From the NCBI GenBank assembly GCA_973895155.1, contig OZ316892.1, positions 17,908,357 to 17,972,356 of the forward strand: a stretch of 64,000 nucleotides of DNA, written 5' to 3'. Origin of the DNA: Marsupella aquatica. Lineage: Eukaryota > Plantae > Marchantiophyta. The notes under the pieces were generated by a model. That model searched no databases. It was given only the letters and a program-made list of their open reading frames with translations, and was not told the origin of the DNA. Shown one piece after another: positions 1 to 64,000 of this stretch (position 1 is the first letter of the stretch; each line of letters opens with the position of its first letter). The position numbers were made by a program, and so were the translations under genes.

Positions 1-2729
1 AGCTGGAATGCAATTCACGGGCCAGCACTTTTACCTTATAGCCGCTGTTTTCTGCCCAAATCATGCACTTTCGGAGTGCATGTATTTGCACACATGAAAA
101 ACGAGGCACGCTTGTACAGTAGTTGGGCATGCGAAATTTTCCATTGCAGCCGAGACAGCCGATGGAAGAGCAGGTATGCTACTTGATGGCGATTAGGGAG
201 GCATGGAGAAGAGACCTTCAATCGAAATCAAATTTAGCTTCAGGACAGTTCAGATTCTTGAAGTCCTGTAGCCCGACTCTGTACAGTCTAAACGACGAGA
301 TTCACGATCAGGTTTAATTTCAACTTGTACATACATCACGTGAAAGAGATCTGCAGTATTTCCATCTACTGTCATTGGGGAGTATCCTTCAGGAGTTATG
401 TTACTCCAATCAAACAATTCACAAGTGAGTTGGAATATTTTCTGTTACTGTAGCTGTGTGTCTTTAGATTGAACACTCGTGGCATATAAATGGGCCTAAA
501 AGGACGCGCCTTCAATGAAGACTATAATGATATAGTGATTGGAATAGTGGATCCGTTCTGCTGTTGCAGCTGACCATACCATAATTTCAATTAAGCTCTT
601 GGTCTAGTTATCCGGGTGTCTGTTGGAGATCTTTGTCCCTTCTCATCTGCTCTTCGGATGGGGAAATCGTTTGATTTACTAGTAGGTTTGGCAGCTTATA
701 CATATGTTCTTACCTATTCTGAATCTGAGACATTGACTTATTTCCTATCATGAACAATGGCTTCTCAAAATGGGGGGCCTGAGATTTGCAAACTAAGCTC
801 TCGCCAAGCAAATATCATGGCAACATGCTATGTGAAACAAAAGGGATCAGAAGCAAAGCTTCATCGGAAGGGAACCAAACTACAGATTTTGTGTTATTAA
901 CTTTTCTTGTGATTTGTATTCATTCCTTGATGTCCTTTAGTAGGGTGTATCCCTTATACTTCATTTATATTTTGCACCCCCTTAATATTAATGATTTAAT
1001 TTGCAATTATAGGAGGCCATTCCACCTTAAGAAGATGCTATGTCACCCTTCATTGAGAGTCATTGAGAGTTGAATGAGAGACCTCATGAGTGCAGGTGTG
1101 AGTCTTATCACTAGACTACATTGTGTGAAACCCCATGAGTGTAAGTGTGGGTTACTTATCACGAGACTACCAGGTGTATACGGTATGCTAAGGAGAGAAA
1201 AGTGTACAAGTGAATGATATGAAAACCTAGCCCACCGGCCCTTTTGGAAGGGATCATAATCCTAGGAGAATTGTTTCACTCTAAAATATATATGGAATGA
1301 CTCAAAACTCTAGGAAGGTTTATTTAACTTACATCAGTTGGATGACATCAATAAATTGGAAGCCATTGAACACAACCTGAAGAACTGTCTGGATGTCTTC
1401 AAGAAGGTCTTTGCTCTCGAGGAGCAGGGTGGCATAGAAACCAAATAAATGTGACGAATTTTTTCACCAACAGATCCTAATGTTAAAGACAATTGTAAAT
1501 GAGGATTTATTTGGAGGAGTTGTGTTAGCAGAAGGGAAGACATGGTGTAAGATTGTCTTGGAAATAACTAAGAGAAAATGCAGTGGCACGGTTGGATACG
1601 ATGAATCATTTGGCTTTAACATCCCACTTTACATGAGAGAGGGCTATTCCGGGGCCCACTTTTCGGTTGGGAAAACCCAATCATATCTGCCATTTTGTGG
1701 CCCCCACAAAATCCTATGTGTAGCTTTCTCTATTTCCTGGGCCCCACCTTAAGGCCATTGATAGTGATCCATTTGGGATCCTAGCATTAGGATTCCTAAG
1801 ACGTTAACTTCTGGTTTGGAATGATCCATATGTAAAGTCACTATTAAAATCGTTTTGCATTAGTGGGAACCGTGAAGCATTGGTATATGAGAAGGCTGTG
1901 ATATATCAAAGGAATGATCAGGTTTGCACTTGCACTGCAAGAAAAGTTAATGCTGTTTTCTTCTCAAATTTAATTGCAATGGTTGATTGGCTTGTATTGG
2001 GGTCCAGAGGAAAAGGGTGGTCTGTTTTTCTTAGGAGCATTCTGTTGCCCCATACTCAAACACAGGGTTGCTCGGGTGAGAGCCAAGTATCCTTCGGTGT
2101 TGGTAGGGGACTTTGGGGCTTTCGGGCGTCTTGGTTCTTTCCTTGTGTTCTCCCCTTTGCTGGGTCTCTGGCCTCTGGGTTCATGTCTCACAGATTTGGA
2201 GTTTTTTCTTATTTGTCCATGATATATACACAAACACTGCCTAAAAGGACTGTCTCAAGGACTCAAGCTTTTGATAATTATTTACTTCTTGCACTAACCT
2301 GATAGTCCCTAGCAGAATGATTTGAAGATTCTATTTCTTGCCAGGGTAACAAAGGCACCTTATGTGGAGGGATGCTAAGAATGTAAGTTCTTTATCTAGA
2401 TTTTGTACATTAATTTTTAACCCTATGATGTCCCTAGATCTAAGGATGATGGACAAATTCTGGCTACTGGATCTAAGGTCAGGTGGACAACAGTCCAATT
2501 AAAGATCTGGTCTGGCAAGTTCGATGAGCCAAAAGTGGCAAAAACTTGTCACATAGTGAATTGGCAAACTTTTGCAACTAAAAAGAGGCTGGTCCCTAAG
2601 TATGTAGGCATTTTGTCTTTAATTAATATCCACTCGATCGTTCTTCTCCCTCCCACTGTGAGGTATTTGATTTTGAACATGTGGCAAAACTTTTTCGTTA
2701 TATAGTAAACAGTACCTATGACTTACATC

Positions 2730-2802
2730 TCCGTTGTAGTCTAGATGGTTAGGATACTCGGCTCTCACCCGAGCGACCCGGGTTCGAGTCCCGGCAACGG
2801 AA
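2730..2802 (+). tRNA. tRNA-Glu (anticodon CTC), nuclear Pol III gene
   Basis: TCCGTTG...CAACGGA acceptor stem; anticodon arm CTCGG-ct CTC ac-CCGAG (anticodon 2764-2766); T-loop GGTTCGAGTCC; TATA-like motif about 30 bp upstream; TTTTT terminator at 2829-2833. Resembles plant cytosolic tRNA-Glu(CTC). Confidence 0.97.
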
Positions 2803-3750
2803 CGCTCCCGAGTAAAGATGGCTACTGCTTTTTCCTCTGCTCATTCTCATTCTCTCGCACTGAGCCCAAGCTTGAAACGAGTCGACTGAACTCTGTGGAC
2901 AGGTTTTTTTATAGCACTCCATGAGAGAGTGAAGCATAGTAGCGATGGATTTCCAATGGAAGACAGAAATGCAGACTGATGCAACCTTCCTCTTCGATCG
3001 TCCAAAGGAAGACAAGTCAAAATAAACAAATCCGCCGAAGTCGACCACAACAGAGACCTTGCAGACCATAGCAATTTGAGACAAAACAAAGTGAAGGGAC
3101 CGGGAAGTTCAGATACCTATGACGAGCAACAGTGGCAAAGGAAGGAGCAAGCTATCATTTCGAGCTGTACATTTTGGTAGTACACCAAGGTTATGCATGC
3201 AACTTATGTGCACAAAGCAAGCGATAGACAAGTCAACTTAAAAGGAAATTTAAAATCGTCTCCTTCTCCCTCTGATCCTCTCATCAACAGAGCACAAAGA
3301 ATGATCATTTTTACAACTTGCATGAATCGACCGACAGGTAAGAAGCCATTTATCACCAGAGGTGGATGACATTCATCAACTCTATCCAGCATTGCTTGAT
3401 TAATTCAAGCATTACAGCTTCCATAGTACAAGTTAACTAGATTTCTCAAAGCCTTAAGTAATTTTAAGGGCAGATTTCAGTTTTGGACTGCCACTACAGG
3501 AGGTCAGGTGAGATGCCGAATAGAAAACAGCTTCAGATTCTCATATCCGTTCTATGACCCGTGCCCTAACCTAGAAAACTTGTCGAGCTGAAACACCAGA
3601 GGTCAGTAACCAAATGCATGGTTGAAAGCCTGTTCCAGAAAAAAATGGTATGTACGATTCTTCTTCACACAAACACAAGGAAGGATGGATGAAGAATTCC
3701 TGCCCTTGGAAAATGACGCCCTCGCTGGCTTCGCTCTCTCGTGCAGTCAT

Positions 3751-4719
3751 TCATTCAGACTTCGCCTCCGTAGTGACTTCAATTTTTGATGCGCCTGCAG
3801 CCTTCTCTGCCTCCCTCTCACCTTGCTTCCTCTTCTCTCTGTCAAGATACTCTTTCAAGAGGTCCTTGGCTTGCGCCAGCTTAGATAGAAGATTTCGGTA
3901 TACGTCGAGGTCTCTGTCTATGCTCAACTTATTGACGTTAAAGGCTTTGGCGAACATCTCGAGAATTGCGGGATCGGACGCTTTGGCGAGTTCGAGCAGG
4001 CGAAAAAGTCCAATGGCAAAAAATCGACTGTAGTGGAAATTGCCCTTCCCTCCAGCTCGCTCTGCAATATCTTTCAGAAGGGTTTCCACTTCTCCGTCTC
4101 TGTCGCCGAAGGACACCACCGAGGTCCCAGATTGCTGCTTTCCCCATTCCTCCAGCTTCTTGGCATCGACCTTATACTGCTCCGGATCCTCCTTCAGCGC
4201 ACCCACGTACGCCTTGAAAATTAGATCCCTATCCTCGGTGCTCGGGAAGCCGTCAAACAGCTGCTCGAACACCGTCACAAACCCCAGACCGAAAATTGCA
4301 TCGTATTGGTAAGTGGCATTGTACCGCATCAGGTGCTGCTGCACGAGCAGCTCCTGCACCACGTTGCTGTAAATGCTGGGCACGGGCCTCTTGTACGCAT
4401 CCAAGAATGCTCGCTTCGTATCTGCCACCGTCGGGACATCCGTGGATGATTTTTGAGCCCCTGCTGCGACAGCTAAAGCCGCGATGGCTGGGACAGCTAA
4501 AGCCGCGATGGCTGGGACAGCAGTAATCCCACTGCGCGACGACGCATTCTTCTTCTTCCCCACCAGCAACTGCGGCAGACGGTGCAATTTCTGCTGCGGA
4601 GAGAAGAAGAACGAGGATGAGCCCGAAGCCGAAGCCGAAGCCGAGAAGATCTCGGCAGAATGCTGCTGCGATGGAAGCTGAGCTATGGCGTGCACCGAGA
4701 GCGACGACATCGACGCCAT
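3751..4719 (-). CDS. THF1: THYLAKOID FORMATION1 / Psb29, chloroplast-targeted, single coding exon (~322 aa)
   Basis: PTVADTKRAFLDAYKRPVPSIYSNVVQELLVQQHL, FHYSRFFAIGLFRLLE and DRDLDVYRNLLSKLAQAK are characteristic THF1 motifs. There is a Ser/Ala-rich transit peptide from the first ATG (4719, MASMSSL). The track's start at 4773 is a TTG. Confidence 0.95.
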   Translation of the reverse strand: MASMSSLSVHAIAQLPSQQHSAEIFSASASASGSSSFFFSPQQKLHRLPQLLVGKKKNASSRSGITAVPAIAALAVPAIAALAVAAGAQKSSTDVPTVADTKRAFLDAYKRPVPSIYSNVVQELLVQQHLMRYNATYQYDAIFGLGFVTVFEQLFDGFPSTEDRDLIFKAYVGALKEDPEQYKVDAKKLEEWGKQQSGTSVVSFGDRDGEVETLLKDIAERAGGKGNFHYSRFFAIGLFRLLELAKASDPAILEMFAKAFNVNKLSIDRDLDVYRNLLSKLAQAKDLLKEYLDREKRKQGEREAEKAAGASKIEVTTEAKSE

Positions 4720-4857
4720 TTGCAATTCCCAGAGAAATCTAGCCAAATAGCAGGCTCCAAACTCCAAACTCAACTCAACTCAACTCAACCGTACTGAACT
4801 ATGGAACTGGGTCACTACTACTGTACTAAACTGTTTGTACAAGGAGAGCAGCAAGCA

Positions 4858-5098
4858 ATCATCAGTTCATCAGTTCAGCTAATAAACCTCAGTTCCCTCG
4901 TTCACGAAAGGAGCGGCAGGAAGGACTTTCACTTTCTTTCGATCATCAGTTCAGTTCAGCTAATAAATCTCAGTTCCGTCGTTCACCAAAGGAGCGGCAG
5001 GACGGACTTTCACTTGCTTTCGATCATCAGTTCAGCTAAATAAATCTCAGTTCCCTCGTTCACGAAAGGAGCGGCAGGAAGGACTTTCACTTTCTTTC
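4858..5098. repeat. ~80-bp tandem repeat, 3 copies, immediately upstream of THF1
   Basis: Unit atcagttcagctaataaa(c/t)ctcagttcc(c/g)tcgttcac(g/c)aaaggagcggcagga(a/c)ggactttcactt seen three times. Confidence 0.9.
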
Positions 5099-5127
5099 TT
5101 CCTGGGAAGGGAACCCAACCCTTGGAT

Positions 5128-5301
5128 GGGAGAAATATTCTTGATGGACCTAGAAAATGAAAAGCTTTACTTGATGGACCCCATGAGTGATCCATACCCT
5201 TGTTAGACCTTTAATCAAGGGGTCCTAAAATCTCATGGGGCCTCATAGGGTCCATTAAGTAACACTTCCCGATTTAGGGGTCCATCTAGTATCTCTCTCC
5301 C
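5128..5301. mobile_element. short degenerate MITE-like inverted repeat (possibly Mutator-derived)
   Basis: Left gggagaaatattcttgatggacc vs reverse complement of the right end gggagagagatactagatggacc. Inner ttacttgatggaccc pairs with gggtccattaagtaa. Flanks ccttggatgg / ccttgatgg look like an imperfect ~9-bp TSD. Confidence 0.5.
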
Positions 5302-5750
5302 CTTGATGGCTTACCCACAAAGTACTTTTCATTCCTTTGGCCGCATTGTCATCAACCATGGAGGAGCTGCACTTTTTTTGTGAGACTAGCCCGATGACCC
5401 CTTCCTTGAGGGTAAATAGATATGAAGAGAAATTATATTACACAATAAAATTTATATGTTATTTTGGTTAGTCTTTGCCCCATCCTTGTTTTTTTGTCCA
5501 TTCTGATTTCAGTTTTGTCTTTATTTAAAGTCAATGTCACTTTTGTTCATCCTCATTTAAAATTTTGATCTTAATAAACTTCATCACAGTTTTGTTGTAT
5601 TGGGAGTTACTGTTTAGAGGCATCACTGTAGACCTAGGCCCTTAAAAGTAGAGTTGGCGCTTTACAGTAAGATGAGGCAGAGGCAGCCTTGCTATGCTGG
5701 TAACTGCACATCAAAACCCAGCATGTTACCATACCCAATATCCTGTAATA

Positions 5751-6052
5751 GGGCATGTCAAAGTTCTCCACTAAACCAAGTGGTACTGCTTTATTTTTTG
5801 GTATGTACCACCCTTAAGGGGTACTTATTTTGGTCGTCCATAGCAATTTTGTTAGGGTTTTATTTTTTGGAAGTACCACCCTTATGGGGTATGTATTTTT
5901 GTAGCCCATAGCAAATTTTTTATGGCTTGATTTTTATGGAGGTACCACCTTTATGGGGTACATATTTTGGTAGCACATAGCAATTTGTCCTGGCTGTAAC
6001 AACATTTTATGTCCTCACTGAGTTACAGCTATATGCTAGCTTTGACATGCCT
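5751..6052. mobile_element. MITE, PIF/Harbinger (Tourist)-like
   Basis: TIR gggcatgtcaaag ... ctttgacatgcct with AT-rich 3-bp flanks (ata/taa). Interior has three ~60-bp repeats containing gtaccacc(c/t)tta(a/t)ggggta. A truncated end of the same family sits at 7422-7472, preceded by TTA. Confidence 0.6.
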
Positions 6053-6056
6053 TAAT

Positions 6057-6411
6057 GCTTTCTTAGACTGTATCCACCAGTCCCTTTACATTCAACCAAC
6101 ACTAAATGTACTGTTTTCTTAGACCCTGTCCACCTTGTCCTTTTAGATTCAGCCAAAAAATAAATGTACTGCTTTCTTAGACCCTGTCTACCGTGTCCCT
6201 TTACATTCACCCACAAAGAAATGTACTGCTTTCTTAGACCCTGACTACCGTGTCCCTTTACATTTAGCCAAAAAGAAATGTACTGCTTCCTTGTAGACCC
6301 TGACCACCCTGCTTCCTTAGACCCTGACCACCCTGTCCCTTTACATTCAGCCAAAAAGAACTGTACTGCTTTCTTAGACCCTGTCCACCCTGTCCCTTTA
6401 CATTCAGCCAA
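6057..6411. repeat. ~59-bp minisatellite, about 5-6 degenerate copies
   Basis: Repeating tgtactgctttcttagaccctgtccaccctgtccctttacattcagccaaaaagaaa. It explains the spurious ORF 6052..6411. Confidence 0.9.
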
Positions 6412-7472
6412 CTATTCTCTCGACCCAACTTGCTCTGCCCCTCGTGCTTGGCTGCCCCACTCCCCCATCACCCCTGGTCAAGGGTGGCCTAGGCCAGGGT
6501 GTTGACATTAAGCTGAATATGATCAAAACTGGCAGGGTGTTGACCATTCAGGGGTTAGCTTGGATGAATCAGAATCCTGTATGTGTCCACAAACCAATCG
6601 GGTGCTATCTCAGGTTGCTTTAGTTGAGTTAAGTTAACCTACATTCGAAATGGGAGGACCTAATGATTAAATTAGTTTTGGGGTTAGATTAGTAATGTTG
6701 ACCAGTTTGGGGCATAACAAACAATCTTAATTTAATCACAGCCATAACACAATACATTCAACTCTAAGTATGCACTCCATAAGTGCAAAGCCAGGCTAAT
6801 TGCAAGACAATCTGTTGTTCTTCTTTTTTATAAGGAGTTGCACTTATTTTGCAACTTGTTAAGTGCAAAAAGGCCTGAAAACTTCCACTATTTAACAGCA
6901 ACTTTATCAGTCAAAACCCTTGATAAGTGTACATGAGTATCAGTAAGGGCACAATCCCATCAAATTAAGCTTACTCACAAGTGCATGCCATTTTTCCGTA
7001 GACTAAAACTTGCACTTATGGAGTACGGGATTATGTTTAGGACAGGGAGACATTTTTTAAGATGAAAGTCACTAGAAGATTCACTGACAGAGCTGCTATT
7101 GCACACTCAGGCATTGGAACTCCGATAGATAAATACACAATTCCACATTCTTGTTGCACTTCACACATAGTGCATATCATGGTAAGTGCACACTAGGGTG
7201 TCTGAAAGCTTCATAGCTACAGATATGACTTTTAGCCAGAAACATATGGCCATCTACAGCTTTTTCATAGGGTTATATATGTAAAAGCTTTAATTTTCTT
7301 TCCCACCAGCCTCTACACTAACTCATTGTCATGGCAGATAACCAATCTTTATAGCAAAACGTTATGAATCATGATCTTGGTAATTGGTCATATCTTGTTC
7401 TGTCCCTAACCTAAACTATTAGGGCATGTCAAAGCAAGGTCGTAACTAAATTACAACCAAGGACATAAAGTG

Positions 7473-7732
7473 CTCCGCATAGTCATCCAACTTCTTGATG
7501 ATATGCGACTTCAAACAAAGCATCACCGCATTCACTGCAATTACTTGTTCTTTTGCCTCCACCTTTTTAATGGAATCTCCTCCTCATCATCGTATATTTC
7601 TCGCGCAGAGAGAAGATGATCTAGGCCCATAGCACAAAGAACTCCTTTCACTTGCTTCTCCCAGAGCAAGTAGTCTGCATGCCCATCAGACTTTTCTACC
7701 TCAAACTTTACACCTCCAAACCTGGATGCCAT
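7473..7732 (-). pseudogene. Copia gag N-terminal fragment (frameshifted)
   Basis: MASRFGGVKFEVEKSDGHADYLLWEKQVKGVLCAMGL fits the Copia gag start pattern (KFEIEKFDG-NF-LW--KM). It continues in another frame as AVNAVMLCLKSHI until cut by the MITE end at 7472. Confidence 0.75.
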
Positions 7733-9450
7733 CTCTTTTCCTTCACAACCCTCTACTCGCTGCACCGATGATTGTACCGGTGTCACATGCGCTTCCTCTT
7801 GCTCCTCTCTCTCCACCTTAAACCGTCGTGGTGATCTTTGTGCTTCAAGCTCCACGTCTTCAAAAATCTCCTCTGAATCACTCATGTGAGAATGCAAGAA
7901 AAAACAACGTTTTCTCAACTTCTTCAAAAAACTCAAAACTTATCACTGCCACGTAGCTCACAAGCCCAACTCTCCAACGCTACAAACCATAATTAAATCC
8001 AAACTCCGACATAAAACTTATTCAGTTTTTTGGTCAGGGTGGGTAAAACTTGGAATTCTCCCCCGTTTTGACCACCTCGGTAAATAACCAAAATATGAAC
8101 TAGGACCCAACGTCGGAAATGCAATTTGATTGGTGCACCACGTGGCCAACTCCCATGGCTACCTCCTTGCCGAAGACGAACGAAAAAAGTTACCATTCGG
8201 CGGACAAAATCTTTGACGGACGGCCAAAAACATGCTCTTTGTTTTTTAGGAATATTCCCGCACAAAGTAGCAGGGCTCACAGGGGGACGTTCCCCTGTGC
8301 AAGCGGTTAAAGTGGAGGGCGACAGGTCCCGGGATGCGGCTACCAATCAGAAATTGGGTAGGAAAATTTAGAATAGGGCCTATAAATGGGGGTTTAAAGC
8401 CCCTTTACTTATTTGTATGCAGGGAGGCGGGGCCGACGGGAGCTATAGTCAGCCGGGTCAAAGAAAAATACGGGGTCCCATAGGAGGTGGCCGCGCGTAA
8501 GGCAGGATGGGGCAGGGGTTGCAAAGGGCCGGGGGGTATTTGCGCCGGCCGGCACTACGTAGCCGGCCCGGCAGCAGTTCGCGGTGGAGGGGGGGTGGGT
8601 CGATGTTGAGGGAGGGAAGCCAAATTTACACTTGTCACCAATAAGGGCCTGATCGAAGAAAAAAAAATTTATCCAATGTGCGATGGAGAGAGCGCGCCGT
8701 AAATGGAGTATTTTTCAAACAAAAAATTTGCTTGTAAGAAATCCAAAAATGCTTGTGGAAATCAAACAAAAAGAACTTGCACCTTGCAACGTTTGGATTA
8801 CGATGAGGAATCAGAAACCAATGTCGGTGGGTCAATCAGTGGCAAAAGTTCAGAACTCCTTCCTCCCGTGGACTAAAATGACAATCTTGGACTCAAAATG
8901 ATCACCTCTTCGTGATCTCTCCGTTCAGCCCAAGCACTTCACGTCTCTCCCTCCGAGTCAAGCGCAACGACAAGAAACCTTGCTCGGGCAAAAGAAGACT
9001 CCATAGCCAGCCAAAAAATCAGAATTCTTCTTTCCCTCGTCCCATCGCACTCGGTACTTACTTGGTAACAAAATAGCTACCAGAACGACCAGCTTGTCCC
9101 GATCTACAAGCGGAGCTATAGTATGTGACGTCTCCTTTGCCATAGAGCTCACACCCTCGAGAAAACAAACTCTGGTCTCTCCTCCAAAAAACCGTCGAAC
9201 ACGAATGTTGCAAACTTTCTTCACAAATTCTAGAATGACAAAACCTTAGATCTCTCCGCACCACAATCTCCGTTCAGCGATTTCTTTGCACCGTTAGAAA
9301 GCCCTAACCCCAATCTATCTGTTGAGCCCATAAACTCCAAGTTTCATGAGATGGAACTCTGAGAAATCCACCGACACTCAACGCTAGAAAAAACCATCAT
9401 GAAATCCCATCACGAACAATGTCACCTCCTAGGCATGATCTATTACCAAT

Positions 9451-9825
9451 TGTTGAGCATAGACAACAATTGCACCGGTAAGCACATGACACATCCAACG
9501 ATCAAGTAGTCAACACAAGAGATACGTGGTTCACCTCCTCGAGGATACCTCCACGGGAACACACAAGAGAGCTTTACTGAACTCTAAGTCCGTCGGCCAT
9601 ACCAAGTCTCCACAGTGTAAGCTCTCCTCATCTCTCAAGTGGCTCCATAATAATGAGCCTAAGTTCCACTTATCCAAGCAAACACCGTTTTACATATAGT
9701 GTGCATCCTAGTTAACCTAACCACGTCTTCGACTATGGTTAGCCTAACTACGGTTACATGTCATAACCCTAGACCTTGAGTAAATACCTAGCAAATAGTT
9801 GGGGTCATCCATATGCTGGTCAACA
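9451..9825 (-). repeat. LTR (~375 bp) of the Copia remnant
   Basis: TG...CA termini with a short terminal inverted repeat. Contains a tacgtggttcacc...cctccacggg segment typical of plant Copia LTRs and a TATA-like tatatg on the minus strand. Confidence 0.65.
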
Positions 9826-11575
9826 ACGCATCATTGAGATTGTCACATCCTCCTTGTGTTTCTTGCATGATTGCAACCCAGTTGCACTTTTGAATCCGAG
9901 TCATCTATTTTTGGAATGTCCCCATATCCCAATCTCTTGTTAGAAGAGATATGACAATGCGATAGGATATGGCATACTGTAGATGTTAAGAATTGACCTG
10001 AGTTTTCAGCTTCTAGTTAGTTTGGCCTTACTAAGGTTAGTTATTGTGGATTACATTAAGATAAGATCCGCTTAGTTTAGGCCCACATGTCTCGGCCCCT
10101 CCTAGGGGGTATAGGCTAGAGGGAGAGCATTCTCTCCCTCATTCTTCACATGTACTTTCTCATGAGCTATGGAGTTTAGATTTTCTCCATCGTGGTGTCT
10201 TGTTGGTATAGTGTGCGATTGAGTGCTCTCATGTTCCACATTGTTGTCTAGCCTGGAGCTGATGATTTCTTATAGTAGACCAGTAATTTTTGGCCTGGGT
10301 TCAAATCTCATCATCCTCTGTGAAAAGCCTAAAATGTGACGACAAAAAAATGAAAACAAGAGAAATCTAAGGAAATTCATAGCTTGATCTATTAATGAAA
10401 GTTGATGAGACCAGGCCCGTGACCAATCTTAGTGGTGGCAAATGGGCTAATTTGGGGGAATGGCACAACTTACCCACTTTTCAACAAACCTTTTTCCTAG
10501 CCCTTGCATCCTTGAACCCCAATTTTTTTGGTTAATTTAAGCTCTTTACTTAAAAATGCCCCTAATTGCTTACTCAACTTTGGCGCCCGAATGCCAAGAC
10601 CCCTTGGGGCAACGGCGCAGCTCAGCCCACTTTCCAACATACCATTTTTTGGCACCCCTTGCATGGAACCCCTTTGGTAACCTCATCCAAGTTTACTTGA
10701 CTCCTTACTTGCCAACGCCAGTGCCCCCTTGGGGTGGTGGTGTGGTTTGTAAAACTTTCCAACATTGGATGTTTGAGAGGAGGTGGTCCCCTCATACATA
10801 CTTTTGGGGACTGGCCACCCTTGGAGTACATTTGGTCCCTATATTTAGGCCTCCAATCCATGCGTCTATGAGGGTTAAACCAAGTGCCAAGAATAAAGGC
10901 AAGGCCGAGAGCACAATGATTGGGGAGTTTGAGAGCGACATGCATCGTCAAGGCCAGTCAAGCAAGGCAGATTTGGGTGAGTCGGCCATGGATGCGAGGG
11001 TTGGCAAAGGCGCAGCCAGGGGCAGTCAGTCAAAGCTGGGCACGGCAGTCTGGCCAAGTGCAATAGTTGGCAGTTGGCTGACCAAGGCACAGGAGGCAAC
11101 ATTGAGCAGCACTCGCGAGGCTGATGCGAGGTAGGGGCTAGTTGAGCCAGTTGGGCAAGGGGTGGACCAATGCAAGGCAAAAGTCAGGCACGGCTTTTGG
11201 GTGAGTCTGGGAGTCGGGGGACTGGGGCAAGGGCCAAGTCAAATCAAGAGGGGAATCGAGCAAGGATGGAGTCACCTTGCCTCGCCCTATTGGAAATCAA
11301 GCAAGTCACAAGGGACTCAAGAGACAGCAGTTGGCAAGGCAGGTAATATTAGGCAAGTCACAGGCGGCACTATGTGCCATTTTTCCTCCTTATTCCTCCT
11401 TATTGCTTACGTGTCCATTTTATTCACCCTGCAATTTTAAAAGACTACCACTGTGGCGCAACGCCTTATTATAGTTCTTGATATCTACAACTATTATTGT
11501 GGGTCCAGCTCAATTTGTTTGACTCATTGGTAGTAAGTCCTATATTTGTTTGTTTTAAAATTACACTAGTACATT

Positions 11576-12070
11576 TTTGCTCATTTTCCGATGCTCCCGC
11601 TGAAACATGAAACAGGCGTCCGATGGCCGGAGTTACGCAAACTTTTGTTTACAAAAGTATCGGAACTTACGATCCCCACAGCTTCGGAAACCCTTTGTCC
11701 GATTCCCAAAACATTGGACATCATTTGCGATACCCCTAATATAGGAACATATCCGATGTCTTGACTATCGGACCCCTCTTCTAAAAATTGTTACTAAGTT
11801 TCCGATCCCTGAAGTATCGCATTCAATGTCCGATTTAGTAAAGAACGGAAATATTGCAATGAAAAATGTATCGCTTAGTGCTTCCGATAGGTTGGGTATC
11901 GGAAATGTTTTCCGAAGTAGTGTTTATCATAAATAATTTTGATGCTACAAGTATCGGAAATGGAGTCTGAAAGGGTTTAAATCGGATATATGTGGTTCGA
12001 GGTCAAGATTTGAACAAGGAGGTCTTCCGATGGGCTTCCGTTGTTTTAAGCATGGGAAATGGTATCGGGA
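11576..12070. repeat. left subterminal repeat array (TCCGAT/ATCGGA)
   Basis: More than a dozen TCCGAT or ATCGGA copies in both orientations, typical of CACTA subterminal protein-binding sites. Confidence 0.9.
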
Positions 12071-12259
12071 ATAAATGGACGTGACTCAAATGCATATATT
12101 ACTTAGGGATTGCAATTTGGATTGTGTCAAGGGACTATATACAGTTGTATCCAAACTTATATCCAACCAATGAATCTTTGGGCACATGTGAAATGACATG
12201 ACAAAATGTATATACTATCCATGAAGATAAAACATATAGGGGTTTTACCTAGGTTGCAT

Positions 12260-15200
12260 CTATTGTAATGAGGGGTCCAAATCCTCTACTACAACTACAC
12301 TTGGCTTGTCTTGAACAATGGATCGTGAGCGAGGGATGTAAGGCATAACAATGGACCACTCTGGGTCATTCGGATAAGGAAGATAGAAAGATTGCTCCAA
12401 ATGATGGGGAAATGCAAATGGATCTGAGGTTCTCCAATTGGAACTAATGACACTAGTTGCACTGGTCTTCAATCGTGTGAACCCACATGCATCTTCCTCA
12501 CAGGTCCGATTATGGCCAACAAGATTCATCCAAAACCATTTGCACTTGAACACCACCTCCTCCAAGGTTGTATGGGCATAATAATTTATGATAAGAATCT
12601 CCTCTATCTTCCCATAGTGGGCCACAATTGAACGTATTGGATTCCGGTCAGAAGTGCTACTTTGTGACTCTTGGGTGAACCACCCCATCACCCCACAATG
12701 TTGTGTTGCTGCTCTCTTCATATCAAGATGTTGGATTCGAAAATGCCTCCCCTTTGACCACATGGCTGTTCGAGTCGTGACCGTGAGTAATGGACCATGA
12801 ACAAGGGTGCGCATGTCATTGGTGACCTTCGAAAAGTGCAAAACACTCTCACCCTGACCCAACAAGGCATCAATCTCTGTCAACTTCTCCTTCATATATG
12901 GGAGAAACTTGGGGAAGAGGCGTGGCCGACGACTATTACTCTTCTCCTCCTCATAAAATGCAGTCCACTCCCTTGCAATCTCTGGTGAGTTATACAACAT
13001 GAATGTGGTGAGTTGCAGACGTTCAGCAGAGCCTAGTAGTCGTTCTCCCTTTGCTCCAGTGAGTCTATCCTCCTCATAATCTGCCTCTCATGCTGACTCA
13101 TCTATCCAACCCCTTGGAGCATTTGGATCAAGTGTAGCCACAATGTTTGTACAATAGAACATACTCTCTGCTCCAAGGTGACGTTCGGCAATGCTACCTT
13201 CCACCCTAGCACGGTTTGATACATATGATTTCATGACTCCCATGAATCGCTCTACCCAATACATCCAACGACAATGTACTGGGCCTGCAATGGCTACTTC
13301 ACGCACTAGATGTACAAGAAAATGAACTTGACCATCAAAGAAGGAAGGAGGGAGTGCTCGCTCCAACTTGCACACAACCTCCACTCCAAATACCTCCATG
13401 GCAGCAATCTCTCCCTCGTTGACCTCCTTTTGACAAACCCATCTCAACAATCTACTCAATGACCAAAGTGCATCCCGAAGATCCTCGCTGCCCAATCCAA
13501 TAATAGCAACTGGAATAACGTGTTGCAATAGACGATGATAATCGTGGGTCTTCAAGAAAGCTGGCCATTTTGGAGAGTCATCTCCACCAAATGTCTTGCG
13601 AAGATTGGCACCATACCCTGTAGGAAACCGCATTGACCCTATCCGCTTGGGAAACTCTATTCGCTCACTCCTTGTGAAAACCCATGGGGGATGGATAGTA
13701 AGGGGAGGGTCAGGGTCCATAGATGGCCAAAAACCATGAAGGCCATGCATCCCCATCTCCTCACAACTCTCCCTCCAATTGTTGTTTTTCTCTCCATATA
13801 GATGGCGGATCAATGACCTCCCAACATTCCCCTCAATATGCATAGGGTCCAATAGATGATTTATCGGCATGTGTTCCCAATATGGAAGTTGTGCCAATGC
13901 AGAAAAACGGGTCATGCCACATCTAGCCAAGGGTAATGGGTCATCTAGATCAGTCACCCTCTCCCATACCTCCTTCCAATATATTGGGTCCTTCGGTAAA
14001 GGCTGAGGTCTTGTGTCTGGCTGGCCCTCATCCGTGTCATACAAAAATGGATCATACCTCCAGTCATGCCCCTCAGGAAGATACTTTGTGTGACCAATGT
14101 AAACTATCTTCTGCAGGGTGGTAGACTTTGGGCACGCCACTCCCTCCAAGTCTAGTCCACAAGTTGGGCAAGCACGATATCCAGAAGTTTGCAAGCCAGA
14201 AATATATCCAAACCCTTCACAAACAATGGTCACAAATTAAAACCCATTAAGTTTTGAAACCAAACCAAAGGGAACAAAATAAACAGAACGATATATATAT
14301 ATATGGGTAGCTGCACAAGTCATACTTAATTTATAAAGAGTTGGGTACCTGGAAGATCATGCATGGTCCACATAAGAATGGCTTTGAGTTGAAACTCACG
14401 GGGTAAACCCCCTGTATGCACTCGACCATCATAGCAATCCACTCCCCCCCAAAGTTTCTGTAGCTCCTCAATCAACGGTTGCAAGTATACATCAATCTTC
14501 TTCACTTGCTTAGGGCCAGGAATAATCATAGATAGGAGCAAATGACCCTTCTTCATGGCCATCCATGGTGGGATGTTGTAGTTAGTGAGGACTACTGGCC
14601 AACAGAGTATGGTTTGGCCTTGCCGGCCAATGCAAATGGGCTAATGCCGTCTGATGCCAAACCAAGGCGAACTTGACGAGGGTCAGTCTTGAACTCACCC
14701 CAACACTCTTCCACAAATCTGTTTGCAGGAGAGTCAACCATCATGCGCATGGTTGGATCCTGAGTAGTGTCTGAACGGTGTTGGGAATGCCATACCATAT
14801 ACTTAGCCAACTCTGCGCATCGAAACTGGTGACGCAAACGAGGAATAAGGGGAAAGTACCTCATAACCTTTTGAGGTACTCTTCCTGTCAACATATCCTC
14901 ACGATATCTTGGCGCATTGCACACAGGACATGTAAGAGCATTTGAGTGCTCCTTCCTGAACAAAACACAATCATTCACACAAGCATGTATGACCTCATAC
15001 TTGAGGCCTATGGACTTCAGCACTTTCTTCGCCTCTTTTCATGATGCTGGCAAGTTGTTCCCCTCTGGTAACATACGATCATGCAATGTCCTGAAAATAC
15101 CATCAAGAAGCAAGTTGCTTGCTCCATGTCTTTGCTGCAAGTTCAGTAATAACATGATTGCTGAAAGACGAGATAATCTAGACCCCTCAAAAAGACAAGT

Positions 15201-15512
15201 TTGTGCATGCTCTTGAGCCTCCTCCCACTGGTGCGAGTGTGGATTCCGTGAAGGAGTATGCCTATGAGGAGGAGGTAAGTCAATATCCTCCCAGTCACCT
15301 GGGTCATGATCACCCCGGGGATCACCCTCATCTGCATCCATGAATTGGTGCATCAACTCATCCATAGCCCGGTCCTCATCCACTCTTTCTTGGGTAGCAT
15401 TAGGTAGTTCATGTGGAATGTCCATATCCTCAAAAGGTTGACCCCCTTGCCTACCATCCATGGCCTGGAGGAGATGTTGTCGCACAGCTCGTGATAATAC
15501 CTCAATATCTGG
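12260..15512 (-). pseudogene. CACTA TnpD/Tnp2 transposase (Transposase_21, DUF4218, DUF4216-like regions), disrupted
   Basis: Motifs IHACVNDCVLFR...CPVCNAPRY, MRYFPLIPRL, DPRQVRLGLASDG, IIPGPK..IDVYLQPLIEEL, MHDLPG^FGYISG (intron 14348-14215), DPMHIEGNV, LKTHDYH, GPVHCRWMYWVERFM, FKCKWF and DPFAFP. Lesions: in-frame TGA at 15039-15041, 1-bp deletion near 14600 (YSV/WPVVLTNYNIPPW), in-frame TGA at 13088-13090. Confidence 0.93.
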
Positions 15513-15699
15513 CTGAACAAATGCATTCTATCATACACAAAAGAAAACAATGAGAATGATATAAGTCCAGGTCTCTCAACCAACAATTGAGACATCCATA
15601 TATGAATGAGTCAAAAGACTCCATAGCTCTTGAAACCAATTAGAGAATGACTCAAGTAATATTTTTATAAAAGTGAACATATACACATGTTTGTATGTG

Positions 15700-16659
15700 C
15701 TATGAAGGACAACACCGTATGGCCATCTTAGGCGCGTTCCAATCATAGTCACAAAAGAGTTCCTCACCAGCCCTAATAGTCCTAATGGCTATAGTCATAA
15801 CATGGTCATCCATATGCTTGACATAGTAAGGTGGTGGCGGTGCCCCAAAAATCTGAACCCACTCTACATTTGGTTGAAGTCCTCGTCCTCTCCCTTTGGT
15901 ACTATTGATATACCTAGCAATGATATCACATCGCACAGGATCACCATCAATCATCCTACAATGCCAAGGCCTCTTGAGGACCTCATCCGCATCGGAATCC
16001 ATTTGCAATGCATACACTCCAAATGATGGTTGTTGCCACAAAATAATATTCCAATTCTTGGCAGTGTATATAGGGCCAATGTAAGGAAATAAGTGTTCCC
16101 CATCATAACCTCTTCGCCATGGCTTTGGATGGACCACAATGTCCTCCAAAGCAAATAACCCAAATCCTACATCAACACCAAGGGAAGATGACTGCACTAT
16201 CCAATGATGGCCCCATATCTCTATAGGGGCATTAGTGGGTATGCCTTGAGGGATTTTGAAGATCTCAGACGAGAAGTCCTTCACAAGAGGCAACGCCTTT
16301 CCAGTGAGATATGACAATCCCAACCTACCCTCCACTACCACATAACCCTCACCTGGCTTCATCATAGGCGGACCTACCAAGTTTGGGTCTTGAGACTCAC
16401 GAGTGCCCAATGGTTTGTAATGTCTCCTATGCCTATGGGAGCGTGGGCAGGTGCATAAAACCCTAGATGGAGGTACCTCCAAGTCACCTTGCTCAATGTC
16501 CTCCACCCTTGCTACAGGTACACTCCCGCCCTCACCATTGGGGCGCGGGGCAGGAGGAGGGGGTGTAGATGTTGATGCAAGCATCCGCCTTGCACTAGCC
16601 AAGAATGTGTCTAGCCATAGCTCTTTAGAGATCAATGGAGGAGGGGGCCTACGGGGCAC
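15700..16659 (-). CDS. SET-domain (lysine methyltransferase-like) terminal exon inside the CACTA element
   Basis: Open 319-codon frame starting right after an acceptor (ttgaatgaatAG|GTG). SET motifs in order: GVDVGFGLFA, FPYIG, IDG, IARYINS, PNV, TIAIRTIRAGEELFCDY (domain about 15745-16203). Confidence 0.85.
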   Translation of the reverse strand: MPRRPPPPLISKELWLDTFLASARRMLASTSTPPPPAPRPNGEGGSVPVARVEDIEQGDLEVPPSRVLCTCPRSHRHRRHYKPLGTRESQDPNLVGPPMMKPGEGYVVVEGRLGLSYLTGKALPLVKDFSSEIFKIPQGIPTNAPIEIWGHHWIVQSSSLGVDVGFGLFALEDIVVHPKPWRRGYDGEHLFPYIGPIYTAKNWNIILWQQPSFGVYALQMDSDADEVLKRPWHCRMIDGDPVRCDIIARYINSTKGRGRGLQPNVEWVQIFGAPPPPYYVKHMDDHVMTIAIRTIRAGEELFCDYDWNAPKMAIRCCPS

Positions 16660-16774
16660 CTATTCATTCAAAAAAAATCCAAAATTAATAAATATATGAT
16701 GATAGTGGCCATGATTGTAAGTGGCAAATTATGTTTCCTTCAAAATGTGTGGGGTGAGAGTATGGGGTGCATAC

Positions 16775-17031
16775 CTGGCGAGCTGAATGTCGTGGTAAAT
16801 CAGGTTGGTGTTGCCCATAATTCTCAATATGCTCAATACACTCCCAAGCTTGACGAACCACCATTCCCTTACATCGCACACACCAACATGGAATGGGGCC
16901 TAGAGGAGGAGGAGGATGATGCGGCCTCGGAGGGGGGGGGGAGGAATGTCCCCCTCAGAAGATGACGAGTCCGAGTCAGAAGATGACGAGTCCGAGTCAG
17001 AATCTGACTCGGAACTCCCAGAATTTGACAT
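16775..17031 (-). CDS. putative first coding exon shared by the TnpD and SET products (Ser/Asp-rich leader plus transposase-associated CxCxxC...H motif)
   Basis: ATG at 17031 (MSNSGSSESDSDS...) then IPCWCVRCKGMVVRQAWECIEHIENYG, ending at a phase-0 donor CAG|gtatgc. The length is 257 nt, so one extra base is needed, most likely in the G10 run at 16932-16941. Confidence 0.6.
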
Positions 17032-17845
17032 CTGCCCATCAATGTGAAAATTAATCACATGTCAAAAATCTTTCCCACCCATATTAAGTACCCTAAATAC
17101 AATATGTCAAGATTGGAACCTAGTTTACACTAAGCGAATAATTAAAAATAATGACTGTGCATCTTACCTAAATGATATCCGCGCTGAACAATGCCTACTA
17201 GGATCTTGGCCTTAAAATATATGCTAAGACAATATCCAAAATGTCTGCACAATTAAAGGAATATCATCAGAATTTATCTATACATATGTCCCCATAGAAT
17301 AATATCCACTATATATTGTGGCCATCAATGAAAAAAGTTTAGCCAAATATATACTTAAAGTGCTCACCTCCAAATGATAAAGGGAGTACATCATACCTTT
17401 CGGATGCAAGGCCTATCGCGATGCATAATGCATTGCAAAAATGGACCTACAAAAATACAAACAAAGAGAACGACCCAACCCTCCGCAAAAAAATACTGCA
17501 CAATACACGCACATGAGGTTAACTTTGTTTGGCCCCCAAAATTAAATCCACATACAAGGTGGATAAATTTGTCAAAACTTTTAATGTGAGTGGATCAATG
17601 ATCATACCATTCAACCCCAAAAGTATGTTGTCGTAAGGGGGACGTTACCGCACCTATAACCGGCTTTTATTCAAGAACCCCACCGCCCAAACAAAATCCG
17701 GCTACTCAACCAGGCCTACAATTACAATGCAAGTTTTCACATCAACTAAACTTACATTTCCTTACCACATCCCCAGCCCCCCCCCCATTGACTAACTTAT
17801 TATAAATCCATCCTTAAAGGCATAAAAAATAATGGACAAGCTAAG

Positions 17846-17933
17846 TCCGATCATATTGGAAGAGGGGTCCGATACTTTAAGCATCGCTATTTCCGATCCC
17901 GTTTTTTATAGTTGAAGTATCGGATGTTCCGAT
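17846..17933. promoter_or_regulatory. internal cluster of five TCCGAT/ATCGGA motifs between the divergent genes of the CACTA element
   Basis: Motifs at 17846, 17868, 17892, 17919 (reverse) and 17928. The segment gaagaggggtccgata matches the reverse complement of 11766-11781 in the left subterminal array. Confidence 0.6.
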
Positions 17934-17993
17934 TCTTAAAAAGTCAGATGGAGGGCACAATAGGGTTTGGTACTTTTCCCGACTAAAGTACAA

Positions 17994-19094
17994 ATGTCTT
18001 TGTATCGGGCTTGGTTTCGGATGCAACTTGGGAGGAGCTGCCGAGTGAACACAGAGCAGAGGAGCACGCATTGGAGGTCGAGGCTATGGAGGGGAATGGC
18101 ACGGATGGGGGGAGGAGACGAAGCAGCCAGGGTGGGTGGAGATGGAGCAGGGCCATCGCAGCAGATCTCGGACATTATGGCAGAGATTTTCAAGAGGCAA
18201 GCAGGCCTGTCTGCTGAAACTGCGGCCATAGCAGCTCAATTGACCCAGGGCCTGATTGACGAATCCAGGCAATCTGCCATAAGTGAAGCAGAGAAGGCTT
18301 TCATGGAGAGGCTAGAGAAAGGAAAGGAGAAAAAAAAAGAGGAAGGAGGAGAGGAAAGGCAGGCCAGTGGAGGCCCTCTCACCACAAGAAAGAGAGAAGA
18401 GCTTAGAAAGGAGGCTCGAGCTGCAGAGAGGGCAAGGATTGAGGAAGAGAGGCTACGAGTAGAGGAAAGGGCCAAACGGCCAAAATTGTTCATTAATAAG
18501 GGAGGAGCTCCGATGACAAAGAGCTACAATTTGTTCAGAAGTCAACTAGGGCAGGTGTTGAGGACAAATTTCAGCCCCTTAGACTACTGGGGGAAGAAGA
18601 AAGAAGAGGAGAAATTTCAAGCAAGGGAGCAAGTGAAGGAGCGATTCTGTAATGGCTGCTTCCTGGATGATCGATGGCTGAATAAGAAGATCTCACGTTC
18701 ACTTGCAGATAGACGTAATAATGTGAGAGAAAATATGAGGAAGTACCTGGCAGATTGTAAGGAGGAGGCAGAGGTGATCAGGCAGAGAGATGCCCCGGAT
18801 GAGATACCAGCTGATGCCTGGTCTGCTTGGATTGATGCTGAGCTACAGGTTCATGCTTGGCAAGCGAGACGTCACTAGCAGGCTGAGCTCGATGAGGCAG
18901 AGAAGAGGGTCCTTTCAGGACAGACTGTTGACATCCCCCTCCTGCAACAAAACTTAATGGAATGGGAGGCCAAATTAGCACTGCTTGGAGACCCTCCACT
19001 TTACATTCAAAATGCAATTGAGAGGGTGGAGAAGAGGCTTGCAGTTTCTCACCGAATGGGGCAGGGTGGAGCGCATCGTCTCAAAGCAGAGTTT
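17994..19094 (+). pseudogene. TnpA-like / Ptta-En/Spm accessory protein of the CACTA element, interrupted
   Basis: Charged coiled-coil N-terminus, WLNKKISRSLADRR and PDEIPADAW..W motifs. In-frame TAG at 18876-18878, then the same frame continues to HRMGQGGAHRLKAEF (HxxGxxG, as in Transposase_24) and a donor gtgagt at 19095. Confidence 0.65.
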
Positions 19095-19529
19095 GTGAGT
19101 CCTCTGCTCCCCTCCTCCTTGCTCGCACCAAATAGCTCCAAGCACCACAACTGCAACTGGATCTCATGCTGTCATTGATAGGGTCCTAGGGTTAGTGCCA
19201 GATGCCACTACCCGATCAGAGAGTTATCGCCCTCGTGCCAAGAAGAGGAAGGGACGACATGCACCAACATATGGATAGGCCAGGTAGCTTAGCATAGGAC
19301 CATTTGTAGGTAGGCCGCGATGCCATGCAGGTTGAGATGGATTATACACTTGTACATGTAAAGGTTGTACTTTCCATGCTAGAGGAAGCCATCCTCTTTT
19401 GTATATATAATGGCAGGGGTTTTCCCCCTTTTGAGTCTCACTACCATTCTTGCTACCCATGCTCACTTCCATGCATCCCAACATTGTAACCCCCACACCC
19501 CCAAAATTAATAATCAGAAATTTTACCCC

Positions 19530-20049
19530 ATCAATTATCCGATACTCCTCCGATCTTAAAACTATCAAAATGTCCGATTCTCTAAAACTCGGAATTTTCC
19601 ATCCCCAGAGAATCGATCTTTCCGATACCCTCGGTTACGGTCTTTCCAATACTTCTACTAATGGTATTTCCGATATTTCTAACGATGGTATTTTCGATCC
19701 TCTTATTTACGGTCTTTGCGTAACCTTTTGTTATGCAATATGCGATATTCAGAGTTACCCAAATTCCGATTCTCTACGTATCGGAAGTGTATCGGAAACA
19801 CTCAGCTTTTGGGCCGCCTCCCCTCTTCCCTTTCCGATTTTATGAACATCGGATGGCTGTTTTTCCGTTATTGTCGAGTACGCAAAGTGCGTTAATTTGA
19901 GTATCGCAAAGTCCGATTATCTTCCGATTGTCGTTATCCGATGGGTTGAGGATCAGAATTTGCGATACATTTAGAGTCGGATGAGATGTTTTTCTTGGAA
20001 AAATTTTACAAAGGGATCCGAAGGTGTTCGTATCGGAAATTGGCCTCAT
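19530..20049. repeat. right subterminal repeat array (TCCGAT/ATCGGA)
   Basis: More than a dozen copies in both orientations. Explains the spurious ORF 19450..19845. Confidence 0.9.
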
Positions 20050-21894
20050 AATGTACTAGTGTTAAGTAGGCATAATTTATAAGTATGATATCAAGAACTC
20101 ACTGACAATATTGAATCTCTCCAAAATCTCATTCATGTTATATTTTTGGGTGAGAATTAATTTTGGTGGTTTTCATATTGCCTCTTTTACCTGGTTGTCA
20201 AGTTTGCCAAAACTCCCTCTTAACCCTTGGCACCTCCCTTGCCTAACATGAGGATCTGTCTTGTAGTCTATGAGTGCCCTCCCTTGCGCAGGGATGGGCG
20301 AAACAGATGGGGAGGGAGAAGGAATGAATAGTCATGAATGGTTGTTGCCACAATCATACATGTTCCTCTGTGTGACGCAAACCCATGATGTGCCCAAATG
20401 TGGTGCCAAAACTTTTGGAAGGAGTTTCTAGTGGGGGTACACAATTATTATTATTTCTTGCTCATCCCTACCTCTCACATTCTGTTTTCACCTCTGTGGA
20501 ATCCTGTAGTTTCACCTTGCTCCTTCTCGTGACAAATTGTTCATCACAAGGGTGAGGCAGGAAGTGTCTTGGAAGCAAGGAGCTAGGCACTCACCTGCAT
20601 TTGATTGTCTCTCAACGTTTTTGTACGATGGATATGCATTGGGCTTGTCTAAATAAATATGAATTTTTATGAGGATCTCTATTTTGCATATTAAGTAAAA
20701 GTTGGCATTACTAGCCCCGGTTACTAGCAAACAAATCCATAAACTCTAAAACTATTAATAACACGGGTTTTTTTTAATTTTTTTGTGGAAAGACAAGTAT
20801 TCTCTTTGTTTGGGAAATTGTTCTTTATTATCATGATTTGTCTAGTAACTAATGACAAATGTAAAAAAGCAAATTCACATCAATCTCATTAATGGCAAAA
20901 TAATGGAAACAAAGAAAAAACCCATAAGTGTAGAACCATAATGATCATGTTGAAAAGGAACCAAGGTTATATAGATCCACCTTCATGAGAGTAGAAACAC
21001 TTGATTTCCTTCTTTTCAAAAGTTAATGCATTCTGGTACACACTTTTATTAGGGTCGGTATACTGTTTGACCTTAGTTGTAATTTCAAAATCAATAAGGT
21101 TACAAGTTAAGGGATTCTGCTTCACACATCTGCAATGGTAGGTGAACTGTTTGACCCCAATTGTAACTTCAAAATCAATAAGGTCATAAGTTTAAGGCAA
21201 TTGGTACACACATATGCAAGGTAGGTTTGACATGTTGTAACTTGAAGCAAGGATATAATACTTTAGAGTTAACATTACAATAATCTAACATTAAATACCA
21301 CTTCAAAATAATTTCCTCATAACTAGACCCTTCCACATGTTGACATCCTAATAATCCTTGCATCAAACTTCAATGTAAGCTTATCATAATCAAACCCTGG
21401 CTTCTATTCACCCCACCTTCCACATGTTCTTTTACCTCAAGTTGTATTCTTAACATTTTTTAACAATGTACCTGTTATATGTCCTTCAAGAGGGTTAAGA
21501 GAAGGCTCTATATGTCGCATTTCAAGCTTATTTACGGACCCCATGAGAAGTCTCTTGCAAATTCTCTGCCACGAGGTTGCGCCACATCATCACAACCAGC
21601 CACAAACAGGAATGATCCTACTTTTAACAATGACAAACATGCACATTCCTATTTGTGGCAAAAGTAATGTAATTTTGGGGGCGCCATGCCGTAAATATTA
21701 CATGTAAAAAAACAAAATACAAAGGAAGAGATGTCATTTAGTAAAATAAAGTTACCATTATGATGTTTGTCAAAGATGTATCAGTGTTTTATATCAAAAT
21801 GCTTGTATGTTTTAATTGTTTGCAAGTTTGAAAAAACCAATTGATAGAAATGTACATAGTTAAAACCCCTTTGGCTTCACATTGTAAAACTAAA

Positions 21895-22335
21895 TAATCA
21901 ATCTCCTTGGTACTTGATAAAATCTGTCAATGTTTGATTCATTGGAAAACTCAAGATCAAGATTTAGAAACATAGACCTATCATTGGAAAGCTAGAGTAA
22001 AATTAAAAACTCATCATCTCCTTAGTACTTGACAAAATCTATCAATGTTAGGTTCATTGGAAAGCTAAAGAATTTCAGATACTCATGATCTCTCTAATTC
22101 TTGACAAATAATCTCAATGTCACACATTAGAAAGTTGAAGAGATTGAAACTCTCATGATCTCTTTACTTACCATGACAAAATCTGACAATGTTGAACTCA
22201 ATGTTGGAAAGCAAAAAGAATTCATGTACTCATGATCAAAATTTCTTATACTCACACTCATTGGAAAGGCAAAGAAATTCAAAAACTCATTTAGAACTTT
22301 ATAAAATTTGTCAATCTGAGGCTCATTGGAAACCC
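21895..22335. repeat. degenerate tandem repeat (~60-80 bp units)
   Basis: Recurring atctc..tacttgacaaaatct.tcaatgtt and tcattggaaa(g/a)c segments. Confidence 0.6.
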
Positions 22336-23278
22336 TTTCTCGATTAAGAGATATCACAATCTCGTCATTGTCAAAAACTTAGCCGTTGCAAATTGATTTC
22401 TTTGATTACATCGTCATCGCTTGTCCACAATGCTTGCTTCCTGACTTGAATTGTTTGCATCCCTCTAGTCTTCAACTAAAGCTCACTGTGAAGACAGGTT
22501 GACGCCAAATGCAACCTCTATGTCAAAGAAACAATTGTTGGTCTCTCCCTCACACCATAGTTTTCTTAAATAAGAAAAACTACAAATCCTTCATGTAAAG
22601 TGATGGCCGCTCGTTCATTTTATGTGTTCTTCCCACCAAATCGACAAGCGTTCTTTTGCCAACAACTGAGTGTTGTCCTCCAGTCTGTCTTGTGGCGGTA
22701 ATGCTCAATGTAACTCACAAATTATCAATCAAGAATGGTAAAAACACAATTTCTCCAATAATATGTAAGCAAAAACCGTCAAAAAACTCAATTCCTCCAC
22801 ATTCAACCTTTTGTTTGATAAATCTCTTCTATCTTTTGAGCGTTTTCTTTAATACAAGTACACACCAACACCATCGGGAGACTCAAAACCGTCAGTCACT
22901 GCCTTGCTGAAAATTGATTTCACTTCATCATGCACACATTCTTTGGATGAACATGCGGGTCCACGGATTAATTGTTTATTACAAAAATTTATCATTTAAA
23001 ATCCACTTTATACCCAAACTGGAGACAAAAAGACTTTAATGTTTTTTCAATATTGATCTTTTTCAAAGCTTAACTACTGTCTAAGTTATTCATATTGATT
23101 AATGGCACCATAAAGGGCATAACATACTTATGTACGTCAACAATCATCCAAGCATGGATAGGTTTAGTTTGATGGAGTTGGTTGCATGGAGAAGTGACAT
23201 TACACTTCACACAAGTCTTCACACAAAAGAAATCTTGATGTTTGGATTCAAAACATCTAACGGTATAAACGTTCATTT

Positions 23279-23600
23279 TCAGTTGAAATGAAAGGCCACA
23301 CGAGTCTTCACACACAAAATAGATGTCAAAGATGCATTGTCCGCCATGAACCCTTGGATGACAACATCCTGTAATCCATTTTCCCTGAAAATCTCTATCA
23401 TAACTCTCCAAGCCTTTTTGAAAGACTTGGCGTCTTCACCTTTCAGCTCACATGTGAAAATTGTACAAAGAGCACGGAAGTTATGGTCGAAGATGTGCAC
23501 GCTAAAAGTAAACCAATCGGTTGTCACATGATGCATGACATCAAAACTCACCCAGGATCCTTTGAGTCTTCCACCGGTTGCATCTGCCGCAAAGATCTAC
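23279..23600 (-). pseudogene. Mutator-like (MULE) transposase catalytic-domain fragment
   Basis: GSWVSFDVMH...F.CELKGED.KS...W...GFMADNA fits the spacing of the first two acidic residues of MULE-type DDE domains. The frame breaks after FMADNA. Confidence 0.55.
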
Positions 23601-25099
23601 ACCGGAACCATGACCCTTCACAGTCATTTTGAAGACTGATGTGAGGCCTATCGTCTTGACAACCCTAACCCGCTAGCAACCCTAACCCGGTAGCAAATAC
23701 CTTTGGAGAAATGAAAGGTTAATCCTCTTTTGCATTTGCAAGAGAAAATCTAACTCACCCCGACCCTTTTGGACTATCCTAACGCTCCGACAATCTAATG
23801 GCTGGACATTTATTACATGGAATTTTCAGAATTATGGAAGTCTCTACGTGGACCCGTAACAAAAAGTGTACTCTCTTTTATTATTTATGAAAGCTTTTTT
23901 TTCTTGGGACCAAGTCTATGTTTTATTTGTAGCACTGGATAATTGTTTATTACCAGCCCCATCATAATTGCCTATATGAAATATATTTGTTGTGTTCATA
24001 TCCACAGCTAAAAAGTGTTACTTTTTGTTATTTATGAAAGCTTCTATTATCCTGGTCCTGACCAAGTCTCTGTTTATTTGTAGCGGTGGATAATTGTTTG
24101 GAAAACCTCTGCCCCAATATGCTAATATTAATATAGGCTGGGTATTACTTACATTTTTGGGCAATCTGTGGATGACATTGAACATGCCAGCCCTATAAGA
24201 AGCCATCAAAGTCTTCCACACGGGGAAACTTACCAAGACTTCAATTTAAAAAAGTGAACAGGTGATATTTGTCCAACCCAGGTCCTCTCATGATGGACAA
24301 ACCTCCCCAGCTCTTGTGTGGGGAGACCAAAAAAAAGTGTGCATTTTCTCTTTGACCAAATGGATTTTGCACTGCATCTTTTCTGCTAGAAACAGAAGTT
24401 ACTTTGTATATTAGAAATGGTACCTCACAGCTGCAGTTTTACACTTTATGCCTAATTCTAGACATGCAAACCTATAAAATTGGAGCCTGTTGTGTGGATT
24501 TGACCTGTTTGGTATCCAATTTACTATACCACTTTCCAAACAGGGGCAATTTAAGCTAATTCTCCGTTACATAGTGATATTCTTGCAATAGTGATCTCTC
24601 ACAAGAGTGGACACCCAAAAGATATCTTAAAGAACCAAGAATTTTCCAAGTCATTCCAGGTTGGATGGAGCCCTCACACAGTAAGTGTTTTATTTCTTTC
24701 AAAAGAGGGTTTAAGAGAGGGCTTTTGCTACCAATGCTAAACTAGATTTTAACAAATCAGTGGTAGTACTCCTTGCTATGGAGACTACACCGGTTTGGCT
24801 TAGGGAACACTGGATGTAGGATTTACCAAGCAAGGGACCTCGGGGGTCTCACTATATGGGGACCTCCGCATCACCTGCGATGTTTTTAGGCCTCGGACCC
24901 CCTAGAATGTAAGATTTTTATTTTCTAAACCCCTATAAAGTTGGAATGTTCTTGGAATATTCCAAATTTGGATTAAAAAGACCCTATTGTTCTTCTACAA
25001 AAATTCTTAAATCTTCCCTTACAACCAATAAAATGACCCCATCCTTTGTCGCACATGATATGTCATTTTTATGGAAGTGAAACCCCCGAGCGAGGGACG

Positions 25100-25430
25100 C
25101 GCAATAGTACCTGGGTGCTTGCTACAGATTCCTATTGAATGTGTCTACACATAATTGCTTTTGTTGGAGAGAATTGGCACAAGGCTCTCTTTCTGGGCAG
25201 CATGCTTCCTCTCATATACAGGGAGAGTCCTTGTAAAGCATGATGTTCTTGAAATCCTCAGAGGCGTTGACAAAGAAAATGAATGCATTGACCAGAAATT
25301 TCCTTGGGGGGAACAACATGAGATTGGCGGGTCCCGGAGCCATCTATTGCTCACAAGAGACTTTCTATCGAGACCTAAAATAGGGGGCTTGGGCTGTAGA
25401 ACTTTTCAAGCTATTCTGACACCTTATTAA
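25100..25430 (+). pseudogene. L1-clade LINE ORF2 fragment (region after RT)
   Basis: YLG followed by LERIGTRLSFW...LSYTGRVLVK..VL and PKIGGLG, hallmarks of plant L1 ORF2. Confidence 0.75.
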
Positions 25431-26116
25431 GTAAACAGTTCACTTGTGATGATACAAACTCTGAGTGGGCTTAGGTATATGCTGTTAATTTGGCCTTACC
25501 AAGTGAAGGAACTACAATCTGTATAGTGAAATGAATATTCTATGAGTGACAAGATACTACTCGGTACCTTATGATCTTTTGGCAGACTACTTTATAGTGG
25601 GCAAATGTGGAACCCTTGGGAAATTGAGAGACAAAATCCCTGGTACTGCTATTATCCCGGTGGTGTCTAAAGCATCTACTAGGATGCAGCAATTCAAGGT
25701 TCATATGCAGTACCTGAGGAGGTTACGGATGTTAGTATGTATGGTAGGAAGACTAGGTGTGGAGGCTGAGTGATTTCTAGTTAGATGATGTGGGAACATG
25801 ATTGCCTTGATGTGGAGACTAGATTGAGCTGTTTGCAGGGAACACCTAAGTGTCATCTGATTCTATGTTGGACCCTCATCTTGACAATTCAAAACTTGAC
25901 TTTCAAAGGGAGTGTCTTTGATTCTCGCTAGCAACGGCGTTGGGCAGACAAAGATGTAGCAATCAAGAATTTTGGTCTAGCCAGCTGTAGAGTCTACAAT
26001 CTGATCCAACCGTTGTAATACAGTACATTAGTTAGGAATGATAGAAAATTTATAAATTTTGAACTTTTTTAACTCAAAGGTGTAATATAGTTACCTTTTG
26101 TAGCAATTTATATCAA

Positions 26117-27373
26117 TTGGACACTTCACCCCGACATTCAACTGAGTATTATTTTAATCTTGTGGTTGAAATGTGCAAAATGCTGGAGTGCGACTCTGAT
26201 CATTTAATTGAAGTTTTAGACAAGGTTATGTATAGATTATCTCGTACTACAAACCATGATCAGCATTTAGAATACTATGAAGATCTTGTCCACAGATTCA
26301 CTCAGATGTTTGGCTGCAACACCAAGCAAGTTTATTCTGCAGTTCGCTATCATACCTCAGCATCAGGTTCTCCCATTTATTATTCTAGCCCTCCTTCTAG
26401 CCATTCACCTACCTTTTCTTATAGTCCTTCAAATCAACCAAACCAACTTTTTCCTAGTTTTCCAGAACCTGAGATCACTCCTGCAGGTGAACATCTTGCC
26501 ATTTCTTTCCCTGATACTCTTCCACCCAGTAAAGACAAATCATGCCAAGTCAATTTTATCCCTAACCTACATATTGATCCAAAAACCCCTCAGGAGGGTA
26601 TTAAACAGTTTGCTGAATTTATCCAAGTTTCAAATCTTAGAACTCCTCCAATCTTAGAGTTTTGGAAGTACTATCATAAGAAGAGAGTTGAATGTCTCTA
26701 CATCTTGAAACTCCGTTTGTTAGAAGTCACTCGCTTAGAGATAGCAGAGATGGATGAAATCTGGACAGAACCTGAATATTTTCATCCCATTCTTGCTGTC
26801 ATGATCCTAGTTGTACACATCGTACTGGAAAATGGAGATTTGGCTTTAGCCTATTTTGGGAATCTATCTGCTTATGTCCTGGAGTTTATTATTGTTTTCT
26901 TAAGACAAACCAAGAGGAGGTTCCAGATGAATCACGAAGCTTCCCCAGTACAACCTGTTGTCCTCCAACAATTCATTACTCCAATTACCGAGAAGTAGAG
27001 GATCTGGGATAATATTACTTCTCAGCGATTAACAGAGTATACTCTAAAGTGGCGTGAACTCCTACCTCTAAGAGTCACTTTACTTCTACCACTTGCCAGA
27101 GACTCTGAGATATTCATAGCCAAGTTTTCCTCAAAACTACCATGCTACTTGCTGCAATTATGACTTCATTGGTATTTACATGCAACTAGCAAGGTAAATA
27201 CCATGCTACACCGGAGGCTACTTCCTGTTCTGGATCTTGAACGACGGCGGAAGTTTTTACCTTTCTATCGGCATCACGCTCAAGATATGGATGTAATTCG
27301 AGAAGCTATGCAGACAAATACTTTCACAAGAGTTCAACAACTAGATCAGACAGCACTACTTCAACAAGATTAG
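26117..27373 (+). pseudogene. orphan ~418-codon reading frame with two in-frame stops; family not recognised
   Basis: The ORF 26117..26998 continues in the same frame past TAG (26996) and TGA (27161) to TAG at 27371-27373. Confidence 0.5.
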
Positions 27374-30300
27374 TTCTCCTATGACAATAGTAAAGACGAG
27401 CCGATCTCTGCAATTTTAGTTAAGTAGTTAGAAAAGTCTCATATTTTTCCAGGAGGTAGCCCTTACGTAGTAGAACCTACCTTGAAAATCTAAACTCAAA
27501 CCGACATGTGGTTTGAAAGTTAAAAATGTTTTTGTTTTGCTGTTTTCCGCTTAGACGCAAAAACGCTAATGCGCTTATGCGCCCATGCTCTTATGTGCGA
27601 TGCGCTCACCACTTAGAAAATTTTCCGGTTTCCATTTTTTGCAACATTTTTAACACTTTTTGCCTATTTTATTGAGGCACTTAGAAACCTCAAAAAAGTT
27701 TAATATTTTGCTAGCATGAATAATATACATCAGAGACCACTTCAGCACTTCAGCAAAGTCTCACCTTTTCATGAATTTTAGTTTAGAAACTGAAATTAGA
27801 ACAAAACCCATATTTATTAGTTTTACCACAATTCCACTTTTACAATAGTTAACCCCTGAAATACCTTTTAGTTAGTTTTTCATCCCAAGAACATTCCATT
27901 GAACCATAAGTACTCCTATAGTACAATTTTGTTATTTTTACTTTACCCCATGACCCTTAAGATATGAAGGGGGATGTCCTTTCAGTATCTTATTTTCCTT
28001 TGGTTTCTGCTAACATATAAGTAGTAGTTCTCATTTCATTTATGGTGTGTGAAGAAATTTCATGAGCGATTAGTTGCAAGATTGCAACTTTGTTACCTCC
28101 ACCTTGTAAAGAGAACTCCATTACATATGAGTACTTAATACAAAGGATTTCTTCCCCCTTCAAGTCTAAATGAATGAGAAGTTTGGACCCTTGAAGTAAA
28201 ATCATTGTGAATGTTAAATCTTTGGTATATGTGGAAATAGATTCCTTGTTGGTGATGTTTCACATATTTCTAAGTTCTTGATGCATAGTTTTTGGCATGA
28301 CCTTGCTTGAGCACGGGTTGCTAAGAAGGATTACTTACCAATGACTTATGACTTCAAATTTGATCATGATGGTGTCTCTTATTCGTGAGACAAAGTACCG
28401 ATTGAATACAAAAGTGATTTATTACTAATCTTCACTATGTACCTTGGAAGGAAAAGTTGAGACATATTGACGGTATTTTAGTGATCATCCTAGTACAGTA
28501 ATCCTTTCCAGAAATGTTCTTGCGGATATACCACCTAAATCATATCAAATGAAGTTATGTTGAGGAGTCACCTTGGTTGTTTCCTAACTCCCTCACCATA
28601 CCTCAAGATTTCATTGTGTTTTGTTAATTGTTTACATTTTGTTAATTTGATTTTTAATGTTAAGCAAACATTTAAAACTATGCCTTGCTGAGCAACCATA
28701 GTAAAAGGCTCACCTTTGTGTTTTGTTACTTAAGTCATTCATAAGTGCTAAATCATAGAAAATCATTCCTTACATGTTTTTCCATGGGAACGAATATCGA
28801 GTTTTGGATCTTAAATGTTAATTTATGTCCCTAGTGTGATACTACAACCGTACTAGACCTGATTATAGTTACTCAAATCAGATATGGGTGAAGCATTACC
28901 CGTGGATGGGGGTGCCTGAGTATAGTCTAGAGACATTAATGGTCCTTTTTCTATTTAAAATTGTTATTGGGTCTGTGCCATGCGTGTTCTGGGCGGGGTT
29001 CCAAGGCGTGTTCACATATGGTTGACTCTACTTCATTCCTGGCCCAAGGGTTGTAGTGGGTGACCTTGGGGCTTGTTCAGGTGGCCTCCATTGCTACAGA
29101 GTTTGGGTGGTTTGCTTGCTGGCCCTTGGTTTGTGATCTTTTGTTCACCACTGGTCTTCATTGTGGGGTCTTTGGAATACATTGGACACACTATCGCCTT
29201 TCTTAAAGATTTTTCTTTTTTGAAATTGATGGTCTTTTGATTTATCTACCATGATCAGTTTTGTTTGGCCCATACTTTTGTTTATCTACCATGATACTGT
29301 TTGGCCCAGTTTTGTTTGGCCCATTTTTGAGAAAGAACATTAGGGGTATTTTAATCCACTTTTGAGAATTATAGGGTTTTTAAAGAAAATTGGGGAATAT
29401 TCTTCAAACAATTCACAAATTCAGGGGTAGAAATTAATTTTCTCGACTCTTAGGGTGTTTATTGAGCGTGATATGAGACCCCCTTGGAATGAGCCCCCCG
29501 AGTACTGAAGATGCTACTGGATACTGTGTAGGAGGGGATAGTCCCTACTGAGGACCCATGTTCATTGTTCTGATTTGAGAGTTAGTGACTGTGGCATACA
29601 TCCATTTGGTGTTAATTGGTGGGGTAGTTAACCATGCCGGCTCCAACTTCTTCTTTTGCTTTCCTTTATGTTTTTGTAGGCGGCGTTGCCTTACCAAGTG
29701 CTTTGATGCCTTTATGCGAGTTGGTTCCCCCCTCCTTGGTGAGTTTGGTCTGGGGTCATGTGACCCATCACATGCCACAAATAGAAAGATTTTCAAATCA
29801 TTAAAGAACTTAAGGAAATAAATGGGTTGTTAATTATTTAATAGTGTCACATGTTCTCGCATGATTCGTATTGTACAAATTTATTTAAAGCTAAGGGGAT
29901 TATAAATAGTAAACAAACCGTCGCACGTGATATTTGGCCCTCCCTATATTCATCCCACACCCTAGATTTTTGGTGCTAGGTTATTATTCCTGGTAGACAC
30001 TCTAAATTCCAATGAGTAACCATGGCTTGGAGAGCAAGGCTTCACAATCATTAATCTTTACTATACTCACAAGAGGTATCTGCTTGATGGGACCTCAGAA
30101 TGAAAAATATTACTAACTTGATAGGACTCTTTTTTTCCAATAGAGGGAGGGGCCAGCCCCGACAATTAACACCGGGGGTAACATCCACCCAGTCAAAAAG
30201 ATGAGGCACAGAAAAAGGAGAGGAGGAGGTCTTACCAACATCCAGCAGCCAAAAACCACTCATAGTGCCGCTACACCAAAGTTTGTGAAAAGGCAGTCTA

Positions 30301-31396
30301 GAGTCCTGTCTATTGTTCTCCTGATTCAATCTCGGGACATACCACCACAGGTCAAAAAACTCGTGGGTCGGTCCCGGTCCATCTCCAGCTGCCTAACACG
30401 AGGTCTATTCTCAGCATGAAAGTCAGCACTAGAGTATTGCCCCCAATCCAAAGCCCAATCCCTAAAATCAGGGACCAGTCATCCATACCATTGATTGACC
30501 TTCATGGACCTTGAATCAAAGTACCCAAAACCTCAGGGGTCTATCAAATAATACTTTTCATTTTTGGATTTTTGGGTACCATCAAACAACTAACTCTACT
30601 CACAATCAAGTATTCCTAACTTATTCCATATAGGGAATCCCCAGGCTGCAAGTTCTCTAGGCACATCATGAAAATGCTTGTCATTGGGATGGGCATGAGA
30701 GTTTGGACAAAGTGAACAAATTTTTTTAAAACTTTAATTTTAAATTTTGCTTTTATTCCACATGAACCCCACGGATGGGGGGACCCCGCAGGCCCAAAGG
30801 CAACAGAAGCCAAAGGGCCAGTGAAACAAAAGTATATCCAGCACCAAGTGAGGAAGAAGTGAACAACGCATCCCCAATATACAGGGTCATACCAACATAG
30901 CCCAAGGCAGAGCTGGGTCATCCGTGAGTTTTTAAAGTAACCAACAGACAAGAGCCTATCCATGGAAACACCAAAAAAACCAAAGGCCAGGCCGTATCAA
31001 GTCTTCTCATCCTAAAGAGTGCAGAGAAACAGTAAGTGGGCGCGTAAGTCCCACAGAAAGGAGCAGGTCCCTCTGTCTAACAAAGTAATCCTTAGAACGA
31101 TTCAAGTCTAACTATCCTAGTCCTCAGAATTTGAACACGTTCAGCCTCTAGGAGAGCCTTAGTGCCAGCCAGTCTCATATGTTTCCGGGTAGAACACAAA
31201 GCAGAAGCTGCGGCCGAGAGATGGTCTAGCATCTCCAAAATAGTTTGCAGCTGATTAAAAGTTTTCCTCTGAGAGGATTCAAAATCCTGGCCATTCCGTG
31301 CTAGCCAGATGCTCCAAAGTACCTGGTACAGCCTGAAAATTTTGAGAGCCTACACATGGGACTTCCTCACAAATTCAGATAACATTCCAACCAAAT

Positions 31397-32203
31397 ACCG
31401 CGCGTTAAATCTACACTGCGTTAATGCTCCGTGATCTTCCTGGGGCCCCGTACACTGCCCGTCCCAGTCCCCGATGTTGCTGCCCGCTCCGGCCCGAGTT
31501 TGCCAGAACATAAACTAATACTCTATCATTTTTTCACCCGCTCCGGCCCGATTAACATTGTGCCATTGACTTTAGGTTTATGTTTTACCCTTCACCTTTT
31601 GTCGCTCGCTCCAGGCATATCAACTTTGTGCCATCAACTTCTTCCTTGTGAAGTTGTGGTTTATGTTCTGGCAACATTTTTGTCCAACAAAGTCATGCCC
31701 CGCTAGGGAGTCGTGCTTGCTTCGTAACAAAGTCTAAGTGTTCAAGTACAGCCTAGTACTTTGGTTAGGAATCATGCTTGATAGAGTCTTGGTCGCTGTT
31801 CTGCCAAATGTTTCTTCTCTATGGAATTGTGGTTCATGTTTTGGCAGCACTTCTTTCCAATGGAGTCATCTTTGTTTCATAATAGAGTCTAAGTGTTCAG
31901 GCAGTACTTTGGATAAGAGTCATGATTGGTTTATGTTATGGCAAACTTGGGCGGGAGCAAGCAACAACAATGGGGACTTGGGCCAGAGCAGGCGAAAGCA
32001 AGTGAAGGGTGCCAGAACATAAATTCAAAGTCGATGGCACAAAGTTGTTCAAGCCGAAGCAGGTGACAAAATGGTAGAGTATTAGTTTATGTTCTGGCAA
32101 ACTCAGGCCGGAGCAGGCAACAACATCGGGGACTGGGACGGGCAGTGTACGGGGTCCCAAGAAGATCGGGGAGCATTAGTGCGGTGTAGATTTAACACGC
32201 GGT
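31397..32203. mobile_element. non-autonomous Mutator-like element (807 bp) with ~200-bp TIRs
   Basis: TIR ACCGCG(C/T)GTTAAATCTACAC... extending about 200 bp. Perfect 9-bp TSD CAACCAAAT at 31388-31396 and 32204-32212. Confidence 0.92.
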
Positions 32204-32225
32204 CAACCAAATCTAACTCTCTGTT

Positions 32226-32544
32226 AACCAACTGGGTTTGGTCAGTTGGCCAGAGGATGAGCCTAGAACCGAGAGGTGCCAGGTTCAATCCTCCCTCCAC
32301 ACATAAGGGGTGTGGAGGGTATGTGTGCGTGGGTGGGTGGGGTGTAGTGGTGGGAGTATTGATTATCTCCTCAGCCCTGGTTGCCCACTGTGGGTTCTGG
32401 TTTAATCCTCTATCCCTCGTGGTCTGGGTCCCTGTCGGATCCCTGGGTATTGTCCCCTTGTGGCTGCCCTACATAGAAATGCATGCTCCAAAGCAGGATG
32501 TCTATCCTCTATTGGATGGGTCTACTTTCGGTTTTCAAGGCAAA
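32226..32544 (+). mobile_element. tRNA-derived SINE (~320 bp)
   Basis: A-box tggtcagttgg, B-box ggttcaatcc and a short A tail. 17-bp TSD aaatctaactct(c/a)tgtt at 32209-32225 and 32545-32561. Confidence 0.85.
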
Positions 32545-35500
32545 AAATCTAACTCTATGTTGCAGAGCTGGCCAGCTAGCCAACCATGGACCTCCACCCA
32601 ACAGCACTTGGCGTGCCTACAGAAGGAGAAGATGTGGGGTATAGTCTCCAACACATTAGGACATAGTAAACACACTCCCGTGGACTTCCCAATCCTCCCT
32701 ACTTGGGTCCCAATCATCCAGGCTCAGGAGCCAGAGAAAAGCCCCTCAGCAAGGATCCTCCACAAAGGGAACACTTCTTGTACATATACATTGGTATTCA
32801 GCGTAGTACGGCCAACTACAATAGATAATGGAATTATAGATCCACCCCAAGGTTCTATATTACACTCCACAACCATATGGGGAGCGACAGACTGATTGAG
32901 AGTGTATAAACAATCTGGATTATCCACATTCCGAAACGTCACCAAGTCAGGTGATTCTAGCGATTTCTTAGAGGGTTAAAATACTAGTCTAGTGTGGATT
33001 TCACCCACAGCTCACACTGTAAAGGACACGTACCTCTCAACTGCCACGCAAACGATAGACTCCAACTCGCAATAGGACCCTAATATTGTTTTTTGGTGGT
33101 TTCTTAAAAACACGTGAGCTATTGGTAGATGCACTTTATTGTGGAACGCTGAGACCTATGCTTTGAGATGTACAGTAGATCACCTCCACTCATTTCCAAT
33201 CAAAGGATCCTCATATCTTAAAATATGTTTTGGTGATTTCTTATAAAATATCAACTATTGTTAGATGCAGTGTTATCTGGAACAGTCGAGTGAAATCGCT
33301 GACACTCACTTTACATCATAGGACGATAATATCCAAACAAATAATTTCCCAACGACATCATTAATAATTTGAACTATTTTTGTGGAATGTAAATCTTGGT
33401 GGGACCTACGTTTCGAGCCGTAGATGGCTACGTTCAATTAATGAGAATACAATGATACTCAAAAATATAATATGGTCTTTTATGTATACGTGTTTTATAC
33501 GTATACGTGAGCTGAGTACTCGCAACTGGATTTTAACGCGTAGTGGCTCATATCATTAGATGACGTTGAACATTCGCTATAAATACTAAAGCGAAAAGAA
33601 AAAGGAAACCAACGCAAGCCAGCGAACTGTAAAAGTGAAGCAAGTGGGCAGGAGGACACGACCGCCCGACCAAATTGCGTATTACAGAGACAAAAACGTG
33701 GGTTTGCCAACTGCGCGCAGCCATGAGTCTGCCCCTACGAGCCATTAATACCTAGACATTGGTCCCTATGCGCCATTAATAGTTAGACGCCTGGTCCGGT
33801 CTTCAGATCGAACCTCGCCAGGTACAGTATTATTACAGTAAGGCGTAAGCTCAGTCCCAGACTCCCAGCACTCGTGATCCAGGAGCGCCAGCGACACTGC
33901 GGATCTCTTGCCCTCATGCTCGGGACTTCGTTAATCGGCATCGCGCCGGAGTCAACACCCTGCCGGCCGGGCTTCTCGGCTATTTTGACGGCGAGTATAT
34001 ATCGCTCCCCAGGTCAACTCCGTCACATACTTTGCTCCCGGGAGCCCGTGAAACTCGAGGTGCTCCTCCGACGGAAGAGCAGGGCACAAAGTGCGGGATG
34101 GAATCTCGACGAGGTGGCTCTTCCCGGCGGGAAGCCCCCGTTCTGCAGCTTAGCTTAATCCTTAAGGTTTCTCCTTTTTCGCCGTGTGGCCATTGTCACC
34201 TATCCCAATTTTGCACCTCAGCTTGATTTTTAAGGATTTTTCTTTTGTGAGGTGTCTTCTTTTTGGCGGTGCCAGCTTCACCTTGTGTGAAGGAGAAGGT
34301 ACTAAGAATACTCCTGATAAAATTTTCATAATGTAAGTTGGGACCATATGTTCCTAGCGTTAAAGATGAGTGTTAGATTCTGGCTTATGGGGTCTGTTGC
34401 TAGGTGGCTAATGGAAGAAAGAAATTGTAGAAAGTTTTGCTTCAAAAATTAAGAGAAAACTACCATTTTACTACCGGTGGCTTCTTTCACCGAAGAGAGA
34501 TTGGGGCACTTTCAACGTTTTGCTGGTCTCTAAATTGTGACTAGGGCCATGCATTGGGGAGATAGCTGCTGTTCACTTTACAGAACATCGGGCGCCATTT
34601 TCTTATAAGCTCTTGCTGATCCTACAAAGGATGGAGTGAGTTCCAAGTTTTGCTTAGGTGGAACACATTTCCTATTTCTACTAGTGTCTCTTGGAGGTCT
34701 CTTCATCTGGCCTCTTGGTCCATTCCTATTTAGAGTGCCCCTCATCAGATAGTCTCTTGTTCTGAGCAAGAAGGGCTCTAGCCCAATAACTATGTGACTA
34801 TTAGGCAAAGTGGGTCCAAATCTTGTGTCCTAACAATCTCGTTTAGCATATTTGCTTCAGTTTGCTTTACAAGACATTGGGGGCCATAAAATGATTCCCA
34901 AACTCCCTTTTAGCTTCTGTACACTATCTTTACCAGGTTAAATTGTGTACATAGATTAGTTTTGCTGAAAAACTATTCAAACTGCCCCCACGTCTTGTAA
35001 AGCAACTCTGAAAGAGGCCAACAAAGTACAATGTGGAAAAAGCAAAAGAGGTCAGACAGGACAAACACTAAACTCAAAAGAAGACAAAAGTGAACTACAT
35101 AACAATAGACATACACGAGATAAAGATTTTCTCTTGCAATAGGGTGATAAGCTATGGTCCACAACTAGTGCAGTACCTGAGACTGACATGGATGCCCTCC
35201 AAGAGTCCAAGGGGCCAGGCCTCTGTTGAGGTGCACTAGAACCCACGGTTAGAGATGTATGATGGATTGCTCAAACTTGAGCAGGCTATAACATCACTGA
35301 AATCAGCTGAAAAGAGGCCATTGCTAAAATGGATAATGATGGTCATATCCCATTCGTCCATATATTGTGTGAATGTCTTGGGCTGTCTGCTGAATAGGCC
35401 CATCAAACTGATGATGAAGTCTCCAATATCTCTATAACAAGAGGGAGAAAACTATTGGATCACTTTTGTGCTGCATATTTCTCATCTTTTGCTGTTGATG

Positions 35501-38053
35501 GTGGTGCATTGTATAGTATGGTTGATAATAAAGTAATGATGAGGAAGGGTTCTTGAGCGTAAATGAGATGTTGGATGCTAGTGGAACCTGGCGAGTAGGG
35601 TTGGCAGCTAGATCTCAAAGAATTTGCAAGCTACACTAGGTGGAGAGTGTGTGGGTAGGTGCAGAAAAGTGCACTAGATCCACCTCTTGATACAAATAAA
35701 AGATCTTTCACTCTCGAAAATGTGTAGAAATGATACTAAGATGAAAAGGAATATGAACTTTCATGTAATTAAGTGTTTGGTTTGGTTTGAATTTGTTTTT
35801 GGTAGTTGAGCTGTTTAGAAAACCTCCTTAAAAGTTGAATGACTTTTGGCTAAGCACTCAACGTCAGAATCTACTTGGGCCCACTTCTTTCCATGCAGGA
35901 TTCTAGAACCATTATTAGAGAATTCTTGTATAATCCATTGCGCACGTTTTTCGATTATTATATTGTTCTCACTTAAGCTTGGAAAGAATGAAAAGAAGAA
36001 ATTAGGCGCACCCCTTCCAAAGCCACTCTAATGTATCTCCCACTTTCAGTGACTCACCACTTAACCCAGTTTGGCCACTCACTAAAAATAGTAGCCTCCA
36101 TTCAGACTGTCTTTCATTTTGCACGAATGAAGAACCGAGGCTACCCATGACAGATGGCACATGCATTACTGGTTATCTAGTATGGACAAATGTAGACCGT
36201 TGGATCTTGTATCGACTCACATGACCCGTTAAACCTTGACAAATTGTGACTTATCGATTCCACAATCAGCGCCCCCTGCTTGCAGTTTGATATATAGTTA
36301 TATACAATGAAGCTCAAGTCCATAGGAAAATGACAACCTGTGCGATTCTCTTCAAAAGCCCTCATTTCCGTTGCTGATTAGGCTAAAGTTTATCCCTCAT
36401 CCCTGCCTCTATTCCAACCAACCAACCTGCCAGCGGCCAGCCCGCCTGTTCCTCTGTCCTGGGGCCTGGGCCCTTTCTGGCCCCCGCCCTGCCGATTTAT
36501 TGCGCTGACTACATAAAGTAGAGATCCAAGCAGCATTTCAAACAGGTACCAATCCCTCTGGAGCTGTGCGAAACCGGTCTGGACTGCTTGGAAGAAGTGC
36601 GTAAACCGGGTTAATTGACTTTCCTGATCTGCCTCGAATTGAACCATTTACGACTGAATTTCATCGCACCTTCGTCCTCATGCCCCTCCGGGCCGTCCTT
36701 CGCGGGGCTTGAGTCGGCCCCCCCCGAATAATCGGCCCCGCAAGGGAATTACCGTAGAGGCGTAGACCATAGAAGTCGCCAACTCGGAAAGCGAAGTGGC
36801 TGATTGGCTGCTCACCCAGTGATCCTGGGTCCACACGTAGCCACGTATGCAATAGAACTGTCTTTTGGAATCGCAGAATCCGACAGTACGGATATCGTAC
36901 TTTTCATGGATTGATGACAGATCAAAATAGATTTCACTTTTTGGGAAAAAGGCAAATAAAATATTACCAAGCCGAAAAATTGAATATCCTCCTTGTCACC
37001 GAATCGAAGGACAACACGGCGTCATTTGGGATACAATCGGGCTGGGGGATAAAATCGCGGCCCTTCAAAAACAGAGGATAAAATATCGGCCCTGCAAGTG
37101 AGCAATTGTCATGAGTGTCTTTGACAGTATGACAGCCTCCACTCTAGAGTAGGTACTCTACTGCAGTTACCCAGCGTGGTTTCCCCCCCTGCTCTGGCCC
37201 TGGCCCCACCCGAGTTCGCCCTGCCCACCCTGCCCCGGCCATGCAATCCTCCTTCTCCTGACTTCGCTTGGCTTGGCCTGGCCTGGCCTTGACTTTGGTC
37301 GGGTTAGCTACGGGATTGTCGGGGTGGCGGTGGGTACAGTAATCGTATCATTGTACGTATGTTTTTGGAAGTACAGTACTTCGGGAGGACTGGAGGATGC
37401 AGGGGTCCGCCCGGGAACTGGGAGGGACTGGCGGGCGGTGATGACAAACATGATGACGAGGCGTCGAGGGGCAAGCAGATTCAAACAAGCGACAAAATTC
37501 GACTGTATAGTGGCCTCGTTTAAGTGCACACACTCTTGCGAAGAGCCCTGGACCACCTTGCATTTACATGTGTTTTACATCAGATAACCATTGCACTTCT
37601 CTGACTTTGCACTTCCCCTAGTTTGCTCTGGTTTGCCCAACTTATAAATCCCCAAAATTTGACCTCCCCTATCATTGGCTGGCAAATTAGTTCAAGGATA
37701 CCTTGGTTATGTAAGCTTGATGTTATTCAACAAATAAATTAGAACACATGATTTTACCCCTTTTCACAGCTTTCTTTACTTGTTTGTTTGAATGTTATTT
37801 TTTAATTTTCAATTGTTTTTACAGTTACAAGGTCTAATTGTTTTCTTTGACTTATTTCAAACACACATAATCTTGTTTGGTGCTTTTCACATAACGAACA
37901 GTTCTTGTTTGTGATCAATAGTGCTGAGTGACTGTACGTGCTTCCAGGGATTTTGAAATGAACTTCCCATGGGGTCTGTAAATATGGGGGCCGTGTTGGG
38001 AAATGGGTAAGAAATGAACTTCCAGACATGACCAGCTCAAATCTTTTATACTA

Positions 38054-38217
38054 GGCAGAATTTGCTTGGTGGGACCCCAAATGAAAATGTTTTACTTAAT
38101 TGGACTCTTGAAAGTTTAGGTCCGTCTATTCAAGGTAAATCAACGGTGTGGATCACTCAAGGGTCCTATCAAGTAAAACATTTTCATTTGGGGTCCCACC
38201 AAGCAAATCCCTCTGCC
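38054..38217. repeat. inverted repeat / hairpin with a 38-bp perfect stem
   Basis: atttgcttggtgggaccccaaatgaaaatgttttactt (38060-38097) pairs exactly with 38171-38208, with imperfect extension inward and outward. Confidence 0.85.
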
Positions 38218-41200
38218 AAGACAACGGTGTTATCTGTGAAATTTGCCACTTACACATGTTTTGTTTTGGTTTGGTGAGGGAAATGGTCGGCAAAACAGAT
38301 TGAGAACTTTTTGATTGACAAAAAATTAATGGCAGGAAGCAAAAGTTTTGAAGCAAGGAAAATGAACTTTTGCAATTGAGAATTGTGAACCAAGTTATTG
38401 GTTACCAATGAGTGTCTAGTGTCTATAGAGATTCATGGTAGCTTTGTAGGTATTCCTTGTCTTGAGAAGCTACCACTTTGTTTGGGAAAGAAAATTATAA
38501 TCCCTCAGACTGTACATCCTTGCCCTAAACCCTATCTCCTGTCTGGCTATTTCAGCAATTACTCCACTTGAAAACTGCATACACATATCTATAGGGGCTT
38601 TGCACAGGATTTATGTCCTTTTGCTTTACATATACCCTTGTAGAGAATTTTGCACTTCTTGGCTGAACTTTGTTCAATAGTAGTAGGATGTATACGTGTG
38701 ATACTTTGTGGGATGGCATGTACGCTTGTTGCAACTAGGTCCCACTGTATTGTCATGATGGCTTACAATGAGGACAGGGGAAAGTACTTTACTACTAGTG
38801 TTTTGTCGCACGAGGATGTATTGACAAGTTCAGCTATTGTGACTAACCCTTTTGGTGTAGGGCCTGGTATATTGTCTTTCAACGGAGACCCTACTATATG
38901 TAGGAGAATGAGAAAACAAAATGCAAAAATGGTCACTAGAAAAGAAAATTAAAATGGTTTGACTTGCAGAAGGAGCTAAGGTTTATGCACACAAGCCTAA
39001 TGCACATGCATTTCATAATTAGCGGGGGCAACAGTTGGAGGGTGAGGCCGCCATGGCAATGCAATTTGCAGAGGATGAGGCTGATACACTGACGGCAAGG
39101 CAGAGGGAAGATCCTTTTGGCTGATCAAACGGTGACAATTTATTATTATTTGTAATGAACAGTAAAGATTTCTTCCACACCCAGACTACTTTTTGTAAAG
39201 AGACATCACCCAAAATGGACAGGGTAGAACGGGGGTAGAATATTAGGGGGTCCAAATAAGGATTTGTTTTGCTCTTCTGCAGGATAGGGCCAATACCTGT
39301 AACGTGGCCTGCAGTTGTGTTTCACAGATCTTTTGAGGTTCAGTTTTTTGTGTCCCACAATACCCAGGCCATGGGGGTGGGGGGGAGGGGGGTTAGGATA
39401 AATCCTGCACTACAAGTGTGCAAGCTAGACCCAGTGAATGACGCACATTTTTTGGTGTCTTCCATCCAAACAGAAACCCGGACTGTCCATGTATTATATT
39501 TGAGACCCCAAATTAGGGCTACCTTCCATGGGCCAGGGGCAGGGAGCAGTGTTTGTTTTAGTAGCAAAAATTCGCTAGATTCCACCTCCCCAAAAATCCT
39601 TGGCCACTTTTGGCAAAAATTTGCTTCTATTTTGCTGGCTCATTAGCCAGTGTTTCACCTAATCCCAGGCCCAATTAGCCAGAATCTAACCGTCAGCCTT
39701 AAATCTAGGGAGATTTGATGGTCAAAAAAATAATTGAATAAGGAATCTTTTGAGCATCTTCTCCCTCACACACTTTACATTCGCCACTCTGGCTATAAAG
39801 TGAAATCCTTAAAAAATAAGCTGGCAGGGAGTATGATAACTCACATTGAAAACTCCTGGACCCAAATATGGATTATGTCAAGGTGTAGACAATATTTTAC
39901 ATGTATGAGTTTTGCATATAGAGCCAATGAGAATGCTCTACATTGTTAATAGGGAGTGTGAGGGAAAATCAAGTGAGGGGAAATCATACTCTTTGATATA
40001 GTATTTATATAGCCTTCAGTCCCTGGAAAAGCCATAACATTATTAACTTAAATGTTTCTGACGCACATTTGTACTCCTATCCCCAGAGGAAAATCCTACT
40101 CCTTGATATAGTATTTGTATACCCTTGAATCCATTAACTTAAATATTCTGACACACATCTGTACTCCTCTCTCCTATCCTCATAGAACCTTTACCCTCAT
40201 TAGAGTGGGTTTGATAGTTTGATACTGATGCGAATTGTGCACTTACGCAGAGGCGCCTGCACGAAACTCTACAAAGGCGGAACAGTGGGCGTGGCTGAGT
40301 CGTACGCTCGATGCCAACAAATGCTGAGGGGCGCGTGCGGCCGTGTGCTCCGCGAGGGAAGCGAGGGAGGGCAGGTAGACGCTTTCTCCTTCTCCATAAC
40401 TCTTCTGCTCGACTGCTCGACATGGGAAGCCAGGAAGCCAGTGAGCCAGTAAGCCAGGAAGCAGCAGCAGTGCGGTGCTCGAGGTGAGTTCCGAGGAGCC
40501 TCCTGTAGTCCTGTCCCGGGGTGTCTGGGTTGGCTCAATGCCTGGCAGGCAGAGCGGCAGGCAGAGCGGCTGGCAGGATTGGATTGTTTGCGTCGAGGGG
40601 AATCGCAATCCGTTTTCGCTTTGTTCGATTGTTGTTTCTTCCTCGTCGACGACAACTTACAGTAGTACCTCTGCGGAGCGATGAAGGGACACGGGTAGTG
40701 ACTGTGACGTTGCCTCTGTTGTTGTTGTTGTTGCTGGTGTTGTACAGAATGTGCAGATTTGCGGTACCGCTGCTGCCGTTTTGTGAGGCCTTTTTTGTGA
40801 GCTAGGAGGGGGCATTCTTTTGGTATTAGGAGGGAGGGGAGAAGTCAGTGAACGGGACAGTCATACAACTTACTGTTGAAGTAGTGATGTACGAGCTCGT
40901 ACTAGGCGCTCGTACTAGGCGCTCGTACTCCAGTACGATGGTAATACGATGAGGCTGCCAATCCTGCCCCTCCCCTCTCCCGGCTGGCGATGAAGAACTC
41001 GTAGCCGTGGGCTGATAGTAATGCGCTCCCTCGAAGCAAAGAATCATAGCGGAATTGTTGGAGTGGTGGTGTAAAAAGTTGCTTTATGTGATGGATAGAT
41101 TGCGCTGCTAAGGACTTTGCTGACGGAGATAAGATCGATTGCTCCCTCCGCTATTCGTAAGGTTTGGTGTGGTTTAGAGTTGTGTGGTAATATCGTGATT

Positions 41201-41854
41201 GCGTGTCAAAGATCTTTGTGGTCCTGGACTTGGAGAGGAAGGGAGAGGGGACTGGAAGGGAAGGGGGAGGAGTATCAGAGCTGATGAGAGGACGAAGTAA
41301 AGCACGTTTCTTTCACTGGAACATCACTGAGAAAGATGCCCGGTTTGGGCTAGGGAAAGGAAACAGACTAATTCCAATAGGAGAGAGCTCATGAGGACGA
41401 AGTAGTAGCACGACTTTTAGTGCTTTAGTCATGGTAGATTGTTGGTGTGGGACTAGAGAAGCGACGATGGTTTCGATCGAGGAACGGTAACGAAACGCGA
41501 GAGGAGCTGAAGAAGGACCTTTTCCTCTGCTTGTGCGGTGGTGTGGAAGAAGAAGAAGACGAACAGCGAGGAGGACAGGGGAAGGGAACTGATAACCACA
41601 AGCAGACTGGACTAGAGGTGAAAATGGGGCGTTGGTCATGGTACGTTCGCCTTGAAAAAGAAGAAGAGAGGACACAGCACATGCTAGTTGAATGAGGAAT
41701 CGGGCTTGATGGCGGAACAATCGGACGGGTATTGCCTCAACAGGACTCCTCTCCTTTCATCAACTTCTACTTGCGGGCTTCAAAGCTTTTAGACACAAAA
41801 GAGGCCCGAAGTACCGCAAAGCATCATATTACGGTGACTGCCAGAGATTCAATT

Positions 41855-44800
41855 ATGGCGAAGTATTTCACATATTTCGTACCGGCATTCCTGGTTGCGG
41901 TAGGTTTTATAGACCCTGGGAATTGGGTAACACTGATTGAAGGTGGCTCTCGTTTCGGGTACGAATTGACATGGGTCGTTTGTTCCGCGACCTTGCTTGC
42001 CATGGTGCTCCAAATGGTCTCGGCACGACTTGGAGTGGTCACGGGGAAGCATTTTGCGCAGGTATGCTGTTTGACTCCTCTACTTGTCCCATATGTGAAG
42101 ATTTTCTGCTACGAACCTGCATGACAATGTCATCAAGCACCCGTTATCTGATTACGTTCTGATGTTCTTATCCATTCGCGGCCCGCTTTCTCCATCCTTA
42201 CATTGGATCCTTCAAGCCGGGGCATATCTCTTTAGCAAGTGGGCTTCAGTTCAGGCAATGACAGCTCCTCTCTGGCTCTACTCACCGTCTCCATCCCATA
42301 TCATTTGCTTCCGCAGCTTCAGAACAGTAGAAAAGTGCTCGCGTCTTTGTTTGTGCCTATGTTGCTATTCCAGCTGAATGGAAACCATCAGAGCTAGGAG
42401 AGACGAGTCTTTGAAGCCTATCGGAGCGCGGCGTCCAGGATTTCTTCCGGTGCTTCTAAATTGGACACGAACAAGGAACAAGCTGGAATCCCCAAATTAG
42501 TGTGCAGGTTGTGTTGTAGATTAGGCCCAATTGACGATCGAATGTCGTTCCATACTTATTAAGGTAATGTGAAAGAACTCTCTACCTTAAAATGAAAAAC
42601 GCTCGTGGAGCTCGTGACCCTAGAGATTGCGGCGCCAATTTTTCGATCGGATCCTTTGGCACTCGGTCTGTGAGCACGAATGACAATCATTTACTTTCGC
42701 GTGATTGGATAGGTTGTCAATGATGGAAGCCTTTCCTCTTGTAATGTCTGAATTGCGTGTTTTGCAAAAGGCATGACCTATTTGTGATGTGATTTCTTCT
42801 AGGTCTGTCGAGAAGAGCTGCCTCCGGGAGTGTGCACTCTGCTTTGGGTCCTTTGTGAGATGTCCATCATCACTCTGGACTTCACAATGGTACGTTTTGC
42901 GCCGTCTCTTCCCTATATTTATCAAGTGGCATCAGATGTTTTTGTCGAACTCCAACACTCAGGAAGACCAAGTGTCGTCTTTTCTTTTCACCTGACTGTA
43001 TCGCTAGCGGGGTCGTTATAGCACTTCGGGCATGTAACCTGTACATGTACTGCTTAGGTGATACCCTTCTCCGTGACTACAGAAATGTCCTCATTCATTT
43101 TGGGAATGACTTTTGCAGGTTCTTGGTACAGCTATTGGATTGAATGTTATTCTCCGAATCCCTACGCTCTCCGGTCTTCTGCTGGTGGCTGTGGATTCCT
43201 TGATATTTATTGCAGTCTTGCCCCTCATGGTAACACGTCTTGCCTGAACGCTTTTGCGGCCCGTTTTTGTGTCTTCTTGTGCATTGCGATGTATACGCAT
43301 GCGAAGTGTTCTTCTGTGATGACTCTATCGTTGTGTGCTCACATTTCAGGAAAGGGAGAGAGCCGAGTTTATCACTTTTGCGATATTTGGAACGGTTGTG
43401 CTCTGCATCGTACTGTCTAATGTACCTACCAGCACTTTACCAGTGTCAGCGGTAGTGGGTTTGTTGCCAAAACTGAGGCACGAAACACTGTACGCGGCAA
43501 TCAGTATCGTTGGTGCCAATGTCATGCCTCACAACTTCTATCTACATTCGGCTCTCGTCAAGGTATGATGCTTTTACTGTTTCTTTGTAGTTGAAGTGAT
43601 GTGTTAACTCTCCTTCATAAATTTTATAATGTCGAAAGCGTCCTATCGCGGTTCACATCCGCGGAATTCTTAATTTGTTTCGTAGAGCAATGCCTATGAT
43701 TGGCATGAACAAGGTGCTGTTTGTCATGTTAATACTCTCGTGCATAGAACAGTATAGTTAGTTACGTTCTCCTTGATGGTTACTGACTTAACCGTTTTTG
43801 ATCTTCATCAAAGCAGGATAAAAGCCGGGCTAGTCAATCGCTGAGTACCTTGTCGAATTACTGCTCCTTGGGCACATTATATGCCTTTGTTGCTGTCCTT
43901 GTGGTAAACCTAGCCGTTTTCAGTGTGGCTGTCGCTGAGTTTCACAACTTTGGATTTGTGGTCCTCACACTCCAGGATGCACAGGCTCTTGTAGAACAGG
44001 TGATTTGGTCTCCCAACCATTTTCGTCGTCTCTTAAGTGATCAGTGACCCGGATGTTTAAATAATGCAATTTTGGGCAAGATTCTGTTATTAAGAATGTG
44101 CCAAGCGTCATAAACTATCGGAATCTTTATCCAAATTATCCACCATAAGTTGGGGAGTGGTTTCGTGTCCAGTTAAGATTGGTTACAATTCTGCCAAACC
44201 ATTAGGGGCTGTCCTTGTTTCCTCGCCTGATTGGGTGTATTCTGGTCTGTTATGTCAAACTAATGCACATCTCTGTCCGTTTGTCCCGCAGATTGTGAAC
44301 AATTCAGTCTGTCCAGCATTTTTTGGTCTAGCGTTGTTATGTGCTGGGCAGCTGTCGACGCTAAATGGCAGCTCGGCAGGGCAGATTGTTTCAGAGGGAT
44401 TTTTTGATTACCAGATCCATCCTTGGCAGCACCGGATCTTGATTCGTGGAGTATTGCTAGTTCCGGTAGCCGCTTGTGTATATTTTTACGGAAATGAGGG
44501 GATCTATCAAATGCTTATGTTCTCCCAAGTCGTTCTGGCTCTTTTCCTCCCTTTGACTGTTGCTCCCCTCATCAAGGTTACGTCTTCTGAAAGGATTATG
44601 GGTTCCAACAAAAATTCCTTCATTCTGGAGATCGTAGCATGGTTGTCCCTTGCGAGCTTAAGTGCAGTGAATGTCACCCTCATCTTTGACCTTGTTTTTG
44701 GAGACACGGAAGATGGGTCCTCTTTTGGTGGATTCGAGTACCTTCCTGGCGTCGACTGGTTAACAGAGGTTTTGGGAGAGAGTCTTCAAAGTTTTGTATT

Positions 44801-47783
44801 TGGTGTGATTTCCATCGGGACCACTTTGTCACTTGGTTTTCTGGTCTGGTTAACTTTTACCCCGCTCCAATTAGATACTCAAATGGCGCTGGAAAGACCT
44901 TCGTGGATAGTCGAATATGCAAGGCGGGAAGAGGAGGCACTGGGGAGCACTTTAGCTGTGCAGAATACTTTTGTGAATTCATTACATGCGAACATTATTG
45001 GCCAGGGCAATGATATTTATGCAATTCATGGAGAGGATTTGCCTCTAACTCCTATATCCCATAGCGATGTGGAAACGCTGCAAATAAAGTCAGGGGAAGA
45101 AGTTGATGAAGGTTCTTCTGCCCTCGTCAAGTTTCCCGATTTTCCACAAGAACTTCATTTGGACAGCTTGGATGACGTTCCTCTTCAGCGTGCACCTTCT
45201 CCGAGCTCCTCTTCGGTTGTAGCCTCTCCCATGTCCACTCCTCCAGGATCCGCAACTAGCTCCGTGAGTACGAGGAAATTGCTTGAGGTTGACCAGTCCC
45301 CACCAATAGAAGACACAGAGACTGTTGCTCTTAAAGAGGCTGAGGCTGAGGCAGAGGCAGAGGCAGACGCAGACGCAGACGCAGATGCAGAATTGCTGGG
45401 AAAAGATGACGACGAAATGGATGTATGGGGGAGCTTGGAACAGGACAATGTACTTGCAGATGCTCTTGATGTGAATGTTAATGATAGCACCTCTTCCTTG
45501 CAACTTGACGGACGTATATCAGGAAGAAGTGACACAAGCATCGGGAGTGAAGGAGGTAGTGGAAGCGGTAGTCTCTCAAGAATTTCCGGGCTAGGTAGGG
45601 CGGCTCGACGCCAGTTTGCTGTGATTTTGGATGAATTTTGGGCAACGTTGTTTAATCTTCATGGTCAGCCGGTTGTGCCACAAGCTCAAAGTCATTCTCA
45701 GCTGGCTGCTCTACTGGATGATGACTCCCGTGAGATTTCTATTTCGCACGAGGGCCATACGCTAGACTCAAAGCAGCAAATTTTGTCAGGGAAGAGTCAA
45801 CATAATATGAGTGATCAATCTCGTAGTATGGACGCAAATCCTCTCCGTCCCCCCACGTCATCTCAACTATCACGGGGGCACTTCCAGGAGGATGGTTCCT
45901 CCCTGGGTTACAAAAGTGAGCGCAGATACATGAGCATGCATCTGCCTGCCTATCATGAAGATTATGACTATCAACCAGCCACAATTCATGGCTATCGAAC
46001 TCCGTCATTCCCTGGGAGAGCAGGGGGTGCTGCTACCAGCCAGAGAGCAAGGCACGTGCACCAGGGAGTATCACTTTTCCGGTCTCAGACCTCCCCAAGT
46101 TATGGTCTTCAAGGCGATATTGATAGGAGTACCCCGGGAGGGGAGTACAACGTATTTGATTCACGTGAAGCATCATCGAGCTCTCAGTGGGGAACCGATG
46201 TTGTGGGTCGTGGGAGTTCACTTGACACCAGAGGTCCTCATCGTCATCTATCCCGAACTGAGAAGCAGTTGACTGAGTCTGAAAGTAAAAGCTATGATTC
46301 TAGTCAATGGGATCCCCTTGTGTATAACAGGTCACGGGATTCGTTCAGGGGGCGATGGGATCCCTTAGTCTATCGTGCCACAGGAGAGCTAGACATCAAG
46401 AATACTGTGGCAACAGGGGTCATGCAGGAGATGAACCATCGGTCAAACTTTGGCCACTCTCCCATTGGTCGTGGTGTGCATGGTGATCACGTAGAAAGTG
46501 CGCCATTGGTCTTTGATGAGTTGTCTCCTTCACAATCGCATAGAGATGCCTTCTCGATTCAAACTCCCACCTCCAGACCTCAGACCCAGTCCTTATGGTC
46601 ACGGCAGCCTTTTGAGCAATTGTTTGGTGCTACTGATGGTGATGGTCTTCCTTCTACTGTGCGGAAGCTAAGTAGGAGCGCTCCTCGCTTGGTGCAACCG
46701 TCACATGCCGATAATACTGTGTCAGCTGGGGGAGAAATAGAGTTAGATGTCCTGGAAAATCTGCAGAATTGTCTAGGGAAGCTTCTTCGTTTGGAAGGTT
46801 CAGAGTGGCTATTTCGGAGGGACAATGGAGCAGACGAAGATCTTATAGCTGCTATAGCTACGTTCCAGAAAAAGTCAGTGGAAGCTGAAGTAAGTGAGCT
46901 CCACAGGTCACTTGGTAATCAAGAATATCAGTTTGAGGGTAACAGTCGGGCTCATGCTCGTAGAAGCAACAGTGGTTCAATGTCAGCAAAACGACAGCGA
47001 ACTGTTGTTCCTAATTGTGGCAAGGGTTGTGTTTGGGATCCTTCACTTCTGGTCAGCTTCGGTGTGTGGTGTGTGCACCGTTTCCTGGAGTTATCTCTCA
47101 TGGAAAGTCGACCCGATTTGTGGGGAAAGTACACGTATGTACTGAACAGGCTGCAGGTATGATTTGTCAACGCCTTGGAGTTTTGAACTTAGTTCTTTTT
47201 GCTGACTAAGATGCCCTGCAGTTGTTATCTTCATGGGTAGCTGTTTAGAACTTGGATGTAAAGAGCTGATCAATGGGACTTTACGCAGAAATTTGCGATG
47301 ATGATTGTATTGGGTGGCATTGGGGGCCACACTAACTTGTGCGACTTTATTGCGGCCTTGCAGGGTATTTTGGAGCCTGCATTTTCAAAGCCCCGAGTAG
47401 TCCCTCTTTTTTGTAGGTGCGTCAGTCAGGGGATTGATACAGGTAGGCGCAAGACTTCAACTAAACTAGGAAGTGTACATGATCATGGCAATGTGGATTT
47501 TGAAAGCTCCTCAATTCAGAGCTACCCGCATCCATGGCCTTGGGGCAGAAATACTAGTTCTGTCAAAGGGAAGGGTCTGAGTGCTGCAACCTTCTTGGAT
47601 ATGATTAAAGAGGTGGAAACAGCAGTGGGTTCTCGTAAGGGGCGGACAGGCACCGCTGCTGGAGATGTGGCATTCCCTAAAGGAAAAGAGAATCTGGCAT
47701 CTGTGTTGAAAAGGTATAAACGGAGGCTTTCTAGTAAGCCTCCAGGATTAGCTGGACCGGTTAATGGTGGTCGCAAAGTGTAA
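41855..47783 (+). CDS. EIN2: ETHYLENE INSENSITIVE 2, 7 coding exons, ~1361 aa
   Basis: Exons 41855-42061, 42803-42889, 43119-43229, 43350-43562, 43817-43999, 44292-47156 and 47364-47783 (all GT-AG, phase 0). NRAMP-like N-terminus. CEND motifs [83 protein letters not shown] and NLS LKRYKRRL. Confidence 0.97.
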
Positions 47784-50181
47784 CGGGATTTTCCTTATAC
47801 ACTCGTTTTTGCAGCACTTTTTTCACAAGTGTTGTTGCCTTCCATGTTTTTTTGCGACACTTTAACAAAGTGTTGTTTTCTTCCCATGGGGAAGGACATT
47901 TGAATTATAAGGTCTTTTTATCTCCACATGTACGATACAAGAGATAGTGGCCTTACCGTCTGTATTTCATTTGGTGTGGTGTGTCTTTGGAAGCAGGCTG
48001 TCAGAAGTTGTTTTGAGTGTAGTGACAGTTCCATTTGCGTGTGACAGCTGCCTAATGGAATTCTTCTGACGTTCTGATCGAATGGGCCCTTATGTACTGT
48101 TTCCTTTTCCGCTTTGGAAAGCCTTTTCTGTATTTCTACGTCATTAAATTTACTTGTAGAGTAACAGTGTTAAAATTTCCGTTGTACAGAACTTGTAGAT
48201 TCCCACTTCTACATCACACTTCTATCCTCTTACACAACTTCTGCGCGATACGCATTGATAGTAAACAATCCGATAGCATGGAGTTGGGTACTCTGCACTC
48301 AGTTGTGTGCTCACAATGTTCACGAGGCTATTCTCGCCAGCGTCCCTTGGACCACCTCATGAAGCCATTCGCATGCCATCCTCCTACTCTCGCAACCTCG
48401 TTGTGAAATCATCATCTCGGGCAAACTTTGCTACAACTACCTCTAGTTCGTTTGGGAATCTAAAATCGTTCAATCTTCGATGAGCATAACAGGATTTGTC
48501 GTGCCAAGGGGCCCTTGTTATGACCACCTTGGCACTTCATTTTGCATTGGGTATATTTCGACTGCAAAGACGTGTCAAGGATTCTTACGTAATCGAATTC
48601 CAAGATTTGCTACAAAGTACTTAAAGCCAAGTATATTTCCCACTGAACCTAATTGCATGAGATTGTCGCGATTCGACCAGTAGAATGAGTATAATAAGAT
48701 CCTATCACTTCAACTTGCAGTCTCACATTTGATTTTCGCAGGCAATTGACATGCACACAACCAGCCAACCTCCATTTAGGATCCTTTCTCTTTCGCAGCC
48801 GTGTTTAGTCGTATTCTCAAATATCCCTACCACGGACAACCGTTTCATCTTCTGGTCATGATCACAGATATCACTAGCCAATTTAAGCATTTCATTTTCT
48901 TTCCCTAGCACGGATACCTCGTCTTAGCGTCATGCATACCGGTTTCACTAGTCAACTTGCGCATGTAATTGACTCATCTTCTGACCAAAATTACCGGTTT
49001 CACTTGTCAATTTGAGGCTTAGATTTCCTCGCCCTCGCACAAACAACTCGCATGTTCGAACGTAGATATAAATCTCATGCCCCAAAAACAGTTTACTCCA
49101 TAATTCTGGCCGGTACAGTACAAGAAATATAGCCAACCAGTGGCAGTTTCAAATGGGTAAAGGTAAACACGAGTGACCAGTAGAACTGCCAAATATAGCC
49201 CCCTACTCAAAATTTGATTGAAGTCTGCACTAGACCTTTACATCATTGTATCCTCAAATCGTACTGTACACATTAATTATGGTAGAAATAGCTCACTATC
49301 TTGGAAAGATAATTTGTGACAGATCCACTAACAACAATCCCCCCATTTCAGGCAGCCGGGGCTGGAATTCAGAACTACATCACATTGCTCAAAAGAAGAA
49401 GATACTAAGGATTGATGACTACCTCGGAAGCCCATGGCACCAACATGGTTTATTAGGTATCAGCAGTGTCTGGGCTACAAGCTTCTAGTGTGCCACCCCG
49501 CCAGGTGATGTTGACAGACTTTTCAGTGACTTTTCCTTGCCCCCATCCTAACCTGAACTCTAGTGCTTTCCCTTGAAGCTTTGAAAGCTTAGTAAAACGG
49601 ATCATTCCTCCCTGCCACGAGGCTTTCATAGGCATTATTTACCTCCAATAGATGCATCTGACTGACACAAACACAGAGGTCATTCTGCAGAGCCTCTCAT
49701 TGCTTGTTGGGTCTAGGTGTAAACCCTGAGAGCAACCTTTCAACTCCTCTGCAGTTCCAAATTGTTTGTAAACTTTGACGCTCTCACAGGATCCGAAGTC
49801 AACTGCTTGACCTCTACTCCTGGGCTGGAGTGCAGGAGTCCCTTCGTTTTTCGAGTAATAAACTATCATAACAGAGCAAAGCTGAATAGAGAACCTTCCA
49901 TCCTCCGCTAGCTCTACTTCTTTGGATAAGGTAACTCGTAACGACATGGTCGTCAATTGCACTCGCGTCAAGTAACACCATAATTTCGAGATTTGCTAAG
50001 TTCCTGTCCGGAAGAAAGGCTTCATCAATTGAAAAGCTAGAATATATAACGAATCAAACTCAGCTTCACTGCTAAAAATTCAAAATGACCGTGAAATGTA
50101 AATGGAAGCTGGCCAGTGAGATAGGTACCACACGAGGTGGAGCCGTCAGATGGGTGTCACATCTATTCAATTTTTCTGGCA

Positions 50182-53100
50182 TCATTCCTGGCTTGACGCT
50201 GATGGCAGGTTCACAACCTTTCCGATTGCAACCGTCCTCCCTGCAATCAAACGGTCGTCATGTGTAAGTCCCAAACAAACTCAACAGGACTGACCGACTG
50301 AGCGCACAAACTGCGTTCACCCTAAGAACAGTCCGAACATAATAGTTAAGAAGGTCAGCATTTGCTTAGGGTTATGATAACTGGTATCTAAATGTACACA
50401 CCACATAAAGAAGAAGTATTATTGAAAAGAACACCTTCGTACCTTCGTCACGCAGGGTAAAACGCCCCAGTTGGGGAAAATCTTGAAACTTCTCGACACA
50501 GATAACATCACTGACCTGTACAGAAGAACGAGTTGCAAAGCTCTAAGAAACAAAAAGAACCGATAAACACAAAATGAGGTTTTCGTGAGCACCAGTAACT
50601 TCGAGAATAAGGTGTAACATTTTGGAGAACAGTATCGGCGCATGAGGTGTGTTAATAGTAACTGCTTAGAAGAATCCGAAATATTTAGTTTCCATATACA
50701 AGCATCTGAGGTAGAAATGAAAGAAAATTCGACTATAACTATATAGTGGAACGACCCAAAAGCAATAGCAGGTCTTAATGTTAGCAAGTGGAGGGAAAGC
50801 ACTTAGATACTGCAAGCCGAGCTGTATCGAGCATTACCAGAATTCTCACAACCACCACGGCTCCACTCTTGACAAACAAGACCTTTTTTTTCATTGGCTT
50901 CCTCGTCTTTGGATCAATCTGTTGTAACAGTTCAATTATCTCACACTCCTCCACCACTGCATGTATGTGAAGCACAGCCTTGTATCCAGCTGTAAAAATT
51001 GCCTGGAGACATTTGCTACCCACATCAGGATCTGTCCAGGAAGTAGACTGGTAGGAACCTGAAAGGTCTTCTACAACGAACCTGCTTCGCTCTGGGACAA
51101 AAGCGGGACTAGAGAAAGGTATACATGGACATCACTTATTACCTTGTGATCAAGGAGCTCCAATATTTGTAATTGGGCGTCAAACTCAAGGACAGCAGAA
51201 ATTGGCCGCTCTGCATCCCCACCAGCACACCAGTAAATAAATCTCAGACTAAATCAGAGAATTGGGCTACATTAAGCTTCAACCAGAGACAATTAACAAA
51301 AATACTCGAGAGTCAATACACTTACCAACACTAGATAGCACAAATCCGGATGAAATATCATCTTCCTCAACTCCAGACAGCCTGATCCTTAGATTCTCCC
51401 CGGGCTTTGCGTAAGCCACCTCATCATTATCCCGATAGATAGTCACCACTTTGACAATAGCCTAGTAGAATCCAGAGCAAAACAGGTAAGCGTCGAGCAG
51501 AAGTCTCAACATCTTCAACCTATATCAATGATGGATTAACGACATCAAGTAGACCTCAACACAGTATATTTCAGACTGTATATGGTCCAGCGAGTGCCAA
51601 CCAACCTTGTTAGGCATAATCATTAAGCTGTCTCCTCGTCGAACACTCCCAGATTCAATCTTACCCATAACCACTGTCCCCATATCTTTAAATTTGTCTA
51701 TGAGGGGCATCCTGGAAATTTGCAGATCAAACGTATCCATCAGTAAGGGAATCTAGAGAGACGCATCCACTAGCAGCCACTTCACCCAAAAGTCACTCGC
51801 AAATTTGCCGTGCACTCATTTTCAGATGTTGATGTATTCAGTTATGTAAACAGACCTGAAGGGCCCTGAAGGGTCCCGGTCTGCAAGCTCCACCGCATCC
51901 AATGCCTCAAAAAGACATGGCCCATCATACCATGGACAAACGCTCTTTGGGATCCTTTCTTTCATATTATGGCCAAGAAGTCCAGAAATGGGAATGAACT
52001 GCAAATCTGAAGATCACAAACTTAAAACATCAGTAAGGGATTTACAAGATGTGCGCAAGCGACTAAATGAATGAAGAAACCACTTTCATAGTTTACCACG
52101 CCATGAACGTTTACGCGAAATCGTCTCACGCATAGAAAAGCGTACCTTTTTTTACGTTGTACCCACAAGCTTTCAGGAAAGGCACCAACTTAGTTTGGAT
52201 TTCATCAAACCTGGAGCATCACACAAATAAATTCCCATCAACTTCTGTCGAATTGCGCAGCACCCTCTGTTTGGTTCCTTGAAAATTGTTAGAGCTCCTC
52301 TCGTTCTTTCCGTCTCTGGCAAGGATGCGTGCAGAGGGCACTAACCTTTCCTTTGACCATTCGACAGAGGGATCATCCATCTTATTCACCACCACTAAGA
52401 GCTTTGCTACTCCTAAGGTCTTTGCAAGCTGTGCGTGTTCGCGAGTTTGCCCTCCTCTTTCAAACCCAGTCTCAAATTCTCCCTTCCGTGCCGCAATAAC
52501 CTGTAACCAGATACCAGGTAGATCCAACGTGAATTACTGGTGCAGAACAATACGATGCAACGCATGCACCAACGCAAAATGAACCATACAAAAAGCTGCG
52601 GGGCAAAGGAACAACAAAACTACTATAATGATGGTAAGGAGAGATTCCACTGACCAGGACTCCAACATCAGCCTGCGATGCACCACTAATCATATTTGGA
52701 ACATAATTTTTATGACCCTGCGGTCACACCACTCTGCATGAGCTACTAGAACAAGTGAAGTATAGCCCTAGATATTTTTATTCAATAAAATAAGTATCCA
52801 GAGAAATTTGTGGGCAGATAATCTCTGATTTGCACTCGCAAACCTAAGTGGGTTCGAAATAAGAAAGTGACACTAGGAAGAAATGTCATTACTGTATGTA
52901 AGAAAAGAGGAGATTAATATCGCTGAACACCCCACGGCAAAAGAGATAGTTGGAGAACTTACAGGAGCATCCAATATGGTGAATCTCGACTTTTCTGTTT
53001 CAAAGTGGGCCCTTCCAACTTCAACAGTTTTACCCTGTATTTGCAAACATCCACAAATGATTAAACCTTGTTATCGAACTAAACTCGTCGAAACGAAGGA

Positions 53101-55591
53101 CAGATTACACGCAACAGCTCTGATGCATTCCTCGGTATTAAAAGAGGATATTATCCACAAGTTTATACCGAATGGTCACACTCTGAGCATGCAATCTGAC
53201 AGTGCACGTATCAATATATCTACAATAGTTACTCACGCCATACAACCCGTGTCCTTCCCTTCTAATAAGGCATTTGACGGGTGAAATCGATGGTCAACAA
53301 GAGCAGCTCACATTAACGACCTGGACTGGTCATGGCCACAATGCAAGGTAGAGGACTGCGACAACAGCCTCAGCAATTCGTACCTTGGCTCGCTCTTCCT
53401 CGTTGGTATCCATGATGTAAGCCATGTACCTGAGGACCAATTATTCACACAGATTTTAAAAACAGATGATCCCAGCAACTTGAACACCCCCTTACAATAC
53501 TCGCACTTTCAGAGTCATTCATTGGCAGTCCTCAAAACAGAAAGGATGCCACTTCGCAAACCGTCGGTGTGGTTGTCAACAAGACGCAATAGAACACAGA
53601 TTCCGAGGTAGGAAAAGTCCCCCATCAAAGGTGCAATACAGCGGAAAGTATCCACAGCATGTTTACTGATAAATGAAAAGAAGGCTGTCAGCATTTACGC
53701 TGAGACTTACCAAGATTCACGATTCTTCTCTTTTGCTTCACGTTCATACTTTTGAATTGTGCGTTCATCAACCATATCACTGAGGTACAGAATTTGTCCC
53801 CCGATGGTTGATTTCCCGGCATCTGCAAGAATCGGCAAACCAAGGCAGGTAAACCAAGGTAGGTAATAAACTCACTCACTTGCTTGAAGCACGTATCACG
53901 TGAAAGATATCCCACCACCACGCAGAAACCAAGAGACTCAACCTATGCGTGGAAGCAAGACTGTGTGGTGGGAGCTCTTAAAAGTTATGGACGCAACGCA
54001 GCATGGAGACCATCCTTCTGCTGGACGGCGGACAAAAAATGCTTCAACAACGACGCTCACCGACGTGACCGATGAAGACAACGTTCAAATGCTGTCTCGT
54101 ATCGAGCTCCTCTGGAGTCTGCTCTTCGTCTTTGCTCTTGTAATTAGTGTCATGTGCCTCCTCGGCTGCCATAACATGTTCGACAAAATAGTCAACCAAT
54201 CCGACTCCATAAACAATGAGAATGAATCAATACAGATCTCGCTCACACCAAACATATTAGAACTCCCAAACCCTCTGCAAGTGCTTACTTTGATGGTCTA
54301 CGGGTGTGTGACTCACTCGTAAAAGATAACTACCAACTCATTACAAAGTATCAAACCTGAAACATCACTACCCTCCCTGGAACGAAGAGTGAGAGTACCT
54401 TCGAAGACGAAAGAATGGGATACAAATGACATCTATTGCAAAACACCGAGAAGATGGTACTATTCGAATATCGACCCAAAGAAATCGACACGCAAATAAA
54501 ATAAGAACCTTAAAAATCATGCAAGAGTAGTCTTTTGCGCCCTACTCAAATGTACGTAACAACTCTACTCGAGAAGATCGGAACAAATTTACAAACGCAA
54601 CCCTAAACCATTCCTTAATCTCAAATTTGCAAACCTCTCAGATAGAAAAACCTCAGAAAAGCAGTTTACGGTACCTACAAGATACAACCTCTTCCTCATG
54701 ATAACACCCTCATTGATATCAACTTCAATGGAATGACAGACTCTTCCTCGCGACAACACCCTCATTATTATCAACTTTGACAGCATGACAACAGCGTGCA
54801 CACTGTGACAGACTGAGCTCGAACAGAATCCCTCCAACCTTGACAAATTCGTCTGAACCTACATTTTCTCAACTACTCTCAAGATAAGAAGTGACAAACT
54901 TCGAATGCAGATAGGATTCACGATGATGCAATCCAAGCCACTTCGTTGCCAATTCAGCCTCAGAGCAGAGCAGAGCAGAGCAGAGCAGAGCAGAGCAGAG
55001 CAGAGCAGAGCAGAGCAAAGCATAGGGTGGCATACCGTGATCTCCGTTCACATCCTCTGTAGGCGGAGACTCCTTTCCAGAAACGGCCTCCTCTTCTGTA
55101 GCAGCAACAGCCGGGGCCGTCTTCTCGTCAGCTTGGTGGCTCGTCTCAGAAGATCCAGGAGCGGGTGCAACCTCCGTCTCTTCCTTCTTAGGAGCTGCTT
55201 CTCCAATATGGAGAGCAGCTAAGGCTGGCAGACCATCTGTTGCCAGAATCCGATCTAACGATGGTTCGGACGGGGCGGGAGTCGGCGCGGCCACAGGAAC
55301 AGGGACGGGAGCAGGCGATTCCAAAACCTGCTGCCTCACCGGAGCTGCTGCGGGGACGATTGTCGGTGCAGGAATCGGCGAAGCCATAGCAGAATTGGCG
55401 AACGAGGGAGTCATCATCGGAGGAGTGAAAGCGGGAGCTGAGGGATTGAAAGTGAAGGAAGGCGCATCCGGGTTGAAACTGAAGCCCTTCCCTCCCACCT
55501 GGGCGGTCGGTTTCGGTCGAGATTGCGGAGGCGGAGGATTGGTACCCGTCTCCTGCTCCATGTCCTCCCAAGAATCAACCGGCTCCGCCAT
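50182..55591 (-). CDS. eRF3: eukaryotic peptide chain release factor GTP-binding subunit eRF3 (GSPT/Sup35 family), ~15 exons
   Basis: Spliced exons give [10 protein letters not shown]^[22 protein letters not shown]^[15 protein letters not shown]^[18 protein letters not shown]^[69 protein letters not shown]^GRTVAIGKV. Stop TGA at 50182-50184. Confidence 0.96.
54961..55017. repeat. (CAGAG)n microsatellite in eRF3 intron 1
   Basis: About 11 perfect CAGAG copies just inside the donor at 55035. Confidence 0.95.
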
Positions 55592-55919
55592 GCCTCAATG
55601 CCTGCCTGCCTGCCTACCTGGCCTGGCCTCGCCTCGACAACAAACAAATCACTCTATCTCAAATCACTGTATCAATTTCCTTTCTGTCTTCCCTACCGCC
55701 TGTCCCTCGCTTGAGTCAGCGACTCCCTGCTAGAAGTCTCAATTGAACTCCTCCCAAACGAAAATGACCGAGAAGAGAGATATGGCAGAGGAGAAGGTTA
55801 ATTAATAAGAGAACTCCCTTCTTCTGGCTCCTCCTACCCGGTGGACGCCTCAATTGCACTCCCCTTCTCTATGCGCGTGACAGAGAGAGCCCAAAATCGC
55901 AGGAAAGATAGAATAATGG

Positions 55920-56117
55920 CAGAGACGAGAGAAAACAGAGGACGAGCGAGAGGGAGAGGGAGAGAGCGGGAGAGTGAGTGAGAGTCTCGAGTCTCGACGG
56001 AGAGAAGCCGAAGCCGAAGCTTTGCTTCGACGGGAAAAGAGGGGAGAAGCGAAGAAGGACACAAATTAGAGTATATTAGGGTTCGACGCATCCAAAGGAC
56101 AGAGAGAGAGAGAGAGA
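55920..56117 (-). promoter_or_regulatory. eRF3 promoter/5' leader: GA/CT tracts and a telo-box-like AACCCTAA
   Basis: (GA)n runs, and ttagggtt at 56076-56083. Telo-boxes are common at plant translation-factor genes. Confidence 0.4.
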
Positions 56118-59100
56118 AGCACTCACAGCAGAGACAGGGGGAAAGGGAGTTCAGTTACGCTCAATCTACAGTGACTTACACTATGGTAGAGCTGTAAGAC
56201 AGATGGCGTTTGACGGCACTTTTTGTTCCCTACCGCGGACAGAAGGTGGGTACTGGGTAGGTTACCAGGAGAGGACAATCTCAGGGGGTCTCCAAGCTCA
56301 AGATTTGATGGGTCTTATCTCACTAGTTAAAGGTATCAGTGAACAAAGTTATGGACTCCCAAATTCATAGTCCATAAGTTTATGCAATAATGATTGGTCA
56401 CATATCATGATTATTAAGGTGTCTCAAAGCCCGGCCTTAACAAGATAAGGTCTTCTAGTAACTTAAGTATTTTGGGAACTCCCATAAAAGTTATTCGAGC
56501 CAATTTTGGCTACCGTAAGGAAAGCCCGCAGGCTTGAGACAACCCGAAATTATCCCGCAACTTTTGATGGAAATCCAGGACTCCAGAACTCCGAAAAGTC
56601 ATGCCACTCAATGCACATGGGCGCAATGCCTAACATGGTGATGGCTGCTGCATTTGAGGTGGCGGCTGATCAAGAATGAAAGGAAAATGAGATATGCTAT
56701 GAGACAGAAGTGAGGCTGTAACTCCTTATGGGGTGGGTCAGTGCTACCTCCCCACATTTTTTAGTTCCTTAACTAGGTCCCATAACCAGAGTTACAGGAT
56801 AGACTACAAATCCGTAACTTTCAGTAACGACCCAACTTTGAGATGCCCTATTATATATAACTTCTTGCAATAAAGATTGGCCATATAACATGATCATAAC
56901 TTAGTTACTGTCTGTAGAAACAGGTGGAATAAAAACTTTACCAAATTAATGCTCCGACTTAGTAGCATCTCCCCATCCTTACAGATAAAGAGTTAACAGA
57001 CCCCTCCAGTGAAACTTATTCAAGCATCTGCATTGGTGCTCTGCCGATGACTACTGGCGTGAGGTTTGTTTTTGCTTGCACTGGTGGTAGGCATCACCAA
57101 ATGTTTTCAGGCTGTTGAGCACAACTGTTCCTGACCTGAATACTGGGCCCTGTTTAAGCCTGTATTCTCCTTGTTCCACTGCTGCCAAACCTCAACTACA
57201 TTGTTGCTTGTGCCACACATTTTCATCTTGGACCACCTAGATCATTCTCATATTTTTATGAAATTGGCGTCAGCATCTGTAAGTCTGTTCCTTCACACCC
57301 AGGTTTGGGGTTTTGGGGCTTTGTTTTGCAAGGCACCAGTGCAATGTAGTTCATCCACCCCTACCATACCACGATGCAGGCCTCTAATCAATAGCAATAA
57401 ATTTTCTTTTGGCTTCGTTGGGCAGCAAAATCTCTGGGGATGCTCCTAGTTGTAACTAGTCCCGTGTGTTCAAAATGTGTTAACAAGGGCCCCATCCAAG
57501 GTATGCCCTTCTGATTGCTCTTATACAGAAAACATACTCTAATGTAAAAGCTAGCTGAATGCAGTGGCTCTTTTTGAGGGCTTCCTTGGTCTTCTTTGTT
57601 GCAATGTCAGCAAAACGTTGACAATTCAAAGAAAATTGGTAGGGACTGTTGGCCAATTTAGTGATGATTCAAAGCTCAATTGGAGCAAGAGAAATTGGAG
57701 CACCTTCATTGGGGGAAACTTTAAGGTTCCCTTTTTTGCCATTTTTGGCACATCAGGGGAAACTTTGAATTAAAGCTTTGAGAAAACCAGTGGGCAGGGG
57801 GAACTGTAACCTGGGTTGGAATCTCTATCCTAAACTTACTGTAACCTGGGTTGGGATCTCTATCCTAGACATTGTTGTTAGCAAATGATAGACAGTGGTG
57901 ACATTGATCACTCTACCTCCCCTTCAACCACCAGCAACAAGGGCAGGGGTCACAAAGTAGTTGGTGGGAGAACAAAGGAAAGTTGTGAAATTGGTAGCAT
58001 TCTCTCAATTGTTGGCTATAATAGAATCTCAAGAGGGCAAGTGTTTGATGAGTAGACTGGTTAGCCAATTCGCCTTCGGCTAAACACAAGTGAAGCATTG
58101 TAAACTTTGTGGCATTGGAAAGATGTACCTCCTGCAAGTACAAAGGCCACTTTGTAACACCTTTGAGCAATGAAATAGTTTTGAGCCTACAATGCTTCTC
58201 TTTTTGCTAGAGAAGTCAGTCTCTCACCTACAGGCCACTATTGACTTGGTTCAGTGACTATGAATGATTTATAGTGCTTGCAACAAACTAGTTACTTGTG
58301 GACATAGCATATTATAACTTGCAGCAAATAAAAATGTTTGGGATTTCATGTATATGGTGGCTGGAGTTAACAATTTTTTAGATTGTGGGAGAAATTAGTA
58401 AATTAGGTGAATTTGGAGGGACAGGTTGCTAAAAGCTGTTAGTTAGGAACTGTATTACAGTAAACTGTTATTCCTTCATCGTGAAGCTCTGGAAGTCTGT
58501 AACATTTTAGCCCTTCTACTTGGCATCTTACAGTAAAGGTATGTCAGTGACCGAACGAGTCCTATCTGTGCTGCTCACGCCAATAGAAGGGCTAGTAGGT
58601 ACGGTTAAGGTTCGACCTATCCAGAACTGCCATGTGTCTAGGCTAACACCTGGAGCGCACGGTCCAACCAATGGAGGACCGCCATGCTGGCACCGCATCC
58701 TGGATTGTTTACGCCATCGATGTGTTGCTATCCGATAGACCGGTTCGAACCCGTGGTTCCCCGAATTCCAGTAAAGCGCAAAGCCAGAACCTGAGTTGGC
58801 GTGGTACAAGAAGCGAACTTGGGACCTGCGTAATTCCTGTGTTGCCATCAATCTGTCCACACATTCATGAAATCAGGATACTGCGGATTCCGGCCAAGCT
58901 TCACCTGTATACCTTCCACCCAAGCAGATTGAACACCAGCCTAGTGATTCACATCCCACTTCCCATCTTGGATGATCGCGGGTAAAGGCAATGACACTCG
59001 GACAGGACAGGCTATGTCCAGATAACTGGAGTATGCTGTTGGTCCCAGATCGAATAGAGTCGCCTCTCACGTAATTGGGTCTGGAAAATCAGTCCTAAAT

Positions 59101-59998
59101 TGTTATGGCCGAGGCGGGATCAGGGAGCCAGCAGGTCTCTGTAGGACGACAGCACGTGACGGACAGAAAGTTTGAGTACTTGCACAAAATGAACTCCAAA
59201 TCACGAAACGAGAGTTACAGGGGTCTCACCAATAGGAAATGGCAACAGAAGAAAGACGATTGCTTGGTGACAATTGGCTCACATAGCTGCTTCATCACAC
59301 TAAACTATTTCCGATGTTATCGGAGACCTTTAGGCAGAGAAACATAAGATGTGTACATGCAAGATGCACCTGCATAGTTTACGGCTGGAAACAGTATACA
59401 TAAGGTTTTATGGCATCTGAAAATCTAGCAGCTAAAGTAGTTCCCCGATGAAGATGCTCTTTGGGCACCATTCAAAGATAGATAAAGAGAAGTCCCATTT
59501 TGAATGATAGTAACCCTCAGTTTCCATATTAATAAGGTGATAACTGTTTCAATTCTACGTACTTTCCAGGCCCCAAGAAGTCATCATGATAATCCTTGAG
59601 ATTAATCAACAAGTGGGTGCAGCTGTCTCTGGCAAGCTCAAAAGTGCAATCCGACGGCACGGTAGATTCATCATTGATATGGTTCAACCAACGGTGTGTA
59701 TCATGTGTTTCAAGGGGATCTCAACAAATGAGTCACAAGTTGAAGTCATTAAAAGCTATTTGTCAGATCTGAATACACTAACATACCTGGTTGCTGCATG
59801 GGAGTGGTCTCATACCAGTTTCACCAGATCCGACAATTGGTAGACCGCAGAAGATAATTTTTAACGCAATGAAACCTGTCGAAATGGCTATACAGCTCTC
59901 TACGCGAAAGTCATATAATCGTGGTTCAAATTCCACAGGTTCTTTTTCAGTACCAAAAATCTAAAATACAGGTATAGTCGAGTAGCAACGTTTATAAT

Positions 59999-62900
59999 CT
60001 AAAAAACATTACTCTTGCTCGGCTTTTGGCGCGGTCTGCATGCCTTCAAGACTTTAAAGTGACTACCAAACAACTTCTTTGTACTTTTAAGTACCTCTTC
60101 CGAAAGGGAATCCCCAATGGATTCACAGGATCTTTCCTCCAAGGTCAACAAAAAAGGGGATGTAGGTGGCTTTCTAGGACGACTCTTTTTCTTGTGTATT
60201 GATTTCGACGGAGTTGATACGCTAGGAAGGAAAGAAGAAAATTCCTTTACAGCGGCTATTGGCGTCATAGAAGGCATGACGATGGATGTTGACTTATTCA
60301 TGCTAGCAATGGTTGTTGCATATTTGGCAACCTCAGGATTGTAATGTTGAGCCAGCAAAGTCAGCTCCCACAGAACTGTTGACAAAGCATCACTGAGATC
60401 TGGGTCTTCTTCGCCCGATGGAACCATCTGTAAGAAAATCCTAAGAAAATCAGGCATTACGACAGAGCATTGCTCCAAACATGTAATGTACGAGAAGTAC
60501 GCAATTCATGATACGAGATATGGGCGTGGGACTCTTACCGCATGGCTGCTCACAGGCCCTGAGCCTGGATTGTTCTCAACAATAATACGACTCTTTTTGT
60601 AACGCACAAGCAACTGTTGTGCAGTAGCTAGAGCTGAACCAAACACATTCAAACACATTCTAAGTTAGTGCAACTCACAACGTTGGAGACCGATCATTCC
60701 TTTTTCTGCTAATACAGTTTACGAAGAGCACGTTGAGGATGTTGATCCCATCAATACAACAATGACTAGTTCACATATTAATGTCTGCAGAATTTGATGA
60801 AAACGACTTCAAACCCACCTGCCACAGCCTCTCCAGATCTTAGGTGTAGAGCAAGCGTAGCCAAGCGCTTCACAAAAGCAGCAACACGAGACATGTCATT
60901 GTGTGTTCCATCCCACAACATTATCTGCAGTGACTGCGCCAGTATTTCTCGACTATGCTCTCCATCACTTCAACACCGGCAACAGCAAATTAGTAAATTT
61001 ACTTTGATTCTCTAATGAACACTTAAGATATTCTACTCAATTTCACTTCAATTGTCCAAAAATAAACATGAGGCAAATGCTGAAAAAAAACGGACTCACC
61101 TAATTACAGCATCAATGAGCAAATTGTAGAAAAGCGTGTAAAATTCTCGTAGATCAATATTAAGAGCATCCATATTGATTCGCACTATCTTGAACGCAAC
61201 TGTGCAGCATTGCAGCCGTTCCCAAACACTGCCAGTTCCTATAGACCCAGCAGATTCTTTACCACCTTTTGCTAGTACTTGTAGCACTCTCAAAAGGTCG
61301 GCCATAAAGTCTACACTGATTAAGTGAGAAAATCTGGCCAATCCCTCCAGACATGACCTCAACAGCGGTCTAGGTCCAAGTGGCTCTTTCCTCAACGTTT
61401 CAACGCGCCCATTCAGTTTAGGAACCCTGGTACCCAAAGAAAAGAAGCACATTTTGGAGTCAGAAAAAGACTGAGAATTCTCAACCTGAGAGATGCCAAC
61501 TAAGTGACAGCACGGAGACCTTGGTGCAAGCTACCTTGAAACAAAACGCACGGTCATAATTCAGCCCCAGTACTGAGCTTCCCTTATTTCAGGTCGTCTA
61601 CTTCTACCACAGCCGCCTGACTCTAACTAGCCAAGCCTGTGCCACCGCGTTCTGATTTAAAACGTCTAACATCTGACCGTAATAATCGACCCCCCTCATC
61701 ATTCAGTTAACGTCCTTGACACTAACGAGTACAAATATATCAATAAGTTTCTAGAAATTCTAGTCCCGAGAACAGGAAGAAGAGAACAATGGGCGACCAC
61801 TCTCAAGACCTCATGTATCTCTCCCATGAAGTTCCATCATCTGTTCTTAGGTGCCTCGTACATCTCAATGTTAGAGATGATGGCTGACATGGGTCTACCC
61901 TTAAACCATACTCAACCCGTACCTTTCTGGCTCCAGACTGGTTTTCAGGATGCGAAAGTATGTCTCGAAAAGTGATGATAGTGTCAACATTTGAAACTTT
62001 TTGCTTGCCTCAATGGATGGGAGAACCGATGCTTCTTTGAAATCAGCTTCAACCTGTCCAGCAAGTGCAATTTATGAGGATGTATAAGGCTGTCCAACAA
62101 AGCTTCTACGCAGTAAGTATAGATGAGACGATCAGTTAAAATTAATATCATCCCACAATGTGACTCACTTCAGTTCATTAGAGATCCTCCAACAAATATA
62201 CCTCTTTCCTCAGTTGTGCTGCAAGTTGCTTCTTAGCCTTCTTCCCTTTCTTTTCTTCCCTCTTGGACAACTTTGGTGGGGGTTTCTTGGAACCTTCCAC
62301 TGAAGGTTGGCCAAGACCTCCAGAAGTTGACTCTCTTAAAAGATCATCGTCAAACGACAGCGATAGAAAGACCTGTTCAAAAAGCCCAAAACGTTTGAGA
62401 AGAGAACTTCATCTGCATTAGCAAATACAAGTCACCCCCAAAACAGGAAAAGAAACAAAACAAACGTATTTTGCTATATATGTTTTCCATCAACGGCAAA
62501 ATTGACATAATTAACGAACTATTCAAAAACAACGCGTTCTATCTATATGCAGGACCCCTTGCTCTTCTAACCTGAGAGACAGCAATGAGGAAAAACTGTA
62601 ATCGACAAATCAGACGCTCTTGTAAGGTGTTACCTGAATAACTTCCGGGGGGCTCTGGCAATTCCGGAGTCTCACAAAATCAGCAATCAGCTGAACTGCC
62701 TCAACTGTAGCCTCTTCGCCATGTTTTCCAGGATTTAGAAACAAGCCCTTGATAGCCTGACAGCACATATTACTGCCAAAGAAAATCATTCGATTCTTAC
62801 TTTTGAAAGCCACTTATTACTGTCAATTGCAGGTTTGTCTTGAATATATCCTGTTAAGTGTTAATATTCCAGCTCATTTTCCTTCAATTTAATTTCATTT

Positions 62901-64000
62901 TAATTAAAACGTGACTACGAAAATCAAATAACAGGACAAAAGTCAAAGAAAGTGAAGTCACCAGACCTGAAGTCATCATCATCTGAGGCCATGCGAGGAA
63001 CGACAGCAGACAGGATGCTCTCCCGATAATTGAAGTGAGGAACAGCGTCAAGCAGCCCACATAGGCACCTAAGTGATGTCCATCGCATGCTCCGCGTTTT
63101 TGCACTCCTTACGAGCAGTTGAACATAAGCCTGTAAACGACGGAAATCAAATCGAAGAAGTGGCTCAGGCTTGGGTATGCTGAGTGCTGCGAACGGATGC
63201 TTATAGAAATAGATTCTTCCTAAGGAAAAAACTTAGAATAAAAAAAGCTTTTCTTCTTAGCATTCCTTAAGCTGAGTTTAATGGGGGAGCCCCGGCATCG
63301 ACGTAGATCAAAATTCTTTCACAAGAGAAAGTTCATGAAACAAACAGAATAGCACTTCTGATACGATGATACTATAGTGAATGGACAATGACCTGGTAGA
63401 AGCGAAGAAGGGCAGTCTCATAGTCCCACAAACTTCGAACCTCTTTAGACACCATCATCTCCCTCTCTTTTTCCGTGGGTAGCCTGATTCGATACCTGAT
63501 CACGAACACCAAAGTCAATAAGATCGGGCCTCCCTAAACACAACTCGGCTAATAGGTCATAATTTTTTTTCCAAAACAAACAACAACAGGAATTACGTTA
63601 ATGGAGTAATCAAAATGCAATCCTACATTCGCATTGCTTAACGTGAAACGAGAGCTACGATATTGTTCATGAATTAGCTTAGAGGTGACAGTTTTTGTGA
63701 CTTTAGGGGAGGGTCGTGCAAGAAGATTTACGAGTCTCAGGATGGAAAAAAATTAAGGAGCATACCCAGGAATGAGATCCTTGAATATAGCCATTGAGGA
63801 GAGCATAGCAAATTGCGAGACACCCTCGTCACGATCAATGCACATATCTTGAAGTTCCTTTAGAGTCATTATGTTGCCATTGGGGTCTGCAAATAAATCT
63901 ACCGCAATCTCTGCCATTCGGGCCCTGAGCTTTGGCCCCCTCTCCTGTACAAAACCAAGTTTGTCTTAGCAATAAAGGGGAACCCAATTCCAGGTCATAA
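59999..64000 (-). CDS. NOC3: nucleolar complex protein 3 (NOC3/NOC3L), multi-exon, 5' end beyond the window
   Basis: AIFKDLIPG^YRIRLPTEKE..VSKEVRSLWDYETALLRFYQ, VEADFKEA, FETYFRILK, CLEGLARFSHLISVDFMADLL, RVAAFVKRL and LWELTLLAQHYNPEV. Stop at 59999-60001. Confidence 0.92.

Follow-up and report, generated by a model that had tools for sequence, protein, structure and literature searches.

A SET-domain exon within a CACTA transposase gene of the liverwort Marsupella aquatica, probably spliced as an alternative to the transposase body

In maize En/Spm and in Arabidopsis EN/SPM3, TnpA and TnpD are produced by alternative splicing, according to the accessible text of two reports (PMC13547354; bioRxiv 10.64898/2026.08.24.746577). 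SET domains have been described as accessories of several other transposons. The available portion of PMC12730594 cites HarbingerS and Phytophthora MuDR families that carry a SET histone methyltransferase, and the excerpt at hand of bioRxiv 10.1101/2025.02.11.637652 reports SET in Helitrons and in Plavaka PAG2. VANC of the VANDAL elements, a DNA-binding factor of MuDR type, brings about hypomethylation (cited in the accessible parts of PMC12730594 and bioRxiv 10.64898/2026.08.24.746577). The counter-silencing factors known so far from plant transposons, TnpA and VANC, bind DNA and bring in host activities. A SET domain and transposase sequence occur in one gene in SETMAR (Metnase), a domesticated single-copy host fusion.

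SET-carrying transposons are already known, and what appears to be new in the locus described here is SET as a probable alternative exon of a CACTA transposase gene. The locus lies in a stretch of 64,000 nucleotides, the whole of which was analysed and is called the window. No SET domain used as an alternative exon of a plant or bryophyte CACTA transposase was found in the literature, and Repbase Reports or the bioRxiv supplements (962 Spm proteins) may hold such families. The portions available of PMC12973397, PMC4158355, PMC11982613 and PMC11735767 contain nothing on a layout in which an exon with a Cys/His motif (exon A) is followed by SET and TnpD. If our reading is true, a histone-writing enzyme encoded by the element and kept across distant liverworts is a different strategy from that of TnpA and VANC; in these plants H3K27me3 still marks transposons (PMC11982613, accessible part). 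Both claims, on splicing and on the enzyme, can be tested directly, given a SET domain that is small and folds well and three splice junctions that are defined. In annotations of bryophytes, such exons also raise the number of SET genes artificially and appear as chimeric SET-transposase models.

The element occupies positions 11564..20061 on the minus strand (8,498 bp) and belongs to the CACTA/EnSpm superfamily. Both ends carry the 12-bp terminal inverted repeat CACTAGTACATT, beginning with CACTA, the 3-bp target site duplication TTA is found on either side (11561-11563 and 20062-20064), and the transposase is of the TnpD type. Subterminal TCCGAT/ATCGGA motifs are clustered at both ends, with 14 motifs in 19500..20061 (24.9 per kb, compared with 0.27 per kb outside the element) and 13 in 11564..12100 (24.2 per kb). 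A smaller cluster of five TCCGAT motifs at 17800..17980 lies between two divergent genes and is likely to mark their promoter region. Contigs from all four DNA runs (two studies) join the flanks from 11560 to 20062, skipping 8,501 nt, which fixes the ends of the element. A second flank joint, from 11563 to 20103 with 37 other letters, was seen in the same four runs (region 11560-11592 / 20062-20103), and in run X1 one contig leaves the flank and continues for 29 nt inside the element. The site that looks empty may represent a paralogous flank instead of an empty allele.

The element resembles En/Spm, as described in the accessible text, in its CACTA ends, 3-bp duplication, subterminal motif clusters and TnpD domains, and apparently also in giving two products per unit. 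It differs in that the alternative product would be a SET protein instead of the HTH DNA-binding TnpA of En/Spm, in that the SET exon precedes the transposase body, and in having its possible TnpA-like gene apart from this unit and in divergent orientation. With HarbingerS and the MuDR families it shares the combination of a DNA transposon and a SET accessory, but those belong to other superfamilies and oomycete hosts, and the descriptions available to us mention no exon shared with the transposase. No Harbinger-type transposase is present in the element, which has Transposase_21 and CACTA ends. The red-algal Plavaka PAG2 is closer in belonging to the EnSpm/CACTA superfamily with SET among its accessories, yet in the excerpt at hand PAG2 stands as a gene of its own and combines SET with a DNA methylase, in elements of 17-19 kb, whereas here SET lies inside the gene for the transposase, which is of type Transposase_21. 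Pfam scans of the element's open reading frames gave no DNA methylase domain, with SET the only domain in its exon, and no VANC-like match; the likeness to VANC, as far as its accessible descriptions go, is a functional analogy only, that of an element-encoded chromatin regulator. Unlike SETMAR, the element is multi-copy, and its SET domain and its transposase body are predicted never to occur in the same product.

Exon A (16775..17031, minus strand) has a Ser/Asp-rich start, a run of prolines and a putative zinc motif, CxCxxC-x13-H-x3-YG. It reads CWCVRC...H...YG and ends at the donor CAG/gtatgc at 16775, which is in phase 0 in the CWCVRC frame and in frame with both the SET exon and TnpD. 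The exon is likely to be preceded by an intron behind a non-coding first exon (17032..17167, minus strand), with the donor TAG/gtaaga at 17168 and the acceptor gggcag/ATG at 17031. Contigs of diverged copies match the window on both sides of this intron and differ between 17041 and 17160, and the metagenome locus L005 has an equivalent layout. From the ATG at 17031 to the donor at 16775 there are 257 nt, which is not a multiple of three; the run of ten C at 16941-16932 puts this ATG out of frame with CWCVRC in the window copy. The run is hypervariable, with 13, 9, 8 and 7 C in contigs of other copies compared with 10 here. Net changes of -5 or -2 across this region restore the frame in some diverged contigs, and some close ones are out of frame.

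A Cys/His domain at the N-terminus is the usual layout of plant CACTA transposases. The first-pass annotation had called the motif of exon A transposase-associated, a label that is here kept only tentatively, with no match of Pfam Transpos_assoc (PF13963) to exon A of the window and a match in one of 12 scanned proteins, a Riccia relative, below the cut-off (E 0.031). Neither did a profile of alignment A4 match the motif to a solved structure.

The SET exon (15700..16659, minus strand) comprises 319 codons and a stop. It follows exon A after an intron of 115 nt (16660..16774, minus strand; 111-117 nt in the metagenome loci L001 and L009) and begins at the acceptor gaatag/GTG at 16659, in phase 0. 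Downstream of it, the 3' splice region of TnpD (15508..15527, minus strand) holds three candidate acceptors. The first AG, gtatgatag/AAT at 15527, is in phase 0, offers the strongest T tract (13 T in 21), lacks any AG in the 40 nt upstream, and resembles catag/AAT of a distant family. The acceptors ttcag/CCA at 15512 (phase 0) and ccag/AT at 15508 (phase 1) are the second and third AG. The TnpD body consists of an exon with the start of Transposase_21 (14349..15527, minus strand), a phase-1 intron of 134 nt (14348-14215) and a last exon with the end of Transposase_21, DUF4218 and DUF4216 (12260..14214, minus strand), the last of these scoring 28.8 bits in Pfam, just under the cut-off of 30.6. 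The first TnpD exon has a stop at 15041 and a frameshift near 14600 and the last exon a stop at 13090, so with the ATG of exon A out of frame the window copy is broken; it yields neither full protein and would move in trans.

The five splice sites named in the first-pass annotation (16775, 16659, 15512, 16353 and 15508) all exist with the phases that it gave. Its proposal that exon A is spliced in frame either to SET or to TnpD agrees with the frames and with the conserved phase-0 sites, and is amended in one respect: the main TnpD acceptor is likely to be 15527, the first AG with the richest T tract and a counterpart in relatives, with 15512 as an in-frame alternative. The architecture that we consider probable is one pre-mRNA with one phase-0 donor and two competing acceptors. 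Use of the near acceptor 16659 would give a short zinc-motif-SET protein terminating in the SET exon, which is likely to be an alternative terminal exon. The far acceptor at 15527, or alternatively 15512, would skip SET and give a transposase with the same N-terminus. The 3' end of the shorter form would be made within the 172 nt past the SET stop, where no poly(A) signal was identified. The two splice forms and the intronic 3' end, like the activity of the enzyme, are predictions from the sequence.

The nearest named relative of the SET protein is a gene model of the liverwort Calypogeia fissa, CAM6082608.1 (P0001), with 58% identity at 99% coverage. It reads SAQQ/VPHRP, that is, exon A is joined to SET exactly as in splicing from 16775 to 16659. 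An exhaustive search gave 79 representatives at E<=0.001, and nine of the first ten SET relatives identified are models of Riccia sorocarpa. The Cys/His motif (CxCxxC...H...G) precedes SET in the Riccia models P0025, P0041, P0056 and P0071 and precedes a partial SET plus TnpD in P0085; Transposase_21 was matched by two of these SET-relative models. A separate search for longer SET relatives (560-2000 aa) returned none among 3,775 candidates, a weak negative in that the exhaustive search gave two such models.

A metagenome scan added 19 loci with 34-44% identity, which in effect represent two lineages, L001 and the L002-L018 family. The order divergent gene, exon A, SET and TnpD is found wherever the parts are covered; in L015 TnpD was not matched despite a long downstream flank. 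All nine loci that extend over the exon A motif have a phase-0 GT donor behind it. Of 11 loci with sequence at the SET acceptor, nine preserve AATAG and two read AATAA; its phase is 0 in six of the seven loci computed, L005 carrying an internal frameshift. For TnpD, the acceptor CATAG/AAT is found in 14 loci and is in phase 0 in all five that could be computed. Intron lengths are similar in the window and its relatives, and the distance from the SET stop to the TnpD acceptor is 146-172 nt. In contigs of diverged copies, sequences on either side of differing introns match the window, both for the pair exon A and SET and for the pair SET and TnpD. The distant family, with SET 41-45% identical to that of the window, thus has the same gene order and the same three phase-0 sites. 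In-frame splice sites kept in distant relatives make it likely that one transcript gives either the transposase or the SET protein.

The open reading frame from 16659 to 15700 matches SET in Pfam (PF00856, E 9.8e-8, 32.8 bits against a cut-off of 22.4), and the domain spans residues 166-305. An AlphaFold2 model based on 62 sequences has a pLDDT of 89 and finds SET domains in Foldseek (E 6.7e-7). In VIA it aligns with SETD8 over 134 residues (Z 11.6, rmsd 3.7), and the Foldseek and VIA matches with Z of about 11 are tied among SETD8, Set1/MLL, ASH1L, EZH2, SET7/9 and LegAS4, so that a substrate cannot be named from the fold. Searching PDB with the single sequence returned nothing but two weak matches to an integrase C-terminal domain (E 0.6-0.9), which were taken as chance. 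The window SET has the motifs GFGLFA (GxG), FPYIG (YxG) and EELFCDY (ELxxxY). Among 63 relatives, counted as proteins matching both C-terminal patterns with redundant cluster members included, the GxG pattern is found in 50, FP[YF]xG in 54 and the terminal Tyr in 60. The His of the NH motif is absent from all 63, which have NS (59) or QS (4) instead, and the protein lacks the post-SET Cys cluster. The solved sequence closest by profile is LegAS4 (E 7e-4), which likewise has no NH His (YINFS) and which, according to the title of its structure entry, was crystallised with a histone H3 peptide; the missing His need therefore not mean inactivity. The conservation of SAM-binding and catalytic motifs across a family of 24-66% identity argues for catalysis.

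Our working idea is that SET is an element-encoded lysine methyltransferase that marks the chromatin of its own element and so keeps it expressible or mobile, and we regard this as plausible at a little under an even chance. Recruitment would depend on protein-protein contacts, made either to the transposase or to the divergent TnpA-like protein sitting on the terminal TCCGAT clusters; recruitment by the small shared motif binding DNA alone is less favoured. The alternative that survives best accepts the splicing and gives SET another role: methylation of a non-histone substrate, a self-limiting repressive mark or binding without catalysis. This is also quite possible, with the probability of a non-histone target or of a self-limiting mark only slightly below that of histone writing on the element's own chromatin. 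It is favoured by the fold, which names no substrate, by the missing NH His and by the lack of a recognised chromatin-reader domain in the SET protein. The conserved SAM-binding and catalytic motifs and the case of LegAS4 speak for a histone writer, as do other transposon accessory proteins that counter silencing, in the accounts available from PMC12730594 and bioRxiv 10.64898/2026.08.24.746577.

A different path to TnpD had been suggested from a donor-like site inside the SET exon, CAG/gtgagg at 16353 (16347..16355, minus strand; phase 1), to the phase-1 acceptor at 15508. Exon A would then always be spliced to SET, and TnpD would carry about 100 extra linker residues. The site is the best donor-like site in the SET reading frame, with seven of nine matches to the U1 consensus, but 45% of 2,000 synonymous-codon shuffles of the same frame hold a phase-1 site that is equally good (P 0.45). 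Tandem acceptors are common as well: of the window's 3,484 YAG sites, 1,116 have another AG in a shifted phase at most 20 nt away. Of the 14 loci covering this place, 12 have a phase-1 GT, mostly CAA/GTGAGG, that is two codons farther from the VEGR motif on its upstream side, but these 12 are one family and L001 has no such site. The match of diverged contigs to the window begins at 16353, and the diverged subfamily has GGG there and not CAG. In none of the five loci with computable phase does a phase-1 acceptor lie 69 nt or less from the TnpD acceptor, and in the window 15508 comes as the third AG behind two in phase 0. The site is doubtful, this route is unlikely, and it was rejected as the main path to TnpD in favour of splicing from 16775.

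Slightly less probable still is a tandem arrangement, in which exon A belongs to the SET gene only and TnpD is a separate gene with its own start or is read from another transcript. The Calypogeia TnpD model CAM6082121.1, which begins inside the TnpD exon and has no exon A, fits such an arrangement, as does the report that En/Spm families in Arabidopsis switch between alternative splicing and split genes (PMC13547354, accessible text). However, a T-rich phase-0 acceptor in frame with the exon A donor heads TnpD in the window and in the 14 loci, a Cys/His domain is usual at the N-terminus of plant CACTA transposases, and the 146-172 nt between SET stop and TnpD acceptor leave little room for a terminator and a promoter. 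One transcript with a choice between two acceptors remains our preferred reading.

The history of the SET exon was followed in the same relatives. In all ten pairs of L001 and the L002 family, which are not independent, dN/dS of SET is 0.27-0.33, so SET is under purifying selection with dN/dS of about 0.3. Within the L002 family, values of 0.22 to 1.29 (five pairs) are as expected of decaying copies, and pairs of the window and the loci are saturated; neither of these sets serves as support. The trees of SET and TnpD have an identical topology for six lineages, with a rank correlation of 0.75 between identities; the pairs for Calypogeia and for Riccia (P0041/P0085) are drawn from different copies, and the JGI pairing is assumed because the contigs are equally long. 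Purifying selection and congruent trees in six lineages show that SET is an old integral module. This bears out the view of the first-pass annotation that SET is integrated and not random cargo, together with the conserved order and sites and the exon A-SET joint in Calypogeia. That SET is a recent random cargo of the intron, in frame by chance, is very improbable and largely refuted by conservation: the window SET departs from contigs of other copies at family-conserved Asn and Gly (codons 246 and 249) and two exons share a phase one time in three, but the same position and phases recur in the family that is 41-45% identical, SET is present in Riccia and Calypogeia, selection and trees agree, and the decay is private to the window copy.

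An ancient bryophyte CACTA lineage may encode a histone methyltransferase of its own as an alternative last exon, so that splice choice would toggle between writing chromatin and jumping, with the zinc module or a TnpA-like protein docking the enzyme on the element ends. This combined reading is more tentative than either of its parts.

The divergent accessory gene (17964..19178, plus strand) is supported by open reading frames and by homologs in place. Its frame is interrupted by a stop at 18876-18878, where contigs of other copies differ, with a variant at 18877. Homologs in the same place and orientation are found in L004, L006, L008, L009 and L018 (45% identity over 62 aa). The product is presumably helical, and we take its C-terminal HRxGxGG motif to be reminiscent of TnpA. 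The reading frame gave no convincing Pfam match, scored 0.78 in the atlas to unnamed plant clusters, and its single-sequence model has low confidence (pLDDT 50). TnpA-like proteins are restricted to flowering plants in the accessible part of the literature. The divergent gene and the clustered TCCGAT terminal repeats could offer an alternative targeting route for SET.

The gene models of relatives are predictions and are mutually inconsistent; those of Riccia join SET to TnpD at three places. In P0045, P0059, P0066, P0085 and P0087, part or all of SET is fused to the N-terminus of TnpD at differing points, and the four of these that were checked for species are from Riccia sorocarpa. Such fused models are probably prediction artefacts on decayed copies. 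Two further SET relatives of 503-506 aa, P0075 (Calypogeia fissa CAM6103004.1) and P0107 (CAM6081997.1), may come from a different kind of element or from a domesticated copy. The N-terminus of P0075 is rich in Cys and His but of another type, and Pfam finds no transposase in this protein. In L013 about 0.8 kb is added at the second transposase intron (L013:2186-3110) relative to L002, L007 and L018, probably by a nested insertion.

Outside the element, the window contains a reading frame of 1,022 codons at 44094-47162 (plus strand) with the C-terminal part of Nramp (Pfam E 9e-27) followed by a long tail, which we take to be EIN2-like. The coding region of a thylakoid formation protein (THF1) lies in one open reading frame at 3751-4779 on the minus strand (Pfam E 1.2e-69). 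Two tandem arrays, at 4870-5108 and 6054-6411, have repeat units of about 81 and 57 nt, respectively, and a (CAGAG)n run lies at 54961-55020. At 31397-32203 there is an inverted repeat with arms of 188 nt, 87% complementary and with internal short repeats, similar to a MITE or a foldback element.
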